NCBI GenBank assembly: GCA_963701295.1
Contig: OY969585.1
Span: forward strand, 2,048,001 to 2,112,000
Reading direction: 5' to 3'
Origin: Ignavibacteriota bacterium
Lineage (GTDB): Bacteria; Bacteroidota; Ignavibacteria; UBA10030
Length of the DNA: 64,000 nt
Shown: positions 1-64,000 of the stretch, piece after piece
Position numbering within the stretch: the stretch's first letter is position 1
Layout: each line of letters starts with the position of its first letter
The notes under the pieces: generated by a model
What the model saw: the letters and a program-made list of their open reading frames with translations, nothing else
Databases searched by the model: none
What the model was told of the DNA's origin: nothing
Position numbers and translations under genes: made by a program

Positions 1-9
1 AATGACCTC

Positions 10-1182
10 ATGACGGTCAGTGGATTCCTTGGCAGGCCGAACTTTGCGCGCAAGAGTCGTGCTGAGCAGTTGGTATTCATGAACCGACGATTTATTTTTA
101 GCAAGATGATCAATCATGCTGTCTTTCAAGCGTATGAACATTTGTTGGAAAAGGGATCTTTTCCTTTCTTTATTCTGAACCTCACTCTTGATCCACGAAA
201 GGTTGATGTCAACGTTCATCCATCAAAAATGGAAGTAAAATTTGAGAATGACTCAAACATCTATCGGATGATTCTGTCGGTTGTGCGAAGAGCGCTTGCG
301 GAGAATGATTTAGTGCCATCGGTGTCGTTCACAGATGGAAATGCAATATCACCAATTGATGCTAAGCTCCAATTTGATAGTCAGGTTTGGAAAAAGGCAA
401 TAGAGACTCAAACGGGTGCGCCCGTCTTTCCTATTGGTACTAGTGCGCGCCCTGGAGAGCCTAAAGTACTGATGACACCGAACATTATCGGACTCGATGA
501 ATTAAAGCCGTCCGCCTTAAGTTCTGAAGCATCCTTTCCATTCAATGTGTCTTCATCAGCGAATAATCGAATTCTTTCACAGCGTCCATTGGATGACCCA
601 TCCCTATCGCAAGAAAGCAAACCCATTTGGCAAGCACACAATAAGTACATTATCTCACAGATTCGCAATGGATTAATGATTATTGATCAACACGTTGCCC
701 ATGAGCGAATTCTCTATGAACGTATTCTGTCGAATTTTGAAAACAGCTTGCCGTCAATCCAGCAATTATTATTTCCTGAAACGATTGAGGTAAGCACAAG
801 CGACTATTCGCTGGTGAATGAGCTGCACGTACACCTTGAACGGCTCGGTTTTGATTTAAAATTATTTGGTAAAAATACCGTGGTAATTGAAGGGATTCCG
901 GCTGATGTTCGCATTGGGAATGAAAGGAAAATCTTGCAGGATGTGTTGGATGAATTTAAGAACAACGAACACGCTGGTATATTCGATGTGCGCGATAATC
1001 TGGCAAAATCATTCGCATGCAAGGCGGCGATCAAAGCAGGGGATAAGCTGAATATTACTGAGATGGTAGTATTGATCGAACATCTTTTTCTCACCAAGAT
1101 GCCATTTGTTTGTCCGCATGGTAGACCGGTGATCGTAAAGATTCCACTCGAAGAACTTGACAAACGATTTGGCCGAACTTGA
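10..1182 (+). CDS. mutL: DNA mismatch repair endonuclease MutL, C-terminal part (gene starts before the window)
   Basis: VDVNVHPSKMEVKF transducer motif; endonuclease motifs DQHVAHERILYE, ACKAAIK and CPHGRP. Confidence 0.97.
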   Translation: MTVSGFLGRPNFARKSRAEQLVFMNRRFIFSKMINHAVFQAYEHLLEKGSFPFFILNLTLDPRKVDVNVHPSKMEVKFENDSNIYRMILSVVRRALAENDLVPSVSFTDGNAISPIDAKLQFDSQVWKKAIETQTGAPVFPIGTSARPGEPKVLMTPNIIGLDELKPSALSSEASFPFNVSSSANNRILSQRPLDDPSLSQESKPIWQAHNKYIISQIRNGLMIIDQHVAHERILYERILSNFENSLPSIQQLLFPETIEVSTSDYSLVNELHVHLERLGFDLKLFGKNTVVIEGIPADVRIGNERKILQDVLDEFKNNEHAGIFDVRDNLAKSFACKAAIKAGDKLNITEMVVLIEHLFLTKMPFVCPHGRPVIVKIPLEELDKRFGRT

Positions 1183-1234
1183 TTTTCTTCGTTTGAAAAA
1201 AAAACGGAGTATTTTGTCGAAAAGAGAAGGGGCT

Positions 1235-2122
1235 ATGAAGAAGAATATTATCTATGCCTTCAAAATAATACGTCCAAGCCAATGGCTAAAAAATGCATTT
1301 CTTTTTGCGCCATTGATTTTTGCGAAACATCTTTTCGATTTACCATACATTTGGCGGGAAATGCTTGCGTTTAGCGGATTCTGTCTTGTCTCGAGTACCA
1401 TGTATGTTGTCAATGATATTTTCGACTGTGAGGCGGACAAGCTTCACCCGATTAAGCGGAATCGTCCGCTTGCGTCCGGTGCCATCGGTATGCCTCGGGC
1501 TTTTACAATTATTATCATTCTTCTGGTGTTAATAGTATTTATGGTACCGCATCTCAACGTGTATTTTTGGTATACGGTCGTCTTATATGGATTTCTGAAT
1601 ATAGCGTATTCTTTAGGATTAAAACGAGTGGTCTTAGTGGATGTGTTCATTATTGCCGCAGGATTTATGCTGCGTGTACTCGCCGGTGTATTTGCCATCG
1701 AAGTAGAGATTTCCTCTTGGTTGGTTCTTTGTACGCTTTTTGTTTCAGTATTTCTTGCGGTTTCTAAACGGCGTGGTGAGTTAATACTTAGCTCAACCAG
1801 CGAGTCCTTTGATACCAGACCCGTTCTCAAACAATATAATCTCGCGTTTATGGATCAGATTATGACCATAGCGGCATCCGGAATGGCAATTTCCTATGCA
1901 TTATATACAGTCGCTGATCGTACAGTAAAGACCTTTAAAACAGAGAACCTTATTTTTACGACAGTATTTGTCTTGTTTGGCATTTTTCGGTACATTTTTC
2001 TCATGAGGGATAGAAAAATCGATGATAATCCAATGCATTTACTCTTAAGCGATACACCGATGATTGTGAACATTATGGTATGGTTTCTTGTGTGTGTTGT
2101 TATTATTTATTCCCATCATTAA
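1235..2122 (+). CDS. UbiA-family prenyltransferase (decaprenyl-phosphate phosphoribosyltransferase-like)
   Basis: RPxQWLKN, NDIFDxEADKLHPIKRNRPLASG, KRRGEL; multiple TM helices; ATG at 1235 after a purine-rich RBS. Confidence 0.88.
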   Translation: MKKNIIYAFKIIRPSQWLKNAFLFAPLIFAKHLFDLPYIWREMLAFSGFCLVSSTMYVVNDIFDCEADKLHPIKRNRPLASGAIGMPRAFTIIIILLVLIVFMVPHLNVYFWYTVVLYGFLNIAYSLGLKRVVLVDVFIIAAGFMLRVLAGVFAIEVEISSWLVLCTLFVSVFLAVSKRRGELILSSTSESFDTRPVLKQYNLAFMDQIMTIAASGMAISYALYTVADRTVKTFKTENLIFTTVFVLFGIFRYIFLMRDRKIDDNPMHLLLSDTPMIVNIMVWFLVCVVIIYSHH

Positions 2123-2141
2123 ACAAAATGGATTTATTCGT

Positions 2142-3285
2142 GTGAAGCTGCCAAAACCAAGATCACCCCAAAAAATCACAGGTTTCCCAATAGGTTCTTC
2201 CAAGGTCGCTGTCGTGAAGACAACTCCGGAGACAGGTACTGGAAGACACGCAGCGTGCTATGGAGATGGCGGGGATAAAAAGTACTCTCAAACCGGGAGT
2301 GACAACAATATTGAAAGATAATATTTCATGGCATTTCCCATTCCCCGGAGCGAACACAACACCATGGCAGTTGGAAGGTACTGTTCTTGGCTTGAAAAGA
2401 AACGGCTTTCAAGATGTCGTGTGTGTGCAAAATAAGACCGTTGTAACTGATGCATTCAAAGGCGATGATTTAAATAAATACACACCGATATTCAAAAAAT
2501 ATCAGATTCCTGTTTTGTTCAACTTTCGCGAAAAAGACATGACATGGGTTGAATTCAAACCAAAGAGCCCATTACTTGTGCTTGATCAGATATTTTACGA
2601 GGGAATTCGTATACCAAATTATTTCTTTGGCAAGAACATTGTCCATTTGCCGACTGTCAAATGTCATATCCATACAACAACAACAGGTGCAATGAAGAAT
2701 GCGTTCGGCGGATTGCTCAGCACTCATCGACATTATACTCATACTTGGATTCATGAAACACTGGTCGATCTGCTGGCGATACAGAAAGAAGTTCATCCCG
2801 GAATTTTCGCAGTTATGGACGGCACGACTGCCGGTAACGGTCCGGGGCCGCGGACTATGTATCCGGAAGAAAAGAATATAATCCTTGCAAGCGCTGACCA
2901 AGTAGCAATTGATGCAGTCGCAGCAAAGATGATGGGATTTGACCCGCTTTCGATTCGATATATTAATTTGGCTCATCAAGCCGGATTGGGATGCGGTGAT
3001 CCGAGAGAAATAGAAGTCGTTGGAGAAGATGTGTCACTTGTAAATTGGAATTTTTCGGTAGGAACAAATGCCGTCAAGTTTGCCGCAAAAATATTCTGGT
3101 TCGGTCCGTTGAAGAATATGCAGAGCTTCTTCTTCCGGACACCGTTCGTCCATCTATTTATACTCATATCAGAGATTTATCATGATTATTACCGGTGGCT
3201 CTTAAAGGACCGGCCAGTATTTAGAAAATGGCTCAAACAGACACAGTGGGGAAAACTGTTTGCTTCATATCCTCCTATTGAATAG
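2142..3285 (+). pseudogene. DUF362 family (Fe-S-cluster-associated) protein with an apparent +1 frameshift near 2235
   Basis: SKVAVVKTTPET in the 2088 frame joins VLEDTQRAMEMAG in the 2260 frame if one G at 2235/2236 is removed; KDNISWH, HLPTVKCH, TTGAMKNAFGG and DQVAIDAVAAKMMGFDP are DUF362-like. Confidence 0.7.
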
Positions 3286-3306
3286 CCATTGTTTCATGGC
3301 AGGCAG

Positions 3307-4182
3307 ATGACTCCTCGTACTCGAGCGGAATTATATTTGCTTTCCATTACGGTTGTTTGGGGAAGCACATTTGTTCTGACGAAGTTTGTTTTAGAGAATG
3401 CGTCTCCCTTTGTGTACATTTCCATTCGATTCACCGCCGCATCGATTTTATTCTCAGTAATATTCTTTCGAAGATTGTTGGTGATCACAAAGGATGCAAT
3501 CGCGAAGGGTACTATTCTTGGTGTCTTGCTCTTTGTCGGTTTTGCGCTGCAAACTGTGGGATTGAAATATACAACAGCGTCTAAATCTGCATTTGTTACA
3601 GGCCTCATGGTTGTGTTCACACCTTTGTTTCAATTGATCATAGAACGAAAGTCACCCAAAATTGGAAATATTATTGGTGTCGTTTTGGTTGCAATTGGTT
3701 TATTTTTTTTAACTTCTCCCAAAGGCTCAGAGTTCAATCTTGGAGATGCACTAACTCTTATTTGCGCTGTACTGTTTAGTCTCTATACAGTCTTTCTGAG
3801 CATTTTTGGGAAGGGACATGATCCTGCACATCTGACCTTCATGCAATTTGTTTCAACTGCATTGCTTTCGTTGCTGGCTATACCATTTTTGGAAACAGCA
3901 TACATAAATATCAATGGCAATTTTCTCACACTTATAGCATATTTAGCTGTCATGCCAACAGTCGTCGCATTGTACGTTATGGCGAAGTATCAGAAATACA
4001 CGACGCCAACACGGAGCGCAGTCATTTATTCGATGGAACCGCCTCTTGCCGCGCTGTTTGCCTTTTTGATTATTGATGAACAGATAGGAATGGTTGGGAT
4101 TGTTGGAGGAGTATTGATTCTATTGGGGCTAATTATATCGGAATTATCGGATGTCATTTTTAAGCGAAAACCGAAGAAATGA
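3307..4182 (+). CDS. DMT/EamA family transporter
   Basis: WGSTF start, about 10 TM helices, two EamA repeats, SMEP motif. Confidence 0.9.
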   Translation: MTPRTRAELYLLSITVVWGSTFVLTKFVLENASPFVYISIRFTAASILFSVIFFRRLLVITKDAIAKGTILGVLLFVGFALQTVGLKYTTASKSAFVTGLMVVFTPLFQLIIERKSPKIGNIIGVVLVAIGLFFLTSPKGSEFNLGDALTLICAVLFSLYTVFLSIFGKGHDPAHLTFMQFVSTALLSLLAIPFLETAYININGNFLTLIAYLAVMPTVVALYVMAKYQKYTTPTRSAVIYSMEPPLAALFAFLIIDEQIGMVGIVGGVLILLGLIISELSDVIFKRKPKK

Positions 4183-4276
4183 CGCAAACAAAGCTTTGTT
4201 TGAAATAGCGGTTTTTTGATTGTGTCAAGAGCTATACATAGTATTTTTCAGAGAAAAAAAATGATTCAATCAGTAC

Positions 4277-4305
4277 TTGCGGAATTCAAAACCAAAAACT
4301 ATATT
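4277..4305 (+). promoter_or_regulatory. Putative sigma70 promoter, probably giving a nearly leaderless transcript
   Basis: TTGCGG-17nt-TATATT ending 8 nt before the ATG at 4314; no SD sequence. Confidence 0.45.
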
Positions 4306-4313
4306 AAACCTAG

Positions 4314-4724
4314 ATGAAATTGGGGTATAAATATTTTATTGCTACTGCCATTCTGTTATTTGCTTTAACGAGAATGGTATTCGCTCAAAACAATCCTACG
4401 ATAACAAAAGTCGAATCTTTTGATGGTTATATTAGGGTGGAATGGACGATTAACTCAGAAGTGGGCGTCGATCATTATGAAGTATGGAGAAGTAGTGGAA
4501 GTTCCGTTCCTCTCTGTGTTGGAGTCGTACCGCATGGAGTTTTTTACTTAGATGATAAAACCGGTTTATATAAGACAGAAGATCAATATTTTAGCTATCA
4601 AGTGAAAGCTGTAGGAGGTCCCAATGGGCCTATCCAGGGACTGAGTGAAATTAAAGGAATACGCTTTAGCACAAGTTCAACCGCGAAGCGTACGTGGGGC
4701 AGTATTAAGGCGATGTTCCGATAA
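4314..4724 (+). CDS. Secreted hypothetical protein, Fn3/Ig-like beta domain, C-terminal TWGSIKAMFR motif
   Basis: Signal peptide ending VFA-Q; W...YEVWRS...Y.Y.VKAV Fn3-like pattern. Confidence 0.7.
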   Translation: MKLGYKYFIATAILLFALTRMVFAQNNPTITKVESFDGYIRVEWTINSEVGVDHYEVWRSSGSSVPLCVGVVPHGVFYLDDKTGLYKTEDQYFSYQVKAVGGPNGPIQGLSEIKGIRFSTSSTAKRTWGSIKAMFR

Positions 4725-4750
4725 GCTATTGGTTATAAAGAATCTTGAAT

Positions 4751-4777
4751 AAGCGAGCATTATGCGTCGCTTTTTTT
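4751..4777 (+). terminator. Rho-independent terminator
   Basis: AAGCGAGCAT-T-ATGCGTCGCTT hairpin followed by a T-run. Confidence 0.55.
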
Positions 4778-4793
4778 GTTTTTAGGCGTCTTT

Positions 4794-5393
4794 ATGAGAC
4801 CTTTAATTCTTGCATCTCAATCACCTCGTAGAAAAATTCTACTGAAGCAGATTGGATTGAAGTTTCGTGTTATCCCGAGTCATGTTTCGGAAGTGTTATC
4901 TTCAAACCAATCACCCGGTGAAAATGCAAAACGCATTGCAATCGATAAGGCTTCAGAAGTTGCCGTCCGTCTGCACAAAGGGATTGTAATTGGAGCAGAT
5001 ACGATTGTTGTACTCGATCACCATGTCCTCGGCAAACCGTCCTCCCAAGATGATGCGAAGCGGATGTTGAAACTGTTGAGCGGACGTGAGCACTCGGTAT
5101 ACACTGGCTTTGCTTTGATCGATGTGGAATCGAAGAAACACGTAGAAGGATTGGAAGAAACAAAAGTACGATTCCGCATACTGGATGAAAAAGAAATTGT
5201 TTCTTATATCGATTCAGGATCGCCGATGGATAAAGCAGGCTCGTATGGAATTCAAGATGATTTTGGAGCCGTCTTTGTCGAAAAAGTGAATGGATGTTTC
5301 TATAATGTTGTTGGATTTCCTCTTGCTCGTTTTTATTCGACGTTACAGCGGTTTATTGCTTCCTTGGAAGTACAGAGTAAAACGAAAATATAA
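4794..5393 (+). CDS. maf: Maf nucleoside triphosphate pyrophosphatase (YhdE-like)
   Basis: [35 protein letters not shown]. Confidence 0.95.
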
Positions 5394-5395
5394 CG

Positions 5396-5809
5396 ATGAA
5401 ACGAAAGATACGAGTCCTTATTGCTAAAGCCGGATTGGATGGCCATGATCGTGGAGCGAAGGTCGTCGCTGCAGCATTGCGGGATGCCGGATTTGAAGTG
5501 ATTTACTCGGGACTTCGTAAAACAGCGGAAGCGATTGTGGAATCCGCATTACAGGAAGATGTCGATGCAATCGGTGTGAGCCTGCTGAGTGGCACACATA
5601 TGACGATCTTTCCCAAAATATTGCAGGTGATGAAAACGAAAGGGATGGAGGATGTGCTTCTATTCGGCGGTGGAATCATTCCTCAAAAAGACATTCAAGA
5701 ATTGAGGAGTATAGGAGTGGGTGAGCTATTTACACCGGGAACTTCGACCGAAGACATCGTTCGTTATCTGCGTACATGGAACATGGATCACCAACGTTAT
5801 TCATCGTAA
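5396..5809 (+). CDS. Stand-alone cobalamin-binding subunit of methylmalonyl-CoA mutase type
   Basis: [13 protein letters not shown] (DxHxxG), SLLSG, GGGIIP, FTPGT. Confidence 0.93.
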
Positions 5810-5822
5810 TCACTTTGTACAT

Positions 5823-5857
5823 AAAAAACCCGTCGAAAAAAATCCTTGACGGGTTTT
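5823..5857. terminator. Bidirectional terminator between convergent genes
   Basis: AAAACCCGTC...GACGGGTTTT inverted repeat. Confidence 0.75.
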
Positions 5858-5874
5858 GTGATGTAATAGATCTT

Positions 5875-6078
5875 TTAAGCGATCTTTACAACTTTAACAG
5901 CCTGTAAGCCTTTTGGTCCTGTTTCAACTTCGAATTCTACTTTGTCGCCCTCCTTGAGCGTCCTGTAGCCGTCTCCGCTGATGGACTTGTAATGCACGAA
6001 TACGTCTTCACCAGTTTCTCGTTGGATGAAACCGAATCCTTTTGAATTATTAAACCACTTGACTGTACCCTGTTCCAT
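5875..6078 (-). CDS. Cold-shock protein
   Basis: [15 protein letters not shown] (RNP1), DVFVHY (RNP2), GPKGLQA. Confidence 0.97.
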
Positions 6079-6352
6079 ACGGGTTCGTCCCCTTGATACA
6101 TTGAACATCACACCGCTGATTTGTCTTTCAACGAAAAAGGTGCATGGGATGCTACACCTGTATTGCTCAACCCTATCACAATTCTTATGTGAATCGACTC
6201 ATTTGAAACATACGAACACATTCACTCAGGCTAATGTGATAGTGAAAAACAAATTACGATGAAACAAAACCGGTGCATTGAATTACCTCAGAATATTACA
6301 ATTTGGTATATTAAAATGCAAGTGTCGGCGGCGGGTTTTTCGTTTTATCGAA

Positions 6353-8704
6353 TTATTCTCCTTCAGCTAGCCAAATACCGTAATCCTCGGTGTCCGGTTT
6401 ACCCTCTGCTGTTTCCGGTGCGACTTTACGTTCGAGAATGCGGATGCCTTCATCTGAAAAACCGAATATATCATCTAAAGAAAGAATACGATCGAGTGCG
6501 GTCGGTTCAAAAAATTCCCGGAATTTATTTACTGCTTCATGCAGCTTTTCAAGGTAGTAAGCGGTGTTTTCATTAGCTCCTAGAGTGTCCCAATCTTCAA
6601 CTAAACGTGAAAAACGAGCAACATCGACATCTGTCTCAGTTCCAGAGATATAATACGAGAGAGTGGTATTAGCTTTGACAAAGAGACTTGAACGAACCGC
6701 TGCTTCCAATGCTGGAGAAGGAGTGATCCGACCGGCAGCAATTTCTTTCTGGTACGTCTCCGTATCTATACGTAAAAATTCTGTTTTACAGAAGTCCATG
6801 GGAGTCCAGTTGTGTTTGACAATCTGAGTGTAAGCGGTTGCGTATGTATGATGTAATCGTGTTAGATCGTTCATAAGCATGCATTCAATGAATCGTTGGA
6901 TGAACATTCTTAAATAGCGTTCCATCCCGCGTGCTATGAGACTATTACCTTTGATGAGGACATTGTTGCTCTGATCAAGCACCGCATAGTTACTTTTCCT
7001 GTAGCTGAGCATCTTCTTATAATGATGTAATGACACAAGAGTGATACCACTGGGGAGAGTGTTCGAGAGCCGATCTATAAAAATATCTCGGTTCGCCTCA
7101 CCAATAATATTATCCGGCATGAAGAGAAAGAATCCTTGATCGTCAGATTGGATGATGGTAGCATTAAAGAGTTCGATTTGATGTATGATCTCTTTCAGTA
7201 TTTCTCGGCTCGCAGTAAGTACGATTTCGGCTTGATCTGGATCGTTGTAAAGGCCTTTTGCAGAGCCAAGGGAGAGATGAAAAGAATCGAGCAGACGTTT
7301 CAGTGAATTCAACCGAGCAGCTGGATATGTGTCTCGCGATTGGATTGCATGCTTTTGGTCGAGTATTTTTTGCTGCAAAGAAGTGAGACTTATCAAGAGC
7401 GAGAAAAAAACATCGAGATCATCGGTTCTGGGCTTAATGTTTTGACGGAGGAGCATAGAGGGATATAATCCTTCGAGTTCAATATAGAGGACGTCGGAAA
7501 AGACGCCAATGTGATAAATCTCTGTTGGGATATTGATATTGCGAGAACCTTCCATGGGTTTGGGCACCGAATGTTTTTGCCGTACGTATTCTCTCAGTAT
7601 GAGTGATTCGATGCGTGAAGCCGCGCTCGTATGGATCAGCATTCTGAAATTGAATGGACACATCTGAGCAAGATAAAAAAGTGGAGGAAGAAGTAAGGTG
7701 CTGAGCTCATGTACAATAAGGGCATTTTGCAGAGATTGATTTGCCACTTGCTTTGGTGTGCGTTTCCGTTCTTTCATCAACCGATGAGATGGAAGGGCAT
7801 ATCCTATATCAAGAGGAATTCCGAAATGTTTAGCTAATGAAATCAAACTGAATGATTGCTCAACTTTCTTGGTGTTCATTTCTGTTTCTGCAATTGTTAT
7901 AATGTCCACGAGGTGTCTGCCGAAAACATCGTATGAAAACCATTCGCTTTCACCGAATCCTGCAGTGCTAAATCCGCTCAGTGTCCGCATATCGCTGCCG
8001 CTTCTGCCGATAGCAAATGTTATTTGTTGTCTTTCGCAAGCACGACCGAGAGCCGGTAGAATCGTTCCGAATAAATCATATCCCTCAATAATGTCAGGAT
8101 CAATTTCGTTGATGTGCTGGATACATTGTTTCAAGACAACCTGTTCATTTTGTTTTGGGGTTTTCAGGATATATTTGTTTCCATCACTTGTGAGAAGTGT
8201 GATGACGAGTATGTGTTCTTCAAAATTCTTACTGCCTCGTTTCTTTCCTGTTGCAGGCGCATATTGGACATCGATATGAAGACGTACAAGATCCTCAAAT
8301 TCCATTCCTTTGAACAATGTTGTTCCGGATTGCAAAAGAAACTGGCGTACCGGATCGGCACGAACCAGGATTTCTTTTAACTCCTGATACGATGAGATAC
8401 GCGGCGAATGGCTTTTATTGTATTGTCGAAGAATGCAGTGCACTGCTTCCCACATTTCACTCCAGCGGGAGAATGCTGCGATGAACTGATAGAAGTTGTT
8501 CCCGGCAAGCCTCTTCAGCCAGAATTTTTTTTGGAATTCCTTGATAAGCGCTTCGTCCGTTAGAAAAAAGAAGGGGAAGAATTCCACATCTCTGTGGTGA
8601 ATCTTCCCCTCAACTCGCTTGAACAACCTGATCATCTGATCGTTCAACTGTTGGACGGCAACAATGCGCTCTTCAGGATTATGTCCGTAGAGCAATGAGT
8701 CCAT
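6353..8704 (-). CDS. Family-B DNA polymerase homolog with degenerate catalytic motifs (predicted inactive)
   Basis: PolB layout recognisable (DPDIIEG, GRHLVD, LYPS, KSNYA, LIKG), but motif A reads ELEGLYPS, motif B KRLLDSFHLSLG, motif C SDDQG and ExoI DVQ. Confidence 0.8.
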   Translation of the reverse strand: MDSLLYGHNPEERIVAVQQLNDQMIRLFKRVEGKIHHRDVEFFPFFFLTDEALIKEFQKKFWLKRLAGNNFYQFIAAFSRWSEMWEAVHCILRQYNKSHSPRISSYQELKEILVRADPVRQFLLQSGTTLFKGMEFEDLVRLHIDVQYAPATGKKRGSKNFEEHILVITLLTSDGNKYILKTPKQNEQVVLKQCIQHINEIDPDIIEGYDLFGTILPALGRACERQQITFAIGRSGSDMRTLSGFSTAGFGESEWFSYDVFGRHLVDIITIAETEMNTKKVEQSFSLISLAKHFGIPLDIGYALPSHRLMKERKRTPKQVANQSLQNALIVHELSTLLLPPLFYLAQMCPFNFRMLIHTSAASRIESLILREYVRQKHSVPKPMEGSRNINIPTEIYHIGVFSDVLYIELEGLYPSMLLRQNIKPRTDDLDVFFSLLISLTSLQQKILDQKHAIQSRDTYPAARLNSLKRLLDSFHLSLGSAKGLYNDPDQAEIVLTASREILKEIIHQIELFNATIIQSDDQGFFLFMPDNIIGEANRDIFIDRLSNTLPSGITLVSLHHYKKMLSYRKSNYAVLDQSNNVLIKGNSLIARGMERYLRMFIQRFIECMLMNDLTRLHHTYATAYTQIVKHNWTPMDFCKTEFLRIDTETYQKEIAAGRITPSPALEAAVRSSLFVKANTTLSYYISGTETDVDVARFSRLVEDWDTLGANENTAYYLEKLHEAVNKFREFFEPTALDRILSLDDIFGFSDEGIRILERKVAPETAEGKPDTEDYGIWLAEGE

Positions 8705-8707
8705 TCA

Positions 8708-9472
8708 TCATTTCTGCAGTTTGTCCATAGTCATAAACGGTCTCAGCAAATCGATAGGCACGGGGAAAATGGTGGTGGAATTATTCTCCGTAGCAATCTC
8801 GCGAAGTGTTTGCAGATAACGCAGCGTAAGAGCGCTAGGCTGCTCGCTCAACACTTTTGCCGCATCTGAAAGCCGCTGTGATGCCTGGAATTCACCTTCC
8901 GCCGCGATAACTTTGGAGCGGCGTTCGCGCTCGGCTTCTGCCTGTTTTGCCATTGCCCGCTGCATTTCCTGTGGCAGGTCGATCTGTTTCACTTCAACAT
9001 TGGATACCTTCACACCCCACGGTTCTGTGTGGCTGTCAATAATTTGTTGAAGCTTCTGGTTAATCTTGTCGCGCTGTGAAAGAAGATCATCTAATTCGGA
9101 TTGTCCGAGCACGCTTCGCAATGTTGTCTGCGAAAGCTGGGAGGTAGCGAACAAATAATTTTCAACCGATACAACGGCTTTTTCTGGCTGCATTACACGG
9201 AAGTACACAACAGCGTTTACTTTCAACGAGACATTATCCTGTGTAATGATATCCTGCGGTGGAACATCCATAACGACTGTTCGCAGGCTCACCTTCACCA
9301 TTCTATCAATACCGGGCCATAACCAGACAAGTCCGGGCCCCTTGACTCCTAACAACCGTCCTAAGCGGAATATGACACCGCGATCATATTCGCGCAAAAT
9401 TTTAATTGAATTGACTGCGAGAAGAAAAAATGCAAATCCTAAAAGAAATATATATATAAATCCTGGTTCCAT
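8708..9472 (-). CDS. SPFH/band 7 stomatin-like (slipin) protein
   Basis: [42 protein letters not shown]. Confidence 0.96.
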
Positions 9473-9474
9473 AA

Positions 9475-10767
9475 TCACTCCTTTGATATTGTGAATGGTT
9501 CGACGAATAATTTTAATCCGTTGATTTTAACAACTCGTATTCGACTACCTTTTTCAATTGTTCCTGACAGTGATTCAGCATTCCAGAGCTCTCCTTGCAC
9601 ACGAACGACACCTTCTGGTCTCAGCGTTTCGATAACATCTCCACTCTCTCCAGTGAGTCCTTCAGCGCCGGTTGTTGGTTTTCGGCGTTGAGCTTTAATC
9701 CCCAATCCGAGGATAACGACAAAAAAGAATGTGGTGAGAATGACCGATGCAAAGATGACTGACCAGGATATTTCTACAAACTCAAGAACACTTGAAGTGC
9801 GAATAAGCATAATTGATCCCAGAAAAGTTGAGACAGCCCCGCCGATTGCCAGCATGCCATGGCTGATGATTTTTATCTCTAAGAGGAAGAGAATAATGCC
9901 AAAAATGATGAGCGCAAGTCCGGCATAGTTGATTGGCAGAGTATGCATGGAATAGAACGCAAGCACCAGACTGATTACGCCAACGATGCCGGGAAAAATA
10001 GAACCAGGATTGTACAATTCGAGTATCAAACCGATAGTGCCGAGTTGAAAAAGAATGAGGGCGATATTAGGATTGCTTAAGACATCCAATAACTTTTCCG
10101 CCCATCCCATTTCCATTGGTTCAATCCGTGCACCTTTCGTATGTAATGTCACAGTTCTATCTACTGTTTCGACTTGTTTCCCGTCAATCTGAGAGAGCAG
10201 ATCATCGAGATTCTTCGCAATGAGATCGATAACGTTTGTGTCAAGAGCTTCCGTTTCAGTAATAGCTTGACTTCTACGGACTGCATCTTCTGCCCACTTC
10301 ATATTACGGTTTCGTTTTTCGGCGATCGTACGGATAAAAGCGGATGCATCATTAGTGACTTTATCGCTCATCACCGAATCCATTTTTCCTTCCATTTCTA
10401 CGGGATGCGCTGCTCCGATATTTGTTCCGGGTGCCATTGCCGCTATGTGTGCTGCCATAGTGATAAATACGCCGGCAGAACCCGCCTGAGCACCTCCGGG
10501 AGAAACATAGACAACGATAGGAATTTTCGATTCAAGGAATGAACTGACTATCACGCGGGTCGATTTGAGCAAGCCGCCGGGAGTATCCATCTGTATGATG
10601 AGGCATTCGGCATTCTTCTCGCGGGCATTTTCGATACCTCGTTCGATAAATGCCGCTGCTGCCGGATTGATAATACCGTCGATTTTTAGCACAACAACAT
10701 TCTGTGACAGTACAATGCCTGCACATATGATACTGAGAACAACAAGATGAAGAGTACGACGGAGCAT
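9475..10767 (-). CDS. nfeD: NfeD long form: ClpP-class membrane serine protease with OB-fold
   Basis: [24 protein letters not shown] block, GELWNA OB-fold; adjacent to the SPFH gene. Confidence 0.95.
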
Positions 10768-11095
10768 AAAAGAATCCTTTATCCGAGACGAATGTTAGTT
10801 ATGCATATTGTATGAAGGTGAAGAATGGAGGTCTTTGTAAATCTCCAATTCGTTAGAAAGATAAAGAAAGAGCGGTCAAATAGCAAAAAGTGTGGACTAG
10901 TATGCCATTTACGAAGAAATTGATAGAATGTACTTATGAATCTGCGGTTGGAATAATTATCAAAGACTTCAGCTCCAAGCCGAGCTTGTCCGTCCAAAAC
11001 CACTTCGTGTTTTAATGGGTTACACTGATTTGGAGCAGAATATTCGAGGTTTGTTCTGAAACGCTATTCATCGGGGAGCGAGCGGCTATGTGGAC

Positions 11096-11762
11096 TTATG
11101 ATGATGACTGGGAATGTCGTGGATTTTTAAGTCCTGTGTCTAATTTATTTTGCACTTCGCGCTTGACACGTGATGCAAGAAGATTTAAATATTTATTGAG
11201 AAACTTGTCGACTGTCACGCAATCTCGCTTGCTGAGTTCTCGGAGGGACCAGGAAAGCGCTTTGACTATCATGTCATCTCGGTCTTTGACAAGCAGGCGG
11301 CAAATCTTGAGTGTTCGAGGACTATCACCTGTACCTCCACGAGCTTGATTGTTCAATGGTACAGGTACTGACCAAGGCGGCGCGTCTCCACCAACGATTC
11401 TGGGAATGTGCCCAGCGACATACTACACTGTCTGGTATCTTTCTTTCACGCCAAGCTGGACCTGCAACATATGATGCAAAGCAATCAACTTCCGCCCAAC
11501 TGTTCATGCCGCGTCCAAGAATTGCGATATCAGTTGACCTCAAATCCTTTTGCGCCCCTCTATGATACAGGATGATCTCGTAAGCCATGATTCGTTCCCA
11601 GAAACCAAGGGGAACAAGATGCTTGGCCAGTACTATGATAGCTTTACCTGGTCTGTTCTGTAATCGCTTAGACCACTCGCGTCGCAGAATGCGAAATGAA
11701 GTTGCATTTTTCGTCTCGATTACAGTAAGGGAACGATGTATTTCAAATGCAATCTTCTTCAT
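11096..11762 (-). pseudogene. DNA alkylation repair (AlkD-like HEAT) protein, frameshifted near 11363
   Basis: SWAEVD and WWRRAALVST in one frame; VPLNNQARGG...DMIVKALSWSLREL...SRVKREV in the next; one extra base. Confidence 0.8.
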
Positions 11763-11881
11763 ATTCTCATATGATGAATGTGCGGCTTAAGAGTACCGAT
11801 CCCAATAATTCGAAAACCGAGACGAATTGCTTGGCATTTTATATCTCCCGCTGTCTTTTAGCGGGATGCGAACGGCCAGAT

Positions 11882-12493
11882 TTATTTGGCGATAATAAAT
11901 ATTCCAACAATGATCATTACCAATCCGGCAACTTGATTCGTTCTTTTTTGCCATTTTCTGCTCATATTCATTTTCTTTGATAAACTTGCGATATAACAAT
12001 ATGTTCCTAATACACTAAACGATACTAACGCAATGAGCATCATCATTATGAGAATATCAAGAGACTTCACTTTATTAAAATCGATTATTGTAGGAAGCAC
12101 ACTTGCATAAAACAATATTGGTTTTGGATTACCTAACGTAACTAGTAAACCGCTCATAAACGTTTGAAATCTATTTTTGTTATTTTTTGCCTCAATATCT
12201 ATTCGAATCTGACCACTCTGATAGATTTTTATACCTAGATACATCAAGTATATTCCTCCTATAATCTTGATGAGTAAAAACATTCCTCCCCATATTTTTG
12301 CAATAGCGGCCAACCCAAATAAAGCCAAGAGAAGGAATATGATATCACCTGTCACCAAACCGCCAATAAGATAGAGCGATGCTTTAAATCCTTCAGAAAT
12401 TGCCTTAGCCATCGACGCCAATACTCCCGGACCGGGAGTTGCGGCAAGTATGATCATCCCAATTAAAAAAGCAACGAGTAAATTGATATTCAT
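11882..12493 (-). CDS. LysE/RhtB family translocator
   Basis: TPGPG, GGIYLMYLG, LGNPKPILFY. Confidence 0.92.
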   Translation of the reverse strand: MNINLLVAFLIGMIILAATPGPGVLASMAKAISEGFKASLYLIGGLVTGDIIFLLLALFGLAAIAKIWGGMFLLIKIIGGIYLMYLGIKIYQSGQIRIDIEAKNNKNRFQTFMSGLLVTLGNPKPILFYASVLPTIIDFNKVKSLDILIMMMLIALVSFSVLGTYCYIASLSKKMNMSRKWQKRTNQVAGLVMIIVGIFIIAK

Positions 12494-12699
12494 AATTTCC
12501 TAAAATCTTCCGTCTCCGATGGATTGAGAATAGTATTTCTTTTTTTTAAGTAGGATGCTATCGCCGCTATAACAAAGAGAACTCCCGTGATTATATTTCC
12601 ATAAAATATATAATGCCTATCATCATAATGTTGTATACCAACAAACAGAAAACAAATGGCGGCAAGTAAAAGAAGAACACTACGTTTGTTTTTATTCAT
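12490..12699 (-). CDS. Small two-TM hypothetical protein
   Basis: Two hydrophobic segments; AGGAA RBS; stop overlaps the lysE start. Confidence 0.55.
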   Translation of the reverse strand: MNKNKRSVLLLLAAICFLFVGIQHYDDRHYIFYGNIITGVLFVIAAIASYLKKRNTILNPSETEDFRKL

Positions 12700-12768
12700 A
12701 AAATCATTCCTTTTTCTATTTTAAAACATTATTCCTATTTGTACTGCACGAATCGAGTTTCATGTTAG

Positions 12769-13266
12769 TTACGTTACGCTTTCAGGACGGCCATGTCTGA
12801 AGAGTTTGATCACTCCGACAAGATGGATGAATCCTATACAAAGCGCTATCGTAGAAAAAACAAAAAAATGCATGAAGTGTTGCTGGGGATGTCTAAGGAT
12901 GAATATGAAATCAGGAAGAACCTTCAATCCTCGAAGAATGTATATTGTTGTGACAATAACCAACACATTCCTCATTAAAGGCAGGCGGCGAAACTTGCCC
13001 GCTCCAAATAAAGCATAGAAACCACCTAATGCAATCATGGCCCCGACGATTAGACATACCAAAGTATAATAAGCCGGATGTTCAGCCTGGAGTTTGACAG
13101 GTCCGCCAAAATAGGCTAGGAGTTCTTGGGATAAGAAAATTGCACTGACTTGATATATCGCAAATGCCAATGAGAATAGACCTCTAATTTGTAAATGTAT
13201 ATTGTCCTTTACACTCGACAACCTGCTATCTATTGAGGATTGGTTGAGTGAGCTTGGATGATCCAT
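12769..13266 (-). CDS. Hypothetical membrane protein (4 TM)
   Basis: Hydrophobic helices; YALFGAG...LP and IYILRG pattern; RBS AAGGA. Confidence 0.7.
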   Translation of the reverse strand: MDHPSSLNQSSIDSRLSSVKDNIHLQIRGLFSLAFAIYQVSAIFLSQELLAYFGGPVKLQAEHPAYYTLVCLIVGAMIALGGFYALFGAGKFRRLPLMRNVLVIVTTIYILRGLKVLPDFIFILRHPQQHFMHFFVFSTIALCIGFIHLVGVIKLFRHGRPESVT

Positions 13267-13326
13267 TTTATATCTGATCCTTTTTTAAGTATGAACTCTA
13301 TCTGACGGATGGTCGATCGGTGTGGA

Positions 13327-13980
13327 TTATAGGCAGCGTGCTGATTCTGCTAGCTCCGCCGGAAGAGCCCGAATGTTTCCCAGTACCTTGTGGGCTCCTA
13401 GAAATAGTCCTGATCGCGTTAGTCTATTAGGAATTATAATGCATTTTAGTCCGGCAGCCGTCGCTGATGCCAATCCTCTCTCAGAGTCTTCTACAGCGAC
13501 GCACTCTTCTTTTTTAAATCCCGTTCTTTGGACTGCAGCCAAGTATGGTTCAGGATCTGGTTTGAATTTACTGTACTCTTCGCATGTGAGAACAAAGGCG
13601 AAGTATTTCATCAATCCGGTGTTATGGTGTACCAAATCAAAGTGTGCTCGCTGCGAGCTAGTGACCACTCCCATTAAATACTTGCCGTACAAAACGTTTA
13701 AAACCTCCTCCACACCATCAATGACTTTTGCTTGACTGCTCAGCAATTTGAGATATTGCGCATCACGTTGGTTGCGTAGTTGAATCACATCCTCTGGAGA
13801 TATTCTTTTCGCCTCGGCGAGATGCCAAGCACCTCTCCCTTGAACCAAGAGCAGGTCAACGTACATCTCTTGACTCAGAGTGATTCCTACGGACGCCAGG
13901 ATTTGTTGCGTGGCAAGGAAATAAAGATGTTCTGTATCAACCAGGACACCATCATTGTCCCAAAGGATCGCTTTAATCAT
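13327..13980 (-). CDS. HAD family phosphatase (beta-PGM/CbbY-like)
   Basis: WDNDGVLVDTE, VTSS, KPDPEPY, VEDSERG. Confidence 0.93.
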   Translation of the reverse strand: MIKAILWDNDGVLVDTEHLYFLATQQILASVGITLSQEMYVDLLLVQGRGAWHLAEAKRISPEDVIQLRNQRDAQYLKLLSSQAKVIDGVEEVLNVLYGKYLMGVVTSSQRAHFDLVHHNTGLMKYFAFVLTCEEYSKFKPDPEPYLAAVQRTGFKKEECVAVEDSERGLASATAAGLKCIIIPNRLTRSGLFLGAHKVLGNIRALPAELAESARCL

Positions 13981-14120
13981 TATTCTTTGATAGTGCTCAA
14001 TTCAGTAATGCTTAATAAAGCCGTATGACGGATTGCCGTTCCGCTAAACAACAGTCAAACAACTAAGCTTGTCCTCATATGTTTTTGTTGGGGACTATGG
14101 CTACAAAACTTTTCAATGTA

Positions 14121-14582
14121 CTATATAGAGTGCTGCCAGCTCACAGTGATATGACCGACTCCAAGGAATATCGCTGACACCATCAACCATCCAGAACCAA
14201 GAAGGATGGATGCAAAAATAAAGTAGATGACGGGCGTGACCGCCATAGGCAAAGGTATCCCAAACATCGATCTTTAGAACAATCCCTCATTGCGACCTTG
14301 AACAAGGTATCGTATCCATCCTGCATAATACAAGACCAGTGCACCAATCATGATCGAAAGTACTCCTACATCCAAAATAGTTAAATAATTCAATCGATAA
14401 AAGAAGGGAATGGCAAATGATCCGATCTGACCAACTCGTTCGAAAACAGTCATGACTTTAACCAGTCTATTGTTGCGTTCAGGAATATTCGCCAGTCTGG
14501 AAATCGGCGGATACAACACTGCCAAGAGATTCGGCAAAAGAACCGCAAGTGATATAATCCCACCGAGAGGAATTGTATCCAT
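14121..14582 (-). pseudogene. Membrane protein interrupted by an in-frame TAA at 14274-14276
   Basis: The frame continues past the TAA as RSMFGIPLPMAVTPVIYFIFASILLGSGWLMVSAIFLGVGHITVSWQHSI to TAG at 14121-14123. Confidence 0.7.
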
Positions 14583-14721
14583 AATTCTGTTCAGCCTTTC
14601 ACAATCATATCGCTTACACGTGACGGATGGTTTACCCGCCAAGCTTCGTAGCGGGTCGCTCTACGAAATGCATTCTTCTAGATAAAACCGAGCTTGAGTT
14701 GCTCGTTAGCCCGTTGTGAGA

Positions 14722-15234
14722 TTAATCTGGAATGATTTCTTCTTTTAGAAATTCGATGATTTTGTTTTTATTCAGTACCTCTGCGTCAGATTTGTTAGCT
14801 TCGCTTCTTTGGATATTTAAAAGTACAGCGTGCAAGTATTCAAAATCTTCCCAGAGCGTATTGTCATTCTCTTCACGACGTTTACGTTTTATATGTTCTA
14901 TGCCAGATGACCAGTAACCTTGAACCCATCCATAGAAAGTATGCCAAACTATTTTTTTATTCAGGGTTTTCTTGCGAACAAGGTATCCGACAGTTTCAAA
15001 GAAATCAAAAATATCTTCCGCATCTAAATATTGTTTTTTCTTTAGAATTGAGGTGGCCGCTTTGATCCGTTTTCTCTTAAAATGTTCGCCGTTAAACTTG
15101 TCATCAAATTTAAGGACTAATTCTAGATTCAGAGAAAATCTTGAACGTCGAATCTGATAAATGAGTCCACAGATAGCTGCAATAACACCAAGAATTTGTG
15201 CAATGTTTAAGATCAATTTGAAGTCGACACACAT
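14722..15234 (-). CDS. Hypothetical protein, DUF4760-like (N-terminal TM plus helical domain)
   Basis: TM then YQIRR; DFFETVGYLV and WEDFEYL pattern; AT-rich. Confidence 0.6.
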   Translation of the reverse strand: MCVDFKLILNIAQILGVIAAICGLIYQIRRSRFSLNLELVLKFDDKFNGEHFKRKRIKAATSILKKKQYLDAEDIFDFFETVGYLVRKKTLNKKIVWHTFYGWVQGYWSSGIEHIKRKRREENDNTLWEDFEYLHAVLLNIQRSEANKSDAEVLNKNKIIEFLKEEIIPD

Positions 15235-15421
15235 TCTATTATTCTAGCAATTCCTCTACAAACATTTCTTGTTGAGTTATCTCTATTGTGTGCTTGAGGA
15301 TTAGCAATTTGTAATATACTATATATGACTTCTGCTGTCAACAATGCTCGAGAGTGTACAAAAACAAAAAAAGCCGAACCAACAATGATCCGGCTTCTCT
15401 ATTTTACATTCTGGCTTTATA

Positions 15422-16555
15422 TTACTTCTTTGCTTCTGCAGTTTTCAGTACTGCAAAAAATGCCGGCTTGGGCTGATAGTTACGGTCAAATAATAGAGGG
15501 TAGCTCGTGCGTCCTCTGACGGGCCAATTATTCAACCAGGATGTTTTGTCGTACACACCCCAAAAAGTAATGCGTCCGATTTTTCCGGGGTGTGCTAGCA
15601 GCATTGAGAATAGTTCAGCATAACGATCGGCGAGTTTTTTCTGAACCTTAACCGGCAAACCATCAACATAGGGATTCAGCTCTTTCTGTAAGTCTGCACC
15701 AACGTTAATGTCTGCACCCATATAGTTATCTCCTCTGGGTAGGATATCGATGTCTAATTCAGTCACCATTACCTTAACGCCGCATGCCGCAATTGAATCT
15801 ATGAATGCATCGAGGTTTTCTTTTGTTGGATAATCTATTCCCCAATGTCCCTGAATTCCAACGCCATCAATGCGGAGACCCTTGGACTGAAGTTTCCTTA
15901 CTAGACGTACGACTGCATCACGCTTGGCAGGTTTATCGAGAGAAAAATCATTGTAATATAATTCTGCATTAGGATCGGCTTCATGAGCATATTCAAACGC
16001 CTTGCTGATATAATCCTCGCCGATAGTTTCCATCCATTTGGTTTTTTGAAATCCGCCTTCATCGCTAAGCGCTTCGTTGACGACATCCCAGCCACGCACT
16101 TTGCCTTTGTATCTGCCGACAACAGAAAAAATGTGTTCTTTCATTCGGGTAAGCATCACATCGCGGGCTAAGAGTTTTTTGGAGCTGTCCACAAATGCCC
16201 ATTCAGGAATCTGGCTCTGCCAGACGAGTGTATGTCCGATAATAAACATTTTATTTTTCTGTCCGAACTCTATGAAACGATCCGCCGCTTCGAAGTCAAA
16301 TTTGTTCGGCTGAGGGTGGATGAGCGCCCATTTCATAACATTCTCAGCGGTAACGGAGTTGTAGTGTTTTACTACGATGGATGCAGCTTTAGGGTCGTTC
16401 CCGGAGACGGCATCGTCATTCAGAGCCGCACCGATCAAAAAATGTTTTTTAAAAGCATCTTTAAGTGCGGGCTGATCGGTTTCTGCGGCATAATATGCAG
16501 CACCGATAAATGCAACAACCATACAGAGTACAACGAAAAGTTGAATATTTTTCAT
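15422..16555 (-). CDS. Endo-1,4-beta-xylanase, GH10
   Basis: ENVMKW, GHTLVW, WDVVNEA (acid/base), YYNDF, GIQGH, VTELD (nucleophile); signal peptide. Confidence 0.96.
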   Translation of the reverse strand: MKNIQLFVVLCMVVAFIGAAYYAAETDQPALKDAFKKHFLIGAALNDDAVSGNDPKAASIVVKHYNSVTAENVMKWALIHPQPNKFDFEAADRFIEFGQKNKMFIIGHTLVWQSQIPEWAFVDSSKKLLARDVMLTRMKEHIFSVVGRYKGKVRGWDVVNEALSDEGGFQKTKWMETIGEDYISKAFEYAHEADPNAELYYNDFSLDKPAKRDAVVRLVRKLQSKGLRIDGVGIQGHWGIDYPTKENLDAFIDSIAACGVKVMVTELDIDILPRGDNYMGADINVGADLQKELNPYVDGLPVKVQKKLADRYAELFSMLLAHPGKIGRITFWGVYDKTSWLNNWPVRGRTSYPLLFDRNYQPKPAFFAVLKTAEAKK

Positions 16556-16590
16556 AATAAGCTCCTTCCATTATTTATTTTTTAAAATCT

Positions 16591-18732
16591 CTACGGCGAA
16601 GTATGAATCGGCTTCTTACTAAATTTCTGGAAATACTGGAGGCATGTATCCCGCCAAATTGCTGCGTCAGTTTTCTGCTTTTCTAATTTTGTTTTTACAT
16701 GCAAATAAATTTCAGGATCGATGGATGGTTCAAGAGACGACCATTTTCCTATCATCTCATGAACATAATCAGTTCCAGAGTAATATTTTTGACAAAGTAC
16801 ATCCCAAAGAGTATTGCCGGATTTCATTTTGTAATCCCATGCGACATGATGAAACCAGAGCAGATATTTTTCCGGGCATGTATTGACATCGTTAAATGTT
16901 TCCCGCAAAGACGAGAAATATTGACTTACGGCATCACTTCCTGTTGAACTGCGGTCGTAACCAAGTCCGACACTATCAGCGCGATGATAATAAATTGATG
17001 TCCAATCTTCTCTGCCTTGGTTATTGTCGGGCATCGGTCCATAATGAAAATCTACCTGCATAATGTGGTGTAATCCCAACGGAGTCATATAATTAATACA
17101 AGCTTCCCAAGAACCCATCATAATCGAGCTAACAGCCTTTACGGTGGAGGAGTCATTGCTCAAAGACATTTTAATCCAATCATCAGCAATTTGTTCTGCA
17201 TCGAGTGAGTAATTCCAGGCGAGTCGGCCGTAGGCGAACCAGTTAGCTTGAGCGAAGAAATGTCCGCACCAGTTCCGGTCGTTTCCTATATTTGTTACAC
17301 CTGTAATGCCGCTCATTTGATATTGCTCCAAAGATCCATCCACAATTGATGCAAGTGTCGAACCCTGTCCTCTTGCGTATGTATCGAACTGAAAATATTC
17401 TTTCCACATCGGAGCAAGATACACGAGATGAGTTGAATGGCCTAGATACTCTTGGGTTAACTGAAGTTCGAGCATCAAAGGGGTCTTAGGCATAGAACCG
17501 AACAGCGGCTGGACTGGTTCGCGGGGTTGAAAATCAATCGGGCCGTTCTTTGCTTGAACAAAAACATTTGAGAGGAACTGTCCATCAAGAGGAACAAATT
17601 CTTTATATGCACGTTTTGCACGATCAGGATCGACATCTGCATCATAGACAAATGCACGCCACATCACAATGCCATGGTACGGTTTAAGCGCTTCAGCCAG
17701 CATATTGGCACCGTCTGCATGCGTTCTCTTGTAATCCTGCGGACCGGGCATTCCTTCTGAATTTGCTTTAACAAGAAAACCGCCGAAATCTGGAATGAAT
17801 TTGTAAATCTCTCTCACTTTATTTTTCCACCAAAGTCTCACTTCGGGATTAAGCGGGTCGGAAGTTTCAAGATTCCCGATTCCGCATCTTCGGTTTTGCT
17901 CAAATGCAAATTGAGCCGAAACAGGCGATGAAAAATTCGCAGAAAGGAAAACACGAATTCCGTACGGGCGGAAGATGTCTGCTAACTTTGCAACTTTTTT
18001 GAGATATTCCGGTTTGAATATGTTCGGGTTTGCATTTACATTGTTTAAAACCGTACCGTTGATACCGATGGAAGCATTTGCTCGGGCATAATCATAATAG
18101 CGGTCATCGATTTTATCCGGCAGATCATCCCATTTCCAAAGAGATTTACCAGCGTAACCGCGTTCAATGGAACCATCGAGATTATCCCAGTGATCTAGAA
18201 GGCGGTACTGTATTTTTGGACGGGAGACGATATCAATGTTCTCAAGCTGTTGATGAGTTTGGATGAGACGTAATAAATGAAACGTACCGTAGAGAAGGCC
18301 GATGTCTTTTTGAGCCGCAATCGCAATACACATCTTGCCGTTTATTCTTGTCGATTTGATAAGGTAACCCTCTTGTCCTAATTTATTCAGTTGTTCTGTA
18401 ATCTGCATTTTTTTGATAGATGCAGAACTGAGAGGCGTGCCGATAAGAAGAGTGCCGGTCTTTATTGCCTGTTCAAAGGCAAGAGGTTTATCCAGTAATT
18501 GAGGAAGACTATTCTTCAATTCATCCTGTATAATGCGGCAAGTTTTTGAAGTGCCTGTGACAGCAACAGAGGAAATTATCTGATGGTATTTTCGTAACAA
18601 ACCTCTGTCATCAATTTTTTGATACTTGAGCCATAGTCGATAGCCGTCATCGGCAGATGCTGAACTGCTGAGAGCATACAGTGTAATGCAGACAAAAAGA
18701 AGGATACCCTTGCACACGGATACAAGCTTCAT
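16591..18732 (-). CDS. Alpha-glucuronidase, GH67
   Basis: DDGYRLWLKY, DHWDNLDGSIERGYAG, KANSEG, KNGPIDFQPREP, LWFHH. Confidence 0.96.
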   Translation of the reverse strand: MKLVSVCKGILLFVCITLYALSSSASADDGYRLWLKYQKIDDRGLLRKYHQIISSVAVTGTSKTCRIIQDELKNSLPQLLDKPLAFEQAIKTGTLLIGTPLSSASIKKMQITEQLNKLGQEGYLIKSTRINGKMCIAIAAQKDIGLLYGTFHLLRLIQTHQQLENIDIVSRPKIQYRLLDHWDNLDGSIERGYAGKSLWKWDDLPDKIDDRYYDYARANASIGINGTVLNNVNANPNIFKPEYLKKVAKLADIFRPYGIRVFLSANFSSPVSAQFAFEQNRRCGIGNLETSDPLNPEVRLWWKNKVREIYKFIPDFGGFLVKANSEGMPGPQDYKRTHADGANMLAEALKPYHGIVMWRAFVYDADVDPDRAKRAYKEFVPLDGQFLSNVFVQAKNGPIDFQPREPVQPLFGSMPKTPLMLELQLTQEYLGHSTHLVYLAPMWKEYFQFDTYARGQGSTLASIVDGSLEQYQMSGITGVTNIGNDRNWCGHFFAQANWFAYGRLAWNYSLDAEQIADDWIKMSLSNDSSTVKAVSSIMMGSWEACINYMTPLGLHHIMQVDFHYGPMPDNNQGREDWTSIYYHRADSVGLGYDRSSTGSDAVSQYFSSLRETFNDVNTCPEKYLLWFHHVAWDYKMKSGNTLWDVLCQKYYSGTDYVHEMIGKWSSLEPSIDPEIYLHVKTKLEKQKTDAAIWRDTCLQYFQKFSKKPIHTSP

Positions 18733-18839
18733 ATATGATCACTATAGGTGTAATAGCGTAATGAAATGGAATTTCATAGCTAAAAGAATATTTGGAGATA
18801 AAAGTACAATGGGAAGAGTTTTTGATGAAAATGAAATTG

Positions 18840-18926
18840 CGGAGAGAGTGGGATTCGAACCCACGGTACCCTTACGGATACACTACCTTTCCAGGGTAGC
18901 CAATTCAACCACTCTTGCATCTCTCC
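18840..18926 (-). tRNA. tRNA-Ser(GGA)
   Basis: GGAGAGA acceptor stem, CTACC-CT-GGA-AA-GGTAG anticodon arm, long variable arm, GGTTCGAATCC. Confidence 0.96.
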
Positions 18927-19090
18927 AAAAGTGCTACTTAGAAAATATGATAGGAAAAGATTGATGGAAAAGCAATGAGGAGTATAGGGACAATTCTTTA
19001 CAGATTTTATCTAAATTGGTTTTTTAAAAGCAGTTTGGAAAAATATGCCTGCTTAACGAAATTCTGTGTTTTTTTTTGTATAATAGAGTT

Positions 19091-19150
19091 TGGCGAAAGA
19101 GGAGGATTCTGCGCTAGTGGCGCATGAGCCTTCGGCTCAGAACCCTCAAT
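19091..19150 (-). repeat. Duplicated tRNA-Ser 3' end with a 30-nt double-hairpin insertion in the T-loop
   Basis: Minus strand GAGGGTTC[TGAGCCGAAGGCTCA TGCGCCACTAGCGCA]GAATCCTCCTCTTTCGCCA versus the tRNA's GAGGGTTCGAATCCCTCCCCTTCCG. Confidence 0.8.
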
Positions 19151-19416
19151 GATCATCTGTTATAGAATTAGGAATTTTCATATTCTCATTGAGCCATTTT
19201 CGAACAACACCAGATTTGAGGAATAACTCACGCTTCCTTGCCTTACCTAAGAGTCGGATAGAATTCAGAATGAATAAGGATCCAAGGAATCCCTTTTGAT
19301 GTGAATGGAGTTTTCCCCCAGTTGTGTGCCATAAGACGATCTTCAGGATTTTTTTCGGCTGAGTCAACATAGCGTTTGTGCAGTTTGAAACTCCATAGCA
19401 CATAGATCCAGAACAT
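19146..19416 (-). pseudogene. Small GIY-YIG nuclease, frameshifted near 19247
   Basis: MFWIYVLWS..KRYVDS..RLMAHN.GK..FT..GIPW.L..SE.Y, then ARKRELFLKSG..RKWL in the next frame. Confidence 0.85.
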
Positions 19417-19454
19417 AGTTTGTGCTAGATTGTATTGGTTTTGAGGAGGTGCTG

Positions 19455-19541
19455 CGGAAGGGGAGGGATTCGAACCCTCGATAGCCTTGCGGCTATTCCG
19501 GTTTTCGAGACCGGTCGATTCAACCACTCTCGCACCCTTCC
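19455..19541 (-). tRNA. tRNA-Ser(CGA)
   Basis: GGAAGGG acceptor stem, CCGGT-CT-CGA-AA-ACCGG anticodon arm, long variable arm, GGTTCGAATCC. Confidence 0.96.
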
Positions 19542-19670
19542 AAGGTTGGTCTCTGCGATTCAAATATACGGAAAAGGCCAAAGAATTCAAAGATGTGCTG
19601 ATGAAACCTTCTCGGATGATGTTATGTTCTTATCTTTGAACTCACATAAAAAATGGAGGAGATCAATACA

Positions 19671-20135
19671 ATGGCAATTCAAGTTGGGAATAAAGCACCA
19701 GAATTTACTTTGTTCGATACAGAGAAAAAATCTCGCTCACTTTCTGAGTTCCGTGGAAAGAAAGTTATGCTCGCATTCTATCCTGGTGCGTTCACTGGAG
19801 TATGTACGAAAGAAATGTGCACATTCCGCGATACAATGGCAAAATTTAGTGAATTCAATGTGCAGGTTCTTGGCATTAGTGTAGATGCGCCGTTTGCAAA
19901 TAAAGTATTTGCTACGCAGAATAGCCTGCAATTTCCGCTCTTGAGCGATTATTCTCGTGAAGTGATTAAGCAGTATTGCGGTGTGCACGAGGATTTCGCT
20001 GGACTGAAGGGCTACATTACTTCGAAGCGTGCAGTGTTTATCGTCGATGAGAATGGCATTGTGAAGTATGCGTGGATATCGGAAAATCCCGGTGTGGAGC
20101 CGGAGTACGATGCAATCTCCGAGGCACTGAAATAG
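19671..20135 (+). CDS. Peroxiredoxin (AhpC/TSA family)
   Basis: FYPGAFTGVCTKEMC, KRAVFIVD; GGAGG RBS. Confidence 0.93.
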   Translation: MAIQVGNKAPEFTLFDTEKKSRSLSEFRGKKVMLAFYPGAFTGVCTKEMCTFRDTMAKFSEFNVQVLGISVDAPFANKVFATQNSLQFPLLSDYSREVIKQYCGVHEDFAGLKGYITSKRAVFIVDENGIVKYAWISENPGVEPEYDAISEALK

Positions 20136-20200
20136 CGACCAGCTAGAATCTCTTTTGAATTTCAATGAGATTATTCATATTCTATATCTAAGGACTATCT

Positions 20201-20665
20201 ATGCTTAAAATTGGCAAGAAAGCGCCTGACTTCAATTTGTTATCAGGCGATGGGAAGAAGTACAGATTGAAAGATTTTTCAGGCAAAAAATTAGTGCTCT
20301 ATTTTTATCCGAGGGACAATACATCTGGCTGTACAGAAGAAGCTCGTTCTTTTGAAAACAAGCGAGGGGTAATGAAAAAGAAAGGTGCAATTGTCGTTGG
20401 AGTGAGTACGGACAGCGCAGATTCGCATGCAAAGTTTGCTAGTAAATATGGATTGACATTTCCACTCCTAAGCGACGAGAAAAAGAGTGTTATTAAGGTA
20501 TACGGTATATGGAAAGAGAAATCGATGTACGGCAAAAAGTACTTCGGTGTGGAGCGCACCACGGTTGTGATTGATGAAAAAGGAATTATCCGGCATATCT
20601 TTCATCGTGTCAAAGTGAAAGGTCATGCTGATGAGGTTTTGGACATTCTGAAAAAGGAAAAGTGA
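20201..20665 (+). CDS. bcp: BCP/PrxQ thioredoxin-dependent peroxidase, single Cys
   Basis: YFYPRDNTSGCTEEA, MYGKKYFGVERTT, VKGHADEV. Confidence 0.92.
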   Translation: MLKIGKKAPDFNLLSGDGKKYRLKDFSGKKLVLYFYPRDNTSGCTEEARSFENKRGVMKKKGAIVVGVSTDSADSHAKFASKYGLTFPLLSDEKKSVIKVYGIWKEKSMYGKKYFGVERTTVVIDEKGIIRHIFHRVKVKGHADEVLDILKKEK

Positions 20666-20668
20666 CTC

Positions 20669-21085
20669 ATGCCGAAGATGTATATAACACGGAGGGAAGT
20701 ATTCAGCGCTTCACATCGGCTTTGGAATTCCGGCCTCTCAGAAGAAAAGAACATCGAATTGTTTGATAAATGTGCCAATCCAAACGGACATGGCCATAAT
20801 TTTGTTCTTGAAGTTACAGTTGTTGGTGATCTTAAAAACGAATCGGGATATGTCATAGATCTCAAGACACTCAAAAACATTATCCGAGAAGAAATTGTTT
20901 CAAAAGTCGATCATAAGCATCTGAACTATGATGTCGATTTTCTGAAAGATAAGATTCCTACTGCAGAAAACATCGTACGTGCATTCTGGCAAGTGCTGGA
21001 AACGAAAATCACTCATGCAAAGCTCTCTGCAATCCGTCTCCATGAAACAGAGAATAATATAGTAGAATATCGAGGTGAAGAATGA
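20669..21085 (+). CDS. 6-pyruvoyl-tetrahydropterin synthase (animal-like PTPS-II motif; QueD superfamily)
   Basis: [36 protein letters not shown]. Confidence 0.9.
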
Positions 21086-21648
21086 CCACCGAAAACGACG
21101 ATCGAAAAGAAACGATCATCAAAGATTTTCTTATCCAGCTTGGCGAAGATCCGCAACGTGAAGGGCTTCGCAAAACTCCGGATCGTGTGGCTCGGATGTA
21201 TGAATTCCTGACCAAAGGGTATAGACAAAATATTGAAGAGGTTATGAACAGCGCCGTCTTTGAAGAAAAATACAGCGAAATGGTCATCGTCAAAGACATC
21301 GACTTTTTTTCCTTGTGCGAACATCATCTCGTTCCATTTTTTGGTAAGTGCCATATTGCATATATTCCGAATGGACGAATCATTGGTCTGAGTAAAATGC
21401 CTCGGATCGTGGAAGTGTTCGCACGGCGATTGCAGGTTCAAGAGCGATTAACGCAGCAAATTGCTGATACGCTGTATCATCATATTCGGCCACTGGGAGT
21501 TGCAGTTGTGATGGAAGCACAACATCTCTGCATGATTATGCGCGGAGTTGAGAAATTGAATTCTGTGGCAACAACAAGTGCAATGCTGGGTGCATTCCGA
21601 AATGATGAAAAAACAAGAAGTGAATTTCTCACACTCATCGGCAGGTAG
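21082..21648 (+). CDS. folE: GTP cyclohydrolase I
   Basis: [41 protein letters not shown]. Confidence 0.97.
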
Positions 21649-21660
21649 CCGTAACACGCA

Positions 21661-22389
21661 ATGGAAACCAAGAAACCGCGAATCATTTGGATCACCGGAG
21701 CGAGTACGGGAATCGGGAGAGCTCTCGCAGAGGTCTTCACTTCACGCGGCGATACCGTTATTGCAAGTGCAAGAACTGAATCGAAGTTGAACGAATTGGG
21801 CCGACAAATTTCTGCTGCCTGTGGTACGTGCGAAATCATCAAATGCGATGTGCAAAGCCAGGTTTCCGTATTTGGAGCCGTAAAGAAAATCATGGAACTG
21901 CATGGACATATTGATGTGCTTATCAATAACGCAGGGGTTACGTACTTCAAAGATTTCATGGATACATCAATAGAAGAGTTCGATCATGTCATTAATACCA
22001 ACCTCCGTGGAACATTCCTCACGACGAAAGCCGTTCTACCGGCGATGCTTCAGCACCAGACAGGATTAGTATGTAACATTCTATCGTATGTAGTAAAAGA
22101 AGTGTACACAAAATCTGCCGCGTACTCTTCCTCGAAAGCAGGCGTCGAAGCGATGATGAACGTTCTTCGTGCTGAAGTCCGGCGGCATGGTATCAATATT
22201 GTGAATGTCTATCCTGGTGCTGTCTCCACTTCGATCTGGCGTCAAAACCAACTTGAGAAATTCGGAAATCAAATGTTGACACCAGAACAAGTTGCAGAGA
22301 TGCTCTATCAGGTATCGATCCAGTCGCCATCGCTTATGGTGGAAGAAATTGTTCTCCGACCGCACGGCGGAGATCTACAGGTATCATGA
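21661..22389 (+). CDS. SDR oxidoreductase, probable sepiapterin reductase
   Basis: TGASTGIG, NNAG, YSSSK, PGAVSTSIW, VEEIVLRPHGGDL; follows PTPS-folE. Confidence 0.75.
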   Translation: METKKPRIIWITGASTGIGRALAEVFTSRGDTVIASARTESKLNELGRQISAACGTCEIIKCDVQSQVSVFGAVKKIMELHGHIDVLINNAGVTYFKDFMDTSIEEFDHVINTNLRGTFLTTKAVLPAMLQHQTGLVCNILSYVVKEVYTKSAAYSSSKAGVEAMMNVLRAEVRRHGINIVNVYPGAVSTSIWRQNQLEKFGNQMLTPEQVAEMLYQVSIQSPSLMVEEIVLRPHGGDLQVS

Positions 22390-22562
22390 TTCCTTCCTTA
22401 TCTCAGGACTGAATGCTTTTTTGCTACTGCTCTGCTGATTGAAACTCATAACTTCCCGTTGAAGACTGCTATTGCTTCAATGAGCTGCGAAGTGAGAAAA
22501 TCAGCAGAGAGTTTTCTTGCAACTTGATACACAATCCATGATTTGATATATTGGAGGCATCA

Positions 22563-24986
22563 ATGAAACGTGCACCGTACATCCGAATTACCCTCAGTGC
22601 TATCTGTTTGGTGATCGTATTTCTTTTTAACGGTTGTTCTATTTTCGAGCCTGTGGGACATGCGATTTCGCAGGGATATGAAAATTCCATCGCGTATTTT
22701 AACGGATACTATAACGCAAAGTGGCTGTTTGATGAAGCAGAAGATGAAATTCGATCAGATGCTTTGGCGAAACGCGGCCAAGTAAGCTCAACGGCAACAG
22801 CTGATCAAATTCCCGCAAGCGCAAAAGAGAAGCTACTCAAAGTCATTGATAAATGTTCAAATATTCTTGCGTTTCACTCCACAAGCACATTGGTAGATGA
22901 TGCACTTATACTCATCGGAAAATCCTTTTATTATCAAGCAGAATATCTTAAAGCAGAACGAAAATTTTCGGAGTTGTTGACCCAGTATCCTAACAGTCCG
23001 TTGGTATTAGAGACCCAGATTTGGTATGCTCGAACAGAAGAAAAATTAAAGAAAATTGACACGGGGATTCGTATGTGTGAGTCTACAATTGCTGCCGCAA
23101 AAGCGAGCGATGATACTAAAATCGAGACTCAAGCGCACCGGATCCTCGGCAGACTCTATCTTCAGGAAAACCAAACCGATAAAGCCGTGCTGGAATTTGA
23201 AAAAGAGATTGCACTTTTAAGTGATGACAATACAAAAGCCGAAGTGCAGATGAATCTTGGAAGTATTTATTTTTCTGGAGGCCAGTACGAGAAGGCAGCA
23301 GAAGCATATCTCCAAGTTGGAGACTATACATCTGATATTTACTCGAGCTATTACAGCAAGGTGCAAGCGGCTATTGCGTATCGCGAGATCAAAGAATATA
23401 AAAAAGGATTAACCCTGGTCGACGCAATGATTGAGAATTTTCGGTATAAAGTATATTTACCTGACCTGCTTTTTGAACGAGCCAATAATTACGCGGCCAG
23501 CAGGAAAATAAATGATGCGATAGATGAATATATCTATGTTGACACCGCATACACAAAGTCGGAATACGCTCTACGTTCTGCATATCAGCTTGGAGTATTG
23601 TATGAAAAGGAAATCGGTGATTATAAGTTAGCATTGAAGTATTATACCGAAGTGAATTCGGCTGCAGGGCCAAAATTCGTAGCTGATGGTCGTCTGAAAT
23701 TTACGGCTCTCACAAGATATTCTGATGCTCGAAAGAAATTGGAAATGGCGGATAGCCTCTTGTTCGTTCTTGCAGATACAACGCAAAAGGCAATTTTAGA
23801 TACGCTTACTACGATACTATCTGATACGACAAAGCATAGAGGTGCAAAGGTATTTTCTCAATCAAATCCACCGATTGCCGATTCGCTTCCATCGATGTCT
23901 GATAGCACAAAGCTCAAAATTAAAACGGCTGCTTCTCGACTTACAAAATCTCGTACTGATTCGCTAAAGATGCTTCGTTCTCTATTGGATTCAACACAAC
24001 GTACCATTGCACAAGCTTCATCTCGACGCCCACATGTCGAGGCTGATTCACTGACTCTGCTTAAATCTATTGCAGATTCAATACAACACAAAATTTCTCT
24101 GATTTCTTCTCAACTTACAGATTCACTTATCGTGCTCAAATCTATTGCTGCACAAGACTTGGGAGATATCTTCTATATAGAAGTCGTAGTGCCGGACTCT
24201 GCTTTCTACTGGTATGAAAAATCTCTTGCATGGGGCTATTCTCCTATCCGGAGTCCACGCATTCTTTATATTCTTGCAGAACTTTCCAGGATGAATACCG
24301 GGAAAAAATATCCTACGCCTGAAGAATACTACACACGTCTCGATCATGATTTTCCGGAATCCATCTATGCAGAAGAGGCACGGCGATTTCTTGGAAAGGA
24401 AAGTTCTGTAAAGAAAACCGATAGCGCAGCGATTTATTATGAGCAGGCTGAGAAGCAAATTGAAACAAAACAGTACACCAATGCGATTAAAGCGTTTCAC
24501 GACATAGCAGAATCATACCCCAAATCCCCATTAGCTGCTAAAAGTGAATATGCGATTGGATGGATTTTAGAGAACCATCTCGAGCAACCAGAAAGTGCTC
24601 TCGTGCAGTATAAACATGTTGTGAAGAACTATGACGGCACAAAGTACGCAATTGCAGCAGCGAACCGATTAGCAGGTACCGTGAAATCTGACAACGTGAA
24701 ACTAGATACAGCAAAGATCAGGGATATAAAGACGGACACATCTAAGATTCATAGAGTAGCGATAGATTCAACAAAGATAAATGCTGTGAAGATAGATACG
24801 ATAAAAATCAACAAAGGAAAAATAGATACATCCAAATCTAACACTGTGAAAATAGACACATTCGAACTGAAAATAACAAGGATAGATACATCAGAGATAA
24901 ATTCCAGACCCATGAACCAGAAAGTTCCAATTCCAGTGGACGCCAGGAAAGATTCGGTGGTCTCTAGAAAGAAAATAATAGATTAG
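22563..24986 (+). CDS. Large TPR lipoprotein (possible T9SS PorW/SprE-like)
   Basis: Lipobox FNGC; YFNGYYNA; many TPR/YPxS motifs; repetitive C-terminus. Confidence 0.75.
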   Translation: MKRAPYIRITLSAICLVIVFLFNGCSIFEPVGHAISQGYENSIAYFNGYYNAKWLFDEAEDEIRSDALAKRGQVSSTATADQIPASAKEKLLKVIDKCSNILAFHSTSTLVDDALILIGKSFYYQAEYLKAERKFSELLTQYPNSPLVLETQIWYARTEEKLKKIDTGIRMCESTIAAAKASDDTKIETQAHRILGRLYLQENQTDKAVLEFEKEIALLSDDNTKAEVQMNLGSIYFSGGQYEKAAEAYLQVGDYTSDIYSSYYSKVQAAIAYREIKEYKKGLTLVDAMIENFRYKVYLPDLLFERANNYAASRKINDAIDEYIYVDTAYTKSEYALRSAYQLGVLYEKEIGDYKLALKYYTEVNSAAGPKFVADGRLKFTALTRYSDARKKLEMADSLLFVLADTTQKAILDTLTTILSDTTKHRGAKVFSQSNPPIADSLPSMSDSTKLKIKTAASRLTKSRTDSLKMLRSLLDSTQRTIAQASSRRPHVEADSLTLLKSIADSIQHKISLISSQLTDSLIVLKSIAAQDLGDIFYIEVVVPDSAFYWYEKSLAWGYSPIRSPRILYILAELSRMNTGKKYPTPEEYYTRLDHDFPESIYAEEARRFLGKESSVKKTDSAAIYYEQAEKQIETKQYTNAIKAFHDIAESYPKSPLAAKSEYAIGWILENHLEQPESALVQYKHVVKNYDGTKYAIAAANRLAGTVKSDNVKLDTAKIRDIKTDTSKIHRVAIDSTKINAVKIDTIKINKGKIDTSKSNTVKIDTFELKITRIDTSEINSRPMNQKVPIPVDARKDSVVSRKKIID
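24680..24900 (+). repeat. Approximately 10-aa (30-nt) tandem repeat, consensus (V)KIDT(S)KI
   Basis: VKLDTAKIRD IKTDTSKIHR VAIDSTKINA VKIDTIKINK GKIDTSKSNT VKIDTFELKI TRIDTSEIN; recurring ATAGATAC in the DNA. Confidence 0.8.
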
Positions 24987-25069
24987 GGATCAATGTTGCA
25001 AAAGAAAAGTGAACGAAGAGGAATGTTAACTGTTCTACGAAAGAATTTAGAAAGAGCAAAGAAATAGTA

Positions 25070-25846
25070 ATGAGAGAAATGGCGCAACAAGTGTGTGAGG
25101 TGCAATCTTGCGATGAAGTTGCTGCAAAGACATTTCTCCTTCGGTTCACTTCTCCTGAAATTACTGCTTTGGCACAACCGGGTCAATTCGTCCATGTGCT
25201 TGCTGCTGAAGCCGGTAAGGGTCCGTTATTGCGCAGGCCATTTAGTATTGCGCGTGTTGACGGTGATATCGTTGAGCTGCTTTTTCATGCTATTGGATCA
25301 GGCACGGTCCTTCTTTCTCGAAAGCGGCATGGTGAAACGATCGATGTTTTGGGCCCGCTTGGCCAGTCATTCCGGATCGATGCCGACTATGACACAGCAC
25401 TTATAGTTGCCGGTGGAATCGGCGTAGCACCATTTCCATTTCTTACAGCAAATTTACTCAAGCGATGCAAACGTATTGAGACATTTATCGGATATAGAAA
25501 TGCCGGACAAATTCTTACTTCCTATCTGCAAAATATTCACATAGCGACGGATGATGGCAGTGAAGGGTTTCATGGAAATGTTGTCCAGCTGTTCGAACCA
25601 TTTCTTGATCGGACAGAACTCGGGAAAGTAAAAATATTTGCCTGCGGTCCGACTGTTATGCTCAAAGCACTTACGGAACTCGCAAAACGTAAAAACATAT
25701 GTTGCGAAGTATCATTAGAGGAGCATATGGCATGTGGAGTCGGACTTTGTCAAGGATGTCCGGTGGAACGCACCGGTGATGGAGCTAAGTACGCTCTTGT
25801 GTGTAAAGACGGACCAATATTTCTCACAACGGATGTAATTCTATAA
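25070..25846 (+). CDS. pyrK: Dihydroorotate dehydrogenase electron transfer subunit
   Basis: PGQF, RRPFS, GGIGVAP, CGP, MACGVGLCQGC, VCKDGP. Confidence 0.95.
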   Translation: MREMAQQVCEVQSCDEVAAKTFLLRFTSPEITALAQPGQFVHVLAAEAGKGPLLRRPFSIARVDGDIVELLFHAIGSGTVLLSRKRHGETIDVLGPLGQSFRIDADYDTALIVAGGIGVAPFPFLTANLLKRCKRIETFIGYRNAGQILTSYLQNIHIATDDGSEGFHGNVVQLFEPFLDRTELGKVKIFACGPTVMLKALTELAKRKNICCEVSLEEHMACGVGLCQGCPVERTGDGAKYALVCKDGPIFLTTDVIL

Positions 25847-26811
25847 TGACCGCACCGATAGAAAATAAAGTAAAAACATCGTTTACTCTATGCGGAATTG
25901 AATTCAAAAATCGTGTTTTTGTTGCTTCGGGTACATTTGGATATGGAGATGAGGTTCATACATTGGTAGATGTGAGTCGGCTTGGAGGCATCTTTACAAA
26001 ATCGCTTTCGTGGAAACCGCGCGCCGGTAATCCGCCACCGCGTATTGTTGAAACAGCCAGTGGTATGTTGAATTCCATTGGACTTGCCAATATCGGTGTT
26101 CATACATTTATTGAACAAAAACTACCGTACCTTCGTACACTTGATACGAGAATTATAGCGAATATTGCTGCAAGTTCTCTCCAAGAATACTGCGATGTTC
26201 TCGGTTTGCTGGAAGAGCAGGAGGGAATTACTGCTTATGAGATCAATGTCTCGTGTCCGAACGTGAAAGAGGGCGGACTAAATTTCGGTACTGATTGTTC
26301 GATGACAGGAAGAATCACGGCAAGTCTTCGTAAGCTGACGCGCAAAGCTCTCATCATAAAATTGACGCCGAATGTAACACACATTTCTGAATTTGCCCGT
26401 GCTGTTGAAGTGGAAGGTGCTGATGCGGTTTCTGTGATGAACACACTTATCGGAATGGCGATAGACATCAAGACACGAAAGCCAAAACTTTCTACGGTTA
26501 CTGGCGGCCTTTCTGGTCCGGCTATCAAACCCGTTGCATTGGCAAAAGTGTATGAAGTTGCCAAGTCAGTGAAAATCCCGATCTTTGGGATTGGCGGAAT
26601 TGCCAGCGCCGAAGATGCAATCGAGTTCTTGTTGGCAGGAGCAACAGCAGTACAAGTTGGTACGATGAACTTTGTCGATCCCGCAATTTCTGTAAAGATC
26701 GCCGATGATCTGGTAATCTACGCCCGTGAGCATGGAATTTCAGATATGGGTACGCTTATCGGTGCCTTGGATGCAGAACTGAAGTTCTCGGTTCTTCAAT
26801 CCTGGTTGTAA
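25846..26811 (+). CDS. pyrD: Dihydroorotate dehydrogenase family 1B catalytic subunit
   Basis: ASGTFG, NSIGLAN, NVSCPN, KLTPN, GGLSGPAIKP. Confidence 0.96.
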   Translation: MTAPIENKVKTSFTLCGIEFKNRVFVASGTFGYGDEVHTLVDVSRLGGIFTKSLSWKPRAGNPPPRIVETASGMLNSIGLANIGVHTFIEQKLPYLRTLDTRIIANIAASSLQEYCDVLGLLEEQEGITAYEINVSCPNVKEGGLNFGTDCSMTGRITASLRKLTRKALIIKLTPNVTHISEFARAVEVEGADAVSVMNTLIGMAIDIKTRKPKLSTVTGGLSGPAIKPVALAKVYEVAKSVKIPIFGIGGIASAEDAIEFLLAGATAVQVGTMNFVDPAISVKIADDLVIYAREHGISDMGTLIGALDAELKFSVLQSWL

Positions 26812-26856
26812 CATTTTTTGAAAGTCGCTTTTTTCTTTCCATTTATTGATGCTACG

Positions 26857-28158
26857 TTGACATACACTGAATCTATCAAGTTTCTTTACAATCTCCAGAA
26901 GTTAGGAATGAAATTCGGATTACAAGGAATCAGAACACTGCTCCGTTCCCTCGATCATCCGGAAAAGAAATTTTCTTCTATCCACGTCGCTGGTACGAAT
27001 GGCAAAGGTTCTACCGCTTCGATAATTGCGGCAATCTTTACAGCTGCCGGTTATAAAACGGGTTTGTATACTTCTCCACATCTCCTAAGCTTCAATGAAC
27101 GGATCAGAATCAACGGCAAGCCGATTCCCTCGCGCACCGTAGCGCAGCTTGTATCAGTCCTTCAACCTGAAGTTGAAAGAAATGCCTGCACTTTCTTCGA
27201 AGCAGTAACAGCGATAGCATTCAAACATTTTACAGAATCCAAAGTGGACATTGCAATTGTTGAAACCGGTTTGGGAGGGAGGTTGGATGCAACCAATGTT
27301 CTTCGGCCGCTTGTTTCCGTTATTACGACGATTGGATTGGAACATATTCAGATTCTTGGTACGAGTATCACAGATATTGCTTTCGAGAAAGGAGGCATTA
27401 TTAAGAAAGGAAGTCCCTGTGTAACTGGAACAAAATCGCAAAAGGCTGTTCATATTCTGCAAACTATCTGCAATCAAAGGAAATCACAATTGATTCGAAT
27501 TCATCCCGGAGGAATTCATGTAAAGCATTTCTCTCTTCAAGGAATTGTATCGGATTTTCTCGTGGCAGGACGCAAGATGAAGAATGTGCACGTGTCGCTG
27601 GCTGGTGAGCATCAAGCGATGAATACATCTCTTGCGCTGAATACTATCGAAGCGGTGATCCAGCAAAGTAATTTCAAATTGAGCGAACAATCTATTCGGA
27701 AAGGATTAGGAAATATCCAAAAATATTCCGGACTTCAAGCTCGATTATCGGTTATTCAACAAAATCCTCTCATCCTTGCCGATGTTGCACATAATCCAGA
27801 GGCTGTCCGTACGCTTTGTCATTCACTCCGGCAATTACGTCTCGGAAAAGTTCACATGGTGTTTGGTCTGATGCAGGATAAAGACTATAAGCAGATTGTA
27901 AAAGTGCTTCAAGAAGTTGCAAATGCTGTTTTTGTTGTGGAAGCAAGTACAGATCGATCTCGTTGTGCAGCAGAGTTAGCAAAGGAGTTTCGTCGATTAG
28001 ATGTACCCGTAGAAGAATTTACTGACGTCAAGAGTGGTATTGCGGGGGTTCTTCGAAAACACGATGGCGTCCCGATACTCGTTACCGGTTCGCATTTTGT
28101 TGTTGGTGAAGCACTTGCTTTTCTCAAAAAGGAAAAATACTTGACAATCAATCAATAA
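26857..28158 (+). CDS. folC: Folylpolyglutamate synthase/dihydrofolate synthase
   Basis: HVAGTNGKGS, YTSPHL, ETGLGGRLDATN, DVAHN, TGS; start uncertain (TTG 26857). Confidence 0.95.
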   Translation: MTYTESIKFLYNLQKLGMKFGLQGIRTLLRSLDHPEKKFSSIHVAGTNGKGSTASIIAAIFTAAGYKTGLYTSPHLLSFNERIRINGKPIPSRTVAQLVSVLQPEVERNACTFFEAVTAIAFKHFTESKVDIAIVETGLGGRLDATNVLRPLVSVITTIGLEHIQILGTSITDIAFEKGGIIKKGSPCVTGTKSQKAVHILQTICNQRKSQLIRIHPGGIHVKHFSLQGIVSDFLVAGRKMKNVHVSLAGEHQAMNTSLALNTIEAVIQQSNFKLSEQSIRKGLGNIQKYSGLQARLSVIQQNPLILADVAHNPEAVRTLCHSLRQLRLGKVHMVFGLMQDKDYKQIVKVLQEVANAVFVVEASTDRSRCAAELAKEFRRLDVPVEEFTDVKSGIAGVLRKHDGVPILVTGSHFVVGEALAFLKKEKYLTINQ

Positions 28159-28169
28159 TCGTGTATACT
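28141..28169 (+). promoter_or_regulatory. sigma70 promoter for rho
   Basis: TTGACA-17nt-TATACT. Confidence 0.75.
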
Positions 28170-28339
28170 AAAAGTGGAAGATCTTAGAAAAGTTTCTTTT
28201 CCGGTTCATCCGACCAGGGTTACTTCAAAAAAATTGTTTCGTTCCATTCTAATTATTTATCAAAGAAAATTGTCTGATATTTGACGATGTTTTTTAAAAT
28301 TTACAATCCCCATCTCTCACTATCATAGGTATATTTTCC

Positions 28340-29593
28340 ATGCCAATGGATATCTCTGAATTAAAATCCAAAAAGATCGCCGAGTTAAATGCGATTGCCA
28401 AAGAACTCAATATCACAGGGTATAGCGATCTTCGCAAGCAAGATCTCATTTTTAAAATTCTCGAAGCACAAACCCAGAAAGACGGTCTCGGATTCAGCAA
28501 AGGTGTGCTTGAGGTTCTCCCCGACGGGTACGGATTTCTTCGCTCGGTCGATTACAATTACCTGCCGTCGCCGGATGATATTTATGTGTCGCCATCGCAG
28601 ATCAAGAAATTCGGATTGCGTACGGGCGATACCGTGAACGGCCAGGTCCGCCCGCCGAAAGAAGGCGAACGGTTTTTTGCGCTCCTGCGTGTAGAGGCAG
28701 TGAACGATGACCATCCGGATTTGATTCGTGAACGTGTCCTGTTTGAGAATCTTACGCCGATGTATCCAGCAGAACGGATCAAGCTGGAAACCATTCCCGG
28801 TGAATATGCTATGCGTATTCTCGACCTTCTAGCACCGGTTGGAAAAGGCCAGCGTGGTATGATCGTTTCACCGCCTAAAGCTGGAAAAACCATCCTTTTA
28901 CAAAAAATGGCAAACAGTATTACGAGAAATCATCCGGAAGCGAAGTTGATTGTGCTCCTCATTGACGAGCGCCCTGAAGAAGTGACGGATATGGAACGTT
29001 CTGTAAGTGCTGAAGTTGTCAGTTCCACATTTGATGAACCACCTGAGCGTCACGTTCAAGTTTCTGACATGGTGCTGGAGAAAGCAAAAAGATTGGTTGA
29101 ATCAAAGAAAGATGTTATCATCCTTCTTGATAGTATCACACGTCTTGCCCGGGCACATAACACCGTTGTCCCGCATAGCGGAAAGATCCTCTCCGGCGGT
29201 GTCGATGCAAACGCGTTGCATCGGCCAAAACGATTTTTTGGTGCTGCCCGAAATATTGAGGAGGGCGGAAGTCTTACAATCATTGCAACGGCATTGGTAG
29301 AAACTGGCAGTCGAATGGATGAAGTGATCTTTGAAGAGTTTAAAGGTACCGGGAATATGGAAATTGTGCTCGATCGCGGCTTGAGCGATAAGCGTATTTT
29401 CCCGGCAATCAATGTGAACCGCTCTGGAACACGCAAAGAAGAAATGCTGCTTGAACCGGACGATTTGAATCGCGTATGGATTCTTCGCAAGTTTATGAGT
29501 GATTTGGAACCCAGCGAAGCAATGGAACTCCTGCTTGATAAAATGAGGGGTACTAAGACAAACAAAGAATTCCTTAAAGTAATGAATAGTTGA
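28340..29593 (+). CDS. rho: Transcription termination factor Rho
   Basis: [38 protein letters not shown]. Confidence 0.99.
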
Positions 29594-29600
29594 TATGCGA

Positions 29601-29628
29601 GTCACGATTGTCGAGAGAGAATCGTGGC
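29601..29628. terminator. Hairpin between convergent rho and panD
   Basis: GTCACGATT...AATCGTGGC inverted repeat, weak T-tail. Confidence 0.4.
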
Positions 29629-29698
29629 AACATTTTACGCCTGCGCGCGAGCACGAAATATCAATCACTGACCGCTGATCACCAATATCTGATAGCTC

Positions 29699-30076
29699 TC
29701 AGCACTCGTCCATTTCGTGCACTCCGGACTTTTCAATCAGATATTTTACAAAGTGATTATTTTTATCGACGAGAATGTTGATGGGCTTTTTAGGTCGATC
29801 AGAGATCTGAAACGACATTATAATAACTTCATCGCCTTTGTGTACAAGATGTGCAGCAGCTCCATTTATCCCAATAAGACCAGAATTCTTTTTCCCTTTT
29901 ATGACATAGGTTTCAAGCCGGTTACCATTCGAGTTATTGACAATAAGGACTTTTTCATACTCAGCAAGTCCCGCAAGTTTCATCAGGCATTCGTCGATTG
30001 TAATTGAGCCGACATAATGGAGGTTTGCTTCGGTAATAGTAGCTTTATGGATTTTCGATCGAAGATAGATCCGCAT
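29699..30076 (-). CDS. panD: Aspartate 1-decarboxylase
   Basis: [12 protein letters not shown] (G-S cleavage site), RLETYVI, INGAAA. Confidence 0.96.
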
Positions 30077-30418
30077 AATAGTGTTCCTGTTCAATTGTCC
30101 ATCATAAAGTACTCACAAGTCATTGGATATGCAAAGGAATCGTTGCTTGAATGCTTTGCGTCAATCATGACATTCTCTTGGTTCTCTCTAATGTGTAGAT
30201 GTTATGAGGAATCAAATACTTGGAAAATACACAAGAGGAAATGCAAAATTAGGTTGGTGCAGGGAACGCATATAGGTAGGTATTGGTGTAGTCTCCCAGC
30301 GGGATGTACTTTTACATTTCTAATTTGGATTATGAAGAGTTGTTTTTGGTATGAAGTTTTGGTACCATACCATTATATTTAAGCTCAACCTGCCTTCGGC
30401 GGGTCAATCGTAGCAAAT

Positions 30419-31417
30419 ATGAATTTATTCAGACGAGCATTTGTTCTTTGTTTTCTTCCGGGATTCCTATGGTGTCAGCACAGATCGGATAGCAGCGCGA
30501 CAGTCATCTTTGCCGGTGATCTTAATTTCGCGGCAAATTTTGAGTATGCCGTGCAACATCGACCCATCAACGTCTTTGCCCATTGGAAACGCATCGGTAC
30601 ATACGATTTGATGATGGTCAATCTGGAAAATGCTGTGACACAATCTGCAGATAGTATGGCGAAAGAGTTTGTCTTCAAAATGAAGCCGAAATATCTTTCT
30701 CTGTTATGCGGTGCTGGAATTTCGATTGTCAATTGTGCCAACAATCATACAGCAGATTTTGGTGCAGAGGGAATTTTGGAAACAATCCAGCAGCTTGATT
30801 CGGCTGGGATCCGGCATACAGGCATCGGGCGAAATTTTTCAGAAGCACGAAAGCCGGTTATTCTCCTTGTGAATGGTATTCGAATCGGTTTCCTGGGATA
30901 TGGTGGTGAGAGAACATTTATCGCTTCAAGTACACAGCCTGGTACGACATCACGCAATCAATGGCTTATCCTTGAGGATATCAAAAGACTGAAATCGCGT
31001 GTCGATTTTATCGTCATCAATCTTCATTGGGGCGAGGAACTGGAAACAATACCAGATAGCAATCAGATTATTCTTGCGCACCGGATGATCGAAGGCGGTG
31101 CCGATTTGATCGTGGGGCATCATCCGCATGTACTGCAGGGAATTGAGCGGTATCGTGGAAAAATCATTGCATACTCTTTAGGCAATTTTGTGTTTGGTGG
31201 GAATTCAAAAAGTGCGAATAGTGAAACAGCTGTATTGAAGGTTCGGTTTACGAAAGATACTGTAGAAGTACAAGCAGTTCCAGTTTCTGTTCATGACTGG
31301 CAGCCGGCACCGGCAGATAGCAGTACAATGTATCGAGTGTTACAGTGTTTGCAGGAACGATCAAAAGTATTTTCCGAAACGATTTCTTTTACATCTTTAG
31401 GAGTACAGTATGAGTAA
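30419..31417 (+). CDS. CapA/PGA_cap metallophosphatase-fold protein
   Basis: AGD, NLE, ANNH, HWG, GHHPHV, YSLGNF. Confidence 0.92.
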   Translation: MNLFRRAFVLCFLPGFLWCQHRSDSSATVIFAGDLNFAANFEYAVQHRPINVFAHWKRIGTYDLMMVNLENAVTQSADSMAKEFVFKMKPKYLSLLCGAGISIVNCANNHTADFGAEGILETIQQLDSAGIRHTGIGRNFSEARKPVILLVNGIRIGFLGYGGERTFIASSTQPGTTSRNQWLILEDIKRLKSRVDFIVINLHWGEELETIPDSNQIILAHRMIEGGADLIVGHHPHVLQGIERYRGKIIAYSLGNFVFGGNSKSANSETAVLKVRFTKDTVEVQAVPVSVHDWQPAPADSSTMYRVLQCLQERSKVFSETISFTSLGVQYE

Positions 31418-32015
31418 GGGATTGATTATTACACTTTCGATTATTGGTGGATTGCTTTTGGTTGTTCTTCTCACGGTCGGCTGGGGAGTCGGTGTCTATA
31501 ATAAAATTGTTGCTAAAGATGAAGGCGTGAAGAGCGCTTGGAGTCAAGTAGAGAATCAATATCAACGCCGATACGATTTAATACCAAACCTCGTTGAGAC
31601 TGTAAAGGGTTTTGCGAAGCAGGAAAAGGAAGTACTCATTGGTGTTACCGAAGCGCGAGCGAGTGTTGGACAAATGAAAGTGACTCCCGAAGTACTGAAC
31701 AATCCACAAGCATTCCAAAATTTTCAAAAAGCACAGGATGGATTAGGCTCGGCATTATCACGATTAATGGTTGTTGTGGAAAAATACCCTGAATTGAAAT
31801 CGAATCAAAATTTTCTTGAGCTTCAATCACAATTAGAAGGTACCGAGAATCGCATTGCTGTCGAGCGCCTCCGGTTTAATGAAATTGTACAAGAGTTCAA
31901 TACTATGATCCGCCGTTTCCCGGCAAAAATGATTGCGGGCTTCTGCGGATTCCGTGAAGCACAATATTTCCAATCTGTCGAGGGCTCTGATAAAGCACCA
32001 CAAGTTAAATTTTGA
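31410..32015 (+). CDS. lemA: LemA family protein
   Basis: WSQVENQYQRRYDLIPNLV, YPELKSNQNF, EGTENRI. Confidence 0.96.
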   Translation: MSKGLIITLSIIGGLLLVVLLTVGWGVGVYNKIVAKDEGVKSAWSQVENQYQRRYDLIPNLVETVKGFAKQEKEVLIGVTEARASVGQMKVTPEVLNNPQAFQNFQKAQDGLGSALSRLMVVVEKYPELKSNQNFLELQSQLEGTENRIAVERLRFNEIVQEFNTMIRRFPAKMIAGFCGFREAQYFQSVEGSDKAPQVKF

Positions 32016-32023
32016 GAGCAATT

Positions 32024-32773
32024 ATGAAAAACTTACGATGGGTTATTCTCGTGTTTGTGGTTTTGGCATACATCTCGTATGCTATACCTCAGACGAATTT
32101 TCCAAAACTCAATCAGCGAGTGAACGATTTTACAAATACGCTGAGTTTTCAGGAATGGCAAGAGGTAGACCGGTTACTGAAAAGTTATGAAGACACGACT
32201 TCAACACAGGTCGTTGTCTTGATGGTCAATACTCTTGATGGGGAAAGTATAGAAGAGTATGCCAACAAAACCTTCGCGTTGAACAAGATCGGTCAGGCAA
32301 AGAAAGATAACGGTGTTTTACTCGTGATTGCCAAACAAGATCATAAGGTAAGAATCGAAGTTGGTTATGGCTTAGAAGGTGCTTTGACGGACGCTATCTC
32401 TGCGCAAATCATTGATAAAGAGATTCGCCCGCACTTCAGAGCAGATAATTACTTTGGCGGTATTGTAACTGGTGTTGATGCGATCATCCGGACAACAAGA
32501 GGTGAGTATCAAGCAGATAGTAGAGGGAAGAAAGCACCCGCGGTTTCCATGGGATTGGTATTTCTCGTAATCATGTTCGGGTTTGTCCTTTTACCCATGT
32601 TGGCAGCGCGACGGCGTTCTATTATTGGTTCAAGTGGGCATCGCTATTATTCTGGCTGGGGCTATGGAGGTGGATCATTTGGAGGATTTGGCGGTGGGGG
32701 TGGTTTTAGTGGCGGTGGATTTAGCGGCGGCGGCGGCATGTCTGGTGGAGGTGGTGCGTCCGGCAGTTGGTAA
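32024..32773 (+). CDS. TPM domain protein (YgcG-like) with Gly-rich tail
   Basis: DNGVLL, RIEVGYGLEGALTD, C-terminal GGGGASGSW. Confidence 0.93.
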   Translation: MKNLRWVILVFVVLAYISYAIPQTNFPKLNQRVNDFTNTLSFQEWQEVDRLLKSYEDTTSTQVVVLMVNTLDGESIEEYANKTFALNKIGQAKKDNGVLLVIAKQDHKVRIEVGYGLEGALTDAISAQIIDKEIRPHFRADNYFGGIVTGVDAIIRTTRGEYQADSRGKKAPAVSMGLVFLVIMFGFVLLPMLAARRRSIIGSSGHRYYSGWGYGGGSFGGFGGGGGFSGGGFSGGGGMSGGGGASGSW

Positions 32774-32801
32774 TTCATGACGGGTTATAAAGTGAATAAC
32801 G

Positions 32802-33476
32802 ATGAATACGAAACCAATTCGAGTACTGTATGTCAATGAACTTGAGGGCGATGCGGATTTAATAGGTAGTTACCTTGCAAAGTTTGAAGGTACTCGCTTC
32901 GAAGTTGTGTGGCAGCAAAGTGGTGAAAGAGCGCTGGAGTATCTTGCTCAGCAGCCATTAGTGGATGTCATTGTCACAGAAGATACTCTGCCAGGAATGA
33001 GCAATGTAGAATTTACCCGTAAACTGAAGGAATTGAAGTCTGATATTCCCATTGTGTTTCTCACAACAAGTGAGGATGTGAATCTTGCCGTTGAAGTGAT
33101 GCGAATGGGTGTGAAGGATTACCTGCTCAAGAAAGATATCGGAAGCCGTGTTTTTCCTCAATCACTTCTTCGGATTGTCGAAAAAGGACGAATTAAGCAG
33201 GAGTTGATGGAATTGGAAATCAAGAAGAAGCGGTTAGAAGCGATGCAGGAAATTGTTGTGAATATTTCACAAAAGATCAGCGAACCACTGGAAGATATGA
33301 GCAAGATTGTCGCATCGATTGAACAAAAAGAAATACCGGAGAAAGCCGCAAAGTACCTCAAGTTGATTAAGGATAATGTTGCGCGGATGCAAGCTAAATT
33401 GGAGAAACTTCGAAATCTCAAAGAAGACAAGACAGTAAAGTACATCAGAGACATCAAGATGATTGACTTATCGTAG
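32802..33476 (+). CDS. Atypical receiver domain plus coiled-coil/HisKA-like helix
   Basis: REC fold (DIPIVFLT, GVKDYLLK) with E at the phospho-Asp position; SQKISEPL at the H-box position. Confidence 0.8.
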   Translation: MNTKPIRVLYVNELEGDADLIGSYLAKFEGTRFEVVWQQSGERALEYLAQQPLVDVIVTEDTLPGMSNVEFTRKLKELKSDIPIVFLTTSEDVNLAVEVMRMGVKDYLLKKDIGSRVFPQSLLRIVEKGRIKQELMELEIKKKRLEAMQEIVVNISQKISEPLEDMSKIVASIEQKEIPEKAAKYLKLIKDNVARMQAKLEKLRNLKEDKTVKYIRDIKMIDLS

Positions 33477-33489
33477 CGGAGTATGCTGC

Positions 33490-33945
33490 ATGAAAAATCT
33501 CGTAAAGAAACTATTCACGAAAGAAGACCTTGCCGCTATCGCAGCAGCGATCAGTGAGGCGGAAAAGACCACAGCCGGAGAAATTCGCGTCAGCATTCGC
33601 CAAAAACGACGCTGGCGGGAGAAAAAGCTGAGCATCGAAGAGATGGCGCGGCGGGAGTTTCATGGCCTTGGGATGACAAAGACCAAGGATCACAAGGGTA
33701 TCTTGATCTTTCTCTTGATGGACGAAAGGAAGTTTTTTATCCTTGCTGATGAAGGCATCCATACCAAGGTCGAAGAAACAACATGGACCAAAATTGCTGA
33801 AGAAATGTCTTCTCACTTCTCAAAGAAAAATTTTCATCAAGGAGTAACCCATGGTGTTCAGTCCGTCGGCAGAGTCCTTTCTCAATTCTTCCCGCGGAAA
33901 GCGAGCGACACAAACGAACTTCCGAATGATGTGCATGTGCAGTAG
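33490..33945 (+). CDS. TPM domain protein (short)
   Basis: AEKTTAGEIRV, GILIF, ILADEGI, NELPND. Confidence 0.9.
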   Translation: MKNLVKKLFTKEDLAAIAAAISEAEKTTAGEIRVSIRQKRRWREKKLSIEEMARREFHGLGMTKTKDHKGILIFLLMDERKFFILADEGIHTKVEETTWTKIAEEMSSHFSKKNFHQGVTHGVQSVGRVLSQFFPRKASDTNELPNDVHVQ

Positions 33946-33981
33946 TGTGTTTCGGGTTCGTTCATTATTCCTCCAACAACG

Positions 33982-34830
33982 ATGAAGTTCAAAGCTGCAA
34001 TAGCGCAGATAGATTGCCGTGTCGGAGCGGTTGACAAGAACCTCGCGCATCATCTCGAATTCATCGACCGCGCTATTGCCGAGGGGGCGAAGCTTATTCT
34101 TTTTCCAGAACTCAGTGTCACAGGCTATACATTACGTGACTTGGCATGGGATGTTGCGATCAATCCTCATCGAAATAAAACTATCGCTCCTTTGCTTCTA
34201 AAGAGCCGGGAAATTTCTATCATCGTTGGATTTGTAGAAAGCGGTTCGAATCATGGAATTTATAACAGTGCGATGTTCTTAGAGGATGGTGAGATCAAAC
34301 ACATCCATCGAAAAATTTATCCTCCGACATACGGAATGTTTGAAGAAGGACGCTACTTTGGGAATGGAAAGAATGTCACCGCGTTCGATTCAAAGTTAGG
34401 CCGTTTCGGAATGCTCATCTGTGAAGACCTCTGGCATATATCCCTTCCGTACTTGCTGGCACTCGATGGTGCGGAAATTATTCTCTGCCTTACAGCGAGT
34501 CCGACTCGGCTCTCCGGTGAAGGAACCCAACTCGACAATCAAGTTGTGAACTACGAACATCATCGTACCTATACTCGCCTGCTCAATGTGTACGTTCTTT
34601 TCAGCAATCGAGTGGGATTTGAGGATGGTGTAAACTTCTGGGGCGGATCCAACATTACATCCCCTAGCGGGGAAATGCTATCTACTGCAAAGCTTCAAGA
34701 GGAAGGATTAATTTATGCCGATCTTGATTCCAACGAAGTGCAGCGCGCCAGGCGATTCTCTCGCCACTTCCTTGATGAACGTCCGGAAATAGTCCTCGAA
34801 ACGATTCGTCGCCAGTTGAAACGAAAATAG
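33982..34830 (+). CDS. Carbon-nitrogen hydrolase (nitrilase family)
   Basis: FPELS, HRKIY, LICEDLW (E-K-C triad), FWGGS. Confidence 0.92.
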   Translation: MKFKAAIAQIDCRVGAVDKNLAHHLEFIDRAIAEGAKLILFPELSVTGYTLRDLAWDVAINPHRNKTIAPLLLKSREISIIVGFVESGSNHGIYNSAMFLEDGEIKHIHRKIYPPTYGMFEEGRYFGNGKNVTAFDSKLGRFGMLICEDLWHISLPYLLALDGAEIILCLTASPTRLSGEGTQLDNQVVNYEHHRTYTRLLNVYVLFSNRVGFEDGVNFWGGSNITSPSGEMLSTAKLQEEGLIYADLDSNEVQRARRFSRHFLDERPEIVLETIRRQLKRK

Positions 34831-34971
34831 ACAGGCATCCCATATCTCTAGCGCATTTGGGGGACTCCATTGCAATTCTTCTTGACTTGCTCGTGTTGAT
34901 ACTCCGCGCACTTTTTCGTAAATTCAAGTGTTCTAGGAATGTAAAGTTGCTTTGAAAGGATAAGAAAAACA

Positions 34972-35829
34972 ATGACAAATTCACTAAAAACGATTCTGTT
35001 AATGGCTCTGATGATGGGTATTTTACTCTTTATTGGAGATTGGATGGGCGGAGAACAAGGTTTATGGATGGCATTTATATTCTCGCTGCTTATGAATTTC
35101 GGAATGTACTGGTTCTCCAGCAAGATTGTACTGATGACATATCGTGCGACAGAAGCAACGGAGGCGGATGCGCCGAAATTATTCAGTATTGTACGCAGGC
35201 TTGCAGCACAGGCACAATTGCCAATGCCGAAAGTGTATATCATTCCCGGTGATTCGCCAAACGCGTTCGCAACCGGACGAAATCCGGAGCACGCTGTTGT
35301 TGCAGCAACTGAAGGAATTCTTCACTTGCTTTCGGATGACGAATTAGAAGGCGTCATTGCGCACGAACTGGCACATGTCAAACACAGGGATATTCTTATC
35401 GCTACACTTGTTGCTTCGATGGCGGGGACAATTACATTTGTTGCGAGAATGGCAATGTATGCTACGATGTTCGGTGGCGGAAGTCGCGACCGCGAGAATT
35501 CCAATCCATTTGGTCAGATTCTTCTTATCATTCTGGCTCCAATCGCGGCGATGTTGATCCAGTTTGCCGTTTCCCGTTCGCGAGAGTTTGCGGCCGACGA
35601 AGGCGGAGCGCAGATCAGCCAGCGGCCCATGAGTCTTGCGAATGCATTACGAAAACTTGAACGCGGGGTTGATCAAATCCCAATGACGAATGCAGGTACA
35701 GCAACAGCGCATATGTTTATCGTCAATCCTTTGGTTGGCGGTGGAATAACGAAATTATTCTCTACGCATCCGCCGACAGAAGAACGCATTGCACGCCTTG
35801 AGCAAATTGCAATGGGCGGGATTCGCTGA
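34972..35829 (+). CDS. htpX: Zinc metalloprotease HtpX (M48)
   Basis: PNAFATGRNP, AHELAH, SRSREFAAD, FSTHPP. Confidence 0.96.
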   Translation: MTNSLKTILLMALMMGILLFIGDWMGGEQGLWMAFIFSLLMNFGMYWFSSKIVLMTYRATEATEADAPKLFSIVRRLAAQAQLPMPKVYIIPGDSPNAFATGRNPEHAVVAATEGILHLLSDDELEGVIAHELAHVKHRDILIATLVASMAGTITFVARMAMYATMFGGGSRDRENSNPFGQILLIILAPIAAMLIQFAVSRSREFAADEGGAQISQRPMSLANALRKLERGVDQIPMTNAGTATAHMFIVNPLVGGGITKLFSTHPPTEERIARLEQIAMGGIR

Positions 35830-35839
35830 AGGTATCCGT

Positions 35840-36439
35840 TTGATACGCCGCCTGAGACCGATATGGTTTGTGTTGCTGATAGCTCTCTTCTTCGGAGTGC
35901 TTTCGGTATCTCACGCGAGTGATTCTATCGGAGTAGCCAGCGCATCAGTAATTCGATTCCAATTGCAAAGTGTTGCCGATGTAGTTATCGATCAAGCGAG
36001 ACTCGATCCCAAAGGTCGAGTCGCTCTTTGGGTGGAAGGTGAAGGACCGCGATCATTAGCGGAGAATGCATTCGTTGAGACGCTTCAGAAACGGAGTTAC
36101 ACATCGATATTAAGTGCAGGAAAAACATCGGATCAAATGCTTCAAGTGTTTCTGCTTAGTACGGATATTAATGTGCGACCAGTAGATGAAAAATATTTTG
36201 AACGGAATATCAGTATAGCGTTAGAAGTGCGGACAGTCTTGGGAACGGAACGTGAAGTTCGCTTGCTTGGAACTTTTCACCGTGAAACAAAAGATACAGC
36301 GCAAGTATTTCCATCTCTTCAGCTTTCGGTCTTACCGGCGAATGAAGAGGAAAGTGTGATGCAACGATTGTTAACACCCTTAATTATTATCAGCGGCGCT
36401 GTTCTCATTGTCCTTTTATTATTTACGGTGCGAAGTTGA
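35840..36439 (+). CDS. Hypothetical protein with signal peptide and C-terminal TM
   Basis: Hydrophobic N- and C-termini, ends LFTVRS; start uncertain. Confidence 0.65.
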   Translation: MIRRLRPIWFVLLIALFFGVLSVSHASDSIGVASASVIRFQLQSVADVVIDQARLDPKGRVALWVEGEGPRSLAENAFVETLQKRSYTSILSAGKTSDQMLQVFLLSTDINVRPVDEKYFERNISIALEVRTVLGTEREVRLLGTFHRETKDTAQVFPSLQLSVLPANEEESVMQRLLTPLIIISGAVLIVLLLFTVRS

Positions 36440-37491
36440 AATCGGTCTCTGTGATGTATGCTCTTGTACTAATTCTACTGCACATCCCTCAAGTATGTGC
36501 ACAGAATTCCGATTCTCTTGCATCCGTCTCACTGCTTGCTTTGGGCGATGTAAATCTTGGACGTACAGTAGGACAGGAAATTCTAAAAGGCAACGTGGAT
36601 TATCCCTTTGAAAAATTTGGCAACGTGTTAAAGCGAGCCGAAATCGTTTTCGCAAATCTCGAATGTCCGATTACTGACCAAAATGGCGAGACACAAAGTC
36701 TGAAATCAAATGTCATTTTTTGTGCACCTCCGCGTGCAGCAACAACTTTACGGCGAGCCGGAGTGACGGTCGTTTCAACTGCAAACAATCATGCATTTGA
36801 TTACGGCTTAAAGGGACTTCGGGAGACGATTAAGTTTCTGAACCAAGACAGCATCAATTTCACTGGAACAGTTGCTGATTCTGGAGTAGAGTTTGCACCT
36901 GTCATTATCGAACGCAACAATATCCGAATAGGCATTATTGCATATACGCAAACTGTCAATATGGTTCGCGGTACCAAGAGCGGATTGATTTCCGTTTTTG
37001 ATTCTGCGCGAGCACAGCGCGAAATAGGCACCCTGAAGAATAGCGTGGACTTCGTTCTTGCAAGTTACCATGGAGGTGACGAGTATAAAGATGTTTCAGG
37101 AAAATCCGCTGAGAGGGAAATGAAACTTCTTGCTGATTTTGGCGCTGATGTCCTGTTTGGGCATCACCCGCATGTGCCGCAGGGGATCGAAATGTATCAC
37201 GGCTGCTTGATGTTTCACTCACTTGGCAATGCTGTATTCAATCAGCCACAGCGGTTCTGGACGCAACGTTCTTTTACAGCACTGGTCGGATTTGAAAAGA
37301 GGAACGAACATAAAAGAATATCGTCTATAGAATTAATTCCATTTCGTCCCGGATATCAACCCACGACCGACTTGAACACAGACGATATACAGAAATTGAT
37401 GGATCGAATTCAAACATTATCAACAATCACTGTTACTCACACAAAGCGAGGTTACTTTGTCGAACCGCCACTTGCAACAACATCTCACTAG
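36436..37491 (+). CDS. CapA/PGA_cap family protein (second paralog)
   Basis: LGDVNLGR, NLE, ANNHAFDYG, GHHPHV, HSLGN. Confidence 0.92.
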   Translation: MKSVSVMYALVLILLHIPQVCAQNSDSLASVSLLALGDVNLGRTVGQEILKGNVDYPFEKFGNVLKRAEIVFANLECPITDQNGETQSLKSNVIFCAPPRAATTLRRAGVTVVSTANNHAFDYGLKGLRETIKFLNQDSINFTGTVADSGVEFAPVIIERNNIRIGIIAYTQTVNMVRGTKSGLISVFDSARAQREIGTLKNSVDFVLASYHGGDEYKDVSGKSAEREMKLLADFGADVLFGHHPHVPQGIEMYHGCLMFHSLGNAVFNQPQRFWTQRSFTALVGFEKRNEHKRISSIELIPFRPGYQPTTDLNTDDIQKLMDRIQTLSTITVTHTKRGYFVEPPLATTSH

Positions 37492-38320
37492 TTTTCATAT
37501 ATTCTTTGTATTCTTTCTTTTCGTGGTTTTGTTTTCAGGGTGCGGTGGTTCTGATGATGCAACAAAACAATTGAGCGCTGAGGAGCGGTATGAACTTGGC
37601 ATGAAGGCATTTAAGGATGAAGATTATCTAGCAGCCATCGAAGAATTCAAAGTGGTGTCGATCCAATATCAAGGGAGCAAAGTTGCGGATTCGGCACAGT
37701 TCTATATGGCGGAGAGCCGGTACTTGCATGGGGAATATATTCTTGCGGCTTTTGAGTATGATATTCTCATCCGTAATATGCCCTCCAGCGTATTTGTTTC
37801 TCGTTCACGTTTCAGGCGTGCGACATGCTTCTATGAACTCTCGCCTCAATCGTATTTGGATCAGAATTATTCCCGGAAAGCAATTGATGAATACCAGGCA
37901 TTTCTGGAATATCATCCCGCAGATACATTAGCACCGTTGGCAGAAGAGAGAATCATTGAGTTAAACACGAAGCTGGCAAAAAAAGATTTTGAGAGCGGCA
38001 TGACGTACATGCATATGGAATATTATAAAGCGGCAACGTACTATTTCGATCTTGTTCTGGAAAAATATCACGATACGCAATATGCTGAACCAGCATTGCT
38101 CAAGAAAGCTGAAGCGTTAGCGAATAGGAAGAAGTATGCTGATGCCAAAGAAGCAGTGGATAAATTCCGTGTAAAATATCCGACCAGTACCATGAAATCA
38201 GACGCCGATCGATTGTATGCAGATATCGAAGCAAAAATAAGCGAAGATAAAGCGCAGAAACAAAAAAAGGCTGAACCAATCAAAGATACAAACAAGCAAG
38301 TGCCTCATTCAGGAAGTTAA
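37457..38320 (+). CDS. bamD: Outer membrane assembly lipoprotein BamD
   Basis: Lipobox FSGC; TPRs; LDQxYSRKAIDEYQ, KLAKKDF, YKAA. Confidence 0.9.
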   Translation: MSNRHLQQHLTSFHIFFVFFLFVVLFSGCGGSDDATKQLSAEERYELGMKAFKDEDYLAAIEEFKVVSIQYQGSKVADSAQFYMAESRYLHGEYILAAFEYDILIRNMPSSVFVSRSRFRRATCFYELSPQSYLDQNYSRKAIDEYQAFLEYHPADTLAPLAEERIIELNTKLAKKDFESGMTYMHMEYYKAATYYFDLVLEKYHDTQYAEPALLKKAEALANRKKYADAKEAVDKFRVKYPTSTMKSDADRLYADIEAKISEDKAQKQKKAEPIKDTNKQVPHSGS

Positions 38321-38321
38321 G

Positions 38322-38792
38322 ATGCAGCAACTGAGCAGGAAACTGGTCAAGGCATCGCAAGTGGAGATGACAGAATTGGTCATCCCGAATGATACAAATC
38401 GCCTCGGAAACCTTCTCGGCGGCCGATTAATGCACTGGATGGATATCGCTGCAGCTATTGCCGCAGCGCGGCACACGAATAGAGTGTGTGTAACGGCATC
38501 TGTGGATGGACTGCACTTCCATCATCCGGTGAAGCAGGGTGAAGTAGTAATATTGCAGGCATCGGTGAACAGGGTCTTTCGCACATCACTCGAAGTGGGC
38601 GTGCGTGTGACAAAAGAAAATCCATTGACCGGCGAACGGCAACATACGAACACTGCATATCTTACATTTGTAGCAATCGATGATGAAGGTAGACCTGTCC
38701 CGGCTCATCCTGTAAAGCCAGTGACAAGTGCTGAAAAACGGCGTTACCGTGATGCAGCGCGGCGCAGGCAGTTGAGGTTGTCGTACCGATAG
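38322..38792 (+). CDS. Acyl-CoA thioesterase (hotdog fold)
   Basis: PNDTN.LGNLLGG, MDIAAA, TASVD, TSLEVGV, LTFVA. Confidence 0.93.
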   Translation: MQQLSRKLVKASQVEMTELVIPNDTNRLGNLLGGRLMHWMDIAAAIAAARHTNRVCVTASVDGLHFHHPVKQGEVVILQASVNRVFRTSLEVGVRVTKENPLTGERQHTNTAYLTFVAIDDEGRPVPAHPVKPVTSAEKRRYRDAARRRQLRLSYR

Positions 38793-41065
38793 TGAGGTTC
38801 ATTATTATTCCGTGGAAACACAACACGTCTGAGTACTGTATGCACTCCCGGCGACAGCGCTACTCGCATATAATCAGTTCCACGTCGTTTATTCTCTGGC
38901 TTACCATTCGCACAGTCTCTGCTCAGACACATGAATCTGCATTCGGTGAAGTGCGGGCATTCCCGCTGCCTGCAAAATTCGAGAAGAGCACGTTGGTTTC
39001 AACAACTCGTCAGAAAATAACAACATTGGCTGCATGGTCTGCACATCACAATGAAATTCTTCTGGCTACATTTAATCCTGCCCTGTCATCAGTGAGTTAT
39101 AGTTTGAAACATACAACAATGGAGTTTGATAATCTCACTGTGGCAGATTTCAATAATGATGGTTCACCGGACCTTCTGCTAGTGAATAACCAAGAGCGAA
39201 CGATGGGGCTCGTGCTTCACTTGTCGCGGGATACACTTCAGGTGGTAAGCAAGATGAAACTTCCATTCGAACCCGAAAAAATCTTGGTCGGGGATTATAA
39301 TAATGACGGACACCTCGATGTGCTGATGTATGCGCATAATACTCCAGGCATTCTCCCCCTTATAGGAAATGGCAAAGGACGTTTTATTTTGGGGAAAATA
39401 ATTGCGCCGGATAATGCCATCGGTGCTGCTGATTTTGCTCATGTGAATAATGACAACCTGATTGATCTGATCGTGTGGGATTGGGTGAAAAGCGAGCTTC
39501 ACGTTCTTTGTGGTGTCGGGAAAGGAAGATTTATTGACCAGAGTGTGTTTCCTGTACAAGGAGATGTTGATGTGCTTGTTGCAACTTCAATAGTTCGTGG
39601 GCACGCACTCGATTTGCTGCTGAAGATGTCGAATCCATCCGGGTTTCAAATCTGGGAAGGGAACGATTATGGCGATTTTCAACTGAAGAATCGTATTGCG
39701 GTTGAGGGGCGTGTTACCGATTTCGGTCTTGCCGATATCAGCAATGATGGCTTGAACGATATCATTGTTTCTGTCAATCCTGCTTCTTTGCAAGTAATCT
39801 TTAATAATGATGGAGATGCTTTTTCTGAACGTGTTGAATATGCTTCCGGCAGCGATCCGCAGAATATCTTTGTCGTATCTCCTCAATCGGGAAATCCGAA
39901 AGATTGTATTGTCTTTGATCGGAGCGGTGGACAATTTATTGTGTATAGGAATGTGATGAGATCAAGTGTCATGACAGATTCCATACAGATTGCCACAGGT
40001 GTCTTTCCGACAGAAATCATCGCAAATGATTTCAACCGAGACGGCATTTCTGATATTGCTTTGATCAATCAGAAAAGTCAATCTGTGTCACTCTATTTTG
40101 GACGGAAGGCCATTGCTCCTTCTGGGCCACTATCGTATTCGTTAACGGATAAGCCGAGTCATATTGCATTCCATTCGTCAACCGATACGACGCTGAAGTT
40201 TGTGCTCTCGTTTCCACAGTTGCATCAGATATCATACTTCATCATCGATTCCACCAATAATTCGGTTTCAAACGCGCTCATCGGTTGCGAAGGTGATGCA
40301 CAAATTGTGGAAGCAGCTCTGAATGATTATGATCAAGCAAAATTTGTTACTTGGAATACGACGACCTCTGAAGGAAACTCTCTCAGTTTTTATGAGCAAC
40401 TTGGACCGACGACATTCATCGAACGCACATTCCGTCTTTCTCCGCCGGATGATTTGCTGGGTGCTTCAGTAGCCGATTTGAATAGCGATGGTCTTCCGGA
40501 TATTGTGTATGCGTACCATGCTGGCGATACTTCGACGGTGGAATTAGGTGTCGCATTTGGCGATTCCACATATTCGATGAAACGCCGCATCGTTTCAAGG
40601 GAATTATCGCTTCCCGATACTCATCGAATATTTATTTGGCTGGCTGATTTTGACAAAGACGGTGTTTTGGATCTGCTGATGCAAACAGGACCACCGGGTG
40701 AGTATTTTATGGTTGCCAAAGGAAAAGGAGAAGGATATTACAACGATCCGAAAATCATTGCCAGCGGCATCCCTGTGACAGATCGGTCGGAAGTGCAAAT
40801 AGTTGACGTGGATGGAGATGGATATTCTGATATTGTTGTCGGCTCCCAGCATCTTGGATGCGTATTGTGGTTTCGCAATGAAGGCGATTGTAACTTTGCC
40901 AGAAAAAAAATATTATCTATTGAAAAAGGGTTGAGTCATTATGTCATTACAGATATTGATGCAGATGGAGTAAATGATTTGGCAATGACGCTCTCGAAGA
41001 AAGGCATATTGAAGATTATCAATGGAAAGTGCCTGTTTCTTCAAAGGGAGACAGGTGTGCGATGA
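38792..41065 (+). CDS. FG-GAP/VCBS repeat beta-propeller protein
   Basis: Many DxNxDGxxD repeats (DFNNDGSPD, DYNNDGHLD, DFNRDGISD, DVDGDGYSD); start may be later. Confidence 0.88.
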   Translation: MRFIIIPWKHNTSEYCMHSRRQRYSHIISSTSFILWLTIRTVSAQTHESAFGEVRAFPLPAKFEKSTLVSTTRQKITTLAAWSAHHNEILLATFNPALSSVSYSLKHTTMEFDNLTVADFNNDGSPDLLLVNNQERTMGLVLHLSRDTLQVVSKMKLPFEPEKILVGDYNNDGHLDVLMYAHNTPGILPLIGNGKGRFILGKIIAPDNAIGAADFAHVNNDNLIDLIVWDWVKSELHVLCGVGKGRFIDQSVFPVQGDVDVLVATSIVRGHALDLLLKMSNPSGFQIWEGNDYGDFQLKNRIAVEGRVTDFGLADISNDGLNDIIVSVNPASLQVIFNNDGDAFSERVEYASGSDPQNIFVVSPQSGNPKDCIVFDRSGGQFIVYRNVMRSSVMTDSIQIATGVFPTEIIANDFNRDGISDIALINQKSQSVSLYFGRKAIAPSGPLSYSLTDKPSHIAFHSSTDTTLKFVLSFPQLHQISYFIIDSTNNSVSNALIGCEGDAQIVEAALNDYDQAKFVTWNTTTSEGNSLSFYEQLGPTTFIERTFRLSPPDDLLGASVADLNSDGLPDIVYAYHAGDTSTVELGVAFGDSTYSMKRRIVSRELSLPDTHRIFIWLADFDKDGVLDLLMQTGPPGEYFMVAKGKGEGYYNDPKIIASGIPVTDRSEVQIVDVDGDGYSDIVVGSQHLGCVLWFRNEGDCNFARKKILSIEKGLSHYVITDIDADGVNDLAMTLSKKGILKIINGKCLFLQRETGVR

Positions 41066-41117
41066 AGATGTATTGGAGTGCTGATTGAACGAATTATGGC
41101 AGCAATATAGTGAGAGA

Positions 41118-42854
41118 ATGACCTACCGTCGATTCAAGTACCGTTCAGTTATTCTGTTCTTTCTTGCTGCGTCTAGTTGGGCATCAGCGCAAGTGGTATA
41201 CTCCACTCGACAGTTGAGCGCTGATCAATTGCTTCAATACTTCCGTTCACTGAAAGATCCATCGCAGCAGGGAGTGTATTCAAATGAACTTCATGAGGGG
41301 AAATGTGGTTTGGGGATTAGAGCGCAGGTCCACAGTCAATGGAATGCTTTTTCTGCACTACAAAAAATCGAACTAAAGCAGCAGATGGTTCTGAGCTCCA
41401 TGCAAAAGGAAAGAGTCATTGGTCGATTCAAAATCCTGTATGACACTTCAGGAACTCCAAATGTGCCGGCTTTATTAGATGTGAATAACCAGCCATTATC
41501 CAATACCGCTGAAGCGTATGTGGATTCTGTTGGAGCTATATTTAATTATGTCTATTCTGTTGAAGTTGACGGATTGGGATATTCAGCTCCTCCGCATGAG
41601 CAGGGTGAATCGTACTATCGAATTTATATCCAAGACCAAGGCATATATGGGTATGGGCTTACTGATTGGGATCCAGAAGCGCCGAATCTTAACCCAAGCG
41701 GGAATCCTCCGCGATACGCGTGCTTTGTACAGGTTGACAATGATTTCAAAGATCAAGATACCAAAGGAATCAACGCTCTTAAGGTGACGGCAGCACATGA
41801 GTTTCATCATGTTATTCAGATTGGTTCGTATGGATACCGAAGCAACGATCTTTATGCCCATGAGTTAACCTCTACATGGATGGAAGATGTTGTCTATACC
41901 GATGTGAATGACTACTATTTCTATTTAAAATGGTATTTTGGTGATGAGCAACGTGATTCTGGATTTTGGCAAGGATGGGCATTTAATAATAGTTCTTATG
42001 GCGGCTATGAGCGCTGCATCTGGGCGCATTATCTCGCAAAGCGATTTAGTCAGAGTATTATGCGGGATGTCTGGACACGAATGCGCACTCAACCATTTCT
42101 TGAAAGCACTGATGCCGCATTAGACAGCATAGGATCAAATTTACAAACAGCATTCTCTGAATTTACATACTGGAATTATTTTACAGCAGATCGTGCTGAC
42201 ACGGTGAAGTATTATCCAGAAGGGAATCATTATCCGCGTTTCCAGCCGTTGCAGAAAATTGCGTACGCTCATGAGGACACAACAATTGGAGGAGATGTGT
42301 TTCCGCTTTCTTCTTCAATGTACGAATTTGATTTGCCATCTGACACCATTATGAGCATGGTTGCCAATGTGGAGGTCAGTGCGGTGGAACAAGGAGATGG
42401 TACAGTAAGAAATGTGGGAGTGACCCTTTCCTCTAAGGTTCCTCTTGTGCCATATCAAGAATTTAGTAATGGATTGACGGCAAAAGTCATTGTCGCAGAT
42501 ACATCTCTCTGGCGCTCTTTCTTTTCGCAAGGTGTTCGTCGTGATACAGTGATTAATCCTCCGCTGTTTGTTGTCAGTTCTGATGCATCGCCGAATCCCT
42601 TCCGGCTTATGAATTCACAACAACTCCTTCTCCCAATCCAGGATGTCGACGCTAGCACCGCGGAAGTGTACTTCTATAGTTCATCCTTAAGCCTTGCATA
42701 TTCAGGACAATTACCTGTATCGATTAAAGGGCTCAATCGTGTCATTGTTGTGTCAGCATCCGAAGTAAAATCGAATCTTTCCTCCGGCATATATTTCATC
42801 ATTGCAAAAACAAAGAATAATGAATATCGATGGAAAGTGGCGGTCATTCGATGA
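41118..42854 (+). CDS. Secreted zinc metalloprotease-like protein (MXAN_6640-like) with T9SS-type C-terminal domain
   Basis: TAAHEFHH, ExTSTWMED; PNPF...SGIYFI...KVAVIR C-terminus; signal peptide. Confidence 0.8.
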   Translation: MTYRRFKYRSVILFFLAASSWASAQVVYSTRQLSADQLLQYFRSLKDPSQQGVYSNELHEGKCGLGIRAQVHSQWNAFSALQKIELKQQMVLSSMQKERVIGRFKILYDTSGTPNVPALLDVNNQPLSNTAEAYVDSVGAIFNYVYSVEVDGLGYSAPPHEQGESYYRIYIQDQGIYGYGLTDWDPEAPNLNPSGNPPRYACFVQVDNDFKDQDTKGINALKVTAAHEFHHVIQIGSYGYRSNDLYAHELTSTWMEDVVYTDVNDYYFYLKWYFGDEQRDSGFWQGWAFNNSSYGGYERCIWAHYLAKRFSQSIMRDVWTRMRTQPFLESTDAALDSIGSNLQTAFSEFTYWNYFTADRADTVKYYPEGNHYPRFQPLQKIAYAHEDTTIGGDVFPLSSSMYEFDLPSDTIMSMVANVEVSAVEQGDGTVRNVGVTLSSKVPLVPYQEFSNGLTAKVIVADTSLWRSFFSQGVRRDTVINPPLFVVSSDASPNPFRLMNSQQLLLPIQDVDASTAEVYFYSSSLSLAYSGQLPVSIKGLNRVIVVSASEVKSNLSSGIYFIIAKTKNNEYRWKVAVIR

Positions 42855-43486
42855 ACCGAGTTACTATTACGGCAAATGATGTCGCCAAGGATTTCAATCG
42901 CCGCGCAATATTTCGGAATATTTCACTCTCTCTCTTATCGCCCTCGTCACTGGCAATTACCGGAAAGAATGGCGCCGGTAAATCTACACTTTCGAAAATT
43001 CTTGCCGGCTTGATTAGCTCGACACGAGGATCTATTACCTATACGTTGAATGATAAGCAAGTCGGCATTGAAGAATTTAAGCATTATATCGGATTTGTGT
43101 CGCCGTATTTGAATTTGTATGACGAGTTTACTGCGCTGGAGAATCTTCAACTTCTTTCCCGCATTCGTGCAACACCTCAGCAAAACGAAGGTAGGGCGAA
43201 AGACCTCTTGAGCCGAGTCAGCTTGTGGCAGCGCAGGGATGACCTCGTTGGTACATTTTCTTCAGGGATGAAGCAGAGGTTGAAATACGCTTTTGCACTT
43301 TTGCATAATCCCACTGTGTTGATTCTCGACGAGCCGACAAGTAGCCTTGATGAAGAGGGAATTGAATTCGTTCAAGGTTTGATGAAGCAACAAAAAGAAG
43401 AAGGTGTTCTTATTGTTGCAACGAACGACAAAGAAGAAGCCACTTGGTGTGCTCAAGAAATTCACGTGGGAATGCCGGCGAGGTAG
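42851..43486 (+). CDS. ccmA: Heme exporter ABC ATPase CcmA
   Basis: GKNGAGKST, FSSGMKQR, LDEP; upstream of ccmB. Confidence 0.88.
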   Translation: MNRVTITANDVAKDFNRRAIFRNISLSLLSPSSLAITGKNGAGKSTLSKILAGLISSTRGSITYTLNDKQVGIEEFKHYIGFVSPYLNLYDEFTALENLQLLSRIRATPQQNEGRAKDLLSRVSLWQRRDDLVGTFSSGMKQRLKYAFALLHNPTVLILDEPTSSLDEEGIEFVQGLMKQQKEEGVLIVATNDKEEATWCAQEIHVGMPAR

Positions 43487-43527
43487 TTGTTGTCAAATTA
43501 TATTTTTAGAACATTTATGAAATCAAT

Positions 43528-44199
43528 ATGAATTTTATAGCAAGTACATGGGCGATTGTTGTAAAAGATGTGCGATCGGAATTGCGTACGCGCTATGCAC
43601 TCAACGCACTCTTGATGTTCGTCGTTACTTCGGTCGCGACTATCTTGTTCGCTCTTCGCGACGATGAGCTGAATCCGGAAATTCTTTCTGGAATGTTTTG
43701 GGTTGTTATTTTCTTCACAGCGATGTCAGGACTCTCTCGTATATTCGTCAGTGAAGAAGAACGGGGAACGACCTTGACACTCCAGCTTGTTGCCTCGCCT
43801 TCGGTAGTATATTTTGGAAAGTTGATATTTAATAGCGGCCTGACACTCATGCTTTCCTCGGCGGTTACGGTTCTCTATGTGGTCGTATTCCCGGCATTTG
43901 TCATTAAATCGCCATTAATATTTGGGTTCACTGTTTTTTTGGGAAGCCTTGGATTCGCTTCTGCCGCTACCATTATCGCTGCTGTTATCGCTAAGGCAAA
44001 TACAAAAGGAACTTTGTACCCTGTGCTGTCGTTTCCTATACTGATTCCATTGTTGATGACGGTCTTGAAATCGACTGCTCGTGCGTTGGATGGTGAATTG
44101 TTTAGTGCGGCTTTTGGTGAGTTTCAGATTCTCGTGTCGTATCTGCTGGTGATGACCGCCGGATCGTATCTTTTATTCGACTATGTATGGAAGGAGTGA
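43528..44199 (+). CDS. ccmB: Heme exporter permease CcmB
   Basis: KDVRSELR, EEERGT, LYPVLSFPILIP. Confidence 0.92.
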   Translation: MNFIASTWAIVVKDVRSELRTRYALNALLMFVVTSVATILFALRDDELNPEILSGMFWVVIFFTAMSGLSRIFVSEEERGTTLTLQLVASPSVVYFGKLIFNSGLTLMLSSAVTVLYVVVFPAFVIKSPLIFGFTVFLGSLGFASAATIIAAVIAKANTKGTLYPVLSFPILIPLLMTVLKSTARALDGELFSAAFGEFQILVSYLLVMTAGSYLLFDYVWKE

Positions 44200-44200
44200 C

Positions 44201-44905
44201 ATGAAGGCTGTCCAATATCTGTCGATTATTTTTGTCACATTTGTGATTATTGCCGGTATTGCCGTCCCGATGGTACCGGAGCCGCAGAGCCTTCTTGAGT
44301 TTCCCATTATTCCGGGACTTGAAGATAAAGCACGCAACATTTTTTTTCACGTTCCGGTGGCATGGACATCGGTTCTTGGATTTCTGGTGGCATTGTACTA
44401 TGGATTTAAATATTTGCGGACGAAAAATTTAGATTATGACATTAAATCCGTGTCCTCCGCAGGGCTTGGGATGATGTTCTGTTTATTGGCGACGGTGACA
44501 GGATCGATCTGGGCGAAGTTCAATTGGGGATCATTCTGGAACTGGGATCCGCGAGAAACCTCGATTTTTATTCTCCTCCTGATCTACGGAGCATACTTCG
44601 CGCTTCGTTCATCGCTCGGATCGGATGAAGTTCGCGCCCGTCTTTCGGCTGTCTATGCAATCCTCGCCGGACTTACTGCACCATTCTTTGTTTTTATTAT
44701 GCCACGCATTGTCGGCGGATTGCACCCTGGGGCAAAAGGAGATACATCCGGTTCAACACCGGTTGCACAACTTCACATGCCGCCAAATATGCGCTTTGTG
44801 TTCTTTTCGGGTCTTATTGGTTTCAGTCTCTTATTTATTTGGCTCCTGAATGTACGCATTCGTGCGGCACGAATGGAACATCAACTTTCAATAAAAGAGT
44901 ATTGA
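44201..44905 (+). CDS. ccmC: Cytochrome c biogenesis protein CcmC
   Basis: FFHVP, WGSFWNWDPRET tryptophan-rich motif, LHP. Confidence 0.94.
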   Translation: MKAVQYLSIIFVTFVIIAGIAVPMVPEPQSLLEFPIIPGLEDKARNIFFHVPVAWTSVLGFLVALYYGFKYLRTKNLDYDIKSVSSAGLGMMFCLLATVTGSIWAKFNWGSFWNWDPRETSIFILLLIYGAYFALRSSLGSDEVRARLSAVYAILAGLTAPFFVFIMPRIVGGLHPGAKGDTSGSTPVAQLHMPPNMRFVFFSGLIGFSLLFIWLLNVRIRAARMEHQLSIKEY

Positions 44906-44912
44906 GGTAACT

Positions 44913-45050
44913 ATGTACGAATTCCTAAGTCAGAACCAATTGTATATTGTTTTATGTGTAACACTGCTCATATGGATGGGCATCGTGTGGTATCTCATCC
45001 GTCTTGATAAGAAGATCGGACAACTCGAGAAGCAATTGAAAAAGGATTAA
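44913..45050 (+). CDS. ccmD: CcmD family small membrane protein (45 aa; absent from the ORF track)
   Basis: MYEFLSQNQLYIVLCVTLLIWMGIVWYLIRLDKKIGQLEKQLKKD; GAGG RBS; between ccmC and ccmE. Confidence 0.85.
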   Translation: MYEFLSQNQLYIVLCVTLLIWMGIVWYLIRLDKKIGQLEKQLKKD

Positions 45051-45054
45051 TGGG

Positions 45055-45444
45055 ATGAATGCAAAAATCATTATTGGCGGATTAGTTATTCTCGTTGGTA
45101 TTGTGCTTGGGACGATCAACTTTCTTGATTCCAATGTCGAGTATGGTGATTTTGCCGATGCACGCCGTATCCAAAAAAAAATTCAGGTCAAAGGCGAGTG
45201 GGTGAAAGACCGCGAAAGTTCTTTTGACGCAGAAAAAATGCAATTCACCTTTTATTTAAAAGATGACAGCGGAGAAATTTCCAAAGTGGTACTTAATGCT
45301 GGCAGGCCAAACAATTTTGATCTTGCAGCAAGTGTTGTTGTAAAGGGGAAATATTCCGGCGACTATTTTCATGCGACAGAAATCTTAACTAAGTGTCCCT
45401 CGAAGTATGAAGGACGGTCCGGTGTGATGAAAAAGCAGTATTGA
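45055..45444 (+). CDS. ccmE: Heme chaperone CcmE (CxxxY type)
   Basis: N-terminal TM; PNNF; ILTKCPSKY. Confidence 0.93.
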   Translation: MNAKIIIGGLVILVGIVLGTINFLDSNVEYGDFADARRIQKKIQVKGEWVKDRESSFDAEKMQFTFYLKDDSGEISKVVLNAGRPNNFDLAASVVVKGKYSGDYFHATEILTKCPSKYEGRSGVMKKQY

Positions 45445-45453
45445 TGTTCCTTT

Positions 45454-45480
45454 GTAGGGACGTCCAGTTGAACGTTCCTG
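45454..45480. repeat. GTAG-type REP-like palindrome
   Basis: GTAGGGACGT-CCAGTTGA-ACGTTCCTG. Confidence 0.5.
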
Positions 45481-45518
45481 TGTATTCTTGTCTCTGAGCG
45501 GTTACAGTGGTTATCCTT

Positions 45519-46463
45519 CTACCGCTTTTTAAACACACAAAATAAATGATAATGGCCAGTGCGTGAAAAATCTTGGCTAAAATGTTTCTTCCAGAAACGA
45601 TAAGTATTCTCAAATCCTGGGAAACCTTTGATCGCTTTCTTTACATTGAATTTGATAGACCGATCCTCAGTTAAATTTTGTAACGAAGGATATCCGACAT
45701 TTTCCAAGTGAACGATGTCAAGCTCCAGTTTCTTCGCCAAATAGTTGCAGGTTGTATTTGAAAAATATTGCATATGCTCCAAATCGACCCTGAAAAGAAT
45801 TGGAGCTGATTCCTGCAAAGCAAATGACGCATTTGGAGTAAAAATTGCAATAATTCCACCGGGATTCAGAAGCCTTTTGGCTTTGTTCAGATATTGCAGA
45901 GGTTCTAAAACATGTTCAATCAAATCCATAAAAAGGATCATATCATATTTATTCTGTCCGTTTATTCTCAAAAAATCTATTTTTCGGATGTTATCAATTT
46001 CTAAATCTTTATATGCATATTGGAGAATATCGTTATCGAGTTCTATTCCAGTAACTTCAGCTCCGAGTTGTTTCAAAAAATACAGAAAAAACCCTCTACC
46101 AAAACCGACATCCAATACCCGTTTCCCTTGCATTGTCATAAGAGACGTAAATACCTGGTAGCGATAATCAGAATTTGGGTTTGTTTGTAAATACATTGTG
46201 CGTAGTTGAACACCATTTATTTTCTTTGCATTGCGATAATGTTTTTCATAGGCTGAATAGAACTGAGATAGTTGTGTATGGGAAGGTGATGGGGAAATAA
46301 AAAAAGTGTTGCATCGATTACAGAGTTTCACGCATAAGCCATCGGGACGAACAAACATCGGATGGCATTTCTTCTTGCAAACCGGGCAATTTCTCGGGAA
46401 CAATTTCCTGTCATCCCACTTTAAAATCCGTTTGTCTAGATCTGGTAATCGGACGATACTCAT
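45519..46463 (-). CDS. Class I SAM-dependent methyltransferase with N-terminal Zn-finger
   Basis: CPVC...CNRC, VLDVGFGRG, DLIEHV, LNPGG, TPN; AT-rich. Confidence 0.88.
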   Translation of the reverse strand: MSIVRLPDLDKRILKWDDRKLFPRNCPVCKKKCHPMFVRPDGLCVKLCNRCNTFFISPSPSHTQLSQFYSAYEKHYRNAKKINGVQLRTMYLQTNPNSDYRYQVFTSLMTMQGKRVLDVGFGRGFFLYFLKQLGAEVTGIELDNDILQYAYKDLEIDNIRKIDFLRINGQNKYDMILFMDLIEHVLEPLQYLNKAKRLLNPGGIIAIFTPNASFALQESAPILFRVDLEHMQYFSNTTCNYLAKKLELDIVHLENVGYPSLQNLTEDRSIKFNVKKAIKGFPGFENTYRFWKKHFSQDFSRTGHYHLFCVFKKR

Positions 46464-46548
46464 GAATTTCTCGGGCGCAGGTTCTTTTATGAAAGAGGAT
46501 TTAGTGCTAAATAATTAAACAAAAATATTGTTTTGGTTGAACGATGGC

Positions 46549-47283
46549 TTACCCTCTATTCACAATAAAACTGAATGGATTGTCAATCCCCAATGACCAT
46601 TTCGATATAAATGGTTCACCATATTTCACTCCGATTTTAGAACCGAAATACCTGCAGCGGGTTTCGATCACTTCTAAAAAATCTGGCCGGCTTAACCTTG
46701 TCTCGCTCTCTTTACTTTCCGGATTGAAAAATTGCGAGGCATGTGCGCGCACAGACTTCATCTTCAGGTCAAATGTGTCGCTAATATCCACAATAAATGT
46801 CGGCTCGAATTCCATCCATTGCATAAACTCAAAGTAGTGGTGCGGTCGAAGGCGTTCTTGTACTTTACCGTTGAGTCTCGTCTTGATCTTTTCTAATCCA
46901 CTGTAGTACCATGCTTCCCGGCATAGTTCGCTGGTATGGACATGATCCGGATGCCGCTCAACTCCGTAAGGAATAATAAGAAGAGCAGGGCGGAGTTCGC
47001 GAATAAGTGTAATGATCTTCAGCATATTCTTTTTGTTGACTTCAACGTTGCCGTCCGGAATGTGAAGATTCCGCCGTGTGACGGCACCAAGAATATTTCC
47101 TGCCTGTTGTGCTTCTTTCGCACGAATTTCTTTTGTACCGCGTGTGCTAAGCTCACCTTGCGTGAGCTCGCATAAAGCTACTTTCTTTTCTTGTCGAACA
47201 AGCTTGGCGATTGTCCCACCGCAAGCAAGTTCAAGATCATCAGGGTGTGCTCCAATCGCCAAGACATCAACATTTATATTCAT
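46549..47283 (-). CDS. bshB1: Bacillithiol biosynthesis deacetylase BshB1 (PIG-L family)
   Basis: GAHPDDLE, TQGELSTRG, RHPDH, AHASQF, YGEPF. Confidence 0.88.
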   Translation of the reverse strand: MNINVDVLAIGAHPDDLELACGGTIAKLVRQEKKVALCELTQGELSTRGTKEIRAKEAQQAGNILGAVTRRNLHIPDGNVEVNKKNMLKIITLIRELRPALLIIPYGVERHPDHVHTSELCREAWYYSGLEKIKTRLNGKVQERLRPHHYFEFMQWMEFEPTFIVDISDTFDLKMKSVRAHASQFFNPESKESETRLSRPDFLEVIETRCRYFGSKIGVKYGEPFISKWSLGIDNPFSFIVNRG

Positions 47284-47468
47284 ATTAATTCCTCATAATT
47301 GTATGAATAATATAGATAACTACGAAAGAAAAGACAAGATGAGCTAGGAAAAAGTGAAAAGTAAAAATGAAAATGGAAAGGATAAACGGCTGACAGTATT
47401 AAGATATTCTCATTTTCCAGAGTTGAATGTGGGAACAACATTCGGTAATTTAAGGCTGGAGTTACTTC

Positions 47469-48665
47469 ATGTCCATCGAAAAAAATGTCGTTACCATTAC
47501 TGAATTAACGAGACAAATCAAGCAATCGTTGGAAACTAGTTTTCCACGAGTGTGGGTGGAAGGCGAGATATCCAACTTTAAGCAGCATACTTCCGGGCAT
47601 CTATACTTTACATTGAAAGACGAAGGTGCTCAACTATCCGCTGTGATGTGGCGAAGCCGTGTTGCGAATCTTACGTTTCTGCCTGAAGACGGGATGAAAG
47701 TGATTGCTCGTGGTTCTATCACTGTCTATCCTCCGCGCGGGAATTATCAAATTGATGTTGAACAGATTCAACCTGTCGGTATTGGAGAACTTCAGCTTGC
47801 ATTTGAACGTCTCAAGAAGAAGCTGGCGGCCGAAGGATTGTTTGATCCTGCACACAAAAAGCCGATTCCGGAGTTTCCAGAGTGTATCGGCATCATTACA
47901 TCGGAAACGGGTGCGGCATTGCAGGATATTCGAAGTGTGTTGTCACGCAGGCATCCATCAGTAGAAGTGATTCTTGCTTCTGTGCGCGTGCAAGGCGTGA
48001 GCGCCGCAGAAGAAGTCGCTGAAGCCATAGAACAGATGAATCGCTATGGCGGTATAGACGTGCTAATCGTTGGACGCGGCGGCGGTTCGCTGGAAGATTT
48101 ATGGGCGTTTAATGAAGAGAAAGTTGCTCGAGCCATCTATGCATCAAAAATTCCCATCGTCAGCGCTGTCGGGCACGAAATTGATTTTAGTATTGCAGAT
48201 TTTGTCGCCGATTTACGAGCACCGACTCCATCGGCGGCGGCGGAGTTGATTGTGCGAGATCGAACGGAATTGCTTGAAGATATTGGCAACTTATGCTATA
48301 CTATGCGCGGTGCTATTGATACTCAGATGTTGAGTTTTCGTGAACGGATAGCAAGTTTGTTAACAAGCTATTCGTTTAATCGTCCGCGCGATTTGGTTCG
48401 GGAATTTTCTCAGCGTGTGGATGAAATTGATCGAAGTCTTAGTGTCTCTTTCAATCATATCGCACGAACTACACATCAGCGATATGATTCGTTGAGATAT
48501 CACCTGCAAGCATTAAACCCGCAAGGTGTTCTCAAGCGTGGCTATAGCATTGTTCGGAAAGAAGGACGAATTGTTTCCAGCGCACGTTTGCTTCACCGTG
48601 GTGATGAAGCGGCGATTCAATTCCATGATGGGACTATTGATGTACATGTAGAAAAAGGAAAGTAA
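47469..48665 (+). CDS. xseA: Exodeoxyribonuclease VII large subunit
   Basis: GEISN, SGHLYF, RGGGSLEDLWAFN, GHEID, APTPSAAAE. Confidence 0.98.
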   Translation: MSIEKNVVTITELTRQIKQSLETSFPRVWVEGEISNFKQHTSGHLYFTLKDEGAQLSAVMWRSRVANLTFLPEDGMKVIARGSITVYPPRGNYQIDVEQIQPVGIGELQLAFERLKKKLAAEGLFDPAHKKPIPEFPECIGIITSETGAALQDIRSVLSRRHPSVEVILASVRVQGVSAAEEVAEAIEQMNRYGGIDVLIVGRGGGSLEDLWAFNEEKVARAIYASKIPIVSAVGHEIDFSIADFVADLRAPTPSAAAELIVRDRTELLEDIGNLCYTMRGAIDTQMLSFRERIASLLTSYSFNRPRDLVREFSQRVDEIDRSLSVSFNHIARTTHQRYDSLRYHLQALNPQGVLKRGYSIVRKEGRIVSSARLLHRGDEAAIQFHDGTIDVHVEKGK

Positions 48666-48667
48666 TT

Positions 48668-48907
48668 ATGGCAGCAAAGAAGTTGGTCAAGAACTCGCTT
48701 GAGCATTCTCTGAAGCGGCTTGAAGAAATTGTAGAATTACTGGAACACGGCAATGCGCCGTTAGACGACGCTGTGAACTTATATGAAGAGGGCGTTCGAA
48801 TATCAAAAGAGTGTGCGGAAAAATTGAAATTGACTGAATTAAGGATCAAAAAGCTCTCTAAAGATATCGAAGGGCAATTCACACTGAACGAGTCTGATGA
48901 AGAATGA
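48668..48907 (+). CDS. xseB: Exodeoxyribonuclease VII small subunit
   Basis: LEEIVELLE, LDDAVNLYEEG; follows xseA. Confidence 0.95.
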   Translation: MAAKKLVKNSLEHSLKRLEEIVELLEHGNAPLDDAVNLYEEGVRISKECAEKLKLTELRIKKLSKDIEGQFTLNESDEE

Positions 48908-50829
48908 GCGATATTGATTATAAGTTTCTCAATTCTATTAATCTTCCCGAAGATCTGCGAACTCTAAGCGTACAAGAACTCCGTACCGTTTGTGCTGAAG
49001 TGCGAGAGTACCTTGTCGATTGTGTATCGAAAACTGGAGGTCACTTTGGAGCCGGATTGGGTGCCGTTGAGATCGCTGTGGCTCTTCATTATGTTTTTAA
49101 TACACCGGAAGACAAATTAATTTGGGATGTCGGACATCAAGCATATCCGCATAAAATTCTTACCGGTCGGAAGGATCGAATGCATACTATTCGCCAGCTT
49201 GGTGGATTGAGTGGATTTCTCAAGCGCACTGAGAGCGAATATGATACGTTTGGGGCGGGACATGCCAGTACGTCGATTTCAGCTGCATTGGGAATTGCAG
49301 CGGCACGAGATTTTGATAAAAAAAATTATAAAGTAGTTGCCATCGTTGGTGACGGTTCAATGACAGGTGGTATGATATACGAAGCGATGAACAACGCAGG
49401 AATGCTGAAAAAAAACCTGATTGTGATTCTCAACGATAACCAAATGGGATCATTGTCGTCACTTGAGCCGAGAGTTTGGTCTTTCCATAATTATTTTACA
49501 GAAATACTCACACATCCTACATACAACAAGTTCAAAGCAAATGTATGGGATTTAGCGGGCAAATTGGATACGTTTGGCGATCGACTGCGCACAGTTGCTC
49601 AGCGGATGGAGAAAGGAATTAAAGCAGTTGTCACGCCAGGCATGCTCTTTGAAGGATTGGGTTTTCGATATTTTGGACCGATCAATGGTCATAATGTCGT
49701 AAAGCTTGTCGAGACATTCAAGCACGTCAAAGACCTTAGTGGACCTATTCTCATTCACGCTATTACTACAAAGGGCAAAGGATATGCGCCAGCAGAACGT
49801 GAAGTTACACGCTTGCATGGAGTAACGCCGTTTGATAAAATTACCGGTATTTCACCAAAGAAAAGCGGCGAATCGATCGCTTATACGGATATCTTTGGAA
49901 AAGCATTAGTTGAAATCTGCAAACAAAATTCGAAAGTGGTTGGAATTACTGCGGCGATGCCGGATGGAACCGGACTGATTCAACTCCATGAAGAAATGCC
50001 TGAGCGATTCTTTGATGTCGGCATCGCCGAACCACACGCTGTTACATTTGCAGCTGGAATGGCAACAGAGGGATATATTCCGGTAGTGGCAATCTATTCA
50101 ACCTTTCTTCAGCGTGCATTTGACCAGGTAGTACACGACTGCGCCATTCAAAAACTTCATGTCGTATTCGCCATGGATCGTGGTGGATTGGTTGGTGCAG
50201 ATGGTGCAACTCATCATGGTGCACTTGATCTTTCTTATCTCCGATGTATTCAGGGGATGGTTGTCATGGCCCCGAAGAATGAGCAGGAGCTTCGCGATAT
50301 GCTTTTTACAGCCATCGAGTATAAACAAGGGCCGATCGCACTTCGATACCCTCGCGGCAATGCACTTGGTGTTTCGATGCGAGATGGATTTCAGAAGATC
50401 GAGATTGGCAAAGCAGAAACGCTACGTACAGGGAAAGATATTGCTTTGTTAGCAATCGGTAATATGGTGCCGAATGCATTATCGGCGGCAGAATTATTGC
50501 ACGGAGAAGGCATCGATGCAGAAGTAGTGAATATGAGGTTTGTCAAACCATTAGATGAAAAATTGCTGCAGTCACTCGCTCAACGCATCAATATTTTCGT
50601 GACGATTGAAGATAATGTTATTCACGGCGGGTTTGGATCTGGGGTATTGGAAGCACTCAGTCATCTTAGTGTTTCCCATGTTGCCGTTAAAATGCATGGG
50701 CTGCCGGATGAGTTTATTGAGCATGGTTCTCCTAAAGAATTATATCGAATGGTAAAACTTGATGCTGCTGGAATTGCTGAAATCGTAAAAAAGCATTTGA
50801 ACACTGTACGCAATAATCCTATGTTATAA
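48904..50829 (+). CDS. dxs: 1-deoxy-D-xylulose-5-phosphate synthase
   Basis: WDVGHQAYPHK, GDGSMTGG, DVGIAE, DRGGLVGADG, RYPRG. Confidence 0.98.
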   Translation: MSDIDYKFLNSINLPEDLRTLSVQELRTVCAEVREYLVDCVSKTGGHFGAGLGAVEIAVALHYVFNTPEDKLIWDVGHQAYPHKILTGRKDRMHTIRQLGGLSGFLKRTESEYDTFGAGHASTSISAALGIAAARDFDKKNYKVVAIVGDGSMTGGMIYEAMNNAGMLKKNLIVILNDNQMGSLSSLEPRVWSFHNYFTEILTHPTYNKFKANVWDLAGKLDTFGDRLRTVAQRMEKGIKAVVTPGMLFEGLGFRYFGPINGHNVVKLVETFKHVKDLSGPILIHAITTKGKGYAPAEREVTRLHGVTPFDKITGISPKKSGESIAYTDIFGKALVEICKQNSKVVGITAAMPDGTGLIQLHEEMPERFFDVGIAEPHAVTFAAGMATEGYIPVVAIYSTFLQRAFDQVVHDCAIQKLHVVFAMDRGGLVGADGATHHGALDLSYLRCIQGMVVMAPKNEQELRDMLFTAIEYKQGPIALRYPRGNALGVSMRDGFQKIEIGKAETLRTGKDIALLAIGNMVPNALSAAELLHGEGIDAEVVNMRFVKPLDEKLLQSLAQRINIFVTIEDNVIHGGFGSGVLEALSHLSVSHVAVKMHGLPDEFIEHGSPKELYRMVKLDAAGIAEIVKKHLNTVRNNPML

Positions 50830-50857
50830 TTTATTCAGTCTTTATTTTGGCGCTTGT

Positions 50858-51865
50858 ATGGAAAAAGCTCGAATTGGTATTGTTGGTCTCGGGTCGGTTG
50901 CCCAGACTATCCATCTTCCTATCCTGAGCAAGTTTTCGGATATTGAGATTGTCGCAGTATGCGATCTTGACCGCGCGAAAGCTCAGTATGTAGCGGATAA
51001 ATTCAAAGTACGCCGTTATTACAATAATTATGAGAAGATGCTTGTGATCGAACAAGATCTTGACGGTGTTGTGATTTGCACGCCGACCGTGCTGCACAAA
51101 GATATGGCGATTGCAGCATTAGAAGAAAAGAACAATATCCTAGTGGAGAAACCTTTAGCCCGGACATCCAAAGAAGCCGAAGAAATAGCCGCAGCTGCAA
51201 AAAAGTTTCATCAAACATTGATGGTAGGGATGAATAATCGTTTTCGTCCAGACGCAATGATTCTTAAAAGTTTTATTGAGGATAAGGCACTCGGCAAACT
51301 CTTCTATGCAAAAGCTGGATGGTTCAAGAAATTGAATACGGAGAGTGCATGGTTGACGAAGAAGACTCAGTCCGGTGGCGGTGTTGTGCTTGATCTTGGC
51401 ATTGTTATGCTCGATCTTGCTTTCTGGATGATGGGATATCCAGAAGTAAAAGAAGTGACAGCGACAAATTATTCTCATCACACAAAGGATGTGGAGGATT
51501 CTTCCATTGTTTTCCTTAAAATGAAAAACGATTCCACACTCACAATCGAAGCAAGCTGGTCGTTCGAATCAACATCCGACTTTTTTTACTGTGATTGTTT
51601 CGGTACTGAAGGAAGCGGATCGCTGAATCCATTTCGCATTATCAAGCGAATGCATGGGAGTTTAGTAAATGTTGCACCGGCATCGACCGAAACTCCGCAA
51701 AGTCTCTACCGGAAGTCATATGAGAATGAACTGAAGCATTGGATCGGATCTTTACGAGGACTGCACACGATGATCTCTTCAGGTGATGAAGCCGTACACA
51801 GGATGAAGATTATCGATAGTATTTATAAGTCTGCCAAACGCGGAAAAGCAATAGAGTTACAATAG
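50858..51865 (+). CDS. Gfo/Idh/MocA oxidoreductase
   Basis: GIVGLG, EKP, GGGVVLDLG. Confidence 0.9.
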   Translation: MEKARIGIVGLGSVAQTIHLPILSKFSDIEIVAVCDLDRAKAQYVADKFKVRRYYNNYEKMLVIEQDLDGVVICTPTVLHKDMAIAALEEKNNILVEKPLARTSKEAEEIAAAAKKFHQTLMVGMNNRFRPDAMILKSFIEDKALGKLFYAKAGWFKKLNTESAWLTKKTQSGGGVVLDLGIVMLDLAFWMMGYPEVKEVTATNYSHHTKDVEDSSIVFLKMKNDSTLTIEASWSFESTSDFFYCDCFGTEGSGSLNPFRIIKRMHGSLVNVAPASTETPQSLYRKSYENELKHWIGSLRGLHTMISSGDEAVHRMKIIDSIYKSAKRGKAIELQ

Positions 51866-51910
51866 CCTTTGATGGCTCATTCAATATTTCTATCGGAATA
51901 AAAAATTGCA

Positions 51911-52714
51911 ATGGGAAAGAAAGTCATTCCTTGTATCGCTCTTCTCACCGATTTCGGATTACAGGATCAGTATGTATCGTCGATGAAAGGGGCTATTTTA
52001 TCCATCAATCCGTCGGTTACTATAATAGATATCACACACGGAATTCAACCGTACCAAACTCGTCAAGCTGCGTATGTACTTTGGTCAGCATACAATTATT
52101 TTCCAAAGGATACAATATTTGTCAATATCGTTGATCCTGGTGTCGGAAGTAAACGACACATTATCATGATGAAGACAAAAAAATATATTTTTATTGCTCC
52201 TGATAACGGATTGTTAGATTTCGTTTTGCATCAAGAAAAGGCTTTAACAGCGATTGAGGTTACACAATCGTCTCTCAAAGAATATATTTGTGATGATATA
52301 TCTTCGACATTCCATGGACGCGATCTTATCGCGCCGATCGCTGCATATATCTCTAACGATGTACCATTGCAACGATTCGGCAAATCGGTTCCACTGCCTG
52401 AAATACTTTCGCCTTTTGTAACTTCCCGTATGGATGTGGTGCCAGTGTGTATTTTGCATATAGATCACTATGGGAACATCATTACCAACCTTCGTTCTCT
52501 TGAAGTAGAAAGAAGCATGAAGGAGATACAAACCATATCGATAGGTAGTAATATGGTTGCACAATGGATTAGGTTTTATGATGAGGCGCCGGAAAACACC
52601 CCTTGTCTTATCGTGGGCAGCAGAGGTCTGGTAGAGGTATCAGCAAAAAGAAATAGTGCTGCCAGTCTTTTAAGCGCAACACTCGATTCGAAAGTGAAAG
52701 TGTATTGGCGATGA
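51911..52714 (+). CDS. SAM hydroxide adenosyltransferase/chlorinase family (DUF62)
   Basis: LLTDFG, VDPGVGS, APDNG, STFHGRD, DHYGNIITN. Confidence 0.92.
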   Translation: MGKKVIPCIALLTDFGLQDQYVSSMKGAILSINPSVTIIDITHGIQPYQTRQAAYVLWSAYNYFPKDTIFVNIVDPGVGSKRHIIMMKTKKYIFIAPDNGLLDFVLHQEKALTAIEVTQSSLKEYICDDISSTFHGRDLIAPIAAYISNDVPLQRFGKSVPLPEILSPFVTSRMDVVPVCILHIDHYGNIITNLRSLEVERSMKEIQTISIGSNMVAQWIRFYDEAPENTPCLIVGSRGLVEVSAKRNSAASLLSATLDSKVKVYWR

Positions 52715-53817
52715 ATGAACAGGCATTGATGCAACGATGTATTGACATCGCACGGAATGGCCTTAGTAAGGTAAGTCCTAATCCTATGGTGGGATGTGTC
52801 ATCGTGCGAAACGGAAAAATCGTTGGAGAAGGATTTCATCGGCAATTCGGCGGAGCGCATGCTGAGATTTTTGCGCTCTTTCATGCAGGCAAGAAGGCAC
52901 ACGGTGCAACATTGTTTGTCAACCTCGAACCATGCGCGCACTTTGGAAAAACTCCACCCTGCGCAGATGCAATTGTGCAATCAGGTATTTCGATGGTTGT
53001 GATTGCGTCGAAAGATCCGAATCCTTTGGTCGGTGGTAAAGGAATACGACGACTGCATGAGGCAGGGATTGCTGTCAAGGTTGGAGTACTACGAAAAGAA
53101 GCGGAATTCTTAAATGAAAAGTTCTTCAAGTTTATGAATACAGGTCTGCCGTTTGTGGGTATCAAACTGGCACAGACGCTTGACGGGCGAATTGCCGACA
53201 CAGCAGGAACATCAAAATGGATCACATCTGAGGCGGCAAGAAAAGAAGTGCACAGACTGCGAAGTGAGTATGACGCTGTGATGATAGGAGCGAACACAGT
53301 ATTAAAAGACGATCCTGCATTAACTGTGCGGTTCGTCAAAAGAAGGAACCCCATTCGTGTTGTCGTCGATGGACGTATGTCGCTTCCGACGTCTCGGAAA
53401 ATATTCAATACACATGACACTCCAACTTGGGTATTGACTTCCACTACCGCTATGAAAATAAATGAGAGGAAAGTACAAAAACTTGTTGGGCAAGGAGTAC
53501 GCATTCTTACAGTTTCAGTGTCCCATTCATTGAATGTAGAATCTATCTTGAATACTCTTGCCGCTGAAGGCGTTTCTTCTGTGCTCCTGGAAGGCGGCGA
53601 ATCGCTGATTGCGCCTTTCGTAAAACATTCTTTTGCAGATTCACTTCATCTTTTTATAGCGCCAAAAATATTAGGCGGCGGATTAGATGGAATTCGATTC
53701 GACAAGCCGCTCTTCCTGCATCAACATGTGAAATTAAAGATGATTAACGTGATGAACATTGGGGGGGATGATGTACTTCTTGAAGCACGCTTCATTCAAA
53801 AACGGAAGATAAAATAA
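52711..53817 (+). CDS. ribD: Bifunctional riboflavin deaminase/reductase RibD
   Basis: PNPMVG, HAE, LEPC..TPPC, TLDGRIA, LLEGG. Confidence 0.97.
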   Translation: MNEQALMQRCIDIARNGLSKVSPNPMVGCVIVRNGKIVGEGFHRQFGGAHAEIFALFHAGKKAHGATLFVNLEPCAHFGKTPPCADAIVQSGISMVVIASKDPNPLVGGKGIRRLHEAGIAVKVGVLRKEAEFLNEKFFKFMNTGLPFVGIKLAQTLDGRIADTAGTSKWITSEAARKEVHRLRSEYDAVMIGANTVLKDDPALTVRFVKRRNPIRVVVDGRMSLPTSRKIFNTHDTPTWVLTSTTAMKINERKVQKLVGQGVRILTVSVSHSLNVESILNTLAAEGVSSVLLEGGESLIAPFVKHSFADSLHLFIAPKILGGGLDGIRFDKPLFLHQHVKLKMINVMNIGGDDVLLEARFIQKRKIK

Positions 53818-53818
53818 T

Positions 53819-54430
53819 ATGTTTACCGGATTAATTGAGGAAACTGGAATCGTTAAATCCATCAAGCAGAAAGACGGAAGTGTTATCTTTACTGTTCAAG
53901 GGAAGAAAACCGTTAAGAGTTTACGCATAGATCATAGTATCGCAGTCGAGGGCGTTTGTTTGACTGTCATTAAAAGAACAGAGAAGACATTCGATGTGCA
54001 AGCGGTGGAAGAGACACTGAAGAAAACAACACTTGGAAATTTGAAGGCAGGAAGTCTCGTTAATCTGGAGCGTCCACTGCTGCCTTCAGATCGGCTTGGC
54101 GGGCATTTTGTTCTTGGTCATGTGGATGGATTGGGAAGAGTAACGTCGCTTAAAACGCTTGAGAGTAGTTGGATTTTCCGGATTCAAGTCCCTAAGAAAT
54201 TCTTGCATCATCTCGTTCCTGTTGGATCGATCGCTGTTAACGGCGTGAGTTTAACAATGGCAGAAGTGAAAGCAAATTCCTTTGCTGTCTCCATCATCCC
54301 TCATACAATGGAAGCGACAACATTCCGCCTGCTCAAACCCGGCAATACGGTTAATCTCGAGTTTGATGTTCTCGGTAAGTATGTGGAGCGTCTTTTTGAG
54401 GAAAAGGGCATGCCGACTACGAGGAAATGA
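53819..54430 (+). CDS. ribE: Riboflavin synthase alpha chain
   Basis: MFTGLIEE, GVCLT, VNLER, GGHFVLGHVD, IIPHT. Confidence 0.97.
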   Translation: MFTGLIEETGIVKSIKQKDGSVIFTVQGKKTVKSLRIDHSIAVEGVCLTVIKRTEKTFDVQAVEETLKKTTLGNLKAGSLVNLERPLLPSDRLGGHFVLGHVDGLGRVTSLKTLESSWIFRIQVPKKFLHHLVPVGSIAVNGVSLTMAEVKANSFAVSIIPHTMEATTFRLLKPGNTVNLEFDVLGKYVERLFEEKGMPTTRK

Positions 54431-54489
54431 AATTGTGCGCATTTTCCTCCTTGCATTTTGAGCCTTTTTTTCCCTATAATAAAACCTGC

Positions 54490-54518
54490 AAACCCCCACA
54501 GTTGGTGGGGATTTTTTT
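54490..54518 (+). terminator. Terminator-like hairpin between ribE and secG
   Basis: CCCCAC-AGTTG-GTGGGG followed by a T7 run. Confidence 0.6.
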
Positions 54519-54538
54519 CGCTTAAGGAACAATACTCG

Positions 54539-54871
54539 ATGTACACAATTGCGATTATTATCGAAGTCATCATTGGAATTTTACTCATGCTCGCCGTGCT
54601 CATGCAATCGAGCAAGGGTGGTGGATTGGCTGGAGGTTTCGGCGGTGCCAATATTGGAACGGTCTTTGGAGTTCGGCGGACCTCGGATTTCCTTACGAAG
54701 TTGACACAGTGGCTGGCAGGTATCTTTATGGTCTTTGCCCTGGTTATCAACTTATGGTTGTTGCCGCGCGGTGAACAGAAACAGGAGAGCGTTATTCAAT
54801 CCGGCCCTCCTCCGGCTGCGCTGCCGCCAACACAACAGACTCCATCATCTCCAATTCCGGGTAGCAAATAA
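54539..54871 (+). CDS. secG: Preprotein translocase subunit SecG
   Basis: VLMQSSKGGGLAGGFGG, DFLTKLT; two TMs. Confidence 0.95.
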   Translation: MYTIAIIIEVIIGILLMLAVLMQSSKGGGLAGGFGGANIGTVFGVRRTSDFLTKLTQWLAGIFMVFALVINLWLLPRGEQKQESVIQSGPPPAALPPTQQTPSSPIPGSK

Positions 54872-54878
54872 CACATTT

Positions 54879-54951
54879 GCACCCATGGCTCAATTGGTAG
54901 AGCAACTGACTCTTAATCAGTGGGTTCCAGGTTCGAGTCCTGGTGGGTGCA
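54879..54951 (+). tRNA. tRNA-Lys(CTT)
   Basis: GCACCCA/TGGGTGC acceptor stem, ACTGA-CT-CTT-AA-TCAGT anticodon arm, GGTTCGAGTCC. Confidence 0.96.
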
Positions 54952-55118
54952 CGAAGCATCAGACAGTCTTGGAGCTCATAGTCTAATTGTAGTGGTTCCG
55001 GATTCTTCGCGAGAAGCGTATGCGATTGTGGAATGGATATGGGTTTGACGGTCTGGAGGGGAAATTTTTAAGAAGTATACAAAATTTTTTGAAAAAAGAT
55101 TTAGCGTAGGAGAAAAGA

Positions 55119-55559
55119 GTGAACACGTCACCGAAAACGCGGTTTTTTAAACCGGAAGAAGTAAATAAGAAATGGTTTCTTGTCGATGCAGAAGGACAGA
55201 CATTGGGCCGCATTGCATCGCATGTTGCACATTTGCTGCGCGGTAAACATAAACCGGAATTTACCCCCAACCACGACTTGGGAGATTTCGTCGTGATCGT
55301 GAATATAGAAAAAGTAAAACTGACCGGAAAACGTCCCGAGTTGAAAGAACTGTATCATAACACAGGTTATCCGGGCGGAGCACGCTTTGAATCTTTTTCG
55401 GAACTCATCAAAACGAATCCGGAAAAGGTCATGGAGCATGCCGTTAAAGGAATGCTTCCGCATAACCGTTTAGGACGTCAGATGTTTAAGAAGTTGAAAG
55501 TGTATCGGGGAGCAGAACATCCCCATTCAGCACAGCAACCAGAAACAATTTCTTTTTGA
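55119..55559 (+). CDS. rplM: 50S ribosomal protein L13
   Basis: LGRIAS, GKHKP, GYPGG, GMLPHNRLG, HPHSAQQP. Confidence 0.98.
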   Translation: MNTSPKTRFFKPEEVNKKWFLVDAEGQTLGRIASHVAHLLRGKHKPEFTPNHDLGDFVVIVNIEKVKLTGKRPELKELYHNTGYPGGARFESFSELIKTNPEKVMEHAVKGMLPHNRLGRQMFKKLKVYRGAEHPHSAQQPETISF

Positions 55560-55578
55560 GTAAGGAAAGAACAAGTTC

Positions 55579-55965
55579 ATGCAACCAAGAATATCAGTAG
55601 GCCGCCGGAAAAATGCTATTGCCCGTGTGAAGCTGTTGGATGGATCTGGCAAACTTTTAGTGAACGCGCGAGAATTTGAAAATTATTTTCCGCTGGCAAT
55701 TCAGCGGGATGAGATATTAAAACCGTTCAAAGTAACGGATACGATGGGACGGTACGATGCACAAGTTCGTGTGAACGGCGGCGGACCCGCTGGCCAGGCT
55801 GGAGCCGTAAGGCTTGGCATCGCACGTTCATTGGTTGCACTGGATGAAGATTTTCGTATAGCACTTCGCGGGGCGGGACTTTTGACGCGTGATCCTCGTA
55901 TGGTCGAAAGAAAAAAATACGGGCAGAAGAAAGCGCGCAAACGATTCCAGTTCTCCAAACGTTAA
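55579..55965 (+). CDS. rpsI: 30S ribosomal protein S9
   Basis: [27 protein letters not shown]. Confidence 0.98.
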
Positions 55966-56020
55966 TTTTTTATGTGCCCTGCGACAGCTGTTTTACGGTC
56001 GCTTAGATTCATCAACAATC

Positions 56021-56095
56021 ATATTCTCTGATTCAACCGGCAGTGTTCCGATGAACATGGTTCATCGGGATTCCGGAAGAAAACGACGAGAATAG
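56021..56095 (+). promoter_or_regulatory. Structured rpsB leader (candidate S2 autoregulatory element)
   Basis: Nested pairings ATTCTC/GAGAAT, CCGG/CCGG, CCGATGAAC/GTTCATCGG. Confidence 0.5.
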
Positions 56096-56121
56096 TAGCT
56101 TAACTGAAAGGAAATATTTTT

Positions 56122-56874
56122 ATGCCTCGTGTTGAACTCGATGCACTGCTTCAATCAGGTGCCCATTTCGGACACCTCACACGCCGTTGGAATCCCAAAA
56201 TGAAGCCCTATATTTTTATGGAGCGTAATGGGATTCATATCATTGATTTGAAAAAAACACAAGAGATGCTTGAAGCGGCTTGTAACGCTGTTTCGAACTC
56301 CGTCGCTGAAGGCAAGAAGCCGCTCTTTGTTGGAACGAAGCTGCAGGCAAGCGATGTGATGAAACAGGAAGCACAACGTTGCCGCGCACATTATGTGACG
56401 GAACGCTGGCTTGGCGGCATGCTGACAAACTTCAGCACTATTCGCAAAAGCGTGAAGCGTCTCACAAATATTGAAAAAATGGAAACTGACGGAACCTTTG
56501 AAAACATCACGAAGAAAGAACGACTGTTCTTAACTCGCGAACGTGATAAACTTCAAGCAGTGCTGTCAGGTGTCGTTGAGATGTCGCGATTACCCGGTAT
56601 TGTATATGTTGTAGATATTAAAAAAGAAGCCATCGCTGTAAAAGAAGCGAAACGTCTTGGAGTTCCGATAGTTGCCATTGTCGATACGAACACGGATCCC
56701 GATCCTATCGACTATCCCATCCCAGCAAACGATGACGCGCTCAAATCAGTTCAATTGATCACGAAAGCTATTGCCGATGCAGTTCTGGACGGCCATGAGC
56801 GTGCATCTGCAAAACAACAAGCAGCAGCCGAAGAGCAGGCAACGGCGGAAGCAGCAGCTGCAGAGAAAAAGTAA
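56122..56874 (+). CDS. rpsB: 30S ribosomal protein S2
   Basis: GAHFGH..RWNPKM, RWLGGMLTN, DTNTDP, PANDD. Confidence 0.98.
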   Translation: MPRVELDALLQSGAHFGHLTRRWNPKMKPYIFMERNGIHIIDLKKTQEMLEAACNAVSNSVAEGKKPLFVGTKLQASDVMKQEAQRCRAHYVTERWLGGMLTNFSTIRKSVKRLTNIEKMETDGTFENITKKERLFLTRERDKLQAVLSGVVEMSRLPGIVYVVDIKKEAIAVKEAKRLGVPIVAIVDTNTDPDPIDYPIPANDDALKSVQLITKAIADAVLDGHERASAKQQAAAEEQATAEAAAAEKK

Positions 56875-56897
56875 TTGAAAGAAGGAAGTTTGATACC

Positions 56898-57500
56898 ATG
56901 GCAGAGATTACAAGTGAAGTAGTAAAAAATCTTCGAGATAAAACTGGTGCAGGCATGATGGATTGTAAGCGGGCATTGGCGGAAACAAAAGGTGATATCG
57001 AACAAGCGATCGAAGTTCTTCGGAAGAAAGGCGCAGCGGTTGCCGCAAAACGTGCCGACAAGGAGACAAATCAAGGTGTGGTGGAAGCGTACATCCATGC
57101 AGGCGGGCGTATCGGTGCAATGGTCGAATTGAATTGCGAGACCGATTTCGTGGCAAAGACGCCAGGTTTCAAACAACTCGCGCATGATATCGCTATGCAG
57201 ATTGCTGCGATGACTCCGCACTATGTGTTGAGGGAACAAATTCCACAGTCTGTTATCGAAAAGGAACTTGAGATCTACAAAATACAGGCACAGAATGAAG
57301 GAAAACCGGCACAAATAGCGGAAAAGATTTCTCAAGGACGACTCGACAAATTCTATCAGGAAGTTGTCTTGATGGAACAGAGCTTTATTAAGGATTCCGG
57401 AAAAACGATTAAAGACATTATTGATGAAGAAACAGCGAAGGTTGGCGAGAAGATTTCTGTGCGCCGATTTCTTCGTTACCATCTTGGTGAAGCAAATTAA
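56898..57500 (+). CDS. tsf: Elongation factor Ts (short form)
   Basis: [23 protein letters not shown]. Confidence 0.97.
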
Positions 57501-57509
57501 AAAAACTAG

Positions 57510-57538
57510 AATCCCGAAACCATTTCGGGATTTTTTTT
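57510..57538 (+). terminator. Rho-independent terminator after tsf
   Basis: AATCCCGAAA-CCA-TTTCGGGATT plus T-run. Confidence 0.85.
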
Positions 57539-57552
57539 GCGAGCGGGGAACC

Positions 57553-58278
57553 GTGAAACACATTAAATATAAACGAATATTATTGAAGCTCAGCGGCGAG
57601 TCGCTCATGGGCGATCGTGATTATGGAATTGACCCCAAGGTCGTCACGCGTTACTCCAAAGAGATTGCTTCTGTCAGCAAGCTCAATGTGCAAATCGGCA
57701 TCGTCATTGGTGGCGGCAACATTTATCGCGGTATGGAAAGTTCCACCGATGGCATCGACAAAGTGACGGGTGATCAGATGGGTATGCTGGCGACTGTTAT
57801 CAACGCATTGGCGTTGCAAAACTCACTGGAACATCAAGGGCTGAAGACCCGGTGCTTGAGTGCTATCAATATGGAACGGATTGCAGAACCATTTATTCGC
57901 CGCAGAGCAATTCGGCATTTGGAAAAAGGGCGTATCGTCATTTTTGCTGCTGGTACAGGTAATCCGTACTTTACCACCGACACCGCAGCTGTACTGCGTG
58001 CAATTGAAATCGAAGCGAATGTCATTATCAAGGGCACGCGCGTGGACGGCGTCTATGATTCTGACCCAGAAAAAAATTCTAAGGCAATCCGTTTTCCTGA
58101 GATTTCTTATGCAGACGTGTTAAAAAAAGACCTTCGTATAATGGATCTAACGGCGATAACGCTTTCCAAAGAGAACAAGCTTCCTCTTGTCGTCTTTAAT
58201 ATGAACATCCCCGGCAATCTGAGGCGTGTTATCCGCGGAGAAGCCGTTGGTTCAAAAGTAGTTGAACTCTCACCATAA
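57553..58278 (+). CDS. pyrH: UMP kinase
   Basis: [35 protein letters not shown]; GTG start. Confidence 0.98.
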
Positions 58279-58316
58279 AAGTCGTACCATCATTCATCCT
58301 ATCACTAACTGATGGA

Positions 58317-58886
58317 ATGTCTATGACAAACACAAAAGAAATCCTGAAGCAAGCAGAAGACAGAATGAAAAAAGCCGTGGAAGTTGTGCGGGAAGAACTT
58401 ATTAAAATCCGCACAGGAAAAGCTACGACCGTATTGCTCGACGGAGTGAAAATCGATTATTACGGTACCATGACTTCGCTGAATAAAATTGCCAGCGTCA
58501 GCACGCCTGATGTGCATACGATTGCTGTGCAGCCATGGGAAAAAAGCGTTATTCCTTTGATTGAAAAAGCAATTCTTCAAGCGAACATTGGTTTGAATCC
58601 TGCAAATGATGGAACAGTGATACGCGTTCCTATTCCGCCGCTGAATGAAGAACGTCGTCGTGAATTGGTGAAACTTATAAAAAAGTTCGGTGAAGACGGT
58701 AAGATTGCAATCCGGAATGTGCGCCGAGACGCTATCGAGCATTTGAAGAAAGCAGAAAAAGGCGATCACATGCCGGAAGACGAACGGAAACGCGGTGAAC
58801 AAGAAGCTCAAAAACTGACCGATAAATTTACAAAAGATATCGACAGTCTCCTTGCTTTGAAAGAAAAAGAAATTATGGAAGTCTAA
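58317..58886 (+). CDS. frr: Ribosome recycling factor
   Basis: IRTGKA, DYYG, PPLNEERR, IRNVRRD, KEKEIMEV. Confidence 0.98.
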   Translation: MSMTNTKEILKQAEDRMKKAVEVVREELIKIRTGKATTVLLDGVKIDYYGTMTSLNKIASVSTPDVHTIAVQPWEKSVIPLIEKAILQANIGLNPANDGTVIRVPIPPLNEERRRELVKLIKKFGEDGKIAIRNVRRDAIEHLKKAEKGDHMPEDERKRGEQEAQKLTDKFTKDIDSLLALKEKEIMEV

Positions 58887-58920
58887 TATTCTAAAAATAA
58901 CAGGCATGAATGAGAATTTG

Positions 58921-58960
58921 AAATCCCGGTTCTGCACCAGCGGAATCGGGATTTCTTTTT
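58921..58960 (+). terminator. Rho-independent terminator after frr
   Basis: AAATCCCGGTTC...GAATCGGGATTT plus T-run. Confidence 0.8.
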
Positions 58961-59032
58961 ACCGCTAGGCTTCGTAACTTTTGTATAGAGAATCCGTATG
59001 TAGAAAGGAAAATAGTTCAAAAGGAGACTCTC

Positions 59033-59740
59033 ATGGCAGAGCAACAACGGCGCCTTTATCGAAGTCAGACTAACAAAGTTATTGCCGGCGTCTGCGGAGG
59101 ACTTGCAGAATATCTCAATGTGGACACAACCGTCGTCCGGCTTGTTTGGGTTCTGTTAACGCTTCTCGGTGGTTCCGGAATTATTCTCTATGTCCTTGCA
59201 TTTTTCATTATTCCAGAGAGACCCATCTTGACAGGTGATACACTATCTCCAGAGAAATCAGAATTCGGTTCTGCGCGCATCTTCGGAATTTTATTTGTGG
59301 CTGCAGGTGCAGTGCTCCTTCTTGATAACCTTGGAATATTTTCATTCTGCCGGATATGGGATACAGCGTGGGAGTTTGTACTTCCAGGCATTCTCATGCT
59401 TTTAGGAATTTATATCTTAACTAAGCGCGATAAAGTACAAGCAACGCCGCCTGAACAAACATCACCAATAGAACCGGATCAATCAACTGAGAATCAGACT
59501 CCGCCTCCAGCGTCTTCAACGGAACAGACAACGAATCCTAAAGTTTTTCGCCGTTCTCTCACTGATAAGAAAATGTTCGGTATTTGTGGGGGCGCAGGAG
59601 AGTATTTTGGCATTGATCCCACCATCCTTCGCGTTGCGTATGCAATCTTTACGGTCTTTTCGGGCGGTATGGGAATTATTCTCTACTTCTTAATGTATCT
59701 GATTGTTCCGGAAGGTCAGCGCCAACAGAACAAGCAATAG
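59033..59740 (+). CDS. Membrane protein with two PspC domains
   Basis: LYRS..NKVIAGVCGGLAEY and FRRS..DKKMFGICGGAGEYF flanking a TM hairpin. Confidence 0.9.
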   Translation: MAEQQRRLYRSQTNKVIAGVCGGLAEYLNVDTTVVRLVWVLLTLLGGSGIILYVLAFFIIPERPILTGDTLSPEKSEFGSARIFGILFVAAGAVLLLDNLGIFSFCRIWDTAWEFVLPGILMLLGIYILTKRDKVQATPPEQTSPIEPDQSTENQTPPPASSTEQTTNPKVFRRSLTDKKMFGICGGAGEYFGIDPTILRVAYAIFTVFSGGMGIILYFLMYLIVPEGQRQQNKQ

Positions 59741-59750
59741 TGAGGAATTT

Positions 59751-60263
59751 ATGGAACCGACTTTACAAAAGAAATCAAGTGGACTTCCAATCTTTGGCGT
59801 TTTTCTTATTCTCCTTGGTGCTGGTTTTATTCTGAATAAACTGCATGTATTCCACTATAGTTGGGGAATAATTCTCTGGGTTTGTTTAGGCCTGGTTGGC
59901 ATTGTGACAGTTGTGCAAGCATTTATTACACGACGGCGTGGAGTAGTTTTTTGGGGAAGCCTTTTATTCTTTGTAAGTGTAACTATGATTGCTCACAGAT
60001 TTGCGCTCGTAGATTTTGCACCATGGGATGTGCCAGCGACGTTCTCACTTGCCCTTGGACTCTCATTTCTTATGCTATTCTTCTATGATCCTCGACGGCT
60101 TGGAATTCTCATTCCCGTTCTCTTCTTCGGCGGTTACGGTGTTCTCTACTGCTTGTGGTGGTGGGATGTGATCGACTGGTTTGAGATGAGACATTATGTC
60201 TCTACGTACTGGCCTGCGTTCATCATTCTCTGGGGACTTTCATTGATATTTCGACGGCGCTGA
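59751..60263 (+). CDS. Hypothetical membrane protein (LiaF/DUF5668-like)
   Basis: Six hydrophobic segments, YWPAFIILWG. Confidence 0.65.
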   Translation: MEPTLQKKSSGLPIFGVFLILLGAGFILNKLHVFHYSWGIILWVCLGLVGIVTVVQAFITRRRGVVFWGSLLFFVSVTMIAHRFALVDFAPWDVPATFSLALGLSFLMLFFYDPRRLGILIPVLFFGGYGVLYCLWWWDVIDWFEMRHYVSTYWPAFIILWGLSLIFRRR

Positions 60264-60273
60264 TTGGAAACTG

Positions 60274-63072
60274 CTAATGCGCTTCTAACCAATTCTTGCC
60301 TACTCCCAGATCAACCTCGACAGGAACCGAGAGGGGAAGGGCTTGCTGCATCTCCCTTTCAACAATTTCTTTCACGATACTCGCTTCTTTTTTTTGTACT
60401 TCAAATACCAATTCATCATGAACTTGAAGAAGCATCGAACTGGCAAGTTTTTGCTTCTTGAGAACTGCATCGATGTGCACCATTGCCAGTTTAATCATAT
60501 CTGCTGCCGTTCCCTGAATCGGCATGTTGATAGCTTGCCGCTCAGCGTTCTGGCGAACGTTCTGGTTGCTACTGCGAATATCTGGAATGTACCGCCGCCT
60601 GCCCAGAAGTGTGCTGACATATCCATCTTTGCGTCCGCTCGCGATTGTATCGTTGATATATTGTTGAACTTTGGGAAAGCGGGCAAAATAACGAGCAATA
60701 ATTTCTTTTCCTTCAGTCTGACTAATCTCTAATCGGTTGGCGAGACCGTAAGCACCGATGCCGTACATAATTCCAAAGTTGACTTCTTTTGCCTTCCGCC
60801 TCATATCTCTCGTTACATCCGTCGCATTGATACCGAATACTTTTGCTGCTGTTGTTGTATGGATATCTTCATGATTCTTGAATGCCTGTGTCAATCCCTC
60901 ATCGCCGGAGATGTGCGCCATCACTCGGAGCTCGATCTGTGAATAATCGGCGGAAAGAATAAGCGATTGAGCGTTGCCGGGAATAAATGCCTTTCGAATT
61001 GATCTGCCAATTTCCGTACGGATTGGAATATTCTGAATATTCGGATCGCTGCTGGATAATCTTCCAGTGGTAGTTACAGTTTGATTGAATGATGTATGCA
61101 CTCGTCCGGTTCTCGGGTTGATAAGTTTCGGAAGTGCATCGATGTAGGTCGATTTCAACTTTGTGGATTGACGGAAGTCGAGGAGCATTTCAATGATCGG
61201 ATGCGAGCCTTTCAACGTTTCAAGAACAGCGACATCTGTGGAAAAACCGGTTTTTGTTTTGCGCACCGATTGCAGCTTGAGTTTATTGAAGAGAATTTCT
61301 GCAAGCTGCTGTGTGGAGTTAATGTTGAAAGATGTACCGGCAGCTTGATGAATTTCTTTCGTGAGCTTTTCGAGCTGCTTCTCAAGTTCTTTTGACATGT
61401 CCGCCAGATGGTTAACGTCGATAGAGACTCCGGCACGCTCCATTCGTGCAAGAACTGAAACTAAAGGGAATTCCACTTCTTCACAGAGCCCGATCATTCC
61501 GAGTTCAAGAAGTTTCTTCTGAAATGTTTCGTACAGGCAGAATGTGATGTCGGAATCTTCACACGAATAATCGGAAAGGGCTTGAAGGGAAACATCACGG
61601 ATGTGCTTTTGCTCTTTACCCGTACCGACCAGTTCGGAGAAAGAGACGGTTTTGTACTTAAGATATTCCGCAGCTACATCATCCATATTATGCTTGCCGT
61701 CCGCACGCACCATGTAGCTGGCAATCATCGAGTCAAACAGAGCGCCTTCAACATTGATGCCATAGTTCGACAACACCAATATGTCATATTTAATATTATG
61801 TCCGATTTTCTTGATGTGAGGATCTTCCAGAATCGGCTTGAGCTTATTACAGATGAATTCCGGCGGCAAGCCGATTGACGAGTTAGGTTCATTATTGGTG
61901 TTTCCAAAGAGACCTCCTTGTCCATGTGTTTTCTTTCCTGTGATCGTAATATAGAAAGCTTCATGCGGCTTGAGGGCAAATGAAATTCCGACGAGTTCGG
62001 CATTCAACGAATCGGTGGAGGTTGTTTCAGTATCGAAGACAAATTCCTGTGCCGATTTCAACTTAGCGCAGAGAGAGGTGAACTCTTTTTCTGTTGTGAT
62101 GAGCTGGTAGATATGTTTGTCCTTGGTGATATCGGAGAGGGGTTCCGGAGGTTTGAATTCAATATCAGGATCAACACTATTTGATGTTTCCTGAGTCTCC
62201 ATCCGGAGCTTGCTCAGGAGTGAGCGGAATTCCAGTGCTTCAAACAATTCCATGAGCTTTGGAGTGTTTCTTTGTTCTGCTTTGAGCGAATGGAAATTGA
62301 TAGTAAGCGGTACGTTGATATCAATCGTAACGAGATGCTTGGACAGCGATGCCAATTCTTTGTTCGACTCCAATTTAGCGCGCAATCCCTTTTGAGGAAT
62401 CTCGTCAAGATGACGATACAGTTCTTCGATACTGCCATACTTCTGGATGAGCGGGATTGCGGTTTTCTCGCCAACCCCCGGCACACCCGGTATATTATCA
62501 GAGGCATCGCCGATTAAACCGAGAATGTCTATGACTTTGTCGGGAGTGACACCGAATTTCTGTCTCACTCCTTCAATGTCTACAATTTCGATGTCGGATC
62601 CTTGCTTGCCAGGTTTGTAAATTTTCGTTGTATCGGAGACAAGCTGCATAAAGTCTTTGTCGGGTGTGACGAGGAACGTGAGAGCATTTTCTCGCTCTGC
62701 CTGTTTTGCAAGTGTGCCGATGATATCGTCGGCCTCAAAACCATCCATCTCAACGACAGGAATATTGTAAGCACGCACGACTTCTTTCAGCACCGGAATT
62801 TGTGTGATCATGTCTTCAGGCATTTTCTGACGTGTGGCTTTGTATTCCTTATACGCCTTGTGCCGGAACGTAGGTTTGCCCGTGTCGAAGACGACGGCAA
62901 TGTGATCGGGAAATTCCTGTGTGAGGATACGGTTTAAAAACGTGACGAATCCGTAGACCGCGCTGGTGTTCTCACCTTTCGAATTCATCAGCGGCTGACG
63001 TATAAATGCGAAATAGGCACGGTATGCCAGTGCCATTGCATCGATGAGATAAACTCGCTCAATTTTTGACAT
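60274..63072 (-). CDS. polA: DNA polymerase I
   Basis: 5'-nuclease (EADD, GDASDNIPGV), 3'-exo DTET, ADYSQIELR, KEVNFGIMYG, QVHDEL all intact. Confidence 0.99.
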   Translation of the reverse strand: MSKIERVYLIDAMALAYRAYFAFIRQPLMNSKGENTSAVYGFVTFLNRILTQEFPDHIAVVFDTGKPTFRHKAYKEYKATRQKMPEDMITQIPVLKEVVRAYNIPVVEMDGFEADDIIGTLAKQAERENALTFLVTPDKDFMQLVSDTTKIYKPGKQGSDIEIVDIEGVRQKFGVTPDKVIDILGLIGDASDNIPGVPGVGEKTAIPLIQKYGSIEELYRHLDEIPQKGLRAKLESNKELASLSKHLVTIDINVPLTINFHSLKAEQRNTPKLMELFEALEFRSLLSKLRMETQETSNSVDPDIEFKPPEPLSDITKDKHIYQLITTEKEFTSLCAKLKSAQEFVFDTETTSTDSLNAELVGISFALKPHEAFYITITGKKTHGQGGLFGNTNNEPNSSIGLPPEFICNKLKPILEDPHIKKIGHNIKYDILVLSNYGINVEGALFDSMIASYMVRADGKHNMDDVAAEYLKYKTVSFSELVGTGKEQKHIRDVSLQALSDYSCEDSDITFCLYETFQKKLLELGMIGLCEEVEFPLVSVLARMERAGVSIDVNHLADMSKELEKQLEKLTKEIHQAAGTSFNINSTQQLAEILFNKLKLQSVRKTKTGFSTDVAVLETLKGSHPIIEMLLDFRQSTKLKSTYIDALPKLINPRTGRVHTSFNQTVTTTGRLSSSDPNIQNIPIRTEIGRSIRKAFIPGNAQSLILSADYSQIELRVMAHISGDEGLTQAFKNHEDIHTTTAAKVFGINATDVTRDMRRKAKEVNFGIMYGIGAYGLANRLEISQTEGKEIIARYFARFPKVQQYINDTIASGRKDGYVSTLLGRRRYIPDIRSSNQNVRQNAERQAINMPIQGTAADMIKLAMVHIDAVLKKQKLASSMLLQVHDELVFEVQKKEASIVKEIVEREMQQALPLSVPVEVDLGVGKNWLEAH

Positions 63073-63209
63073 GAATCAGCTTGCCTCTTCTACTCTCGTG
63101 TTACTCAACATTGTGAGAAAAATATACGGAAAGGTGGTCTGAAAACAAAAAAACATTAGAGGAACACACTGTTGATGAATTTCGTCTCTTTAGTAAAGAA
63201 AGTGCGACC

Positions 63210-63238
63210 TTGACAATCATTTCAGATTTGAGTATCAT
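63210..63238 (+). promoter_or_regulatory. sigma70 promoter
   Basis: TTGACA-17nt-TATCAT upstream of the 63257 ORF. Confidence 0.7.
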
Positions 63239-63256
63239 TATTTCATAAAAGAAAGT

Positions 63257-63766
63257 GTGAAAATGAAAATCTTCATAAAAACCTCATTTGCTTTAATAGT
63301 CGTTACTTTTTTAGCTATTGGCCAATTTAAATCTCAACCAGAAGCGAGTTCTTCGGTAACCGAATCTATGATTAGGCAGGATGATGGCGGATTACTGTTC
63401 GGCTGGTTTGATCCAAGCCGCTTTACGATGCACAATAGCTATTCGCTGAGTTATATGACATCTGGCGGAAAAGGATTGTCACTTGGCACATTGACGAGCA
63501 GCCTTGCATATCAGATTTCAAATCCGCTTTCAGTGCAATTCGATGTCAGTTTGATGCACTCGCCGTATAACAATCTTGGCGGTAACTTTTCAAAAGAAAT
63601 CTCCGGTGTATACCTTTCTGGAGCAGAATTGAATTATCGGCCAAGTAAGAATACGCTACTTCAAATTCAGTATAGACAACTGCCTGCAATGTATTGGTTG
63701 AACAACTACGACAGGTTTGATTTCATGTCGGGATTTGATCGAATCGATGAGGAGGAGAGTCACTGA
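63257..63766 (+). CDS. Hypothetical secreted beta-rich protein
   Basis: Signal peptide; amphipathic beta strands (LNYRPSKN...IQYRQ); own promoter and terminator. Confidence 0.7.
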   Translation: MKMKIFIKTSFALIVVTFLAIGQFKSQPEASSSVTESMIRQDDGGLLFGWFDPSRFTMHNSYSLSYMTSGGKGLSLGTLTSSLAYQISNPLSVQFDVSLMHSPYNNLGGNFSKEISGVYLSGAELNYRPSKNTLLQIQYRQLPAMYWLNNYDRFDFMSGFDRIDEEESH

Positions 63767-63796
63767 ACTTCGATACGAAACGAGTGTGTGTATTAA

Positions 63797-63847
63797 AGCC
63801 GGGCCGAGCTGAGTTGTTACTCGTCAGCTTGCTCGGTTCTTTTTTTA
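63797..63847 (+). terminator. Terminator-like hairpin
   Basis: GGGCCGAGC...GCTCGGTTC followed by a T-run. Confidence 0.55.
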
Positions 63848-63857
63848 TCGGGCAGGA

Positions 63858-64000
63858 ATGAAACACACAAAACCTTCCGACACTGCCGTCCAAACTGATA
63901 CTGCGGATATACCACGAGAACGCGTCCCCCAGCTTCAGACCCGTACAGCACATAATAGCAAATTGATGAAGGGCGTATTGGGTCTGCTTTCCTTGGCGCT
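63858..64000 (+). CDS. 5' fragment of an ORF running off the window
   Basis: Open from ATG 63858 (MKHTKPSD...MKGVLGLLSLAL) to the end; product not identifiable. Confidence 0.4.
   Translation, partial: MKHTKPSDTAVQTDTADIPRERVPQLQTRTAHNSKLMKGVLGLLSLA

Follow-up and report, generated by a model that had tools for sequence, protein, structure and literature searches.

A G3-derived family-B DNA polymerase gene with eroded active sites behind nfeD and stomatin-like genes in the Ignavibacteria

Why would a bacterium keep a full-length gene for a DNA polymerase whose catalytic motifs have been eroded? The question is raised by a gene on contig OY969585.1 of an Ignavibacteriota bacterium, within a stretch of 64,000 nucleotides that we have analysed and call the window. 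A sequence-only reading had described the product as an intact family-B polymerase with every catalytic motif eroded, and had suggested that it is under selection for a non-catalytic role.

Fold and motif state of the protein

The gene, termed here pseudo-PolB, occupies 6353..8704 on the minus strand (as do all of its domains and motifs below) as a single 783-aa frame without an internal stop; the earlier reading had given no strand. The protein has no match to Pfam DNA_pol_B, and its exonuclease match is sub-threshold. Among PDB sequences phmmer matches it to Thermococcales-type PolB structures (E 4e-20). An AlphaFold2 model from an 85-row alignment (pLDDT 84.4, pTM 0.81; residues 764-783 below 50) is matched end to end by PolB structures in Foldseek (E 1.9e-38, TM not above 0.73). 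The family-B fold (N-terminal domain or NTD, DnaQ-like exonuclease, palm, fingers and thumb) thus spans the whole chain, and the PolB architecture first proposed for the intact frame is borne out.

The NTD (residues 1-140; 8285..8704) has the fold of a PolB NTD, including a ferredoxin-like (RRM/ACT-like) subdomain at about residues 43-114, and together with residues 339-382 is the most constrained part of the protein. The 3'-5' exonuclease domain (residues 141-338; 7691..8284) appears inactivated, its motifs reading DVQ (145-147), YDLFGTI (209-215) and QSLQN (323-327). Motif A is ELEGLYPS (409-416; 7457..7480), with Glu409 replacing Asp. Motif B is KRLLDSFHL (469-477; 7274..7300), where Asn, Tyr and Gly have become Asp473, His476 and Leu477, and motif C is DDQG (521-524; 7133..7144), where the second Asp has become Gln523. 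The basic residues of the fingers at 444 and 448 are replaced, and those of the thumb (residues 591-733; 6506..6934), i.e. R592, R599, K640, K720 and K727, are kept. All the degenerate motifs listed by the earlier reading lie where it placed them. Its claim that every one is eroded holds for the two sites, but Lys469 of motif B, D521 (the first Asp of motif C) and D145 (the sole exonuclease carboxylate left) are retained, and Glu409 is a conservative substitution in register with active orthologs.

We sorted 137 distinct near-full-length homologs by the presence of D409, N473 and D523, which gave 66 active rows and 71 dead ones; since these sites defined the split, their invariance in the active set is by definition. 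Residues Y414, Q465, K469, Y476, G477, T522 and K571 are present in all 66 active rows, and vary or are replaced in the dead rows. At the position of the second motif C aspartate, the dead rows have Asp (24), Arg (14), Gln (12), Glu (8), Asn (7), His (3), Gly (2) and Val (1). Basic residues at fingers positions 444 and 448 occur in fractions of 0.14 and 0.00 of the 65 core dead rows against 1.00 in active rows, and the thumb basics are retained at 0.97-1.00 in the core dead rows. By analogy with archaeal and RB69 PolB, we take the fingers residues to serve dNTP binding and those of the thumb to serve the duplex. Lys571 of the KKxY motif is lost in the core dead clade, so the grip on DNA may be weakened.

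A similar division is seen among sites whose invariance across 83 active rows is 90% or more, counted as kept when present in at least eight of ten dead representatives, not all of which are independent. The fractions kept are 23/28 for NTD1, 7/7 for the tail, 23/36 for the thumb, 7/13 for NTD2, 12/27 for the exonuclease domain, 4/19 and 5/32 for the two parts of the palm and 2/21 for the fingers. Across dead lineages the NTD, thumb and tail are constrained while the palm and fingers are relaxed; NTD conservation may partly reflect folding. From the motifs, and from the selection described below, we infer that both activities of pseudo-PolB have been lost.

Descent, selection and repeated loss

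Homologs were found in 54 of the 61 genomes searched, including all 15 of the same genus, and none was found in the other 7; full length is retained down to 55% identity. Distant orthologs at the same locus read D-V-E-S-L-Y-P-S, K-I-L-I-N-S-F-Y-G-Y and E-V-D-T-D-G. In the last of these, the Glu that precedes motif C is the signature given for the G3 group (Kazlauskas 2020, PMC7544198), and is present in 63 of the 66 polymerase-active orthologs; pseudo-PolB has Gln519. Intact homologs from Chlorobiia and Rhodothermia align with pseudo-PolB over its full length at about 30-33% identity, and all Chlorobi PolB are assigned to G3 (PMC12926913). From the Glu signature in same-locus orthologs and this full-length homology, pseudo-PolB is on sequence grounds a G3 derivative, the syntenic ortholog of G3 PolB; its descent from the clade holding the Chlorobi enzymes is based on homology and a tree with Chlorobiia and Rhodothermia loci. 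G3 is described as the second most abundant bacterial PolB group, as yet without experimental characterisation, in which both active sites are conserved together with a clamp motif (PMC12926913, Timinskas 2026). Pseudo-PolB departs from that description in the polymerase site (E409, D473, H476, L477, Q523) and in the exonuclease site, where all four carboxylates are found in 12 of the 66 polymerase-active homologs. Six viral homologs are all catalytically intact. Some G3 PolB frames of 989-1307 aa (loci L222, L235, L244, L246) carry long insertions that are possibly inteins. In the open-access literature, to which our search was confined (subscription papers lying outside it), we found neither an inactivated G3 PolB described nor a link between G3 and nfeD-SPFH.

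The ratio dN/dS for pseudo-PolB is 0.106-0.194 (NG86; 37 of 105 same-genus pairs with dS below 1.5, which share ancestry and are not independent), and this excludes neutral decay. By domain the medians are 0.065 and 0.048 for the two parts of the NTD, 0.093 for the tail, 0.130 for the thumb, 0.117 and 0.166 for those of the palm, 0.178 for the exonuclease domain and 0.226 for the fingers. The control values are 0.050 for SPFH, 0.061 for Csp and 0.135 for the C-terminal half of NfeD. A graded comparison was made on 17 chosen pairs. Fully intact pairs gave 0.02-0.08 in nine of ten measurable cases (one outlier at 0.27, one further pair saturated), two exonuclease-dead pairs gave 0.10 and 0.13, and four fully dead pairs 0.13-0.17; within dead pairs the NTD stays at 0.04-0.085. 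The sequence-only reading had asked whether the degeneracy is common to orthologs and whether dN/dS is below 1, and both are found. Because the loss goes far back and is common to orthologs, and selection has persisted, it is very likely that pseudo-PolB has a selected, non-catalytic role, as that reading proposed.

The loss has probably occurred repeatedly and independently in related lineages, judging from gene trees. On a tree of five neighbouring genes from 40 loci the polymerase state changes five times; in an AU test run after that tree had been seen, monophyly of the 12 dead loci is rejected (p-AU 4.6e-6), as is that of the 11 within the family (2.4e-4). A 75-row PolB tree has four changes. 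The number of losses is uncertain because PolB trees join several dead lineages (all the dead rows then sampled in our first tree, and two groups within family f1 in the 75-row tree), and the tally could also shift with gene transfer or long-branch effects. Dead copies in more distant genomes carry different substitutions. All 12 dead loci are also exonuclease-dead, and many exonuclease-dead loci retain the polymerase site; the exonuclease was therefore lost first, and then the polymerase. The state of the DnaE PHP domain was considered as a cause of exonuclease loss and is permissive at most, since, wherever PHP sequence was available in the order (22 genomes), its motifs (at what we take to be the metal-ligand positions) look intact regardless of the state of PolB. 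Separately, the PHP ligands look degenerate in four distant genomes with a fully intact G3 PolB (L161-L164); in one such family, where polB has dnaA-dnaN-recF-like genes next to it, G3 PolB might proofread.

An active-type paralog, which the earlier reading suggested looking for, does exist. PF00136 matches only once in the host genome, in a PolB of 779 aa that has DFVSMYPS and IID. Before it stand an iRadA-like gene (268 aa) and a gene of 84 aa whose product begins MGRT. This is the iRadA-PPB2-PolB2 architecture (PMC11791011), and it lies about 0.96 Mb from pseudo-PolB. The cassette (L103, G000:C1:1090370-1094530) has a divergent HTH-S24 repressor and two similar intergenic palindromes that form a candidate operator; no operator shared with the cassette or with recA was found upstream of nfeD. 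Pairwise similarity of pseudo-PolB to the paralog is negligible (26.9 bits). The proposal that pseudo-PolB is a partner or inhibitor of this enzyme is not upheld: the cassette is unlinked, a PF00136 match of PolB2 kind is found beside intact G3 copies as well as in 14 of the 15 same-genus genomes, and one genome with a dead G3 copy (G016) has no PF00136 match.

The operon, the tail and the possible role

Pseudo-PolB is the third gene behind nfeD and a stomatin-like gene on the same strand. The long NfeD/STOPP membrane protease gene (9475..10767, minus; PF25145, PF24961, PF01957) overlaps by 4 nt the start of the SPFH/Band-7 gene (8708..9478, minus; PF01145, E 1e-39), the stop of which is 3 nt before the polB start. 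A cold-shock protein gene (csp; 5875..6078, minus; PF00313) lies downstream, and the convergent maf and B12-binding-domain genes (4776..5809, plus) mark the orthologous locus. Of 30 loci, 28 have nfeD, 27 have csp, and 25 have SPFH in an ORF of its own. The gene order extends across the host's order, with csp missing from several of its loci. No replication gene adjoins the locus, promoter and terminator matches are at shuffle level only, and Rfam gives no match. An apparent SPFH-PolB fusion in L006 proved to be an assembly gap (NN).

Some further features of the surroundings were noted. A small protein encoded at 4314-4724, ending in TWGSIKAMFR, has homologs beside maf in several loci. In genome G048 a maf-B12-SPFH-nfeD locus lacks G3 polB (L255, G048:C56:11000-22000) and has a PolB2 cassette just beyond maf. 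The window also contains polA (60274-63072) and two tRNA-Ser genes and one tRNA-Lys gene (18839-19541; 54879-54952).

The tail (726-783) carries two motifs. The first, LSLDDIFGF (residues 741-749; 6458..6484), stands at the position of the G3 clamp-binding motif without the canonical Gln. The second is I-W-L (residues 777-779; 6368..6376), in a disordered acidic segment. At the terminal position an acidic-PF tip is present in 15 of the 22 intact proteins from Chlorobiia and in 10 of the 11 from Rhodothermia; the host's order has I-W-L.

The Trp of this second motif tracks linkage to nfeD-SPFH. We examined 150 loci and retained 123 once duplicates, cut loci and one unaligned locus had been removed. 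SPFH linkage with I-W was found in 57, linkage without I-W in 3, I-W without linkage in none and neither in 63; most unlinked loci belong to other classes. SPFH is linked in 23 of 24 polymerase-dead loci. Within the order, three separate lineages have neither linkage nor Trp. On a tree built without the tail, linkage changes four times and three of three independent pairs agree (75 of the 123 rows); the sign test, with three contrasts, is bound to fall short of significance (p 0.25), and the motif was picked after the data were seen. As a control we took 110 conserved columns of the body, and not one had been lost in at least two of the three unlinked lineages. The operon occurs without Trp in L061 (dead) and L066 (a split gene). 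It counts against a partnership that the nfeD-SPFH genes persist unlinked from polB in three genomes and without polB in G048. Among 157 conserved SPFH columns no reciprocal change is seen, and among 185 for NfeD a single conservative one; the pair thus has no need of pseudo-PolB. A candidate covariation of W85 with tail type was rejected, since W85 occurs with PF tips in four rows.

The explanation that we tentatively prefer, though it falls short of an even chance, is that pseudo-PolB is a non-enzymatic adaptor that grips DNA and docks by its tail, probably on NfeD-stomatin. The thumb and NTD would grip DNA resembling a primer-template, and the flexible, Trp-bearing tail would attach to a partner, for which the NfeD-stomatin membrane complex is the likeliest candidate; nfeD, SPFH and polB would be co-transcribed. 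NfeD/STOPP-stomatin pairs are reported to form multimeric assemblies (PMC4208085), and the positive-inside rule suggests that the SPFH N-terminus leaves its domain in the cytoplasm. Since the tail is already present in operon-borne orthologs that are active, the adaptor role would predate catalytic loss. It would have arisen while the polymerase was still active and made catalysis dispensable, after which the exonuclease, then the polymerase, could be lost repeatedly. A fuller version, which we consider rather unlikely as a whole, has an SSB-mimic tip exchanged for a Trp docking peptide that tethers the protein to NfeD-stomatin microdomains, with both activities shed several times, so as to link DNA ends or forks to the membrane.

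The strongest rival, possible but less probable than the adaptor, is a fork scaffold resembling ImuB or the C-terminal module of Pol epsilon, which would hold the beta-clamp by LSLDDIFGF and bring in repair proteins by a tail derived from an SSB-tip mimic, the operon being incidental. G3 is described with a clamp motif (PMC12926913), two distant homologs have QTSLF and QIGLF (i.e. QxxLF variants) where pseudo-PolB has LSLDDIFGF, and F747 and F749 are invariant in 65/65 core dead rows. But LSLDDIFGF, without Gln, reads xDDLF and is predicted to be partly ordered on its own protein (pLDDT 73-80). A predicted complex of the tail with the genome's DnaN, run without controls, scored 0.01 against a mark of 0.32, which counts neither for nor against binding. 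The clamp motif suggested by the earlier reading is plausible by position, but its sequence is non-canonical. The terminal tip of intact homologs resembles that of SSB, which is DDDIPF (PMC5872125), and the only host ORFs ending in an acidic-PF tip are SSB and DnaB; against this, the PF tip is replaced in the host's order. Genes resembling dnaA-dnaN-recF adjoin the gene, by eye, in one distant family, but none for replication stands beside the locus here, and a fork scaffold leaves unexplained why the Trp tracks nfeD-SPFH. We note that the SSB-like tip is present in 25 of 33 full-length Chlorobiia and Rhodothermia G3 PolBs (L200-L245) and also in L083-L091 and L100, and is not mentioned in the published passages on G3 that we consulted. 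The DnaB helicase (L102, G000:C1:1122525-1124003) ends in an acidic-TPF tip.

Less likely again, the NTD may be a sensor of nucleic acid or bases (an RNA regulator or a reader of deaminated bases), with the rest carried as a frame. T4 gp43 binds its own mRNA as a regulator, and archaeal PolB reads deaminated bases. However, matches to RRM/ACT folds are at background Z, and the thumb and tail are constrained too. The NTD profile has no match among PDB sequences, and the fold search returns PolB NTDs with others at background level. A stand-alone NTD family was considered and rejected, as its 17 short matches vary in length and are probably fragments. Atlas look-alikes of the NTD, phage proteins of 103-114 aa (0.93), are a lead only.

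It is improbable that pseudo-PolB remains an active enzyme in remodelled form, relying on E409, D473, H476 and D521. These residues are found in 57, 56, 59 and 62 of the 65 core dead rows respectively, an acid at 409 with D523 is retained in 20 of all 71 dead rows (P0035 having both Asp), and PolB2 was called dead before it was proved active (PMC8764526, PMC11791011). Yet PolB2 lost the first motif C aspartate, and pseudo-PolB the second, which coordinates metal (PMC8764526). Position 523 varies among eight residues, 98% of sites are at least as conserved, and E409, D473 and H476 are middling (36-45% of sites as conserved). The steric-gate Tyr is present in only 34/71 dead rows, and other dead lineages have different substitutions.

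Slow decay without function, the frame being held open by operon context only, would accord with a frameshift near codon 71 in one same-genus copy (L008), two split polymerase-active copies and the genomes lacking the gene, but is highly improbable and largely refuted by dN/dS far below 1 out to dS of about 1.4, retention in every same-genus genome, persistence of full length down to the identity given above, and domain-specific constraint.

Comparison with known polymerases

Orthologs of a single locus form a series, from intact through exonuclease-dead to fully dead, and this points to G3 having a second function that is non-catalytic and is narrowed to the NTD, thumb and two tail motifs. 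A link to stomatin, if true, would tie membrane microdomains to DNA metabolism. If pseudo-PolB is truly dead, it would be, as a free-standing bacterial PolB under selection, a cleaner example of enzyme exaptation, since PolB2, the textbook dead prokaryotic PolB, proved active. The sequence-only reading had cited PolB2 as a precedent for a dead accessory, and this does not hold: Sulfolobus Dpo2 is described as an active extender (PMC8764526), and B2/G2 is treated as active (Kazlauskas 2020, PMC7544198).

The closest relative is G3 PolB itself (PMC7544198, PMC12926913), with which pseudo-PolB shares the NTD-exonuclease-polymerase architecture; the sites are described as conserved in G3, whereas in pseudo-PolB both have been lost, repeatedly, and the tail differs. 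The PolB2/G2 mutasome polymerase (PMC8764526, PMC11791011) likewise belongs to family B, has a dead exonuclease and departs from the standard motif C. However, PolB2 retains the second motif C aspartate, is active and occurs with iRadA and PPB2; neither the aspartate nor this association is found for pseudo-PolB, and both are found for the paralog. ImuB (PMC12926913), a polymerase without catalytic activity, serves as an accessory subunit, but it belongs to the Y family and is encoded together with ImuA and DnaE2; the pseudo-PolB locus has neither a polymerase gene nor a RecA-like gene beside it. Poxvirus F12 (PMC4304020) is an exapted, inactivated B-family polymerase implicated in virion morphogenesis; it is viral and separately derived, and for pseudo-PolB a membrane-linked role is our inference. 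In the C-terminal module of Pol epsilon (PMC2669801) a whole exonuclease-polymerase module has been inactivated at both sites and a role in complex assembly proposed. That module is eukaryotic, essential and fused to an active polymerase, whereas pseudo-PolB is a free bacterial gene that has been lost in some lineages.
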